Part shown: positions 1 to 64,000 of the stretch, one piece after another
Layout: every line of letters begins with the position of its first letter
How positions within the stretch are numbered: position 1 is the stretch's first letter
Assembly (NCBI RefSeq): GCF_009914755.1
Contig: NC_060926.1
DNA length: 64,000 nucleotides
Origin: the human T2T-CHM13v2.0 reference genome, Homo sapiens
Reading direction: 5' to 3' (one strand)
The notes under the pieces: generated by a model
Told to the model about the DNA's origin: nothing
What the model saw: the letters and a program-made list of their open reading frames with translations, nothing else
The model's database searches: none
Program-made: the position numbers and the translations under genes

Positions 1-480
1 AGAGGCTGTAATCTTAGCACTTTGGGAGGCCAAGGCAGGTGGCTGGAAGGTGGAGGTTGCAGCGAGCTGAGATCACGCCACTGCACTCCAGCCTGGGCAA
101 CATTGAGCATTGAGTGAGTGAGACTCCGTCTGCAATCCCAGCACCCCGGGAGGCCACGACGGGCAGACCACTTGAGGTCAGGAGCCGGAGACCAGCCAGG
201 TCAACAGGGCAAAACCCCGTCTCCTCCAAAAATGCAAAAACCAGTCAGGCGTGGCGGCGCACGCCCGCAATCCCAGGCACTTGGCAGGCCGAGGTAGGAG
301 AACCACGGGAGCCCGGGGCAGGGAGGCTGCAGCGAGCCGAGACCACGGCAGTACAGTCCAGCCTCGGCAACAGAGGGAGACGGAGACGGAGAGGAGAGGG
401 AGAGAGGGAGAGAGGGGGAGAGGGAGAAAGGGAGAGGGAGAAAGGGAGAGGGAGAAAGGGAGAGGGAGAGAGAGAGGGGA
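1..480 (-). mobile_element. SVA retrotransposon 5' part (CCCTCT-type hexamer region ~376-480 plus Alu-like domain), continues beyond window start; probably an older subfamily
   Basis: GGGAGA/GAGAGG purine run next to a diverged, rearranged Alu-like sequence with SVA-type motifs (GTACAGTCCAGCCTCGGC, CATTGAGCATTGAGTGA). Confidence 0.88.
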
Positions 481-686
481 GTTCTTAAACAAGACACAAA
501 GGCAATAACCACTAAAAGGAAAAGGCTTCTTATATTTATCTATATTGAAATTAAGAATTTTTATTCATCATGACTCCATTAAGAAAGTAAAATGTTACAA
601 ACTGGGAGATATATTCGTAATCATATAAATGGTAATAAATAAAAGGCATTTACTTATTTTTTAAGAATGGAATTCTCAATATTGTA

Positions 687-1021
687 CAGTCAGCCCACTA
701 TATCCATGGGTTCTACATGTGTGGATTCAACCAACTACAGCTCAAAAATATTTAAAAAAACAAATGGTTGGCTGCATCTGTATGGAACATGTAGACTTTT
801 CCCATCATTATTCCCTAAATACAGTGTAACAACTATTTACAGAGCATTTACATTGCATTAGGTATTATAAGTAATCTAGAGATTAAAGTACACAGGAGGA
901 TGTACATACGTTATATGCAATTACCTTTTTCTTTTTAAATCAAGTACTTCAGCATCCATGGATTTTGGTATGGGCGGAGGGACCCTGGAACCAATCCTCC
1001 TCAGATACCGAGAAATGACTA
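687..1021 (-). mobile_element. MER2 (TcMar-Tigger MITE)
   Basis: CAGTC..GACT termini and MER2 internal motifs (GGATTCAACCAAC, TAATCTAGAGAT, CTGGAACCAATCC). Confidence 0.8.
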
Positions 1022-1286
1022 CATATGAAAATCTGCAGGATAATTTAAGTTTCTGAATGATATTGTCTTCTTCCAAAGAGGAATTACATTTGCTTCTGGC
1101 AAACATATAGCTTAAGTGTCCTGGCAATTGGTTCTTAACTAATCTTAATTAATCCTATCAGGGGATAGAGATTATTTGAAACTGGTCTTCAGTCTTTGTG
1201 AAAGCCAGTCTACTTCCAGGTCACTATTATTGCTAAGGGGTATTCTTTCAGAGTCCCAACCACAAGCCCTGAATATCTGCTTATGA

Positions 1287-1571
<285 letters not shown>

Positions 1572-2841
1572 TGAACTCCAATTTTTATACTCCCCAACCA
1601 CAGGGTTTGTCAAAAACTCTACTCAAATTCTATTTGTCACCCACTGCATTAGGAATTAGAGGATCTCTTTAGGGGGAAGGTAGTCCCAAATGATTGGGTT
1701 CATGTAACTGAGCTTCCCTCTTTGCTGAGATCTTGATTTTGCAATTTCTCACTGCCCTGGTAGCTTTCAGTGATTTCAAATAGTTACACTTTTTGTTTAG
1801 CTCTTTTAGTTATTTTTGGCAAAGGGTTGGTTCAAAGCAACTTAGTCTATAAACACCTTCATGATTTTTTAAAGAACATGTTTCCCAGTTCTGTTCCATA
1901 AAAAGGCTTAGAAGCAGGGATACTCGAATAGCAAGAAGCATCAGGCTCACTCAAATTTTGGTATCTAAATAGCATTCCCGCTAAAAGAAACCACTGCATC
2001 TTGGAGAAATGGCCGATTTCAGGTCTCAGGCTAGGAATTCACAAATCATACCAGGATATATGCTAGAAAACAAGGAAGTATTCAAAGATTAGTAAAGTTA
2101 TGCTAAAAGCAGATAGGAACTGGCTTGAAATAGCTCCCACTGACCAAATGTATAAGTTTTTCAGTATCAAACAGAATAATGGTTAGAACTATAACACACT
2201 AAATATATAAAAATCCATGAGTCCAAAACGGTGCTTCTGAGAGGAACGGGTGGAGAGAGAATGCAGTTGATACCACCGGATATTATTATACCAATTCTTT
2301 ATTCTAAATATTAGCAATTAAATAAAGAGCATTAAGCACTTATCCTGCATTTTCAATAGAAACTCTATGTCAAGGTAACCAAATAGCCCCAGCTAATAAG
2401 GGACAGATCTTTATAGAACACTGCCAGCTAAAAATGAAAAAGAAATCAGAGAATTAGAAAAATCACCACTCTAAAAACCCTTATAGAATAGCTGATTCAG
2501 GAAAGGGACACCTATAAATGTTAATGTGTCTAAGTGAAGGATTACTGAAGAGCTGGACATTCACATGGTGCTAAAATATCACCCCTCAGGTTAGTTACTA
2601 GCATAAAAAGGAAAACATAATGTAAAGATCTGGTGTGTCACTACCTCAACCAGGTGGCCAAAGTTATTAGCATCATTAATTACAAGACAGACATTATATG
2701 CCTCCTGATGTGATACACTATGAATCACACAGGTTACCTGTGAGGCATTCTTGCTAAAATTGTTTAACCTGGATCTTATCAAACTTAGATCCAACTTCCA
2801 TTTCATAGAAAACACAGGGGGTAGAGAAAAAAGCTAACCAC

Positions 2842-3231
2842 AAAAGGAACAAGATCATGTCCTTTGTAGGGACATGGAAGGAGCTAGAAGCCATTATCCT
2901 CAGCAAACTAATGCAGGATCAGAAAACCAAACACTGCATGTTCTCGCTTATAAGTGGGAGTTGAATGATGAGAACACATGGGCACATGGAGGGCAACAAC
3001 ACACACTGGAGCCTGTCAGCCGGGGGTGGAGATCGGGTGGGGGCAGCTTGATGGGGGATGGTGGGGGAGGAACAGCATCAGGAAGAACAGCTAATGGATA
3101 CTGGGCTTAATACCTAGGTGATGGGATGATGTGCGCGGCAAACCACCATGGCACATGTTTACCTATGTAACAAACCGGCACATCCTGCACATACACCCTT
3201 GAACTTAAAAGTTGGAGGAAAAAAAAAAAAA
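2842..3231 (+). mobile_element. L1PA/L1PB 3' UTR fragment with poly(A)
   Basis: CATTATCCTCAGCAAACTAA, ATAAGTGGGAG, G-rich tract, ACCTATGTAACAAACC, A-tail. Confidence 0.88.
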
Positions 3232-3345
3232 GCGATAACCACAAGACATAGACAAAACCATAACAAGGAACATTCTACAAAACAAATGCTCTATTTTACA
3301 AACGAGTCTTTATTCTTACAATGCTATAAGTAGAAAGCAGGGGAT

Positions 3346-3642
<297 letters not shown>

Positions 3643-3948
3643 CCCAAACAGATTTTTAAATAAAATCAAGTAACAGCCAAACACAAACCTCGCTGAATCC
3701 TAAGTTTTAAAAAGTTATAAAAGACATACTGGGAACACCTGGGAAAATTTAAATATGGACTAGATATTCAATGATATGAAGGTATTTTTGTTATACAGAA
3801 TTTCCATATATTCCAGAGATGCAATATGAAATGTTGCAAAATGTGTTATATTTATAATCTATTTCAAACTGACCGAGCTGAAAAATATATATCAAATAAT
3901 AGCAAAGTGCTATCAACATTTGATTATACAGGTTTTCACTGTACGATC

Positions 3949-4302
3949 TGCTGTGGTATGAATGTTGGTGCATGTCCCCAAATTCGTATGTTGAAATCCT
4001 AATCCTCAAAGTGACAGTATCAGGAGGCGGTGCCTTTTGAGAGGTTATTAGGTCCCTTAGGAATGGAATTAATGCCCTTATAAAATAGGCCCAAGGTAGC
4101 TCTTTTGCCCCTTCAACCATGTGAGGACAGCAAGAAGGCACCATCTATGAACCAAAAAGCAGTGCCCTCACCAGACACTGTACCTGTCAGCGCCTTAATC
4201 ACCGACTTCCTGGTCTCCATAACTGTAGAAAATAAATTTCTATTGTTTATAAATTACTCAGCTGGTAGTATTTTGTGATAGCAACTCAAATGTACTAACC
4301 AC
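3949..4302 (+). mobile_element. MLT1A-like MaLR solo LTR
   Basis: ATGTTGAAATCCTAATCC, CCATGTGAGGACA, AATAAATTTCTATTGTTTATAA. Confidence 0.8.
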
Positions 4303-4817
4303 TGCTATTACTTCTACTTTTCTAAAAATTTAAAAATTTTCATAATAAAACTTTAAAATAAAGTAGTTGGCATTTCATAGGTGTTCTATTTCAAGAAGAA
4401 ATTAAACTTGACAAAGTCTTTATGATAATATACACAATAATGAAATGACAAGTCACATAACTGGAGAAGATAAAGATGTTCAATCTCACTGATAATCAGG
4501 AAAAAGCCTGATATTCATTTCATTCCTCTAAGACTGGCAAAAGTCAAAAATTCAGTTAATAACAAGTGCTAGAGAAGAATATAAAGACAAGCAACTTTCA
4601 TATATTGCTGATGAATGTACAAATCAGTTCAATCCCTTTAGAAACCAATTTGGCAGTATTTTTGTACAAAGAAGTCATATCCTAAGATCCAAAAATTTCC
4701 CTTGTACATAGCCTAAAGAAACTCTCTCACAAATACACAAGCATACAGGTATTAGAATGTTCATTGGATTGTTGTATTACACAAGGAAACAATCTAGAAG
4801 TCCATCAATAGAATAAA

Positions 4818-4828
4818 TGTGTGTGCGC

Positions 4829-4860
<32 letters not shown>
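4818..4860. repeat. (GT)n microsatellite, interrupted by GCGCGC
   Basis: Seen directly. Confidence 0.95.
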
Positions 4861-5162
<302 letters not shown>

Positions 5163-5232
5163 TAGAACTAATATGTTGTCATAGATTTATACAATCAAAC
5201 TCCATGAAGTTAAAATACATGAAATACATCTA

Positions 5233-5975
<743 letters not shown>

Positions 5976-6449
5976 ATGGATATGTTATCCTCTGTTTTTT
6001 AACTTAAAATATTAAAGATTTTTTTACATATTTAAGAGCGAAATTAAAGGACTGGAAAAATATAACAAGCAAATCCTTAAAATACAGAAATACATAAAAT
6101 CAATTTAAAGTAGGAAAATAACTACTGACTCCAGAAAACATTTTTAAGATAATTCCAGACTAGATAATACATTTTAATGGTACAAATTCAACAGCTATAG
6201 AAAGGCAAATAGTGAAAAGTTTCCCTCCCATTTTTGACCCTCAGCTACGTAGCTCCTCTCCTGGAGGCAATCTAGGATTTTGCATATCTTTCAAGACAAT
6301 CTAAAATATACATAAAACTAGAAATCAGCCAAAAGCAACAAATACAAGTGACCTTAGATCAAAATCTGCCTATTCCTGTCACTGTCAGCTGAGTATATAT
6401 CAGCTCAATCATGCTAGATTTCAAATGTCCAGGTGTTTTCTCTCACCAT

Positions 6450-6915
6450 TGTAGGAGATCGGTCAGGGTGGTGGGAAAAATTGTAAAAAGATGCAAAGCT
6501 TCATGGAAGGTCGGGAGGTTTTTACAAAAGCTTCAGAAAAGGATTTGGCTGAAGGCAGCCAGATTCTCTTACCTGGGAGATGTAAGGGGATGTAAAGAAA
6601 CTGATCTAGATAAGTTAGTTTACTTAGGCCTCGGAACCTGGCCTTTAATCATCCGCCAGCAGGACTGCTCTCTCGGGGAAGGCGGGGAGGGACCATGTTA
6701 ATTACCCACAAGTGTGTTGACTCAAAGCCTTTGTCATTACATCTGTACTGAATAAATACTCGCAGCGCCGGCTTGTCAGGGCCGCGGTTGCTACAACACC
6801 CTCCTCGGGGTCTGTGAGCAGCCTGGTCCCCTAGCCCGCTTTTTCACTGGATACCTGTGTCTGAGTGTATTCTTTCATCCGTCGTTTGGCCAGGATCTGC
6901 GGGTCGGACCCGGAA
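6450..6915 (+). mobile_element. LTR22-type solo LTR (HERV-K HML-5)
   Basis: Starts TGTAGGAGATCGGTCAGGGTGGTGGG, ends GGGTCGGACCCGG; internal AATAAA; TSD CACCAT at 6444-6449 and 6916-6921. Confidence 0.85.
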
Positions 6916-7099
6916 CACCATCCCTACTCCTGTCCATGAAACAAGTACCTGACGAGCTCTTTACACTTCCTGAGAAAGTTCAACATTATGCCAGCCCAGT
7001 GGATGATAGAGAATAAACAGAAACATAATCCTTGCTCTTAAGTTTACAATTTTGCTGAGGACACAAAGCAGAAGAGAAAAATATTCTTCCAGAATTTCC

Positions 7100-7990
7100 C
7101 TGTGTCTATCTTCTCTCATCTCTTAAATTCTGTCCAAAACTGAGCTCTGGCTCCTTCTCCTCCACTATCACCATTCCCAACAAACTTGCTCCTTTCCTGA
7201 ATTCTCTCCATTTCAGCTCATGGCACTGCCATTCAGGGGGATGAACAGGTTTGACTGGGGTAGGGTTAAACAGAAACCTAAGAATCATCTTTGCACTCAT
7301 CCCACATGCAGTAGTTCAGCAAATTCTGACTATCTATGCTAAATATTTCTAAAACTCATCCTATCCTCTCCATTCCCATTGCCATTCTAAGGCTCACATC
7401 ATCTATCACCTGGGCCACTAACCGGCCTCCCTACCTAAATCTCTTCCTTCTAGTTCATGCCCTAACCCACTGTTCTGATTGCTCCCCATCTTTAGTAGGC
7501 ATGACACACAGACCTTTATTAATCTGCCCTCTACCTACCTCTCCAATGTTACATCTTACCACTACCATCACTCCTCTTGCATTCCACTCAGAATAGCATT
7601 TCATCCTCCAACCATTCTGAATTTTTTCCCTAGTTCCTCTAACATATGTTCCACACTTCTAAACCCTGCATATTCAGTTCACTTTGCTAGGGATGCCTCC
7701 CCTTTCCTGATCCTATATCTACCGTCCACCTGGTGAATGCCACTTGTGACAAGACCGAGACCGTCCCTGACCAGCTTCCGTTCCCCATTCTGAATAATCA
7801 CTCCCTCCACTATGGCATCAAAGACTTTGTATATACTTAAATTATTGCTCCTATCTCCCTACAGTGTTTATTTACATGTCAGTCTCCTCCAGTAAACTAT
7901 ATTCTTTGAAGTCATCTAGTGTCTTATTTTTGTAAGCCTTATTCCAATCCAACGCACACCAAAATCACTCGATATTTGTTGTATGAACTC
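7100..7990. mobile_element. Degraded L2 fragments
   Basis: Pyrimidine-rich L2 3'-like motifs; boundaries approximate. Confidence 0.5.
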
Positions 7991-8994
7991 CATCTCCCTT
8001 TCTCATTTTCTTCCCTTTTCTGATAGAATCCCACAACCATGAGTCATGACCCAGTCTAAGAACATAAGTCATATGATTTAAGAATTCTGATGCCATGGAA
8101 GGGGGCACTCTACCCCAAGACTAAATTAGTGAAGTCCCTAAGTAAGACAGAACAATTTTCCCAGCAGAACCTCAAGTCTAAGAGAAGAATCTCTTTCCAG
8201 CAGAATTCCATGTCCTCCTGATTCCCACCCCAAGACTGTTACAGGTTTCTAAATGGATTTTAAGGCATCCTCATCCTCAGCAGGCCCAGTCTGGTCTTTA
8301 CTTGCATCCTTTAAAACAGAATAGATTCACCACTAAAATGTCTCCACCACAGTTTGTGCAGGGGCAAAGATTTTAGTCTGCAGAGGCTCCTAACATAGTT
8401 AATGTTTCCCTAGAGAGTTCCTTGAAACATTGCTCATCTTGGGACTACCTGACCTTAAACCCTACTAAACCTTATTCTGATACTCACTCATCATTTAACA
8501 AATATTTACTTAGCACCCACTGCACGCTGCATATTATATCAGAGCTCTGGAGATACCACCCATAATGTATCTTACTTGCCCGAATTGACCTGTCACCATG
8601 GCCTAAATGGTACCATGTGTGACAACCATGATGGTGTGATATGACTACACCTGGCCTCTGCTTATCCTGTGCCAGGACCCAGACCCACCTGCCTGCATCT
8701 TTCAGCCCCCAACAGAAGGAGCTGTCTTGTAAGTTTATCCCAACTCAAAAACTGCCCAGCTGAGACTACAGCATTTAGTCAATTCCCTCTCTCTCTAATG
8801 CCCCTTCCATTTCTGCCAACATTTTCTTATCTTTGAAAATTTCCTTCACTTGGCCTCTTAAGTATTTTCTTTCTCCCTTAAAAGAAAAAAAAAAAAAAAG
8901 CCAAACTAACATTACTTGGCTTCTTATTCATACACAGCTCTCAATACTTTATCAGTGCATCAGCAGTTCTACAGAGAAAAAAGTATTTCCCATC

Positions 8995-9515
8995 TGTGAT
9001 GGTTAATTTTAGGTATCTCCTCAGCTGGGTTGAGGGATACCCAGATAGCTGGTAAAGCACTATTTCTGAATATGTCTATGAGGGTGTTTCTGGAAGAGAT
9101 TGGCATTTCAATCAGTGAACTAAAGAAGATCAGCCCCCACCCAATGTAAGTGGGCACCATCCAATCAGTTGAGGGTCTGGACATAACAAAAAGGCAGAAG
9201 AAAGGCAAATTCTTGCTCTCTTCTGCATCTGGGATACCCGTCTCCTGCTCTTAGACATCAGAACTGTAGGTTCTCTACTCTCTGGACTCTGGGACTTCCA
9301 TCAGTGCTACCCCAACTCACTAGGTTCTCCGGCCTTCAACCCTGGACTGAGCTACACCACTGGCTTCTCTGGGTCTCCAGCTTACAGACAGCATATGATA
9401 GTACTTCTCAGCCTTCATAATCCCCAGTCAATTTCCATATTAAATTCCCTCTCAACTACCTATCTATCCATCCATCCTATTGGTTCTACTTCTCTGGAAA
9501 ACCCTGACTAATACA
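8995..9515 (+). mobile_element. MLT2 (ERVL) solo LTR
   Basis: TGTGATGGTTAATTTTA...CCCTGACTAATACA; perfect 5-bp TSD CCATC. Confidence 0.9.
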
Positions 9516-9998
9516 CCATCCCTGCTTTATTGGCACCTTCTTGAATTACAGACTAATGCTAAGTAACCACAGCTGGTGACAAAACACTTTCTTTGTTCAC
9601 AAGTCACAGGTGTGAGAGAAAGCCTGGCACTTGGTAGAAGCTGACCCTAAAGTGGATGGACATTCTTCTAACAAACTAAAACATATCAAAACTGAATGGG
9701 TACCTTGAAGAACTGAGGAGGAACTTGAAGAAAACCTTGGGCAGGGTATCTCCAGCACCAGATAAAGTGGATCATCTAACACTAAAAATCCTACTAAATA
9801 GTCAAGAACCCATTCATAGGCAGGAAGAGGATGGAACACATGACAGTGAAAGGTCAAACTGTTTCTGATCATCTCAGCCTGGAGATAATCACTCCAACCA
9901 CTGAACTCCTATACCTGTGTATGTGGTACTGTATTAGTCGGTTCTTACATTGCTATAAAGAAATACCTGAGACTGCGTAATTCATAAAAAGAAAAGAG

Positions 9999-10287
<289 letters not shown>

Positions 10288-10734
10288 TTATTGCAGCACT
10301 ATTCACAATAGCAAAGACTTGGAACCAACCCAAATGTCCATCAATCATAGACTGGATTAAGAAAATGTGGCACCATGGAATACTATGAAGCCATAAAAAA
10401 GGATGAGTTCACGTCCTTTGCAGGGACATGGATGAAGCTGGAAACCATCATTCTCAGCAAACTATCACAAGATCAGAAAACCGAACACCGCATGTTCTCA
10501 CTCATAAGTGGGAATTGAACAATGAGAACATATGGACACAGGGAGGGGATCATCACACACCGGGGCCTGTCAGGGGTTGGGGGTTGGGGAGGGATAACAT
10601 TAGCAAAAATACCTAATGTAGGTGACCAGTTGATGGGTGCAGCAAACCACCACAGCACGTGTATATATGTAACAAAACTGCACGTTCTGCACATGTAACC
10701 CAGAACTTAAAGTATAATTTAAAAAAAAAAAAAA
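10288..10734 (+). mobile_element. 5'-truncated L1PA (approx. L1PA6-8) 3' end
   Basis: TTATTGCAGCACTATTCACAATAGCAAAGACTTGGAACC...CAGAACTTAAAGTATAAT + poly(A). Confidence 0.92.
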
Positions 10735-11174
10735 GAAAAGAGGTTTAACTGGCTCACAGTTCTGCAGACTGTACGGGAAGCACAGCAGCTTCTGCTTTTG
10801 GGGAGGCCTCAGGAAGCTTCCAATCATGGGGGAAGGCAAAGAAATAGGCATCTTACATGGCAGGAGCAAGAGAGAATGAGGGAGAAGGTGCTACACACTT
10901 TTAAACAACCAGATCTCATGAGAACTCACTATCTCAAGGACAGTACCAAAGGTGATAGTGCTAAACCACTCATGGGAAATCTGCTCCCATGATCCAATCA
11001 CCTCATACTAGGTCCCACCTCCAACACTGGGGATGACAATTTGACATGAGATTTGGCGGGGACACAGATCCAAACCATATCAGGTGCCCTATCCAAACCA
11101 GCTCTTAAAATGTTTATCTTACTTGCTAGAAGTTAAGTTCTTTGGCTTCTTATTTCACCTTTATAATCCCTCTT

Positions 11175-11385
11175 TGGGAGGTAGTATAAATGGCATGATA
11201 ATTCTAAGTATAGGCCTTAGAATACATAACCTCTGGTGCTGTAATTCACAAACTGTATGACCTTGGGCAAATTACCTAAATACTGTATGCCTCAGTTGCC
11301 ACCTGTAAAGTGGAGACAATAACAGTTCCTACCTCATAACATTGCAGAGTGCTTAACACAATGCCTGGTTCAATATGTTAGCTAA
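11175..11385 (+). mobile_element. MIR
   Basis: Core TGACCTTGGGCAAATTACCTAA..TGCCTCAGTT..CTGTAAAGTGG. Confidence 0.75.
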
Positions 11386-11427
11386 AGGTGGTGGTAGTTA
11401 GGGCTAATCTTAATTCACTCTACAATC

Positions 11428-11575
11428 TTGCTACTCAAGTGTAGACCAGCAGCATCAACATCACCTGGGAGCTTATTAGAAATCTCAGACCCTATCCAAG
11501 ACCTACTGAATCAGATTTTGAATTCTGACAAGATCCCTAATGATTAGTGTGCACACTAATGCTTGAGAAGCACTG
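11428..11575 (+). mobile_element. MER5A1-like hAT-Charlie MITE (left arm of inverted repeat)
   Basis: GCTACTCAA..ACCAGCAGCATC..CACCTGGGAGCTT..AGACCTACTGAATCAG..TTGAGAAGCACTG. Confidence 0.8.
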
Positions 11576-12330
11576 CTCTACAATACCCAGACTTGTCCAT
11601 AATGGGGGGAAAAACAACTAAAATTTTTTATTCAATAAATGATCTTACCTGTTCGGCTCTGGCAAGCATAGTTTTAAAAACCAATCTCATGCATCAACCC
11701 TGCCATTTTCCAGTGTCAATCAGCTTTCTCAGGTAGATTACCCTACTGAAGAGTGTACCAATATCGTGTTCTTAGCAATTTATCATTTAAAAACAATCTA
11801 AGTGTACAATATACTAGAGTAGTATAGTAGTACATATACTAGAGACTAGTTTAAACAATAAAGCAACCATTTCCCCAGCATCTTTTTTGCTTCTCCATAA
11901 TCTTATCTCAATTTACGAATGGCAATGCCAAGGCCAAACACTGAAGACAACAAATAATCTCTCCCTACCACACTTCTACAATAACAAGAATCTTAGAATA
12001 TACAGATGTCACAAAATGTGCATCTATATAATGTTCTATAGTTTCCAAAGTGATGTTATACCGTTATTTCATTTAAGCGCCACAATTTTTATTTTACCAA
12101 GGAGCAAAACTGAGTAAGTTTCCTGACGAAAATAATGAGTGTCTACTGTTCTAGGGCCTTTAACAACAACAACAACAAATTTACATTAACGCACATTATG
12201 TGCCAGGAATTGCAAGATGCATAAGATTAGTTTTTAAAATGTGCCTGCTAGAGCTGAACAGGTAAGATCATTTATTAAAGGATTTCAGGATTTTTTTTTT
12301 CCATTATGGACAAGCCTAGGTGTTGCAGAG

Positions 12331-12477
12331 CAGTGCTTCTCAAAGCACTGATGTGCACACTAATCATTAGGGAGCTTGTCAGAATTCAAAATCTGACTCA
12401 GTGGGTCTGGAGTGGTGTCCGAGATTTAACAAGCTCCCAGGTGATGTTGATGCTGCTGGTTGGCATTTGAGTAGCAA
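12331..12477 (-). mobile_element. MER5A1-like MITE (right arm of inverted repeat)
   Basis: Reverse complement of the 11428-11575 copy. Confidence 0.8.
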
Positions 12478-12509
12478 AGCTGTGCCGTATTTAAAGAATT
12501 AGCCCTAAC

Positions 12510-12680
12510 TACCAATATGAAAACTTTACATCCCTGAATCTTCAATTACTCTGAGGTGACACTACTATTATTCTGGCTTCACAGTCGAGAAGGCACTGAG
12601 AAGTGAACTTTCCAGAGATCACAGAGCTGAGATGTGGGAAGGCAGGATTCAAACTTAGGTTGACTGACTGCAGGGCATTT
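12510..12680 (-). mobile_element. MIR
   Basis: AGAAGTGAACTTTCCAGAGATCACAGAGCT..GGATTCAAAC. Confidence 0.6.
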
Positions 12681-13317
12681 TCAACTGTTTGCCTCCCAAT
12701 ATTATCTCAATTAATAGGTAACGAGAGTTCGAAGCCGGGTCCAGAGCTATCTTCTGTAACATTCTTCTGGGTCGAGTCCCTGCCCCGCTACGGTATGTGC
12801 CTAGGGTCAACACAAGGGCTGGGGAAAGAGGAAACTGAGCCTCTTTTTCAACACAACAGGGAGGACGGAGAACAGACGGCTCCTCCGGCAGACGCGACCC
12901 GGCCCGCTCCAAACAACGCTTCGGGCAGGAGAAGGTTCTCCGGGTGGTCCGCAGCCGGGCTGGAGGGGTGGGGCCTACGCTGGGAAAAGGTTCCGGGCGG
13001 GTCGTACCAACGCGCGCAGGGGGAAGAGGTTTCCGAGGCCAGGACGGTGTCGCTGCCTACGCGCTCAGTGGCGAGGTGGAGAAACTCTTCATCCACCCTC
13101 GGCTACCTGTTCGAGAGCCATGGCACCAGGAGCTCTCGCGTCCCACAGCCGACTCCTAAAGACTCTTCCTCCGGCCCCCCTGTCGAGTGGGAGTCCCCGG
13201 AAATGGGGGCCGGGCGGTATCGGGCAGGCGGTGGGGAGAAGAGTGTCCTGTCATTTACCAACTTCACTACGCCCCACACAGATCCACCCGCTTATCTGCC
13301 GCCGCCGTAGCCCTTAC

Positions 13318-13362
13318 CAGTTCTTTGGGCGGCTTCTCCTGGGTCTTTCCAAACAGCCCCAT
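13318..13362 (-). CDS. CHMP3: CHMP3 (VPS24, ESCRT-III subunit) coding exon 1, MGLFGKTQEKPPKEL, phase-0 donor
   Basis: ATG at 13362-13360 (GTCATGG context); 45 nt matching the known CHMP3 N-terminus; donor CTG|GTAAGG at 13317. Confidence 0.97.
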
Positions 13363-13385
13363 GACGAACTGAACCCGTCTTGCCC

Positions 13386-13442
13386 CTTCCGGCTTTCAGT
13401 TCCCCGCGCCCAGGCAGGTCACGGGCAGCCGCCTGGGCGGGG
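13386..13442. promoter_or_regulatory. ETS/GABP motif (CCGGAAG, minus strand, 13386-13392) and GC box (GGGCGGGG, 13435-13442)
   Basis: Motif matches within the CpG island. Confidence 0.5.
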
Positions 13443-13502
13443 CCCGCGGAAAAGGAGGTAGTCCCAACCCCCAGAGTAGGGAGCGGCGGCACTAGGGGAT
13501 GT

Positions 13503-13527
13503 TGCGCATGCGCCATACGCCTGCGCA
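13503..13527. promoter_or_regulatory. Tandem NRF1 sites (TGCGCATGCGC and CGCCTGCGCA)
   Basis: Near-perfect NRF1 consensus upstream of CHMP3 exon 1. Confidence 0.75.
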
Positions 13528-13560
13528 GAATCGAGTGAGTGGGAGACTAGTCAAAAAGGC

Positions 13561-13568
13561 TGACGTCA
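13561..13568. promoter_or_regulatory. Full palindromic CRE (TGACGTCA)
   Basis: Exact CREB/ATF consensus in the promoter CpG island. Confidence 0.75.
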
Positions 13569-14229
13569 TCGCACATGTTCTGGTCATGTCTGTGTGGGGG
13601 AGACCACGGATTCGGTGCTTTTCGTAAGGTGTAGAAATGATTGCTCTGAAAGATACGAATTTGTTGGCTACAACTGCTTCTAATACTTCACCTAAACCTA
13701 GATGTTGCACCAGAAGTCTGGATCTCCACGCAGACGTGTACACTTAGCATCACTTTCCCGACAGCTTCATCTTTGTGTCCAGTAGGCAACTCACAGGTGA
13801 CAAACCAAAAATAACCTCTTTTTCCTCCCGCCAACCCACTCCTCCCCTCTGCTTGCACCACCATCACCTGGTCACTAAACCCTAGGCATCGTCCTCTCTC
13901 CCCTCTTACCAAGTCCCAACCATTCTAACTTCAATATGTCTGAACTTCAACCCTCCCCTTTCCATCCCAACTGCGGTCGTTTTTTTTCAGGCCATCGCCC
14001 TTTCCAGCGTGGGCGATTCCTGCCTAGCATTTGTCCATGTGTGTCCCGTCCTACACGCCACACTGACCGTGAGCTTAATCACACTCTCAAAGGAATCTGA
14101 CTAAAGAGAACTAGACACATTTTAGCACGGACAGTTCCTGATTAGGCCTATACGGTGAGCTGATGGTTACTGTCATTAACTCATCCGAGGATGGTGAAGG
14201 GGACCATTTGTTACCTCAGCCCCATACTC

Positions 14230-14850
14230 CTGTCTCTGGTGGAATCATAAAATGGTTCGGCAGCTTTGAAAACATTTTGACAATTTCTTAAAATGCTAAA
14301 CAAAGCCAGCCTTCCATTCCTAGCTATTTACCCAAGAGGGAAAAAAGCATATGTTCTTACAAAGACTTGTACACAAATGTTCATAGCAGCTCTATTTGTA
14401 ATAGCCATAAACTGGAAACAATCCAAATGTCTATCAACAAGTGAATGGATAAACCAGTCGTGATTGATCCATACGAAGGAATAGTACTGAGCAATAAAAA
14501 AGTAAACTATTGATAAATGCAACAGCATGGATGAATCTCAAAATAATTCTGCCAAGTGAAAGAAGCCAGAACCGTATGATTCCATTTACATAACATTCTG
14601 GAAAATGCAAACTAATACATAGTGACAGAGAGTACATGGGCGGTTGCTAGCGGATAGGAGTGGGGTCAGAAAGAGGCAGAAAAGAGGGATTACAAAGAGA
14701 CACGAAGTTTAGGGGGATGATGGATAATATCTTGATTGTGATGATGGTTTCACAGATGTATACAATATCAAAACTTACCAGGTTGGACACTAAGTATGTG
14801 CGATTTATTTTATGTCCAATCATACTTCAATAAAGTTGTTTTTAAAAAAG
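14230..14850 (+). mobile_element. Old L1M 3' end
   Basis: TTCATAGCAGCTCTATTTGTAATAGCC, ATGGATGAATCTCAAAA, TACTTCAATAAAGTTG. Confidence 0.8.
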
Positions 14851-14984
14851 CACTGCCTGTTCATTGTGAAAAGTTAAACCCTCATTCTCACTTCCTCAGG
14901 GGAAAAGGTCTCAAAGGATTCACACCAACTATTAAATATAGTGTGAATCTTCTGAAACCTTTTCCTTTGGAAAATATACTTTTA

Positions 14985-15483
<499 letters not shown>

Positions 15484-15964
15484 TAAGATTGTTTCTAGTT
15501 TTTCCCTAGTAAATAATCCTGCAAATATAGGCACAGTTAAAAATTTTAAACTTAATACCAGTATCTTCCATATACATTGCACTATTGTGAACTCCTACCA
15601 ATAGTGTATACCAGCACTCTTATTCCCTAAATCCATGCTAAAAGTGAATTTTAGCAATATTTAAAATTTTTGCCAATCTAAGGGCATAAAATATTGTTTT
15701 TAACTTTAATTTCCCGGACTATTAGTCTGGATAAGCATCTTTTCATATATTTGTTGGTCATTTGAATTTCTTCTGTGACTTGCTTCTTCATAACCCTTGT
15801 TCATTTTCCATTTATCTCCCTCCTTCCCTTCCTTATTTCCTTTCTTCCTTCCATTTTAAAGGTGAAGGAGTTCCTTGAAAATGTGGAATTTTTTTAAGTC
15901 TCTTTCACCTTTTTTTGAGAATAAACTATAAGCATTTTTTTCAAGTAGGAGGATACTGGATCGC

Positions 15965-16270
15965 CAATTAGTCAACAGTATTTCTCAAATGCCTACTATA
16001 TGTCAGGCATTTTATAGGCTTCAGGAAAATGGCAGTGAGCAGAAAAAAATCTCCTACAATCTGATGAGAAGGACAATAGTATTAAACAATGGTTATAGAC
16101 AAAATTGTATTACTACAAATGTGCAAAATTCTGACTATAAGAAGAAAGTGCTGATCAGTGACTCTTCCCTGAACAGATGACAAATAAGCTGAGACCTGAA
16201 GGATGAGCTAGCAGAGAGAGGAAGAGTATCCAGAGTAAAAGAAACAGCATGTGCCAAAGAGCCTTCCCTG
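15965..16270. mobile_element. L2 fragment
   Basis: CAACAGTATTT..TGCCTACTATATGTCAGGCA; AAGCTGAGACCTGAAGGATGAG. Confidence 0.65.
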
Positions 16271-17324
16271 TTTCTGGGTGGAGGATTTAGGCCACAGCCA
16301 TTTCAGATCCTAAAGCTGCAGTTGTTCTAAAGCTGGCCATCAATGGCAGAGAGGCCTGGCAGGGTGTGGAGGAAGGTTTGACTTGGCACATGGCCTCTCA
16401 ATGTCGTACAGAGCTCATAGGTACTGACAGAGCCCTATCAACACATCAGTGCAGTTCCTCTGCACCGTGCATCTTGCTTCCACACATTTTTTAGGCTCTA
16501 TCTTTAGAGTAACGTGTACTCTCCATTTGTGTCCTGATACTGCTTTTGCATTGGACAGAGCACTCCTTAGTTGCGGCTGGGGCTCAAGTTCGTCCTTCCT
16601 ACATGGACCTCAGGAAGCAAGCTACAGATCCTCCCACCTGCTAAGACTCACACATCTGAGTGGGTGGGAAGAACTAAGTGAGCAGGCATTCTAGCTCTTT
16701 ACTCCTGCCAAACACAGCAAGTGTTTAACAGGATCACACTCCCCTGCCATATGTTCACATAGACGTTTGTTCACACACATTTTCAAAGGCTTTATGTGCA
16801 TTCTCCTCCTGATCTCTGAAAAATATAAATAGATGTGTATCCTTGAGAGGTACTTCAATGCCTATGCTTTAAATCCTCCCCTGAATTTGAAATGAAAAAC
16901 AGAAAGGACTGTTTTTCCTCCACCTTCCAGTTTTCCTTGCTCATTTCACTAAGATATCCAGTCTTAGGGAGCTTCCTGGCTCACAACTGTTCCCCATTTG
17001 CCAGGTAGATTGTTAAATGAAATGCTTTGGGCAAGAAAATCATAACCCAATTCCTGGCAAGACTTTTGGCTTTCTAAAGCCAAGATACACCTTGTTTTAT
17101 ACAACAGATGGACCCTGGAAATGTTAGATATAAATCAATGTTTGGAAACTGAACTCCCTCCCATGACTTATATAATAATTTTGGAGTGGATTTATCTTTA
17201 TGACTAAACTTCAGGACCAAGGGTCTCCCAACCCACAACTTACGACTTGAGATAAGGCGAAGACAGACCTTGAGTCACCTCCTGTCCATTTCCAACCATT
17301 CTCCACCAAACTTACAATAATCCT

Positions 17325-17772
17325 TGTGTTGATTTCCTAGGACTGCCATAACAAAATGCCACAAACTGGGTGGCTTAAAACAATAGAAATGTATTCTTTC
17401 AAAGTTCTGGAGACTAGAAGTCCAAAATCAAGGTGTCAGCAGGGTCATGCTCCCTCTGACACTCTGAATAGAATTCTTACTTGCCTCTTCCTACCTTCTA
17501 GTGATGGCTGTCAATCATCAGCATTCCTTGGCTTGCTGCTGCATCGCTCCAATCTGCTATGAACATATAACCCGATTATATGTTCTCCCCATATGTCTCA
17601 CTCCAGTCATATTGGATTAAGGGCCAATCCTAAATTCAGTATGACCTTATCCCAACTTACTGTTTACATCTGCGGTTATTATACCTTATTTTCAAATAAG
17701 GGTCATATTATGAGGTACTAGGGGTTAGGACTTCAACATAATCTTAACAGGTCACAATTCAATCTATTAACA
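17325..17772 (-). mobile_element. MLT1B/C MaLR solo LTR
   Basis: CTGCCATAACAAAATGCCACAAACTGGGTGGCTTAAAACAA..GGGGTTAGGACTTCAACAT. Confidence 0.85.
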
Positions 17773-17805
17773 ACCCTTATAGACACATATGGGTGCCTCA
17801 CCTTA

Positions 17806-18204
<399 letters not shown>

Positions 18205-18854
18205 CTATCCTCCATGATCAGGAAGGGAAAGTAGAGCTCTCAGGCTTGACCCTAGCTTGGAAGTGGCACCTTCCCCCCGGGAATCATAAAAATCACTGTG
18301 GCTGCCTCACATTGCCCTGTAGAGCACGATTTTTACCACTAAAGGTCCTCTCATGGAGGATTCACACACCTTTCCTTATTTCCCTGCAGCAGAGAAAAAG
18401 CCTGAAAAATCCAACTGGAATATTTAAACAATACTAAAGTCTCCAAAAACAGTATCAGAATTAGAAGAGTGGCATGTGACTTACACATTCAACATTATGG
18501 TAGAGTGGATGAAAAACCCACTACAAACACAGAATTTTGGTAAAATATAACCAGAATTATTTTATGTGCATGGATGATCTCTTTTTAAAAAGTAAGAGAA
18601 ATCAGGAATGTCTGCCAATAACAGGAACCCAGAACCTGTTTGCATAATTTTTTTGATGTGATAAAGCCTATAGTAAGTAAAATGCACAGATCTTAAGTGT
18701 AAAACATGATTAATTTTTACAAATGTGTGTAAAAGCGCTATGTAAATATTTAAAACGTGTTCTAAATCTAAACTGGCTCCTTCATGCCCATTCTCAGGCA
18801 GTACCCTCAAAAGATAACCATTATTCTGATTTCTACCTCTGTAGATTAGTGTTG

Positions 18855-19302
<448 letters not shown>

Positions 19303-19308
19303 CTAGGG

Positions 19309-19314
19309 AAAAAA

Positions 19315-19354
<40 letters not shown>

Positions 19355-19357
19355 TAT
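19309..19357. repeat. Poly(A) followed by (TA)n
   Basis: Seen directly. Confidence 0.9.
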
Positions 19358-20229
19358 CTGCCAACAAAGGGAGCCAACCAGAAAATGTTTGTTTTAGGCT
19401 GTAGCTCTGGTGAAAAAATAAAAATAGAGGTTTCCTTGAGAAACCACAATCATAAGGCTGCCCTCCTATAAGTCTAAATTTAGTCTACTTTCATGGTATT
19501 GGAAATCCCAAGCCTAGATATTAATTTAAACTGTTCTTAGGTTGATAACATCCTGGGGATCTGACGAAAGCAGTACAGACTCTTTTTGAATGAACATACT
19601 CCAAATCCAGACACTGTAGTATTTCTACAAATTATGGCCAACAAAAATTACCAAATATATGAGACAAACATTAATGGCCAGGAGTAAATTTTAAAAGCAT
19701 CACATTTATGTTTCAAAGCACTTCAGATACTAGAATTCTCAAATGTAGAGTATAAAATGTTATGCTTAAAATGTTCACAGAAATAAAAGAGAGACTTGGA
19801 AGAAACAAGAGACCATTAAAAAATGACCAAGTAAAAGAAAGAAAGAAAAAAAAAAAACAAACAAAAATTGACCAGGTAAAATTAAAAATAAAAGAATTTC
19901 TAGACATGAAAAATGTAGTAATTGAAATAAGAAACATAGTCACTAAATAAACCTCAAGGACTAAGTTAAGCAACAGATTACACATAAGAAAGAACAAGTA
20001 AATCAGAAGATAGATTTGAATTATCCAAAATAATAACGCCTGAAGATACAAAGACATGAATATATAAGAAAGAAGATGAGATACAGATGTTAGAATATGG
20101 ATATCAATTACATTAATTGAAGTTCCAGAAAGATTGACATGAGAAACTGGAAGAGACAAGATTTTGAAAAGATAATGGCTAAGAATTTCCCCAGATTTAT
20201 TAAGATGTTAATCTTGAAGATTCAGGAAG

Positions 20230-20547
20230 TAGTCATGCATCACTTAATGACGGGGATACATTCTGAGAAATGCATTGTTACGTGATTTCATCATTGTGCA
20301 AACATCATAGAGTGTACTTACGCAAATCTAGATGGTATAGCCTACTAGATACCTAGGCTATATAAACTATTGCTACTAAGCTAAAAACATATATGGCATG
20401 TTACTATACTGAATACTGTTGGCAGTTGTAACACAATGGTAAGTATTTGTGTATCTAAACATAGAAAAGATACAGGAACAATATATATGATATTATAATC
20501 TTGTGGAACCACTGTTGCCTGAAAGGTTGTCATACAATGCATAACTG
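20230..20547 (-). mobile_element. Tigger3a/MER7-type MITE
   Basis: AGTCATGC..GACGGGGATACATTCTGAGAAATGC..GGTAAGTATTTGTGTATCTAAAC. Confidence 0.8.
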
Positions 20548-20640
20548 TACATAAATCTTAGGCAGATTAAATACAAACAGCTACACGTTATAGTGGCAGT
20601 GCAGAACATCGAAGACACCAAGATTTTAAAAGCAACCAGA

Positions 20641-21032
<392 letters not shown>

Positions 21033-22435
21033 CTAAAAGAAAGTGAAAGAACGTCTTCAAATACTGAGGGGAAAAAAAATCCCCAAAGATCTAAAAATCA
21101 AAACAATTGAACTCATGGAGATCAAGAGCAGAAGGATGGTGACCAGAGGCTGGGAAAAGTAGTGAGGGGTTTGGGGAAGGTGGGGATGGTTAATGGGTAC
21201 AAAAAAAATTCTAAAGAATGAATAAGACCAAGTATTTGATAGCACAACAGGGTGACTACAGTCAGTAGTAATTTAATTGTACATTTAAAAACAACTAAGA
21301 GAGTATAATTGGATTGTTTCTAACACAAAGGATAAATGCTTGAGGGGATGGGTACGCCATTTTCCAGGACATGATTATTTTATATTGCATGTTGTATCAA
21401 TACATCTCTTGTGTCCCGTAATTATATATACCCTGTGTACCCACAAGAATTAAAAATTAAAACATTTTTAAAATCCTCAAAATAATAACTTATAGTCATG
21501 CCCTGCTAAATTATCACCCCTATGTGAAAGTAAAATAAAGACATCTTTAATGGGGACAAAAACCTAACGACAGACACAAAAAGCCCACAAACCAACAGAT
21601 CAACACTAAACAAAATTCTAAAGAATGTAGTTTAGAAAGAATAACCATGATCTCAGAAGAAAGGCCCTTACATATAAGAAGAAATCATGACAATTTAGTT
21701 AACTTGTGGTTAATCTTTAAAAAGCTGATTATATAAAACTCATCTAATTTGGGAAGTTCAAAAAGATGGAAGTAAAGCATTTTACCACAATCATATGAAA
21801 AAATAGATGAGAAGTCATTGAAGTTAAAATGATTCTGGACTCTAATTTTTTTTGAGAAAAGGTAAAGACATTGACTAATTTATATACTAAGTAAGTTTGT
21901 TAGAATTTTAAGGATAGCTGCTAAAATAAAAGCAGTACTTCCAAATGGTAGAGAAAAAATGGAATTAAGAATATTACTCAAAATAAGGTAGGACGGACAA
22001 TACAGAAAAGTGGAAGACACAAAAGACAATTACAGAATTAAATTAATTAAGTTAAATTAAAGATACATTTGTATTCATAATAAAATGAACTAAATTCTCC
22101 AGTAAAAAGAGAGATTTTCAAACTAGATTTTTTTTACATCTAGTTTTAAGCTATTTAAAAGAGACACACGTACAACATAGGATACAGCAAGACTGAAAGT
22201 AAAAAAGTAAGAAAGACATGAAAAATCATATTTACCAGACAAATATTAACCAAAATAAAGCTGTTATAACTATATTATTATCAGATAAAATAGAGTTTCA
22301 GGCAAAATAACTTTTTAGGGATAAAAAAGTTTATTACAAAATGATAAATTTTTCAATTTACCCAGATGCTAATCATGTAGTCTCAAAAAAAGTGAAGCAA
22401 AAGTGACAGAATTTCAAGGAGAAATATAAACCCAC

Positions 22436-22781
22436 TATATTAGTCTTCTCAGGCTGCCATAACAAAATACCAAACACTGAATGGCTTAAGCAACAAGAAT
22501 TTATTTTCTCATAATTCTGGAGGATAGAGGACCCAGACTTCTCCCTGTGACCACACATGGCCTCTTCTCCATGTACCCACAAAGGGAGAGAGAGAGAGAT
22601 CTGTGGGAATCTCGTCCTCCTTTTAGAAGGGCACCATCAGCTCTATCAGATTAGGGCTTCATCCTTATGATTTCATTTAACCTTAATTACCTCTCTAAAG
22701 GCCCTATGTGCAAATACAGTTACATTGGGGGTTAAGGCTTAAACATCTGAATTTCATGGGGACACAATTCAGTCCATAACA
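22436..22781 (-). mobile_element. MLT1A-like solo LTR
   Basis: Consensus termini; TSD CCCAC on both sides. Confidence 0.82.
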
Positions 22782-23100
22782 CCCACCATCATGAAGGGAA
22801 ATTTTAAGATTTTTCTTTCATTAATTAATTGCTTAAGAAGACAAACATTTGATAAAGACAGAGAAGACATGAAAACAAGATATGCTTGATTGAATTGTCA
22901 CATCCTGCCCACATCAAGTAAATAATAAGTTACCACATATGGAATATTTATAAAAATTGACTATGTATTAGAATATAAAGGAAGTGAAGAAATCACTCTA
23001 ATGCACATCACATTTCATGACCACATTTCAATTGGGTTAGAAATCAATGACAAAAAAGAAATCAAAACAAATATTTTGTAAATATAAGAACATATTTCCA

Positions 23101-23447
<347 letters not shown>

Positions 23448-23906
23448 TCAAAAGTTAAAGAAATCATAATGGAAATTGGGGAGGCTGGATTTCCACCACA
23501 TCTGGTAGTAACAAGACAACCATGGGGTGGTGTCAGAGAGGGCTAGTGGAGACCCAGAACTTTCACCATCACCCAGTGATAATGAGAGCACCCCTACCAC
23601 TGTGTCTTTTGAAAATGTGTAGAGAACTGGAGCTCCCACCTCTGCTCAGCATTAAGCAGGAAGCTCTCCTAGATCTCACTGGAACTAAGCAGGGAACTTG
23701 GACTTCTACGTCCGCCTAGAAGCAACAAGGTGGCTCCCCGACTTTTCCTCCAAAGCAGCATCAGAGAAAGCCAGCAGAAACTGAAGTTTGAGTGGAATGC
23801 AGAATCTCAGGGCATAATATGAAAGTCCAGATTTCAAATGAAAATCACTCATCATACCAAGAACCAGGAAGATTTCAAACTCAATGAAAATAGACAATCA
23901 ATAGAT

Positions 23907-24627
<721 letters not shown>

Positions 24628-24684
24628 AGATGACAAGACCTAGATGATAGAGATGTTAGAATTATCTAGTAAAGATGTTTAAAA

Positions 24685-25865
<1,181 letters not shown>

Positions 25866-26112
25866 CAAAGGTATAACAGCTACAATTTTTAAAAAATGCT
25901 TTAATAAGCGATTAAAAATATGCTTAAAACAAATGAAAAAAATGCAAAGTCTCAGCAATGAAAAGGAATATATAAAGAAGAACCAAATGAAAATTTTATA
26001 ATTGAAAAATACAATAACCAAAATAAAAAAGCTCAGTGGATGGGCTCAACAGTATATTGGAGAAGACAGAGGAGAAAATTAGTGAAGTAGAAGATAGAAC
26101 AATAGAAATTAC

Positions 26113-26447
26113 CGACCAGGCACGGTGGCTCCGCCTGTAATCCTAACACTTTGGGAGGCTAGGGTGGGTGGATCATTTGAGGTCAGGAGTTTGAGACTAG
26201 CCTGGCCAATATGATGAAACCTTGTCTCTACTAAAAATAAAAATAAAATATATATACCTGGGCATGGTGGCAGGTGCCTGTAATCTCAGCTACTTGGGAG
26301 GTTGAGTCAAGAGAATTACTTGAACCTGGGAGGCAGGGGCGGCAGGGGTTGCAGTGAGCCAAGATTATGCCACTGCACTTCAGCCTGAGTGACAGAGTGA
26401 GACTCCATCTCAAAAAAAAAAAAAAAAGAAAAAGAAAAAGAAAAAAG
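26113..26447 (+). mobile_element. Alu
   Basis: Alu consensus. Confidence 0.9.
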
Positions 26448-26805
26448 AAATCACCCAATCTGACCAACAGAAATAAAATGGACTGGAAAAACAAACAAAC
26501 AAACAAACAAAAAACAGAACAGAGCCTCAGCAACCTGTGGGACTATAACAAAAGATGTAACATTTATACAATCAGAAAACTGGAAGAAGAAAAGAAAGAG
26601 GGAGGGCTAAAAAAGTGCTTGAAAGCAGCAAGAGAAAAACAACACCTTACCTCTACAGAAGAAAACAGTTCAAGTGACAGTGGATTTCTCATCAGAAACC
26701 ATAAAGGATGGCAGGAAGAGATGCAATATTTTTCCAGTACTAGAAGAAAAGAACTGTCACCCTAGAATCCTGTATCCAGAGAAAATATTCTTCAAGAATG
26801 AAAAA

Positions 26806-27399
26806 TGTGGTGACTAATTTTAGGTGGCAACTCGACTAGGTTAGGGGATACCTAGATAGGTGATAAGGCATTATTTCTGGGTGTGTCTGTGAGGCTGTTT
26901 CTGGAAGACATTGACATATAAGTCAGTGCACTCAGTGGGGAAAATCTGTCCTCAATGTGGGCGAGCACCATCCAGTCGACTGGGGGCCTTGATAGAACAA
27001 AAAGGCAGAGGAAAGGTGAATTCACTCTTTCTGTCTCCTGGAGCTGGGACCCCTTTTTCTCCTGTCTTTGGACATAGAACTCTAGGGTCTCCAGTCTTTG
27101 GACTTCAGGGTTTGCACCAGTGGCTCCCTGGTTCTCAGGCCTTTGGCCTTGAACTGAGAGTTATACCATCAGCTTCCTTGGTTCTGAGGCTTTCAGATTT
27201 GGACTGAGTCATGCCACCAGCTTTCCTGGGTTTCCAGTTTGCAAATGGCCTATCATGGGACTTCTCAGACTCCATAATCACATGAGCCAATTTTCTTATA
27301 AATCTCTTCTCATCCATCTATGTATGTATTTATGTGTGTGTGTGTGTATCAGTCAATCAATTTACCTCCTATTGATTCCATTGCTATGGAGAACACTGA
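26806..27399 (+). mobile_element. MLT2 (ERVL) LTR
   Basis: GGCATTATTTCTGGGTGTGTCTGTGAGG..ATGGGACTTCTCAG..CATAATCACATGAGCCAA. Confidence 0.85.
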
Positions 27400-28974
27400 T
27401 GGGAAATCAAGACATTCTCAGATAAAAGTAAACTAAGAGAATGTGTCACCAGAAGACTACCCTAAAAGAATGGGTAGTCTCTAAACAGAAAGTTCTCTAA
27501 ACAGGAAAGAAATGATAAAAGAAGGAACCCAGTAACACTAGAAAGGAAGAAAGAACACAGTAGGTAAAAATACGGATAAATATTAATACCATAGGTTTTT
27601 ATTCTCCTTTCAAATTTTCTAAGATGCATTTGACAACTGAAGCAAAAATTTTAACACTGTCTACCTAATGTGGTTCTAAAAGTACATAAAGGAGATAGTT
27701 AAGATAATTATATTGTAAATGGAGAAGAAAAGGGGACTTAAAGGGATGTAAGGTTTCTATACATCATTCAAACTGGTAAAATGATGGCACTAGTAGATTG
27801 TAATAAATTTTGTATATATAATATAACACCTACAGCAACCACTAAAAAGCATATGCAAAGACATACACTCAAAAATGCCATAGACATTAACCATCAGGGA
27901 AATGCAATCAAAACCACAATGAGATCCACTTCACACACTAGGATTGTATAATAATTTTTAAAAAGACAGATAATACCAAGTGTTTGCAAGAACCTGGAGA
28001 AACGGGAACCTTCATACACTGCTTGCAAGAAGGTAAAATGTTGCAGTAATATTGCAAAACAGTTTGGCAGTTCCTCAAAAAGTTAAATATAGAGATACCA
28101 TATGATCCAGGAATTCCACATTAGGTATATACTGCCAAGAAATTTAAATGTATGCTCACACAAAAACTTGTACACAGATATTCATAGTTGTATTATTCAA
28201 AGTAGCCCAATAGTGTAAACAACACAAATATCCATCAACTGATGAATGGATAAATAAAATGTGGTATATCCATATAATGGAATATTACTCAACCATAAAA
28301 AGAAATGAAGTACGGGTTCAAGCTACAACACTGATGAAAAATTGAAAACATTACACTAAGTGAAAGAAACCAGACCCAAATGACACATATTATATGATTG
28401 CATTTATATGAATTATCTAGAATAGATACCACAGAGAGAGAAAGTAGACTGATGGTTTCCAGGGCCTAGGGGGAAGGCAGACTGGGTTGTAACTGCTAAG
28501 ATATGGGGTTTCTTTTGGGGGGTGGTGAAAATGTTCTGGAATTAAATAGTGGTAATGATTACACAACCTTGTGAAGACACTAAAAGTCATTAAATTGTAT
28601 GCTTTAAATGGGTGAATTGTACAGTATGTGGATTCTCTCTCAATAAATCTATTATAAAACCCTATAGAGATATCAAAATGGAATTCTAAAAAATGTTCAA
28701 GTTACACACAAGAAAAGAGGGAAAGAAAACAAAGAGGACAAATGGGAAACAAAATATAAAAGACATATTTAGTTCTAACATGTTGATAATTACATTAATT
28801 GTAAATGGCTTAAGTATAATAATAGAAGAAATTGGCAGAGTGGATTTAAAAACATGACCCAATTATATGCCATCTACAATACACTCACTTCAAATATAAT
28901 ATGAGAAGGTTGAAAGTAAGAGAATGGAAAAAAAAACTTTATCATGTAAACATTAATCAAAAGCATGAGTGGCT

Positions 28975-29300
<326 letters not shown>

Positions 29301-30697
29301 GTGGCCATATTAATATCAGATAAAGTAGACCTCAGAAGAAAGAAACTCACCAGAGACAGACATACACATCATGATAAGAGTGTCAGTGCACCAAGAAGAT
29401 ACACCAATCCTAAATGTGCATACACCAATAGTAGAACTGCAAAATATATGAAGTAAATTTGATAGAACTGAAATGAAGAAATATACAGATCCATAATTAC
29501 AGTTGGTCGCTTCAACACCCTTCTCTCAACGACTGATAGAACAACTAGACAGAAAATACACAAGGATATAGAACATCATCAACCAACAGGATCAAATTGA
29601 AATTTATAGGACCCTCCACCCAACAACGAAATACACATTCTTTTCAAGTGCCCACAGAACATCAAGATAGACTCTATCCTGGACCATGAAACAAACCTCC
29701 AGAAATTTAAAAGAATTGAAATCATACTGAGTATGTTATTCAACCACAGTGCAATTAAACTAGAAATCAATAACAGAAAAATCCCCCTTAAAACTTGGAA
29801 ACTAAACAATACACTTCTAAATAATCAATGAATCAAAGAGAAGCCCCTAGGGAAATTTTAAAAGACACATTGAACTGAATGAAAATAAAAATATAACATA
29901 TCAATGTTTGTGTGGTACAGCTAAAGCTGTGTTGAGAAGGGAATGTATAGTACTAAATTCATATATTAGGAAAAATTTCAGATCAGTAATCTAAGTTTAC
30001 ACCTCAAGAACATAAAAGTGAAGAGCAAAATAAACCCAAAACAAGCAGAAGGAAGGAGAGAAAAATAAGAGCAGAAATCAATAAAATTGAAAACAGAAAA
30101 GCAACAAAGAACATTAATGAAACAAAGAGCTGATTTTTTGAAAAGACAAAATTCACAAACCTCTAGAAAGACTGACAAAGAAAAAGAGAGAGGACATAAA
30201 TGATCAATATCAAGAATTAAATAAAATATCACTACAGATCCTGCAGACATGAAAGGAATACTAAAGGATGAAATGGACTAATTTTCCCCAAACACAAACT
30301 GACAACCATCCAATATGAAATATGTAATATAATAGATATTGATAATACAATAGATGATATTTAATTAATAAAATTGAATTTATAATTTTAAAACTCCCAA
30401 AAAGAAATCTTTAGGCCAAGATAGTTATTCCACCAATGTTTAAAGAAGAATTAACAACTGTTATCAAAATCTCTCCCAGAAAATAGAAAATCGAGCCTTT
30501 CCCAATTCCTTTTATGAAGTTAGTATTACCCTTATATCAAAACTAGATACAGAAAACAGTATAAAATAAGAAAACTACAGACTAAAGTCCCTTGTGACAT
30601 AGCCATAAAAATTAACAAAATATAGCAAATAGAATTCAGCAATATAGAAAAAGAGTTATAGATCATGATCAAGTAGAGTTTATTTCAGGGATACAAA

Positions 30698-30847
30698 GAT
30701 ATATCTATCTATCTATCTACATCTATCTATCTATCTATCTATCTATCTAGATAGATAATGGATATCTAGATAGATAGATATGGATATCTAGATAGATATC
30801 TCTAGATAGATAGAACTAGATAGATCTAGATAGATAGATAGACAGAT

Positions 30848-30891
<44 letters not shown>
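30698..30891. repeat. Compound (ATCT)n...(GATA)n tetranucleotide repeat with strand switch
   Basis: Seen directly. Confidence 0.95.
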
Positions 30892-30893
<2 letters not shown>

Positions 30894-31752
30894 GTCTATA
30901 TAGTCCCAAACTCCTGGCCTCAAGTGATCTTCCCACCTTGACCTCCCAAAGTGCTGGAATTACAAGTGTGAGCCACTGCACCCAGACTATTTTTAAAAAA
31001 TAAGTGTAAGCCACCTTATTCATGGACTAAAGGAGAAATATCTCATGACCATATCAACTGATGCTGAAAAAGCATTTGACAAAATTAAATACCTATTCAT
31101 AATAAAACAAAGCAAAAATCTCTCAGAAAAATAGAAACAGAGGGGAACTTTCTCAACTTGATAAAGATTGTCTACAAAAAACACAGCTAACATTAAACTT
31201 AATGGTGAAAGACTGAAAGTTTTCCCATAAGATTGGGATATCCACTTCCACCACTCAACATAGTGCTGGAAGATCTAACTACTGCAATAGGGTAAGAAAA
31301 GGAAATAAAAAAAATACCAACCAGAAAGAAAGAAATTAAACTTTTGTTGTTTGAAGACAATATGATTGTCTATGTAGAAATCCCCAGACATCTACCAAAA
31401 ACTCCTAGAACTAAAGATGAGTTCTGTAAGGTCGCAGAATAAAGATAAATTTACAAAAAAATAATTTTATATATCATTCTATATACTAGCAATGAATACA
31501 TGAGCACCAAAGTTTAAAATATATACCATTTACAATCACTCAAAAATGAAATACTTAGATCTAAATCTAACAAAACAGGTACAGGACTTGTATGCTAAAA
31601 ATCACACAACACTAATGAAAGAAATTAATGATCTAAATAAAATGGAGACACATACTATGTTAATAGACTGGAAAATGCAATGTAGTAAAGATGTCAATTC
31701 TCCCCACATTGGCATATATAGGTTTAACATAATTTCTACCAATAAAAGCTAG

Positions 31753-31754
<2 letters not shown>

Positions 31755-31787
<33 letters not shown>
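31755..31787. repeat. (TA)n microsatellite
   Basis: Seen directly. Confidence 0.95.
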
Positions 31788-31790
<3 letters not shown>

Positions 31791-32355
31791 TTTCTATACA
31801 CAAGCAATAGTTACAAAACGAAATTTATAAAACATTATTATTTGCAATAGCATGAGAAAATCAAATTCCTAAGAATACATTCAAAGAAAGATATACAAGA
31901 CTCCTTTACAGGCAACCACAAAACACTGATGACAGAAATCAAAGATCTAAAAACATGGAGAAATATACCACGTATTGGAAGACTCAATATTGTAAAGATA
32001 ACAATTCACCCCAAAAGTGATCTACAGATTTAATGCAATCCAGTTAAAATCACAGAAGTGCTTTTGGTAGTGAGTTTTGATAAGCTAATTCACAAATTTT
32101 ATGTGGAAATGCAAAATACTAAAGTCAGAAGATTCATGCTACCTGATATGAATGGTATTTTTAAATTCTGAAAACTAAAATTCAATAGTGTTGTGAAATT
32201 ATTATAGAGAACAATGGAACAGAATAGAGAATCGAGTAGCACAAAGATACATAAACACTGTCAGTTGATTTACAACAAATGCTACCACAATTTAGCGGAA
32301 GACGTGATATTCTTTCCATTAAGTTTTGTTAGGTCTATTTAGATATCCACAAGAA

Positions 32356-33571
<1,216 letters not shown>

Positions 33572-35266
33572 TTAACATATTTTCAACAGAATACTCATAT
33601 CAAGAATACAGAACTCTTGCAAATTAATAACTCATCATAATTTTTAAATGAGCAAAGTACTTAAATAGGCACTTCACAAAATAAGATATTAAAAGTGCCA
33701 ATAACAGTATGAAAGGATGATTAATATCATATTCATCAGAGAAATAAAAACCATACTGAAATACCATGGAAAGCACTCACAATATCAAATGTTGGAAAAT
33801 GATATGGAGCAACAGGGACTCATACACTGCTAGATAGAGTGTACATTGGTACAACCAGATTGGAAAATTCTTTAGCAGAATCTACTAAAGCTAAACATAT
33901 TAAACCTTATGATAGAACAATTCTATTCCTTACATATATTCAAAATAAATAAGTGGTTATGTCCACTGAAAGTCATGTACAATAATATTCAAGGCAGTTT
34001 TATTCATAATAGCAAAAACTGGAAACAAATGTTCATCAGCCACAAAATGAATGCATAAATTGTGGGATATTTATACAATATAATATACAACAATATTAGT
34101 TTTTAAAGAAAGAACTATGGATACATGCAGCATTATGGCTGAATCTCATAGGAACCACCACGCTTTGCTTGGACTCAAGCTTTTTGCACTGCAGTCAGGA
34201 AACTGTCCTATGCAGACAGCTGAGTAATCATGGAGCCTACCCTGTTAGTTTCCTTTCTCTCAAAGATCTCAATCTTGTACTTATCTTGTACTTCCTGTTA
34301 TTCATTGCCTGAAAACAGCTATCTCATGTATTTTTGTCTGGTTTTACAGTTATTTGTAGCAAGAGGACTAGTCCAGTGCCAATTACTCCATCACAGCCAG
34401 AAGTAGAAATCCTGAGTCATTTTAAGAGGTAGCACTGCACTTGGGAAAACTGGATGTTGGGGTTGAGAGCAGAATGAAGATTAGATGACTACAGGGGCCT
34501 TTACTCAGACTGGCATTATGGCATACAATATATAGGTGGAAAGATGACTAGCAAATTTTGGATATGGTGTGATTAAGATGCTGTCATAGTTAAAGGCTAA
34601 GCTGCTATAACAGATACCTCAAAATGCAATGACTTAAATAAAATAGAAGTTTATTTCTGTTTTGTGGAATAATCCAGTAATTTCCATAGTAGGGCAGCTC
34701 TGCTCTGTGAAGTCATGCAGAAACATTGGCTGGCTAAGCAACTGTGTCTGCCAGTCATACCTAACTTTCAAGGTTGCATCCATTATTAACATATCTAGCA
34801 GGTTAGAAGTAGGAAGAGAAAGAAATAACACACATACCCAATGTTTTAAGTCAAAACCCAAAACCGGCAGGCATTATTTTTGCTTACATTCTATTGGCAA
34901 GAATTAGTCACATTGCCCACACCTAGCTACAATGTGGGTTGAGAAATATAGTTAACAACTGGGTATTTGTTCAGCTAAATTTCTAGTATACTGATCAAAA
35001 TCAAGGCAAGGATGTCCCTTCTTATCCTTCCTTTCAACATTATACTGAAAGTCCCAGTGAATGCAATAAGACAAGAAAGTAAGAGGTATACTGATTGGGA
35101 AGGAAGAAATAAATCTTTGTTCAAACATGACATGATCATCTATGTAGAAAATCCAAAAGAACTGACAAAAAAAAAGAGAAAATAAAAAACCTTCTGGAGC
35201 TAATAAGCAATTATAACAAGGTTGCAGGATACAAGGTTTATATATGAAAATCAATTGCATTCCTAT

Positions 35267-35453
35267 ACAAATGGTCCCCAACTTACAATGGTTCAACTTA
35301 CAATGGGGCAAAAGTGATTGGCAACCATGAAGTTTCAGATTTTAACCACTGGTGATTCTTTGTCCAGAGACTCTCTGGGCTGCATTTCAGGCTTACAACA
35401 TTTTCAACATGGGTCTATTGGTACATAACTCCACCGTAAGTCAAGGAGCATCT
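35267..35453 (-). mobile_element. MER47/Tigger5-type MITE
   Basis: ATGGTCCCCAACTTACAATGGTTCAACTTAC...CGTAAGTCAAGGAGCATCT. Confidence 0.7.
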
Positions 35454-35964
35454 ACATACAGCAATGAACAAGTGGAATTTGAAATTTAAAACACAATAAC
35501 ATTGACATCAGCAACCCCTCCCCAGGAAGTACTTAGATGTAAATCTAACAAAGTAAGTACAAGATCTATATGAAGAAAATTACAAAACTCTGATGGAAAA
35601 AATCAAAGAAGAACTAAATAAATTGAAAGATCTTCTATAGGATAGGAAGACTCAATATTGTCAAGATGTCAGTTTTTCCCAACTTGATCAATAGTCAATG
35701 AAATTTCAATCAAAATCCCAGCAAGTTATTTTGTGAATATCAACAAACAAATTCTAAAATTTATGCAGGGGACAATAGGCAGAATAGCCAACACAATATT
35801 GAAAGAGAACAAAGTTGGAGGACTAAGATTATACAACTTCAAGACTTATTTTTAAGCTACAATAATAATATCACGATTAAAACAGTGTGATAATGTCAAA
35901 AGAATAAACAAATAGACCAATGGAACAGAATAGACAGCCCAGAAATAATCCCACATAAATAAAA

Positions 35965-36345
35965 TAGTCTATTGGTATCCACAGGGGATTGGTTCCTGGA
36001 CCTCCTGCAGATATCAAAACCCACGGATGCTCAAGTCTCTGATTTAAAATGGCATAGTATTTGCATATTACTTATGCACATCCTCCTGGGTACTTAAAAT
36101 CATCTCTAGATTACTTATAATACTCAATACAACATAAATGCTATGTATTAGGTTGGTGCAAAAGTAATTGCAGTTTTTGCCATTACTTTCAAAGGTAAAA
36201 ACCACAATTACTTTTGCACCAACCTAATAAATAAGTTGTTACACTGCATTGTTTAGGGAACATGTTCAGTATATTTCTAATATTTTTGATCGATGTTTAG
36301 TTGAATCCATGGATGTGGAACCCACGAATATGAAGGGCTGAATGT
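35965..36345 (+). mobile_element. MER2 containing a MADE1 insertion
   Basis: GGGGATTGGTTCCTGGACC..GGATGCTCAAGTC..GTTGAATCCATGGATGTGGAACCC. Confidence 0.82.
36148..36227. mobile_element. Full-length 80-bp MADE1 (Hsmar1 MITE)
   Basis: TTAGGTTGGTGCAAAAGTAATTG...CAATTACTTTTGCACCAACCTAA with TA duplication on both sides. Confidence 0.95.
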
Positions 36346-36802
36346 ACAGTCAACTGATCTTTGACAAAGGAGCAAAGGCACCACAAGGGAGGAAAAGATA
36401 GTCTTTTCAACAAATGGTGCTGGGACAACTGGACATCCACATTGAAAAAAAAAAAAGGAATCTGGACACAGACTACACCCTACACAAAAATTAACTCAAA
36501 TCGGATCATTGACCTAAATGTAAAATGCAAAACTATAAAACTACTGGAAGATAACATAGGAGAAAATCTAGATGACCTTGGGTTTGGTGATGATATAACT
36601 TGGTGATGATATAACACCAAAGTCACAATGCATGAAAAAAATTGATAAGCTGAATTTCATTAAAAGAAAAAACTTCTGCTTTGTAAAAGACAATATCAAC
36701 AGAGTAAAAAGACAAGCCATAGAAAATGGGAGAAAATATTTGCAATAAACTCATTTGATAAAGGACTATTATCCAAAATACACAAAGAACTCTTTCAACT
36801 CA

Positions 36803-36932
36803 CCTGGGGATGGTAGCATGAGGCTATAATTCCAGGTATTTGGGAGGCTGAGGCAGAAAAGTCTGTTAAGCCCAGGAGTTTGAGACTAGCTTGGGCAACA
36901 TGGAGAGATACTATCTCAAAAAAAAAAAAAAA
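36803..36932 (+). mobile_element. FLAM / Alu monomer
   Basis: Diverged single monomer with A tail. Confidence 0.75.
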
Positions 36933-37470
36933 TTGAGCTTTTGAAGCTCAGCAATAGGAAAACAAACAACTCCATTAAGAAATAGTTCAAAGACTTTGAC
37001 ACCTCATTAAAGAAGATATATAGATGGCAAATGAGCATGTGAAAAGATGCTCCACGTTATAAGTCATCAGGGAAATGCAAGTTAAAACAATAATGAGATA
37101 CCACTGCACACCTACTAGAATGACCAAAATCTGGAACAACTGATAACAGGCAACACTGGTGAGAATGTGGACCAACAAGAACTCTCATGGGAAGCCAAGA
37201 TGGAAGCCACTTTGGAAGACAGTTTGTCAGTTTCTTACAAAACTAAACACTCTTAACATGAGATCCAGCATTAGTATTTATTTAAAGGAGGTGAAAACAA
37301 AAATGTACACATGTATGTTTATAGCTGTTTTATTCATAATTGCCAAAACTTGGAAGCAACCAAGATGTCTTTCAGTAGGTGAATGGATAAACTGGTACAT
37401 CCAGACAATGAACTGTTTATTCAGTGCTAAAAAGAAATGATCTATGAAGCCATGAAAAGACATGGAAGAT

Positions 37471-37784
<314 letters not shown>

Positions 37785-39212
37785 TTAAATGCATATTAGC
37801 AAGTTAAAGAAGCCAGTCTGAAAAGGCTACATACTGTATAATTCTAACCACAGGACATTCTGGGAAAGGCAAAACTATGGAGATGGTAAAAAGACCAGTG
37901 GTTGCCAGGGGTTGGATGGAGGGAGGGTTGAATAGGTGTAGCACAGAGGATTTTTAGGGTAGTAAAACGACTCTGTATGATACTACAATGATGGATACAT
38001 GCCATTATATATTTGTCCAAATTCACAGAATGTATAACACCAAGAGTGAACCCTAACGTAAACTCTGGACTTCGGGTGAGTATAACATGTCAATATAGGT
38101 TCATCAATTGTAACAAACGTACCACTCTGTGGGGGATGTTGATACCGGGGAGGCTACACATGTGTGGTGGCATGGCGTATAAGGGAAACCTCTGTACCTT
38201 CTCTCTTTTGCTGTGAACCTAAGAGCTCTAAAAAAAGTTCTAATTTTAAAAAACTTTGAAATCTAGTATAATGGAAGAATGGATTAGAGCTGGGGGAGGC
38301 AATCAGCAGTCTGCCTTGGATGCCTGTGGGTCATCCAAGTGAGATGTCCAGCAGATAGTCTATTTGCAGATCTGGTATTGAATAGAGTGTTCTGGACTAC
38401 AGATGTAGATTCAGTATGTGGGAGTCAAAGACATGAGTATTGATGAAATCACCCAAATTGATTAAAAACTGGAACAGAACTCTAGGAAAACAATAACTCT
38501 GAAGAAGCAAGGGAGGAAGAAAATTCCAGGAAGGAAATTATGAAGGGAAGATCAGAGAAGTAGGTGAAAATCAGGTAGAGTAGTACCACAGAAGTTCAAG
38601 GGAAAGGAATTGCAAGGAGGAAATGCTTAACAGAGTCACCATAGGCAGAGAGCTAAAGTAATATAAGTAAGAAAATGCATTCACTGGATTTAACTATTAA
38701 TTCAATTAGATATAATCCAATTAATATAGGAAGAATAAATAAATGACTGTTAAATTAAGTATTAAAGGCCTAACAGTTAAATAATGGAAACAAAAGGGCA
38801 GATTAGGGCAATGGAAGAGGGTGATTTTTAGTGAGGATATAGCTGAAACAAGGTTGGCTATGAGTCGATAATTGTTGAAGTTGAGTAGATGGGAATTAAT
38901 CATATTAATCTCTCTACTTTTGTATATAATTGAAATTTCCTAAGAAAAAAAAAAGATTTAAAAAACCTTCTTCCTCCTAAAAAAGGAAAGCCACAGATTG
39001 GGAGAAAACATTTGCAATACATATATTTGACAAAGCACTCATATCTAAAATATGTACATAACTCTTATAATTCAATAAGAAAAAGATAGACAGAAACCCA
39101 ATAGAAAAATGGGCAAAAGATTTTAACAAGCACTTCCCAAAAGAGGTTTTTCAAATTACTAATAAACATGACAACGGTTTTAGCCTCATTAGTCATTGGA
39201 GAAGTGCAAATT

Positions 39213-41340
<2,128 letters not shown>

Positions 41341-43865
41341 GAGAAATGCAAATTAAAACCACAAAGAGATATACCTCTATACAGTCACCAGAAATGCTAA
41401 TATGAAAAAATATATGTAACATCAAATGTTAGTAAGAATATGAAACACTGGAACTCTCTTATACCACTGAAGAAAATGTAAATTGGTACAACTACTTTAG
41501 AACACTATTCGTGTTTACCAGAAATGAACATAGCACACTCAATAACGCAACACCCTCAAGAGAAATGTGAATATATATGAACCAAAATTATATACAAGAA
41601 TATTCATAGAAGTAGTCTTTTTTGTCTTACTGTTTTTATTTTTTTATATTTATTTATAGTAGTACTATTTGTAATTGCCAAAAACTGAAAATAAGCTAGA
41701 TTGCTCACCACAATATAATGAATAACTATAAATTGTGGTGTGTTCATACAATTCTACACAGTACTGAAGATGAACAAGCTACTACTACATATGACAGAGA
41801 TGAACCTCACAATTGTAAATAAAAGAAACTGTAGGCAAATGACTATATCCTACATGATTTAAATTGTATAACACTTAAAAAGAGGCAAAACGAATCTATG
41901 AATGTAGAAGTTATCATAGAGATTACATTTGGGGAGAAATGTGAAGGTAGAACCTCCCTCTGGTTCCTTCTGAATGTGACAATTGTTCTGTTTCTTTATC
42001 TGGGTGATGGGTTACATGAGGGTGTTGACTTTGTGACAAATTAATATTCTTCATATTTGAAACTTGTATACTTTTACGAAGACATATTTCCCTTCAATGA
42101 AAGCTTTAACTAAAGGAATAAAATAATGTATTTTCCCTAGATGGCTGGAAATGGTCAAACAAGAGTTGGTGAGGATGCTGCACATTTGTTCCATCCCTTT
42201 CCTGTCCCAGCCCTCTCCTTTTTAGCTAATGAATACATGCTACGAGGCATCAAAAGCTCTTTCCACTTCCTACATGTGGTTTGCCCTATAGGAATATTAT
42301 TTCAGAAAACACTACTACTCCATTCAGACTGTGGAATAACTCTCAGATAACATGTAGCTTATAGTTAACACCACATGTTCCTTGACTAAAAAATCCAAGC
42401 TGCTTGAACAAAATCTAGGACTCTGAAGACATGTTTTTCCAGAATAGGTTAATCAGATACATTCCTGCTTAGGTTAAAGGAATACAACTGAATGAGTTAC
42501 TGCAGGCTTTTCTCATCCTTAGAAATCTTTGAAATTGTAAAGGGTCTTTAATTTCTGCATAGCCCAATCTAGTGCATAGTATGCAACAAACTCTCTTTTG
42601 CTTTGGTAGTGTTACCTCTCATCCTTTTCATGCTTTGGTAGTATTACTTCTCATCCTTCCCATAGCCACAGAAATATAGCAAAGTCTGTGTAAATCTGCC
42701 CTTGTTCAGTAACAGCAGAGAGTATGCTTGGCTGAAGCAGAAGAAAGCTGCTCTCTTGCCTCCTGTTCCCTTTTTTGGAGATGTTCAGGGTAGTAAAATG
42801 AGTTCAGTGCTGAACTCATGAGGATGATCTTTACTACCTTACATTCACAGGTTTCTCTCTAAATAAAAATCCTGGTTAACTATGAGCCATTTTGATGAAT
42901 AATGGAAATATATTTCAGAGCAAGTAGGTTCTATTAGAACTAGCTTTTTAAAAAAGATAAACTCCTGACTCATCCTGCCTCCCAAAGATGATGACTGGGA
43001 AGTGTCCAACAAAGTGTCCAGATCTGGGCTTTCAGCACTTGCTCTTGCTGCGTTGCCAGCTCACTGCTCGCTTTTCTGTGGATCCTGGCAGGTGGAATGT
43101 TTATAGATTTTTGCAAATGTAGCATGCCTTTTGTCAGATGATAAGTGTGCCAATTTGTAACCGGGACATAAAAGATCTAAATTCATAGAGAAAATTGTAC
43201 TAAATGACCTTCACATTTGCTTCTGACACTCAGATTCTATTATTTTAAACAGAAAAACTGTAAGAATCACATTCTTTTTTTTCCTCACTAAACAAACCTA
43301 GGTGCTTTTAAAGCAAAGCAATATACGTCAAGATTGGTCACCAAGTCCACCACATTCAAAACTAATAAGTAATTTTAACAAGATGGTTTTAAAATTCCAA
43401 GACATTGCCATGTTTGACATTTTGAGAGGTATCTCTTACCTAAGCCTCTGGCAACAAAGCTAGGAGTCAGCTTGAGGAATTCTGTTCCAGAAACCTACTG
43501 TTTTAGCCACTTGGCTCAGAAATTAAGTGAAAATAAATGAAGAGCACTTAAACCATAAAAATAAAAGCTACCCTGAAAATATCAAGAAGTTCTAATTTTC
43601 CTTTTGCTGTGCCTGAAACCCTACTACTTCATCTTTGTGAAAGGACCTCACAAAACCAAGTTACGCATGTGGAAACGTGGCCCAAGACTCTGTTTTGTCA
43701 ATAAATAGACAGCATTCTCAAAGCAACTTCCCCAATGAAAAGAGCTCACATAATTTTAGAACAGTAGTGACACTAAATACACACTGCATGTGAACATCAT
43801 TTTTATATTATACAACTGATGGCATGGTTTAAGGCAAAATTGGTGAGACTGTTAGGCCATTAACC

Positions 43866-44050
43866 TTTTTTTTTTTTTTCTTCCCATGTTCAAGCAATTC
43901 TCCTGCCTTAGCCCCACAAGTATCTGGGACTACAGGCATGCGTGCCACCATGCCTGGCTAATTTTTGTATTTTTTAGAGATTGAGTTTCACCATGTTGCC
44001 CAGGCTGGCATTGAACTCCTGAGCGCAAGCGATCTCCCCACCCCAGCCTC
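43866..44050 (-). mobile_element. Internally deleted, 5'-truncated Alu
   Basis: TSD CCATTAACCTTTT. Confidence 0.85.
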
Positions 44051-44727
44051 CATTAACCTTTTATAAGGGAATCTAGGAACAAGATTTCTGTCCTTCTCAC
44101 TCCACCCCCCAAAATGAGTTTTCCTAGAAACAGAAACTTTTCACTTTGCCAAAACATTTCAAAGTTAATTGTTTCGAATTTTATAAAATGAATCTTCCTG
44201 ACTTCTTGTGCAGATGATACTGGTAAAATATTTTTCTTGGTGACACAGAATCATTGTCGGCAAGATAGTGACATTCTTTCAAGACATTATTTGTTACTGC
44301 ACTACCTGGCCACAAACTACTGTCTTTTGTTTTGTTTCTTCATAACTTCCATCCTTTACACCAAAGTTTGTAACTATGACCTCTTTGGCCTGCCTCTGGC
44401 ACGCCCCTCCCTTACTCCATAGCTTCTATAGGTGTGACTCCTGAAGACTGGGAAGCCAGATCAACAAGCTCATTGAAATCTATGCAAAGTAAAAATAAAT
44501 TCTCTCTGGCTCCTCATTCATTCAGTAGATGCTTATGAATAAGAAAACGTCTGCATGCCTTTGACATCTCTTTAGGTGCTTCTCTATTTTCAAGCTTACT
44601 TTTGTTCTTCATTATTAGATAAATAGGCTATAAATTTAGTTAAGTATCCTCTATGTCAACACAAAGAGTGTATTTTAAAAGAGACTGTAAATAAGAGTAT
44701 TCAAAAACCATTTAACGTCTAATGTAA

Positions 44728-47550
<2,823 letters not shown>

Positions 47551-48304
47551 TTAAAGGCAGATCATACACACTTCTGCTCTCATCACCCGACTTAAACTTT
47601 CCTGGGACCCTGAAGATATGCAAATTTGAAAGCTGCATCCTAGTCACATCTGTAACTATCTGCGTTGTCCTGAGTTCTTGATCGTCTGGTAAGTGGGAAT
47701 TCTTCTACTCGACCTGTTGCACAGGGATTTTATGAAGTGAAATAATCTAGTATATATAAAACAATAAAATATTTTGATGAGATTTTACATCATTACAAAA
47801 AGTGTAATGATTTTACATCATTACATTTATTAAAAAATTAAATGAAAAGATTGCCTAAATTGATCATGTCAATATATTTAATTGACAACAAAGAACAAGA
47901 ATGATTAAAACACAGATGATTAAAACATATTTTAACAATTAAATTTCAATTTATTCTTCTTTGAGTTTTTAATCAGATCCAACAGCAAAAAGGACCTAAC
48001 ACAAGATCCAGATCTTTCTCTACGTCACGTCCCTTTGGTAGAATTTTAAGGAATAATAAAATGGCCAAGGAGAAAAACGTGGGAGAGCAAGGAGAAAGAT
48101 CACATAAATAATCTCCCAGGCTCTCAAACAATGTAAGGAATAGACGAAAAGAAGTATGTAACTATGGGGAACAATTAAGATTTTTGTCTTGGAGCAGGCC
48201 ATAAATATTAATATTTTTGTCACTTCTAATGGGCACTAAAAATATAATCTGTTTTCTTCAATCTTTTCCACCTATTCTAAATGGATAGTAAAAAGTTTGG
48301 CAAA

Positions 48305-48590
48305 AGCTGGCACGGTGGCTCATGCCTGTAATCCCACCACTTTGGGAGGCTGAAGTGGGTTGATTACTTGAGGTCAGGAGTTCAAGACCAGCTTGGCCAA
48401 CATGGTGAAACCCCGACTCTACTAAAAATACAAAAATTAGCCAGGTGCAGTGGTGTGCGCCTGTAATCCCAGCTACTCAGGAGGCTGAGGCAGAAGAATC
48501 ACTTGAAACCAGGAGGAGGAGGTTGCAGTGAGCCAAGATCGTGCCACTGCACTCCAGCCTGGGCAACAGAATGAGACTCCATCTCAAAAA

Positions 48591-48637
<47 letters not shown>

Positions 48638-48640
48638 AAG
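48305..48640 (+). mobile_element. AluS with (TAAA)n tail
   Basis: Alu consensus. Confidence 0.92.
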
Positions 48641-50682
48641 TTTGGTAAAGGGAAAAAATAAAATAGATTCTTAAAGTTCAAGCCAACAATTATTGACCGA
48701 ATATCTACTCTGGTTCTAATATGTTAAGGATATAAGAGTAGATTATAGTGTTACTCCTGCCCTCAGAGAGCTTATCATCCTTAAAGAAAGAAAAGGCTAC
48801 ACAAGGAATTATTAGAGAAGACAGTAGAAAAACTCTTGATCAGAAGAAATTATCTGTCCTACCTACTATTACAGTTAACCATAGAGTTCAGTAACTACAT
48901 AGCCCACGTACTTGAAATCCGTAGCTCATTACATGAGATAGGTTGTTCTAAGAATTCAAACGTTTATTTTAAACACAGCTAAAGTTTACAGTCTATCAAC
49001 CTTAAATATTTCCTTCAATGCTCCACCTCCAGGAAAATCTGACAAAAGCATTATTACTTGTTGTGCTTGACAATTAAGTGATGAGTCAAGCTTGCCTGGA
49101 GACATGTAACTTTGGCAATTATTTTCCCACTGATCTCATTGTAATATTTTTATTGCATATCTAACGTTGAAAATGTATTATGTCTATTTTGTGCCGTCAC
49201 TGTGGATACTTGGACAAACAAAACAGTTCCTACCATAAAGGAGCTCACCAAAGACACAGAGTTTTAATTCAATGCAGCTAAGTGTGACAGGCATGTACAT
49301 GGTATATCAGTGGGATATGGAGGAAAGGCACACATTGGATGATGATAAGTTTGATCACTTGGGTGACATTCACCTGAGTGTCCATTGCATATTTTTGTCT
49401 CTTTATAAGCCTGGTGAGGAAGGAGAAGATAGGTAGGAAGGGACAGAATTTCTGGAGAATGTGGGATTTTGCCAGGCAAAGCAGAGAGGAAGGAGTGAGA
49501 ATATCAGGTAGAGGGAATAGCAAAGCACCAAGCTGGGAAAAATTAGAGCATGAGCCTGGGCCACAAGCAGAATAGAGTGTCATGATGAGTGTAAGAGGTA
49601 GGCCAGGAGCAGATTATGAACCTTGAAAGCCAGTGTTAGAGATTGGTTTATCTTCCAAGTTAGTAGTCTCCAACATATGGTGTGCCCTGGAATACTGGGG
49701 AAATTTTAATTCTCTTAAAAAATTTCTATGCTTTTGTGTATATTTCATATGCATGCACGTGTATATATGTATATAAATATACACACATACATATATATAC
49801 ACGTGTATATATATAATTTTTCATTCACTGAAATCAGGACCTTAATTAAGAGGATGACTGGGGGTGGGATAAATGAATAAAAAAGCTCTCTTAGGGTCAT
49901 TAAGTACTTAAAAACATGAGGAGAAGCTGTCCAGCAGACAGCTATAAATGAAAGTGAAGATCTAGGAGGGGTCTTTGCTTAGATATGTAGATTTAGGAGA
50001 CATCCAATGAAGAGAGAAAAAAAATCAATGAACCAATGGCAGAATCTTGGGAAACACTAACATTTACAATAATATGGGCACTTAAAAATTTTTTAAAATT
50101 TGTTTTTATGCTCATATTTGAGAACTGTGAATGATTACTTTTTTCAAAAGTAAAATTAGAGCACAAGAAGCAGTGCTTGCACTTTTATTTAAAAACTCCC
50201 AAATATTAATACAAAGTAACTGCTAGGCCTTATTATTCCTTAGCATATGAAAGTGAGACACAATGCATCATGAAGGGGAAAAAATGTCAGCAGCAATTCA
50301 GAATGAAAAAAATTTCTTGCCATTTTGGGGGGCATCCAATTAAGGATTTTACAAGTCTACCATGAAACGGGCACTTTGAAGAAATGGCTGATTACAGGGC
50401 TGGCTCAGGGAAAATACAAAGTGAACTTAGGATACCTTTGTGTCAAAAGGCAAGGAAGTGCTTCGAGATTAAAGGGACTGTCAATAGGACATAAGAGCCG
50501 GCTTAGAGAGGCTCCCTCTAGCCTAATCTGGGATGATTTGAAAATCAAGAAGAATCATAAATTCTAACACATAGGGTATTTTAAAAAATCTGTGAATCAA
50601 AAGTGTGAAAAATGGAAAGTTCTTGTTCACAAAAAAGTCAATAAATGTAGAATGAATGATGGTATTAGAAAACCCCCATCTT

Positions 50683-52965
<2,283 letters not shown>

Positions 52966-53392
52966 AAATATACACATAAGAGATAGGAGATAAAACATAT
53001 AACAAAATGTGAACACTTGGTGAATTAGATAAAAAGAAATGGATGTTCACTGTACTATGTTTACAGCTTTCTGTAGCTTTAAAAAATTTCAAAAGTCAGA
53101 AAAAACATAATTTATGTGTGGCTAATATGCTATAGTTGATTTTATTTAGATGAATGTGCTAAGTACTGATAAATTATTTAGTACTTTTTCAAAAGCCCAC
53201 CATGAAACTCTTTCCCATCACAGCTAACCAAGCTAAAAGGTGAACTGTCACATCTAGCAAGTGCCAGCAACATTTTGTCTTCCTCCCCAACGTGAGTCAA
53301 GAATCATGTTTGATCTATCTGTGAAATTAACAAACCAGCAAAACACCTATATCATTCAGCCACCTTATCAAAAAAATTTAACATTGGAAAAT

Positions 53393-53845
53393 CTGTAATC
53401 TTCTGGTTTTAAAATAATTTATTTCATAGGTCTGTTTTAATTTCATGTCTCACAGCATACATTATTTAACCAAGAGGTGCTGGACAGAGATTGTAAAAAG
53501 GGAGGAAACATTTAGGATAAGAAACCGGCTCAATTCCATTAGAATTTGATCCTATCTTGTAAAGTCTTGCTAGGATAAATTTCTATAATACTTCTTTTGT
53601 GCTTACAAAAAAACATTAACTTCTGAATTTCCAATGTTGTAAATAAAAAAATTTTACAATTAGGTATGCATTCAATTAACACACAAGGCAACCAAATAAA
53701 TTCTGTCATCAACATTAGCATAATGTGTATTTCCCGTCACTGCACTAACATTAAACTAAACTTCAAACCACAAAAACATTGTGACTAACATTAAAAAGGC
53801 AAGCTGTAAGATACTCAAAGCTTATAAAGGACAAATTGCACATGG
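53393..53845 (-). other. RNF103: RNF103 3' UTR (3' end approximate)
   Basis: AU-rich, repeat-free sequence between the stop codon and the poly(A) signals. Confidence 0.75.
53418..53441 (-). terminator. RNF103: RNF103 poly(A) signals: ATTAAA (53441-53436) and AATAAA (53423-53418)
   Basis: Canonical hexamers ~410-430 nt after the stop, with U-rich sequence downstream on the minus strand. Confidence 0.75.
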
Positions 53846-55421
53846 TTAAGATGGGACATCATTTGACAAGGGCTGGTGTTGTGCATATGGCTGCTTTTTT
53901 TTATAAGAAGGCCACCGGCAAACAGGGCAACAATGTCGGCCCCCAGCCAACCACATCACAATGCAATTCTGATGAAACACATGACCACAAGGCAACCCCA
54001 TTAGCAAACATCCATTTTCAAAATTCTCTAGGCAAACAACACATTCAGTACAGTGCAGCATATCAGCAGGCCAAGTTAACCAATCAGGTTCCATATCTTC
54101 ATTAGTGTTATATGATCCATATGACCTCCCCTTCCTTTCACATGGGCTGGTCTGACAATATTTATTGGCACATGAACAAGCCTCAGCATCACAGTGACTT
54201 GCTGTTCCTGGAGAATTGTGAAGTACGCTTTGCTTATCTTCAAATACTTCCTTCTCACTACTCAAAGTGTCTGTGTTCTCACTTTCCGAGTCATTTTCAG
54301 TATCTTGAGACCCCTCCGACATTTCCTCTTCAGACTGGACTCCAAGACATTTAAATCGCCACATTGGTAAGTTTTTAATATAATCAGTTGGTATCAGAGG
54401 GTGAAGCCAAAGGTCAGGGAAAGCTAAGCGCTCCAAGAATAAGTCAGGGTCTTCGTCCCAATCAGATTCTACAGGAAAGTTCTGAAAAGAAGCAATCGGG
54501 TGGAAGAGGTAGCTGGTGTACCAGTCCCACAGACTTGATAACCATTCTAAGTTATTGGCATTGACTTCATCATTGTTGTTGTTGCGCCTTCTCTTCTTCT
54601 CAAAGTAATCAATTAGTAAACCATGACCAAGGTATGTACTGAGAAACAGGGCTGGGTGTGAAGAGTAAAACATCCAGTCTGCCCTTACCCATGAAGCCAG
54701 TGTGGTTGTATTGGAATATCTCAACAATTTTAAGCTATATTCATAAAAGCTATCTAAGTAAGGTAGCTGTAAAAAGCCCAACACAGGTAGCCAGGAAATA
54801 ATTAATAGAGAATTATATGTCCCTAAAGTGCTTATGAGAACCACAAATCGCTTTATGGTAGCTCCTTGTGTAATAAATAAGTCCATCCAAGCCATAAGAT
54901 TAACTAGAACCAAGCTCAAAACAAACAGATCATTTACCTCGGGTTGTAATGAGCGCAAAAATGAATCCATGGCCTGAAGGGATATAAATTCGCCTGTGTG
55001 GTTTCCATACCTGTAAATTCCTTCAGGAGTTCTAAGTATGTATGATGGCATATTATATATGCCAATATCTGTCATATAACTCTTGTTGTCCCAATTTTCT
55101 ACATTAACAAAAATAAACTCAACTCTTCCAGTAAACTTTATACTTAGTGCAGAGAAGAAAGCTGGGGGCTGGTCAAGGTTTGCAAATAGGTATATTTTTA
55201 ACCAATACTGATCACTTTTATTCCATTCTTCTTTCAAGTGTTCAGCATTATAAATGGTTTTGATCCGAGAAGCTGCATGAGCAGTTATCCATTTAAAAAT
55301 GTGCTCTACTTCAATCTTGCGTCCACTGTATTCTTTAAGCATGACTTTCCCTTTTGAAGTACTTGTTTGTGGAACAGACATAATGAGTGTGGATCGGACC
55401 CAGCCTCTTCTCCTGCAATAT
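53846..55421 (-). CDS. RNF103: RNF103 (KF-1) E3 ubiquitin ligase, terminal coding exon: hydrophobic TM segments, acidic region, RING-H2 at 53918-54043
   Basis: 511-aa ORF extends upstream to acceptor ctcttgtag|A TAT TGC AGG; CVVC..CGHVFH..C..CPVC; ends SNDVPS-TAA; matches recalled RNF103 protein. Confidence 0.97.
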
Positions 55422-56385
55422 CTACAAGAGAGGAAACTGTAAATAAACAGCTAGGCTGTAATGCAAACAATTTATCTTCCCTGACAAATTTCTTTAGCAC
55501 CTCACCCCAAAGCCAAATAATTTCCAAATAATCAAAAAGTGGTACCACTACTTGGCAGCTGTGAAAAACAAGCTCTGTTTTTCTAGTTTGTTTTGTATTT
55601 CTGTGTTTCTTTTTTTTTTATTAAATAAAGTGTATCTTGAAAAGCCTCTGAGTCAAAGGAATCAGCAAATACTTCAGCATCTCTCATGTACCTACAACTG
55701 CGTTATGTGCTAAGATCCAGAAGACAAGAAAATAATTCATGTTCAGAAGGAATTTAAAATCCTATTAATGAGACAAAATAGAGATAAAACTGTATATATT
55801 CTGTTGCTAAATAATGCAAAAGAAGTTCAAAGTTTGGGCTGGTGCAGATTTCATGAATGGTTTAGGAATTGAACTAGGTCTTGAAGGATGGTTAGAATCC
55901 AGATGGGTGGAGAAAAGAGAAGAAAACAGATTATCCTAAGGCTGAGTCACTGGTTTGGTGCAAGCTCCTTGAGGGTAGGAGTCATGCTTACCCATTTAAT
56001 TAACAACTACCACAATGCCTGACTGCTACAAAGTAATCTGCACAAAAGCCAACCAAGAAAAGAGCAACAGCAAGCCCCATATATTTTTGTATTCTCTTAT
56101 TTCTTCAGTGAAGATCATGAAGGGGAGTATTTAACAAGAGGAAACAAAAACAGGAAGTATTTAGATTAAGAGGTTCACTTCAAGAATGATCCCCATTTTA
56201 CAGCAGATTATATTCAGAAGAATTTAACTAAAATTAAATCATTCATTTAGATTTATGCAGTAGGATCATGACTCTTCCTTTTGGAAACCTGTCTATTGAC
56301 AGGTTCTTGCTAGGATATTTGTGATATCCATCTTCCCTTAAAAAAGTAGGTAATGAGAGAAAAGAAATATTAAAAACTGAAAACA

Positions 56386-57000
<615 letters not shown>

Positions 57001-58212
57001 CCTTTTGTTTTTGGTTTTAGTTAGTTTTTCATGTACCACACAGAAGAGTTAATCTTTTGTTTTTAAAAAGTATTTTTTTTTCCAAAACCTACCATGTGAA
57101 ATTTTTAAGTAAAATTTACCTCAATAAAGTTGTAAAAAAGACAATCTACCACATGGAAACGTTTTATTTGTTACAGATTTGTATATGCATAGTAATAAAT
57201 ATCTGACTTCGCATTTTGCTACTCAGAATATTGATGTAAAAGTCATAGATGTTATGCTTTACTTAGCATGGATTATATTTTATTAAATAAACATATTACA
57301 CATCATATGATCAGATGAAGAGAAGAGTCTTGACGTAGGTAGCATATGGCTGTATAATGATAATATGACTAATTTTATCTCAGGGATTCTGTGATATAGT
57401 TTAAGATAAATGAAGACAACACGCTATGTCTTAAGACAAGGTTAGTGATGACTCTGGAAAACTGTCTAGGTGACTCAAAATCACAGACTGTGACTCTTAG
57501 CTTCTTGTTGAGTTGATTCACTACCTTAATAAGACAGATTCCATTAATATCATTACTGTTTTAACTGAAATGGTCTGAAAAGTATATATTCCTACAAAAT
57601 AAATATCTTCTACTCAATGCAAAATAATAATTCATTGATTGACATGAATTCTATTTTTACCGTATCCCAAAAAAGTAACAAGTCAAATGCATATGGACAA
57701 CTGTCTTATTTATATCTTAAATATCTTCAAGTATCTTTAATGTTTTCATTGCACTTGATATTTGTGATGACACATTTCAACTCTTGGCCATCTATTTTAT
57801 CTTCCTACTATGGCCTCTGATTTGTGTCATAAATTAAATGACAGCCTTTCTGACAGAAAACTTACTTTGTAAAATGAACAAGTTCTAAGTGCAGACATTT
57901 CTTCACATAAGAAAACAAACATATTATGTGCTTTCTTTTCAGCTCAGAGCTAAGTAATAATTTTATCATTCCAGATAGAATAAGGTTGTATTACCTTACA
58001 TCAATATAAAAACTTTTATTGCCAATTCAAAAAAAATTTTTTTATGATCTGAACAAATTCAATGACAATACCATGAAAATATCCTCTAGTTTTTAAACTA
58101 AACCTTTTGAGTTCTCTTAGAGAATTTTAAGACTAAAAACGATAGGAAATATGCCTTGTGAGTTTTGGTCTTCCAGTTGCTGATGTGGCATGCTATATTT
58201 AAGAAGAAGCAG

Positions 58213-58537
<325 letters not shown>

Positions 58538-58994
58538 TTAACATTTCTGTTTATATATGCTGTTTTTTCAGACAAGGTCATTGGCCTCCTTGGTTTTCCT
58601 CGCTCTCTCTGCAATCCCCCCTTCTCTTCTCCTTCCCCGTTTTTTCCACAGGCCACCATCCCTGACACTCTTGCCATAAGGCTTCCTGTTTACCACTCAG
58701 CTCCTGCAATTTCCATGTCCTCTATCTTCTCTTTACTAATCCCCATCTCCCCAACCCTCTCTACACATCATTACCACCTCATCTCCTACTTTGTCAAAAA
58801 AAGTACAGAGTATGAACCTCACAGGAAAAGCCCTCTGAAATCGATCTGCTGGTTAGGGAATGAGAAGAGGTAGAGCCAGGCAAGGCCACTCCTTCTGGGT
58901 ACATAGGGAAAGAAATTAAAGCTGCTACAACTAGACAGTCAGAAGTTGCTCAGAAGTGGTAGTCCTAAATGTTCTTAAGGGAGCTACTCTGGTT

Positions 58995-59726
<732 letters not shown>

Positions 59727-60977
59727 GGAGCTAAACAGGTCAGGAAAGTACAGCTGTACAGTGGGACCAGCACACTGAAGTCAGCTGCCCAGAGGCCACC
59801 CCAGAGAAGGGACTACAGTCAAAGAATGCAGCATAGACAGTGGGGCACAGAGTTTTGGTATTTTTAAAACTCCAAAATCAAGATGATGACTCAATTATTC
59901 AAAATATGTGATTAAAACACTTCCTGAATAACACTATTCTCTGCCCACTTACACCCTGCATTGAAATTCTGAACACTCTTCTCTATATCTCTAAATTTTG
60001 TTCTTCTATATCTCCATAGTCATCAAAAGAAAAGAAAAATGACCCTGACTAAGCATAGCTTCTATGGCAAGAACAATTCTTATTCCAGTTGGAGGACTTT
60101 CCAAATGAGGAGTCATGGGCACATTATTGGAACTGGTACAAGTCACTGTGCAACAAAATCATTTTCTGATGAAGCTGAGTAGAAGTACTTTTTTAAATAA
60201 CAAAAACTATAGCTACAATCAACAAAAAAGCAAAAAGTTATCCAAAAAAACATTGCTTCAATTGTAAATAAGAGGTAGGATTATTTGAAGATGAAGGATT
60301 TAGAGGAAAACATCTGGAGCTAGCTTGTATGTATCTCTTCACCATTTCTCAGCTAATACAGAATCAGAGCTTTTCAAAAGAAGAGCTAAATAAATTTGCA
60401 CTAAAATCCACTGGACTGAATTATGATACTTCTGATGCACTCTGATTTATAAGATTATAAGATTATGGTTTGTCTGCCCCCACCAAATCATTCTTTCAGT
60501 TTTTCACGTTTAACAGATTATTTTTATTTTGTTTTTGAATTCTTTATTATCTAATAACATTAGACTTTAATTAATGCATTCAACTTTATATATTTTTAAA
60601 ATGTGTTTTTATTTGATGTTTTCTAATATATTTATAAACTATAATGTTTGAAATGTATTATTTAGTTCCACTGATTTTTAAAAAATACATTGGGTATTTT
60701 AAAAGAAAATAGTGATATGAATACTGACTTTTGGCATAACTAAAAAAATCAAAATATCAGCATTATCATTTGTTCTAGTATTGTAAAAATCAGTGAGGAA
60801 GAAAAAGACCTTTCACTTTGACTCTATTTGGAAATGATGGAATCAGATCAAATCCTAAGTCTTTGGTAAATGACGAATGGAGATCAGAATGATTTCCTTT
60901 TCAAAAGAACATTAAGACTTAAGCTATCTCAGACATTTCAACAAAAGACATTGGGATGTGACTAAGATTCTGTGGTT

Positions 60978-61197
60978 ACCAGCCTGGGCAACATAGCAAG
61001 ACTCCATCTCTACAAAAAAAAAAAAAAAATTAGCCAGGTGTGGTGATGCATGCATGTAGTCCCAGCTACTTGGAATGCTGAGGTGGGAAGATCACTTGAG
61101 CCCATCCATCAGCTGGAGGTTGCAGTGAGCTATGATCACACCACTGCACTACAGCCTGAGTCACAGAGCCAAATCCTGTCTCAAAAAAAAAAAAAAT
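60978..61197 (+). mobile_element. 5'-truncated AluJ
   Basis: Alu consensus. Confidence 0.85.
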
Positions 61198-62161
61198 CAG
61201 AAAAAAAGACTTTGTGGTGAAGATGAGCATGACAGCTTTGCAGGTAGATAAGGAGACTAAATGTGAGTTAAGAGATACAGGAACTTCCCTCCTATTCCCA
61301 ACTCTTAGAGGAACTCTACCATCCATCTCACCCTATATTACTAGTGGGCAAAACAAGGGTTCTAAGCAGAAGAGAAGTAAATGTAAGGCTAAGGAAAGGA
61401 GGTATAGTAATGGTTTAGGAGAGTTTTCTACAATCAATGAATGAGACTAAGTTATAACTTGGTAGCAAGAGAAATGGAAAAAAAGGCATTTCAAAGAAGA
61501 AATAATGGAATAATAAAACAAGAAATAATGTGACAGACTGAATACTGGAAATGATGACAAAAAAACAAAACATAAACAAAAACACCTCTGAGGATTCTTA
61601 TTTGAGAAAATGGGGGGGAAAACCGGCGAAGGACAGAAAAAAGAAAGGTAGAAGGATACATGGATGATTAAAGAAAAAGAGGATGAATCTGATTTCAGAT
61701 ACTAGGTTTCAGGGAAAAGAATATATCTAGGGATAGTTGCAGAGCAAATGGAAATAAGCAAAGAAATGCAAACTAGAGGTCAGAATGATAGAAGATTTAT
61801 ATCAGCACAGAGGTGTCACCTAAAGCCATGAATGTGCTGAGATCTCTTTGGAAAAGAAAGGTGAAATGAAAAGGACTAAAGACACAATCTTAAGAGATAT
61901 CTTCAATAGAAAAAACACAGAAGAGCCAGAGAAAGGGACGGGGAGAGAGAGGGAGATAGAGGAGACAGAGAGAGATCTTAGAGTGAAAGTCATTAGCTGC
62001 CAGTTTATCAAAAACCATTAATCAAGCACCTATGTAACTAAGAGTGTGCTACACATTATAATAAGCTTTCAGTTCAAGCAGGCTTCTAGTATCATTGCCC
62101 TTTTTAAATAAGAAAGATCCTGGTCAGGACTCAAATTCTAAGAATTGCCTAATCAACTTAC

Positions 62162-62277
62162 CTGGGATCACTGGAACAGTTAAATGTGCCTGTACGTATT
62201 CCAAATCTTGACACCTTTTTAACCATTTTCTCCCAGTGAATTTTGCCCACCAAGGGACTTCTGTCATTTGCTATGAC
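62162..62277 (-). CDS. RNF103: RNF103 penultimate coding exon (116 nt): VIANDRSPLVGKIHWEKMVKKVSRFGIRTGTFNCSSDP(R)
   Basis: Acceptor ttttctctatttttgggaatag|GTC; donor CCCAG|gtaagt; phase-2 end joins the terminal exon in frame (AG+A = Arg). Confidence 0.96.
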
Positions 62278-62980
62278 CTATTCCCAAAAATAGAGAAAAA
62301 GAAACTTGAATTACCTAAAATGGAGTCAAGCCAACCGTTTACATCAACAATATAATTTCACTTAAAAAAAAAGATATTCTGTTCCCAGTTCTTGTTTACT
62401 GTATCATCACATTATCATTACAATTCTTATAGAAGGAGCAACTATCCAATAGGAAAAAGACTTGAAACACTGAAACGTAAATTAAACTCTCCCACACTCT
62501 GTGGCAGTTACAAAGAGAGGGAGGGAGTCAAAACTGTATTAAAAGGCTAGCCACATTCTCCACCATGTGGCCTCTTCTCTCTAATTAAGTTACACAGGAA
62601 GAAAATGGCCCTTGGAATAATTTCTCTTTGCTCTGAAAAGAAAATTTTAAACAATAATCCAAATAGAGCTTACTAAAAATTATCACATGTAGGTTCAACA
62701 AGTTCAAATTTCACTTTTTAAAAAGTATAATTATGGAGCCAAGAGTCAAACACATGTTTTCTATTAAAGGGTGCTTTGACTAAATCAATAAATACTACTA
62801 GTTCTATGGCTTTTTGCTTAATCATGAACGGCTCTAACATACAATAAGAATTACCATTCTTCTTATTCATTCTTTAATGTAATGAATTTTACATTATTGA
62901 ACTTGTACTTCAAATTTGCAAGAGCTTTCAAACACAATTAGGATTAGGAAAAGCAAAAGATTCTTAAGAAAAGAAAAAGA

Positions 62981-63257
62981 GGCCAGGTGTGGTGGCTCAC
63001 GCCTGTAATCCCAACATGTTGGGAGGCCGAGGCAGATGCATCACTTGAGTCGAAGAGTTCAAGACCAGCCTGGCCAACATGGCAAAACCCCGTCTCTACT
63101 AGAAATACAAAAATTAGCCAGGCATGGTGGCAGGCACCTATAGTCCCAGCTGCTCAGAAGGCTGAAGCATGAGAATCACTTGAACCTGTGAGGTGGAGGT
63201 TGCAGTGAGTAGAGGTTGCACCACTGCAATCCAGCCTGGGTGACAGAGCAAGACCTT
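62981..63257 (+). mobile_element. Alu
   Basis: Alu consensus. Confidence 0.88.
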
Positions 63258-63940
63258 CAAAATATGTCAAGACTTCTCTTATAAGTGTCAGCCTTTCTAA
63301 TCATTACCACCTTTTCCCTTTATCTCCTAATCTTCCTGCCTTTAATGAAGGCAGAATTTCAATGCAGATACCAGTAAAAACCAAAAAACATTAAAAACAA
63401 GACCATAAAAATAACTAAATGGGAAGTTAAAGGAAAGCCAAAAATGTCTAAAGTCATCATGAAACCATCTGTTTAAGTCCAGGGTATATAGGCCAAGTTT
63501 ATTTTCATAAATGTTATATTTCTGATACTATACAATTCAAAATTACAACATAATACTCTGGGGGCCTCTACTCTTTCTGGGAGGAAGGACCATTTTCACA
63601 CTCACAAAGCCTCCAGGAAGTGAAGTTGCAGGTGGGTGTGTAAAATGAGTGCTGACAGTCAACTCCTTGGGAGACGCAAGAGGTGGTGCAGCCACCTCAT
63701 CTGTGGCCTCTGTGCTAGAACGTCTAACAAATGTCAGAGGGCAGCAGAAGAAACAGCACATTGTGATGACAAGTGACTTGAAGTTCACTTTATGTGCCAA
63801 ATAACCTCTGTGACACTCCACTACCATCCTCATACTTACCGAGACACACGTGCATACATAACATCTTATCACATAAGTTTGAAGCTTAATGAATACATAT
63901 ACACAATTTAGGGCATTAAGCAAATGGTTTTGATATTACA

Positions 63941-64000
63941 TTTTTTTTTAAGGGACAGGGTCTCACTCTGTTCCCCAGGCTGAAGTGCAATGGCTCAATC
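63941..64000 (-). mobile_element. Alu (partial, runs off the window)
   Basis: T-tail + GACAGGGTCTCACTCTGTT..CAGGCTG. Confidence 0.8.

What the first reader, a model, noticed from the sequence alone, without database searches (positions are those of the whole stretch)
11428..12477. Homogenised ~265-bp inverted repeat in CHMP3 intron 1 that extends well beyond its MER5A1 core
Seen: arms 11428-11695 and 12216-12477 are reverse complements around a ~520-bp spacer, 0.8-1.9 kb downstream of the CHMP3 exon-1 donor. Exact blocks include ACCAGCAGCATCAACATCACCTGGGAGCTT, TCAGATTTTGAATTCTGACAAG, TCCCTAATGATTAGTGTGCACA, CTTGTCCATAATGG and AATAAATGATCTTACCTGTTC. About 120 bp of the match lies outside the MITE. 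Both MITE copies appear to share the same departures from the MER5A1 consensus as I recall it. Known: MER5A1 is ancient, so independent copies should be far more diverged from each other and should not share flanks. Inference: a local inverted duplication, or arms kept alike by gene conversion or selection. It could form a long dsRNA stem in CHMP3 pre-mRNA (and in any antisense RNA), act as an ADAR substrate, or mediate inversion of the spacer.
Basis: partly seen in the sequence, partly recalled or inferred. Interest (0 to 1): 0.85.

Follow-up and report, generated by a model that had tools for sequence, protein, structure and literature searches.

The report
Old inverted duplication in CHMP3 intron
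A 300-base stretch of CHMP3 intron 1, carrying an ancient small transposon, was copied once, backwards, into a spot 520 bases away long ago and has drifted since, so the inverted repeat is real but looks like an ordinary genomic fossil.

Summary
The inverted repeat is real and slightly larger than reported. The arms are 11392-11695 and 12216-12514, with 250 of 306 aligned columns identical (E 3e-75) around a unique 520-bp spacer.

Each arm holds one MER5A-type MITE (11426-11575) plus about 150 bp of flank. That flank occurs nowhere else in the genome. The two MITE copies share 13 derived substitutions and two deletions against an empirical family consensus. They are 88.7% alike, against 70.5 ± 4.3% for 561 random pairs of copies. 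They are therefore one insertion that was later duplicated.

The right arm is the copy, because it splits an older SINE. Removing 12214-12515 in silico rejoins that SINE at consecutive profile positions and raises its score from 28.0 to 44.9 bits. Removing the left arm restores nothing.

Divergence looks neutral:
- K2P between arms is 0.183, with 35 transitions and 12 transversions.
- There is no strand bias in G·U-compatible changes (19 vs 16).
- MITE and flanks do not differ significantly (p 0.20).

Homogenisation is not supported, though cross-species data were not available. The duplex is thermodynamically strong, but similar inverted repeats are common in this window. As a side effect, the copy supplies the exon-1 splice donor of CHMP3-AS1.

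The parts
11228..11384 (.). Left flanking SINE fragment (MIR-like; the name is recalled). It abuts the left arm and is inverted relative to the right-hand SINE.
   Evidence: nhmmer with a profile of 26 genomic copies: 11228-11376, profile 122-300, E 5.7e-33. The tail to about 11384 was read against the profile consensus. Genome hits at 73-87% identity.
11392..11695 (+). Left arm, taken to be the source segment of the duplication (304 bp).
   Evidence: Alignment with the right arm. Excising it restores no interrupted element.
11418..11425 (+). 8-bp target-site duplication CTCTACAA, outer copy, left arm.
   Evidence: Read from the sequence and from the ends of 34 aligned family copies.
11426..11575 (+). 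MER5A-type hAT MITE in the left arm.
   Evidence: In the whole-arm search, 38 of 40 scored genome matches are other loci, covering only about 11418-11587 at 71-80%. Sub-threshold Rfam mir-544 match at 11455-11544.
11576..11583 (+). 8-bp target-site duplication CTCTACAA, inner copy, left arm.
   Evidence: The right arm has CTCTGCAA at the matching place.
11696..12213 (.). Spacer, unique sequence. Its last 27 bp (12187-12213) are the cut-off tail of the right-hand SINE. The annotated CHMP3-AS1 start (12084) lies inside it.
   Evidence: The genome search finds only itself plus a 45-nt low-complexity match. nhmmer places profile 282-308 at 12213-12187. Hub annotation gives the start site.
12214..12515 (-). 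Inserted inverted copy (right arm 12216-12514 plus 1-2 unassigned bases at each junction). Its MITE copy lies at about 12331-12479.
   Evidence: Excision of 12214-12515 rejoins the SINE, taking it from profile 92-281 to 92-308 and from 28.0 to 44.9 bits. MITE mapping 11428-11575 to 12477-12331.
12516..12680 (.). Body of the right-hand SINE that the copy interrupted.
   Evidence: nhmmer profile 92-281, E 9.7e-10.
12084..12267 (+). CHMP3-AS1 exon 1 (12084-12261) and its donor CAG|GTAAGA. The last 46 nt of the exon and the donor lie in the right arm.
   Evidence: Hub annotation for the exon. Sequence. The same motif sits reverse-complemented in the left arm inside the exact 21-nt block.

Best explanation
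One MER5A-type hAT MITE inserted once, making an 8-bp target-site duplication, next to the end of a SINE. This is shown. Much later, a roughly 300-bp segment holding that MITE and its unique flanks was copied in reverse orientation into a second, oppositely oriented SINE 520 bp away. The copy has no target-site duplication and no poly-A tail. That the right arm is a copy inserted into a SINE is shown; the mechanism is inferred to be a replication template switch or templated repair of a break. Since then the two arms have diverged by ordinary neutral substitution to 84% identity at aligned bases. This step is inferred from the mutation spectrum and the lack of strand or region bias. The dating, about 45-90 million years, rests on recalled lineage rates. 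By-products are a potential 300-bp imperfect RNA stem in intron 1 of CHMP3 pre-mRNA and the splice donor of CHMP3-AS1 exon 1.
For: Extent and significance: 250/306 identical, E 3e-75.

Not a repeat family:
- The inner flank hits only itself and the other arm in the 3.1-Gb genome.
- Of 40 scored matches to the whole arm (612 candidates), only itself and the other arm cover the flanks.
- The spacer is unique.

One insertion, not two:
- 13 shared derived substitutions and 16 shared deleted consensus positions, against means of 3.1 (max 11) and 0.26 (max 6) in 561 random pairs.
- MITE identity is 88.7% against 70.5 ± 4.3% (max 81.1%) for those pairs.
- The matching target-site duplication lies next to the same inner flank in both arms.

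Direction of copying:
- The right arm separates profile positions 92-281 and 282-308 of one SINE.
- Excising it raises the score from 28.0 to 44.9 bits. Of 24 control excisions, only the two next to the true site raise it at all, to 35.2 and 31.8 bits.
- Excising the left arm changes nothing (104.3 to 103.7-104.9 bits).

Neutral decay:
- 35 transitions and 12 transversions, K2P 0.183, MITE versus flanks p 0.20.
- G·U-compatible transitions split 19 (+ strand) versus 16 (- strand), p 0.74.
- Shared/private order along the MITE, p 0.14.
Against: - Mismatches are clustered: four exact runs of 21 nt or more, p 0.0007 by permutation.
- In 11516-11546, 8 of 9 departures from the consensus are shared, while in 11427-11510 only 3 of 15 are. 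One later conversion tract could produce this.
- Private changes are unequal (5 left, 11 right). However, the reference copies were picked as best matches to the left arm, which biases this count.
- The outer target-site duplication in the right arm is badly degraded.
- No other mammalian genome was available, so the key test of concerted evolution was not run.
- The junctions show no microhomology that would identify the mechanism.
Confidence: 0.8

Rival explanations
1. The duplication is older than the divergence suggests. The arms, or a central tract of them, have been kept alike by gene conversion or by selection on the RNA stem or on the MITE core.
For: Mismatch clustering, p 0.0007. The tract 11500-11556 has a single mismatch, and almost all its departures from the consensus are shared. 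The cofold energy is -409 kcal/mol against -157 ± 6 with a shuffled partner.
Against: Overall K2P is 0.183, with 47 mismatches and 9 gap columns. Flanks are not significantly more diverged than the MITE (p 0.20). There is no excess of G·U-compatible changes on the CHMP3 strand (16 vs 19). The runs test on shared/private order gives p 0.14. The longest exact block is 30 nt (p 0.09), short for efficient recombination. This last point rests on established knowledge that I recalled, not on a call.
Confidence: 0.1
2. The whole 1.1-kb unit is one foldback-type or long-terminal-repeat transposon of a rare family.
For: The outermost 17 bp of the arms are perfectly complementary. The architecture resembles long terminal inverted repeats.
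Against: The flanks and spacer have no other copy in the genome. The tail of the interrupted SINE lies inside the unit, between the arms, so only the right arm is an insertion. No target-site duplication flanks the unit.
Confidence: 0.02
3. Two independent MER5A1 insertions in opposite orientation.
For: Both cores belong to an abundant family.
Against: About 150 bp of unique flank is shared. The arms share two deletions and 13 substitutions, and their identity is above that of all 561 random pairs.
Confidence: 0.01

Closest known systems
Local template-switch or templated inverted insertions (four-point model of short-range template switching; FoSTeS/MMBIR-type events)
   Same: A reverse-complement copy of nearby sequence is placed a short distance away and creates an inverted repeat, with no target-site duplication or poly-A tail. 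Walker et al. 2021 (PMC7954356; abstract and passages read) describe such events as widespread in great-ape genomes.
   Different: The size differs. Their gold-standard events have a median copied length of 12 bp and a maximum of 128 bp, whereas here about 300 bp was copied across 520 bp. The event is old, so the junction detail is eroded and the mechanism cannot be read from it.
Inverted Alu pairs in introns (the usual ADAR substrates)
   Same: Two roughly 300-nt arms, about 80-90% complementary, under 1 kb apart, in an intron. The predicted stem runs end to end. The window holds more than 20 other inverted pairs of similar quality within 3 kb.
   Different: The arms come from a local duplication of a DNA-transposon fossil plus unique DNA, not from two SINE insertions, so the stem partner is unique in the genome. 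Editing here is untested.
MER5A1-derived mir-544 hairpins
   Same: Each MITE core is itself a palindrome and gives sub-threshold Rfam mir-544 matches. MER5A1 matches miR-544b precursors according to PMC5424272 (passages read).
   Different: The scores of 42.2, 28.2 and 27.4 bits are well below the gathering score of 66.5, so this is family resemblance, not a miRNA gene.

Membership tests
MER5A1 / MER5A hAT MITE (arm cores) | Many dispersed genomic copies matching the core only | tested here: met
   612 and 374 first-look candidates. In each search, 38 of 40 scored matches are other loci, at 71-81% identity, confined to about 11418-11587.
MER5A1 / MER5A hAT MITE (arm cores) | 8-bp target-site duplication typical of hAT elements | tested here: met
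   CTCTACAA at 11418-11425 and 11576-11583. The element ends were set from 34 aligned copies. In the right arm only the inner copy is still recognisable.
MER5A1 / MER5A hAT MITE (arm cores) | Alignment to the curated Dfam/Repbase consensus and assignment to a subfamily | not testable with these tools
No repeat library is on hand.
Local inverted duplication / templated insertion | The copy interrupts a pre-existing sequence that is restored when the copy is removed | tested here: met
   The SINE profile alignment goes from 92-281 to 92-308 and from 28.0 to 44.9 bits on excising 12214-12515. Of 24 control excisions, only the two next to the true site raise the score at all, to 35.2 and 31.8 bits.
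Local inverted duplication / templated insertion | Exactly two copies, adjacent and in opposite orientation, with flanks not part of a repeat family | tested here: met
   The tool warns that its counts are lower bounds.
Concerted evolution of inverted-repeat arms | Arms within a species are more alike than orthologous arms between species | not testable with these tools
   No other mammalian genome is held.
Concerted evolution of inverted-repeat arms | Patchy tracts of identity, with private changes erased | tested here: inconclusive
   Runs of 21 nt or more, p 0.0007; longest run, p 0.09; shared/private order, p 0.14.
Structured RNA under selection | Changes between arms favour pairing (G·U) on the transcribed strand | tested here: not met
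   16 on the CHMP3 strand against 19 on the other, p 0.74.
ADAR-edited dsRNA | Clustered A-to-G mismatches in RNA reads over the arms | not testable with these tools
   No editing catalogue is on hand. The two CHMP3 sites found in print lie elsewhere in the gene by my recalled coordinate offsets.
mir-544 miRNA gene | Rfam gathering score reached | tested here: not met
   42.2, 28.2 and 27.4 bits against 66.5.

The most novel reading that the evidence does not exclude
After the duplication, a central tract of the arms (about 11500-11556 and its partner) has been kept identical by gene conversion or selection. The intron-1 stem is a functional, ADAR-edited dsRNA that affects CHMP3 or CHMP3-AS1 expression. 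On this reading the inverted copy also created the antisense gene's first splice donor.
Probability: 0.07. Interest if true: 0.45.

Novelty: new member of a known kind. Interest (0 to 1): 0.2.

Why it matters
The finding has modest importance. It is a clean, datable example of a mid-sized (about 300 bp) local inverted templated insertion in a human intron, and the source, target and direction can all be read from the sequence. The event moved a latent splice donor onto the opposite strand, where an annotated antisense lncRNA now uses it. It also yields a non-Alu inverted repeat whose partner is unique in the genome, which would make any editing or duplex reads easy to assign. It does not currently point to a new mechanism or a selected structure.

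Tried and rejected
- A direct alignment of the sequences outside the arms found nothing beyond chance (score 14 against 11.3 ± 1.7 for shuffles). The repeat therefore does not extend into the two flanking SINEs, even though they too are inverted relative to each other.
- A strict in-window blastn found no other copy of either SINE fragment, and no MITE copy other than the partner arm.
- The genome search with the right flank returned only itself. It took a profile of 26 copies to recognise that flank as a SINE.
- I considered that the shared block of changes marks a MITE subfamily. The exact 22-mer occurs only in the two arms, with one other place at 1 mismatch and five at 2 mismatches, so no such subfamily showed up.
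- I looked for microhomology or a target-site duplication at the junctions of the inserted copy and saw none.
- Paper searches:
  - 'CHMP3-AS1' gave 2 papers (listing only).
  - 'MER5A1' gave 16 papers (listing; passages read in two of them).
  - 'CHMP3' with 'A-to-I' gave 7 papers (passages read in two).
  - None of these mentions this repeat.
  - A dsRNA-catalogue preprint does not name CHMP3 in its main text. Its supplements were not examined and could list this stem.
- Rfam gave only sub-threshold matches.

Full report
**Observation**

The sequence and the repeat finder show six collinear reverse-complement pieces between 11392-11695 and 12216-12514. A gapped blastn joins them into one alignment: 250 of 306 columns identical, 9 gap columns, E 3e-75. 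A global alignment gives 250 matches, 47 mismatches (35 transitions, 12 transversions), 9 gap columns and a K2P distance of 0.183. The arms reach 36 bp further out than reported and end in a perfect 17-mer. The spacer is 520 bp.

**What the arms contain**

The window's own 3.1-Gb genome could be searched.
- With the whole left arm as query, 40 of 612 candidates were scored. Only the arm itself and the other arm (82%) cover the full 304 bp. The other 38 cover only query positions 27-196, at 71-80% identity.
- The 115-bp inner flank finds only itself and the other arm.
- The spacer is unique apart from a 45-nt low-complexity stretch.

So each arm is one copy of an abundant short element, about 11426-11575, plus unique DNA.

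The ends of 34 other copies aligned together place the element between two perfect copies of CTCTACAA (11418-11425 and 11576-11583). This is an 8-bp target-site duplication, as expected of hAT elements (established knowledge).

I could not align to the curated MER5A1 consensus because no repeat library is on hand. Indirect support for the name comes from two sources. Rfam gives sub-threshold mir-544 matches on both cores (42.2, 28.2 and 27.4 bits against 66.5). A paper reports that the 160-bp palindromic MER5A1 consensus, described there as eutherian, matches miR-544b precursors (PMC5424272, passages read).

**One insertion, later duplicated**

I compared the arms with a majority consensus of the 34 other copies, using columns with at least 50% support.
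- The arms share 13 derived substitutions and 16 deleted consensus positions (two deletions).
- Private changes number 5 in the left arm and 11 in the right.
- In 561 random pairs of the other copies, shared derived substitutions average 3.1 (max 11) and shared deleted positions 0.26 (max 6).
- Arm-to-arm identity in the MITE is 88.7%, against 70.5 ± 4.3% (max 81.1%) for random pairs.

One caveat applies. The 34 copies were the best genomic matches to the left arm, which lowers the left arm's apparent private count. Even so, together with the shared unique flanks, two independent insertions are excluded.

**Which arm is the copy**

Beyond 11392 and 12514 the two sides are not alike (local score 14 against 11.3 ± 1.7 for shuffles). 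The left flank does belong to a dispersed family, which I recognise from memory as MIR. A profile of 26 of its genomic copies matches three places:
- 11228-11376, profile positions 122-300, E 5.7e-33;
- on the opposite strand, 12680-12516, profile 92-281, E 9.7e-10;
- on that same opposite strand, 12213-12187, profile 282-308, E 0.22 on its own.

The last two are consecutive in the profile and are separated exactly by the right arm. Removing 12214-12515 in silico gives one alignment over profile 92-308 and raises the score from 28.0 to 44.9 bits. Twenty-four control excisions of the same length elsewhere give no rise, except for the two next to the true site, which reach 35.2 and 31.8 bits. 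Removing the left arm restores nothing (104.3 against 103.7-104.9 bits).

The right arm is therefore a roughly 300-bp inverted copy inserted into an older SINE, and the left arm is the source. This also rules out a single foldback transposon, because the SINE's tail lies between the arms. I saw no target-site duplication, poly-A tail or microhomology at the junctions. That fits a templated insertion or template switch rather than transposition, but the mechanism is inferred. In great apes such events have been catalogued with a median copied length of 12 bp and a maximum of 128 bp (PMC7954356, abstract and passages). This one is larger.

**Has it been homogenised?**

Several results argue against homogenisation:
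- Substitution-only identity is 87.2% in the MITE, 82.6% in the inner flank and 76.5% in the short outer flank. MITE against flanks gives p 0.20.
- The order of shared and private changes along the MITE is not significantly clustered (runs test p 0.14).
- Each transition between arms makes a G·U wobble on one strand only. The split is 19 on the plus strand and 16 on the CHMP3 strand (p 0.74), so there is no sign of selection for pairing in either transcript.

Other results leave the question partly open:
- Mismatches are clustered (four exact runs of 21 nt or more, p 0.0007; longest run p 0.09).
- In 11516-11546, 8 of 9 departures from the consensus are shared, against 3 of 15 in 11427-11510. 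One later conversion tract could explain this, as could chance and the misalignment around the low-complexity stretch.
- The exact 22-mer from this block occurs only in the two arms genome-wide, so it is not a subfamily signature.

I rate neutral decay after a single event as much the more likely reading. The proper test needs other species, which were not available.

**Age (inference)**

A K2P of 0.183 means about 0.09 substitutions per site per arm. In the MITE, 13 shared changes against an average of 8 private changes per arm put the duplication at roughly two-fifths of the element's age. From human-lineage branch lengths that I recall (about 0.03 since Old World monkeys, 0.05-0.06 since New World monkeys, 0.15-0.17 since rodents), the event falls roughly 45-90 million years ago.

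**RNA consequences**

On the CHMP3 strand, the 1147-nt region folds with the arms paired end to end (MFE -529 kcal/mol). Cofolding the arms gives -409 kcal/mol, against -157 ± 6 with a shuffled partner. The plus strand gives -400 against -150 ± 5. This is what any 84% inverted repeat would give.

Both arms lie in intron 1 of CHMP3, 0.8-1.9 kb from the exon-1 donor, so a stem in the pre-mRNA is plausible. It is comparable to an inverted Alu pair. The window holds more than 20 other inverted pairs within 3 kb, at 70-89% complementarity.

The annotated CHMP3-AS1 starts at 12084, between the arms, and so contains only the right arm. Its exon 1 ends at 12261, inside the right arm, at CAG|GTAAGA. 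The same motif lies reverse-complemented in the left arm within the exact 21-nt block. The inversion therefore placed a latent donor on the strand where the lncRNA now uses it.

The CHMP3 editing sites I found in print are hg19 chr2:86754288 (PMC9241197) and chr2:86504167 (PMC10401594) (passages read). By gene coordinates that I recall, both lie tens of kilobases from this repeat. No paper found mentions the repeat.

Inversion of the spacer by recombination seems unlikely, given the 30-nt longest exact block. That judgement rests on recalled established knowledge and was not tested.

**Verdict**

The repeat is real and correctly observed. It is best explained as an ancient one-off local inverted duplication of a MITE-bearing segment into a neighbouring SINE, followed by neutral drift. 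It is an unreported instance of a known kind of event and is of low to moderate interest.

Noticed in passing
window 12216-12267 and 11636-11656: The donor of CHMP3-AS1 exon 1 (CAG|GTAAGA at 12261/12262) and the last 46 nt of that exon come from the inserted inverted copy. The source arm carries the same motif on the CHMP3 strand, where it could act as a cryptic donor in intron 1.
   Followed up: partly
window 11228-11384 and 12187-12213 + 12516-12680: Two fragments of the same SINE family, inverted relative to each other, bracket the structure. Both have the same end facing the arms. They are not detectably alike pairwise. Whether their homology guided the template switch is open.
   Followed up: partly
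window 11455-11544, 12358-12450: Sub-threshold Rfam matches to mir-544 on both MITE cores, and to SNORD101 (27.2 bits against 47) at 12374-12434. These are read as family resemblance of the palindromic MITE, not as genes.
   Followed up: no
window 11805-11849: A 45-nt low-complexity stretch in the spacer matches short tandem arrays at three places on contig C8 at 86-91% identity.
   Followed up: no
window 23000-29300, 37400-39900, 44800-47600, 56400-61100: Many inverted repeat pairs with arms of about 100-150 nt ungapped at 72-89% complementarity, within 3 kb of each other. They are probably inverted SINE pairs.
   Followed up: no
window 11050-11090: The first 34-41 nt or so of the left-flank query match many genomic loci at 93-100% identity. 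This suggests that the repeat masked at 9940-10776 continues to about 11085 (sequence seen).
   Followed up: no

What the first reader, a model, noticed from the sequence alone, without database searches (positions are those of the whole stretch)
11643..12267. The inverted repeat carries a consensus 5' splice site on each strand: possible self-masking splice switch
Seen: the inner, non-transposon part of the arms contains CAG|GTAAGA on the minus strand (exon end 11649, GT at 11648-11647) and CAG|GTAAGA on the plus strand (exon end 12261, GT at 12262-12263). Both lie in a ~21-nt block that is exactly complementary between the arms. In CHMP3 pre-mRNA the upstream arm reads UCUUACCUG, like the U1 snRNA 5' end (ACUUACCUG), and would pair over the downstream donor. 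Candidate minus-strand acceptors sit in the loop: ctcttcag| at 11746 (97-nt exon whose first in-frame codon after phase-0 exon 1 is TAG) and tttgttgtcttcag| at 11941 (292 nt). Inference: a poison exon for an ESCRT-III gene gated by RNA structure. The mirror donor could serve an antisense lncRNA; I recall one annotated here as CHMP3-AS1, unverified.
Basis: partly seen in the sequence, partly recalled or inferred. Interest (0 to 1): 0.78.

Follow-up and report, generated by a model that had tools for sequence, protein, structure and literature searches.

The report
Mirrored splice donor in intronic inverted duplication
An old 300-base inverted duplication inside the first intron of CHMP3 puts the same strong splice-donor motif on both DNA strands; one copy is the known first-exon donor of the antisense RNA CHMP3-AS1, and the other is most likely a silent by-product rather than a regulated poison-exon switch.

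Summary
Two arms (11392-11695 and 12216-12514) are 82% complementary and lie around a unique 520-nt spacer. Each arm has a dispersed MER5-type MITE core. The inner 120 nt occur only twice in the genome, so this is a local inverted duplication.

CAG|GTAAGA sits on + at 12259-12267 and on - at 11651-11643, inside a 21-nt perfect block. The two donors are one event seen twice.

The plus copy is the RefSeq exon-1 donor of CHMP3-AS1 (12084-12261). The minus copy has no annotated use. Its proposed acceptors are ordinary: 46% and 32% of all minus-strand AGs score as well. The 21-nt block is not exceptional (P=0.63). Mismatches show no strand bias towards G·U pairs (15 vs 14).

In silico the CHMP3 pre-mRNA buries the donor in a ~300-bp stem. 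That looks like a lock, not a switch.

No junction, NMD or cross-species data could be queried. No paper on a CHMP3 poison or cryptic exon was found.

Verdict: an ordinary instance of a known kind; the poison-exon reading is untested and unlikely.

The parts
11392..11695 (.). Left arm of the inverted duplication. It is the downstream arm in CHMP3 pre-mRNA.
   Evidence: blastn 250/306 identical to the reverse complement of 12216-12514. Collinear pieces I1-I6.
12216..12514 (.). Right arm of the inverted duplication. It is the upstream arm in CHMP3 pre-mRNA. Its inner 46 nt form the 3' end of CHMP3-AS1 exon 1.
   Evidence: hub annotation for the exon.
11696..12215 (.). Unique AT-rich spacer of 520 nt (GC 32-35%). 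It holds the annotated CHMP3-AS1 start at 12084.
   Evidence: Genome search finds only itself plus four 45-nt 87% hits on another chromosome. Composition.
11424..11576 (.). MER5-type (hAT MITE-like) dispersed repeat core of the left arm.
   Evidence: 566 first-look candidates in the genome; 40 were scored. The partner arm is 87% identical and the 38 other copies are 71-80%. Sub-threshold Rfam mir-544 hit at 11455-11544, 42.2 bits against a gathering score of 66.5. The MER5A1/miR-544b link comes from passages of PMC5424272.
12330..12477 (.). MER5-type core of the right arm.
   Evidence: 87% to the left core; mir-544 sub-threshold hits at 12358-12450.
12259..12267 (+). CAG|GTAAGA, the annotated 5' splice site of CHMP3-AS1 exon 1 (exon end 12261).
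   Evidence: hub RefSeq table (NR_183901.1 exon 12084-12261).
11643..11651 (-). CAG|GTAAGA, the mirror copy in CHMP3 sense orientation (exon end would be 11649). A pseudo-donor with no annotated use.
   Evidence: Fully paired with 12259-12267 in the predicted ensemble.
12084..12261 (+). CHMP3-AS1 exon 1, a first exon that needs no acceptor.
   Evidence: Hub annotation. The downstream AS1 acceptors all end in AG at the stated coordinates.
11746..11753 (-).
   Evidence: Present. Pyrimidines at -20..-5 are 9 of 16, and 46% of 4087 minus-strand AGs score as well or better. Translation.
11941..11954 (-).
   Evidence: Present. 10 of 16 pyrimidines, and 32% of AGs score as well or better. First in-frame stop after 10 codons.
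11627..11632 (-). AATAAA hexamer 17 nt after the pseudo-donor, followed by a U-rich stretch.
12274..12279 (+). ATTAAA hexamer 13 nt after the AS1 donor, followed by a T10 run. It is the mirror of the hexamer at 11627-11632.

Best explanation
A roughly 300-bp segment of CHMP3 intron 1 already contained a MER5-type MITE flanked by unique sequence. It was duplicated locally in inverted orientation tens of millions of years ago, leaving two arms around a unique 520-nt spacer. The unique inner part of the segment carries a near-consensus 5' splice site followed by a poly(A)-like hexamer, so the duplication placed this module on both strands.

The plus-strand copy is used. It is the donor of the first exon of the lncRNA CHMP3-AS1. 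That RNA starts in the spacer and so contains only one arm, which leaves its donor free of the hairpin.

The minus-strand copy lies in CHMP3 sense orientation, deep in intron 1. It is most likely a silent pseudo-donor: it lacks a good partner acceptor, and in the pre-mRNA it is transcribed about 600 nt after a ready-made complement. It is therefore expected to be zipped into a long imperfect duplex. The masking is a passive, constitutive consequence of the duplication, not an evolved switch.

Shown: the repeat anatomy, the copy numbers, the motif positions, the identity of 12261 with the annotated exon end, and the predicted pairing. Inferred: the age, the silence of the minus donor, and masking in vivo.
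For: - Repeat anatomy.
- The inner part has 2 copies in the genome, the spacer is unique, and the core is a dispersed repeat whose closest relative by far is the partner arm (87% vs at most 80% for the 38 other scored copies). Together these indicate duplication after the MITE inserted.
- K2P distance between the arms is 0.14.
- 12261 is the annotated AS1 exon-1 end, with CAG|GTAAGATC, the best U1 match among the 6 AS1 donors read.
- In the AS1 context the donor is predicted partly open (P unpaired 0.07-0.55). In the CHMP3 context with both arms it is <= 0.001.
- Arm-arm cofold is -408.7 kcal/mol, against -151.7 +/- 5.9 for 20 shuffles. The inner 64-nt duplex is -84.3.
- The candidate acceptors are ordinary.
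- A second CAGGTAAGA lies on the same strand of the same intron at 6575, outside this repeat and also without an annotated exon.
- There is no strand bias of G·U-compatible mismatches (15 vs 14 of 29 transitions).
- The 21-nt perfect run is unexceptional (P=0.63).
- No paper reports a CHMP3 poison or cryptic exon.
Against: - No RNA-seq junction, CAGE, 3'-end or editing data could be queried, so low-level use of donor 11649 is not excluded.
- The identical sequence works as a donor on the other strand, so the motif and its immediate exon-side context are splicing-competent.
- My crude acceptor measure also scores two annotated AS1 acceptors at 9 of 16, so it discriminates poorly.
- Mismatches between the arms are clumped: four perfect runs of 21 nt or more, P=0.001 under uniform scatter. 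I have not explained this.
- The fold evidence is weak as a test. Without the upstream arm, or with base-pair span capped at 150 nt, most donor bases are still predicted paired.
- Presence of the duplication in other species was not testable.
Confidence: 0.7

Rival explanations
1. The minus-strand donor ends a poison exon of CHMP3 (97 or 292 nt). Its inclusion is gated by the hairpin and released by helicases, ADAR editing or slow elongation, lowering CHMP3 output through NMD.
For: - Near-consensus donor with 8 contiguous U1-matching positions.
- AGs at 11746 and 11941 give exons of 97 and 292 nt, both frame-shifting and both with in-frame stops.
- The donor is fully paired in the two-arm context.
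- The class exists: structure-controlled poison exons in BRD2/BRD3 (abstract of PMC10789245), and complementary regions that obstruct cryptic splice sites (passages of PMC8052449).
Against: - No annotated exon (hub table).
- The acceptors are no better than 46% and 32% of all minus-strand AGs.
- A stem of about 300 bp is a lock rather than a tunable gate.
- No pairing-preserving bias on the CHMP3 strand.
- No special conservation of the donor block between the arms.
- Stop codons are expected in any intronic insert.
- No literature support.
Confidence: 0.08
2. The module acts as a U1-binding site coupled to a poly(A) signal. On each strand the strong 5' splice site sits 13-17 nt upstream of a poly(A) hexamer and a U-rich tract. 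U1 bound there (telescripting), or the hairpin itself, suppresses premature cleavage and polyadenylation in CHMP3 intron 1. On the plus strand the same arrangement lets CHMP3-AS1 elongate past an early poly(A) site.
For: - AATAAA at 11632-11627 (minus) followed by a U-rich tract, and ATTAAA at 12274-12279 (plus) followed by T10.
- PMC8052449 reports enrichment of transcript 3' ends and poly(A)-seq clusters in and between paired complementary regions, and discusses telescripting (passages).
Against: - Poly(A) hexamers are common in AT-rich introns.
- No 3'-end data were available.
- No paper links CHMP3 with intronic polyadenylation.
- The arrangement is duplicated by descent, not independently evolved.
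Confidence: 0.08
3. The relevant product is the long intronic double-stranded RNA itself, acting as an ADAR substrate, a small-RNA source or an innate-immune ligand. On this view the donor motifs are incidental passengers.
For: - A predicted, nearly continuous stem of about 300 bp.
- Complementary regions are enriched in A-to-I sites in general (PMC8052449 passages).
- The MITE cores resemble the mir-544 precursor below threshold.
Against: - The two published CHMP3 editing sites I found (hg19 chr2:86754288 in PMC9241197; chr2:86504167 in PMC10401594) appear to lie tens of kb from the repeat. That placement rests on my recalled gene coordinates, and I could not map the sites between assemblies.
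- No editing database was available.
- Intronic duplexes are usually degraded with the intron.
Confidence: 0.1

Closest known systems
Pairs of conserved complementary regions (PCCRs) that obstruct cryptic or inactive splice sites in human introns (Kalmykova et al. 2021, PMC8052449; abstract and passages read)
   Same: Two complementary intronic segments lie in one pre-mRNA, one of them covering a consensus-like but unused 5' splice site. A transcript end (the AS1 start) lies between the arms.
   Different: PCCRs are defined by cross-species conservation, which I could not test. This pair is a 300-bp duplication-derived repeat rather than a short conserved pair. [quoted passage not shown]
Structure-controlled poison exons of BRD2 and BRD3 (Petrova et al. 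2024, PMC10789245; abstract only)
   Same: The proposed logic: RNA pairing sets the inclusion of an NMD-inducing exon.
   Different: There the poison exons are observed, conserved and validated by minigenes and antisense oligonucleotides. Here no exon is observed, and the acceptor side is weak.
Local stem-loops that occlude a 5' splice site, such as MAPT exon 10 and SMN2 exon 7 TSL2 (recalled from general knowledge, no call)
   Same: Base pairing competes with U1 for the donor.
   Different: Those are short local hairpins on real alternative exons. This is a 300-bp long-range duplex with a 520-nt loop on an unannotated site.
Inverted-repeat Alu pairs in introns, which form dsRNA, attract ADAR editing and are resolved by DHX9 (recalled from general knowledge, no call)
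   Same: An intronic inverted repeat of about 300 bp containing a transposon, expected to form dsRNA.
   Different: This is not two independent insertions. The arms share unique flanking sequence on both sides of the MITE, so it is a segmental inverted duplication.

Membership tests
Annotated lncRNA 5' splice site (CHMP3-AS1 exon 1) | The exon end in the curated annotation coincides with a GT-type donor on the right strand. | tested here: met
   The hub table gives exon 12084-12261 on the plus strand. The sequence is CAG|GTAAGATC at 12259-12269.
Structure-masked 5' splice site | A complementary segment in the same transcript pairs over the donor. | tested here: met
   In silico only. The MFE and the ensemble pair 11651-11643 with 12259-12267 at p=1.0. 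Caveat: the donor is also predicted mostly paired in the controls without the arm.
Structure-masked 5' splice site | The pairing is maintained by selection (compensatory or wobble-tolerant changes on the transcribed strand, conservation across species). | tested here: not met
   Of 29 transition mismatches, 14 give G·U in CHMP3-sense RNA and 15 give G·U in the opposite strand (binomial p=1.0). Cross-species conservation was not testable.
Structure-masked 5' splice site | The donor becomes active when the structure is disrupted. | not testable with these tools
   Needs a minigene, antisense oligonucleotides or knockdown RNA-seq.
Poison (NMD-inducing) cassette exon | A functional 3' splice site paired with the donor across an exon of typical size. 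| tested here: inconclusive
   AGs at 11746 and 11941 have 9 and 10 pyrimidines of 16 at -20..-5. Annotated acceptors in the window score 9-13. 46% and 32% of 4087 AGs do as well or better.
Poison (NMD-inducing) cassette exon | A premature stop codon upstream of later exon junctions. | tested here: met
   The 97-nt exon opens with TAG. The 292-nt exon stops after 10 codons. Both lengths are 1 mod 3. This is trivial for intronic sequence.
Poison (NMD-inducing) cassette exon | Observed inclusion that rises on NMD inhibition. | not testable with these tools
   No junction data were available. No paper was found.
MER5-type hAT MITE (core of each arm) | A dispersed, multi-copy, palindromic element of about 150-190 bp matching the family consensus. 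| tested here: inconclusive
   Multi-copy: 566 candidates. Sub-threshold similarity to the mir-544 model, a miRNA matched to MER5A1 in PMC5424272. No Dfam or Repbase consensus was available, so the family name is partly recalled.
Single DNA transposon with long terminal inverted repeats (considered as an alternative origin) | The whole unit, including the inner arm parts and the spacer, recurs elsewhere in the genome. | tested here: not met
   The inner arm part has 2 places only, both at this locus. The spacer is unique.

The most novel reading that the evidence does not exclude
The duplication built a two-sided switch. CHMP3-AS1 starts between the arms, and its RNA is perfectly complementary to the upstream arm of the CHMP3 pre-mRNA (12216-12514), whereas the intramolecular partner is only 82% complementary. 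Antisense transcription, or the antisense RNA itself, could therefore strip the mask from the CHMP3-sense donor and poly(A) module at 11651-11627. That would trigger a poison exon or premature polyadenylation and tune the dosage of an ESCRT-III subunit. None of this was tested. It is merely not excluded by the anatomy.
Probability: 0.04. Interest if true: 0.65.

Novelty: new member of a known kind. Interest (0 to 1): 0.2.

Why it matters
If the minus-strand donor were used, CHMP3 would have a structure-locked unproductive isoform, which is of some interest for ESCRT-III dosage control and as a target for antisense oligonucleotides. As it stands, the locus shows how a local inverted duplication hands the same splice-donor module to both strands. 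One copy was taken up by an antisense lncRNA and the other was automatically silenced by pairing. This is an ordinary example of known principles, namely long-range intronic pairing over cryptic sites and lncRNA exons built from repeats, and it does not open a long-standing question.

Tried and rejected
- Single transposon with long inverted ends: rejected. The inner arm part and the spacer are single-locus, and I saw no target-site duplication when reading the flanks.
- Two independent MITE insertions: rejected. Homology runs beyond the dispersed core on both sides.
- Special conservation of the donor block: rejected (P=0.63 for a run of 21 or more).
- Strand-specific selection for pairing: no signal.
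- Rfam: only sub-threshold mir-544 and SNORD101 hits. I treat the SNORD101 hit as chance.
- Retrocopy test: the candidate exon sequences have no other genomic copy, so no processed copy records their inclusion. This is a weak test.
- Literature:
  - CHMP3-AS1 appears in 2 papers (listing only).
  - CHMP3 with 'poison exon' gives 0 papers.
  - CHMP3 with 'cryptic exon' gives 2 papers, both unrelated on reading passages.
  - CHMP3 with 'intronic polyadenylation' gives 0.
  - CHMP3 with NMD/UPF1/'exon inclusion' gives 0.
  - CHMP3 does not occur in the held supplements of PMC8052449.
- Unpaired probability as a masking test proved poorly discriminating.
- No MaxEnt or SpliceAI scoring, no junction, CAGE, poly(A) or editing databases, and no other mammalian genome were available.

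Full report
**What is in the sequence.**
- The plus strand reads CAG|GTAAGA at 12259-12267, with exon end 12261. The minus strand reads the same 9-mer at 11651-11643, with exon end 11649.
- Both lie in a perfectly complementary 21-nt block, 11634-11654 / 12256-12276.
- They belong to one inverted repeat whose collinear pieces (I1-I6 of 7 pairs) join into arms 11392-11695 and 12216-12514. blastn gives 250 of 306 identical with 9 gap columns, E 2e-81. A global alignment gives 256 identical of 310 columns.
- The arms are separated by 520 nt.

**What the repeat is.**
- The middle of each arm (11424-11576; partner 12330-12477) is a dispersed repeat. The genome search gave 566 first-look candidates, of which 40 were scored: the query itself, the partner arm at 87%, and 38 other copies at 71-80%.
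- Rfam gives only sub-threshold mir-544 matches over both cores (42.2, 28.2 and 27.4 bits against a gathering score of 66.5).
- PMC5424272 (abstract and passages) matches the palindromic MER5A1 consensus to miR-544b. I therefore call the core MER5-type. No repeat library was available, so that name is partly recalled.
- The inner 124 nt (11577-11700), which hold the donor, occur at only two places in the 3.1-Gb assembly: here, and in the other arm at 79%.
- The spacer is unique apart from four 45-nt hits on another chromosome.
- Homology therefore extends beyond the transposon on both sides, and the partner is by far the closest copy. This is a local inverted duplication made after the MITE inserted. 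It is not two independent insertions and not one element with long ends.
- The K2P distance between the arms is 0.14, with 29 transitions and 8 transversions. By inference this puts the event tens of millions of years back. I could not check other species.

**Is it more than chance?**
- The 9-mer occurs three times in the window, against 0.65 +/- 0.82 expected; 4 of 100 shuffles reach three. Composition alone gives 0.50.
- Two of the three are copies by descent. The 'donor on each strand' is therefore one event, and its symmetry is automatic.
- The third copy (6575, minus) sits in the same CHMP3 intron, outside this repeat, and also has no annotated exon.
- The 21-nt perfect block is the fourth longest of the alignment, after runs of 30, 22 and 22. 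A run of 21 or more appears in 63% of 20,000 shuffles of the match string.
- Four such runs together are unusual (P=0.001). Mismatches are therefore clumped, and I have not explained why.

**The plus-strand donor.**
- The hub's RefSeq table gives CHMP3-AS1 exon 1 as 12084-12261, so this donor is already annotated.
- It is the best U1 match among the six AS1 donors I read. The others are AAG|GTTCTC, ACG|GTATGT, CAG|GCAGGT, CAG|GTGACA and ACG|GTGAGC.
- AS1 starts in the spacer, so its RNA holds only the right arm. In that context the donor bases have unpaired probabilities of 0.07-0.55.
- As a first exon it needs no acceptor.

**The minus-strand donor.**
- In CHMP3-sense RNA (12560 to 11350, 1211 nt), the minimum-energy and centroid structures pair the arms almost end to end (-542 kcal/mol).
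- All nine donor bases have unpaired probability <= 0.001, with partners 12259-12267.
- The arms cofold at -408.7 kcal/mol, against -151.7 +/- 5.9 for 20 shuffles. The inner 64-nt parts alone give -84.3. Each arm alone gives about -70.
- The donor lies in the first 50 nt of the downstream arm to be transcribed and faces the last-made part of the upstream arm, so early zipping is plausible. This is inference.
- The folding test is weak, however. Without the upstream arm only 3 of 9 donor bases are open. With base-pair span capped at 150 nt, 8 of 9 are still paired.

**Is there a poison exon?**
- The two proposed acceptors exist. Their pyrimidine counts at -20..-5 are 9 and 10 of 16, and 46% and 32% of the 4087 minus-strand AGs of the window do as well or better.
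- Seven annotated acceptors score 9-13, so this crude measure separates poorly.
- Exon 1 ends in phase 0. The 97-nt exon opens with TAG, and the 292-nt exon stops after 10 codons. Any intronic insert here would carry stops.
- Of 29 transition mismatches between the arms, 14 would be G·U in CHMP3-sense RNA and 15 in the opposite strand (p=1.0). Pairing on the CHMP3 strand therefore shows no sign of selection.
- No RefSeq CHMP3 exon lies here.
- The literature searches found nothing relevant:
  - CHMP3 with 'poison exon' gave 0 papers.
  - CHMP3 with 'cryptic exon' gave 2 papers, both unrelated in the passages read.
  - CHMP3 with NMD terms gave 0.
  - CHMP3-AS1 is mentioned in 2 papers (listing only).

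**Most likely mechanism.**
- The duplication copied a donor-plus-poly(A)-hexamer module onto both strands. On the minus strand AATAAA lies at 11632-11627 followed by a U-rich tract. On the plus strand ATTAAA lies at 12274-12279 followed by T10.
- The plus copy became, or already was, the AS1 first-exon donor.
- The minus copy is a pseudo-donor that is passively and constitutively buried. A stem of about 300 bp is a lock, not a switch.
- I put this reading at about 0.7. The rivals are:
  - a U1/poly(A)-site suppression module, 0.08;
  - function as dsRNA, 0.1.
- The readings are not mutually exclusive.

**Comparison with what is known.**
- The general principle is in print. [quoted passage not shown] CHMP3 is not in the three supplementary files held.
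- BRD2 and BRD3 have validated structure-controlled poison exons (PMC10789245, abstract only).
- This locus shares the anatomy but lacks an observed exon and any sign of selected pairing.
- The published CHMP3 editing sites I found could not be mapped to this assembly. By my recalled gene coordinates they lie far from the repeat.

**Verdict.** This is a new instance of a known kind and of low interest, unless junction data show use of 11649.

Noticed in passing
window 6565-6612, minus strand: A pyrimidine-rich tract (13 of 16 at -20..-5) ends in CAG directly joined to GTAAGAGA. This is a 3' splice site abutting a 5' splice site, the motif of a recursive splice site, inside CHMP3 intron 1. It is also the third CAGGTAAGA of the window.
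   Followed up: partly
window 11627-11632 (minus) and 12274-12279 (plus): Each donor copy is followed within 13-17 nt by a poly(A) hexamer (AATAAA / ATTAAA) and a U-rich run. The duplicated module is therefore a 5' splice site plus a poly(A)-like signal.
   Followed up: partly
window 11300-11390 and 12520-12680: When I read them, the sequences just outside the two arms look like MIR-type SINE fragments in opposite orientations. They are not part of the 82% homology. The family call is from memory only.
   Followed up: no
window 13411-13421, plus strand: The annotated CHMP3-AS1 exon ending at 13413 has a GC donor (CAG|GCAGGT). This exon overlaps CHMP3 exon 1 in antisense (hub table).
   Followed up: no
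window 11392-11695 vs 12216-12514: Mismatches between the arms are clumped. There are four perfect runs of 21-30 nt, P=0.001 under uniform scatter, and three of them lie in the MITE core. The cause is unknown; gene conversion, alignment effects or hypermutable patches are possibilities.
   Followed up: partly
window 11805-11849: A 45-nt stretch of the spacer (query positions 110-154) matches four places on another chromosome at 87%. It is probably a low-complexity or short tandem motif.
   Followed up: no
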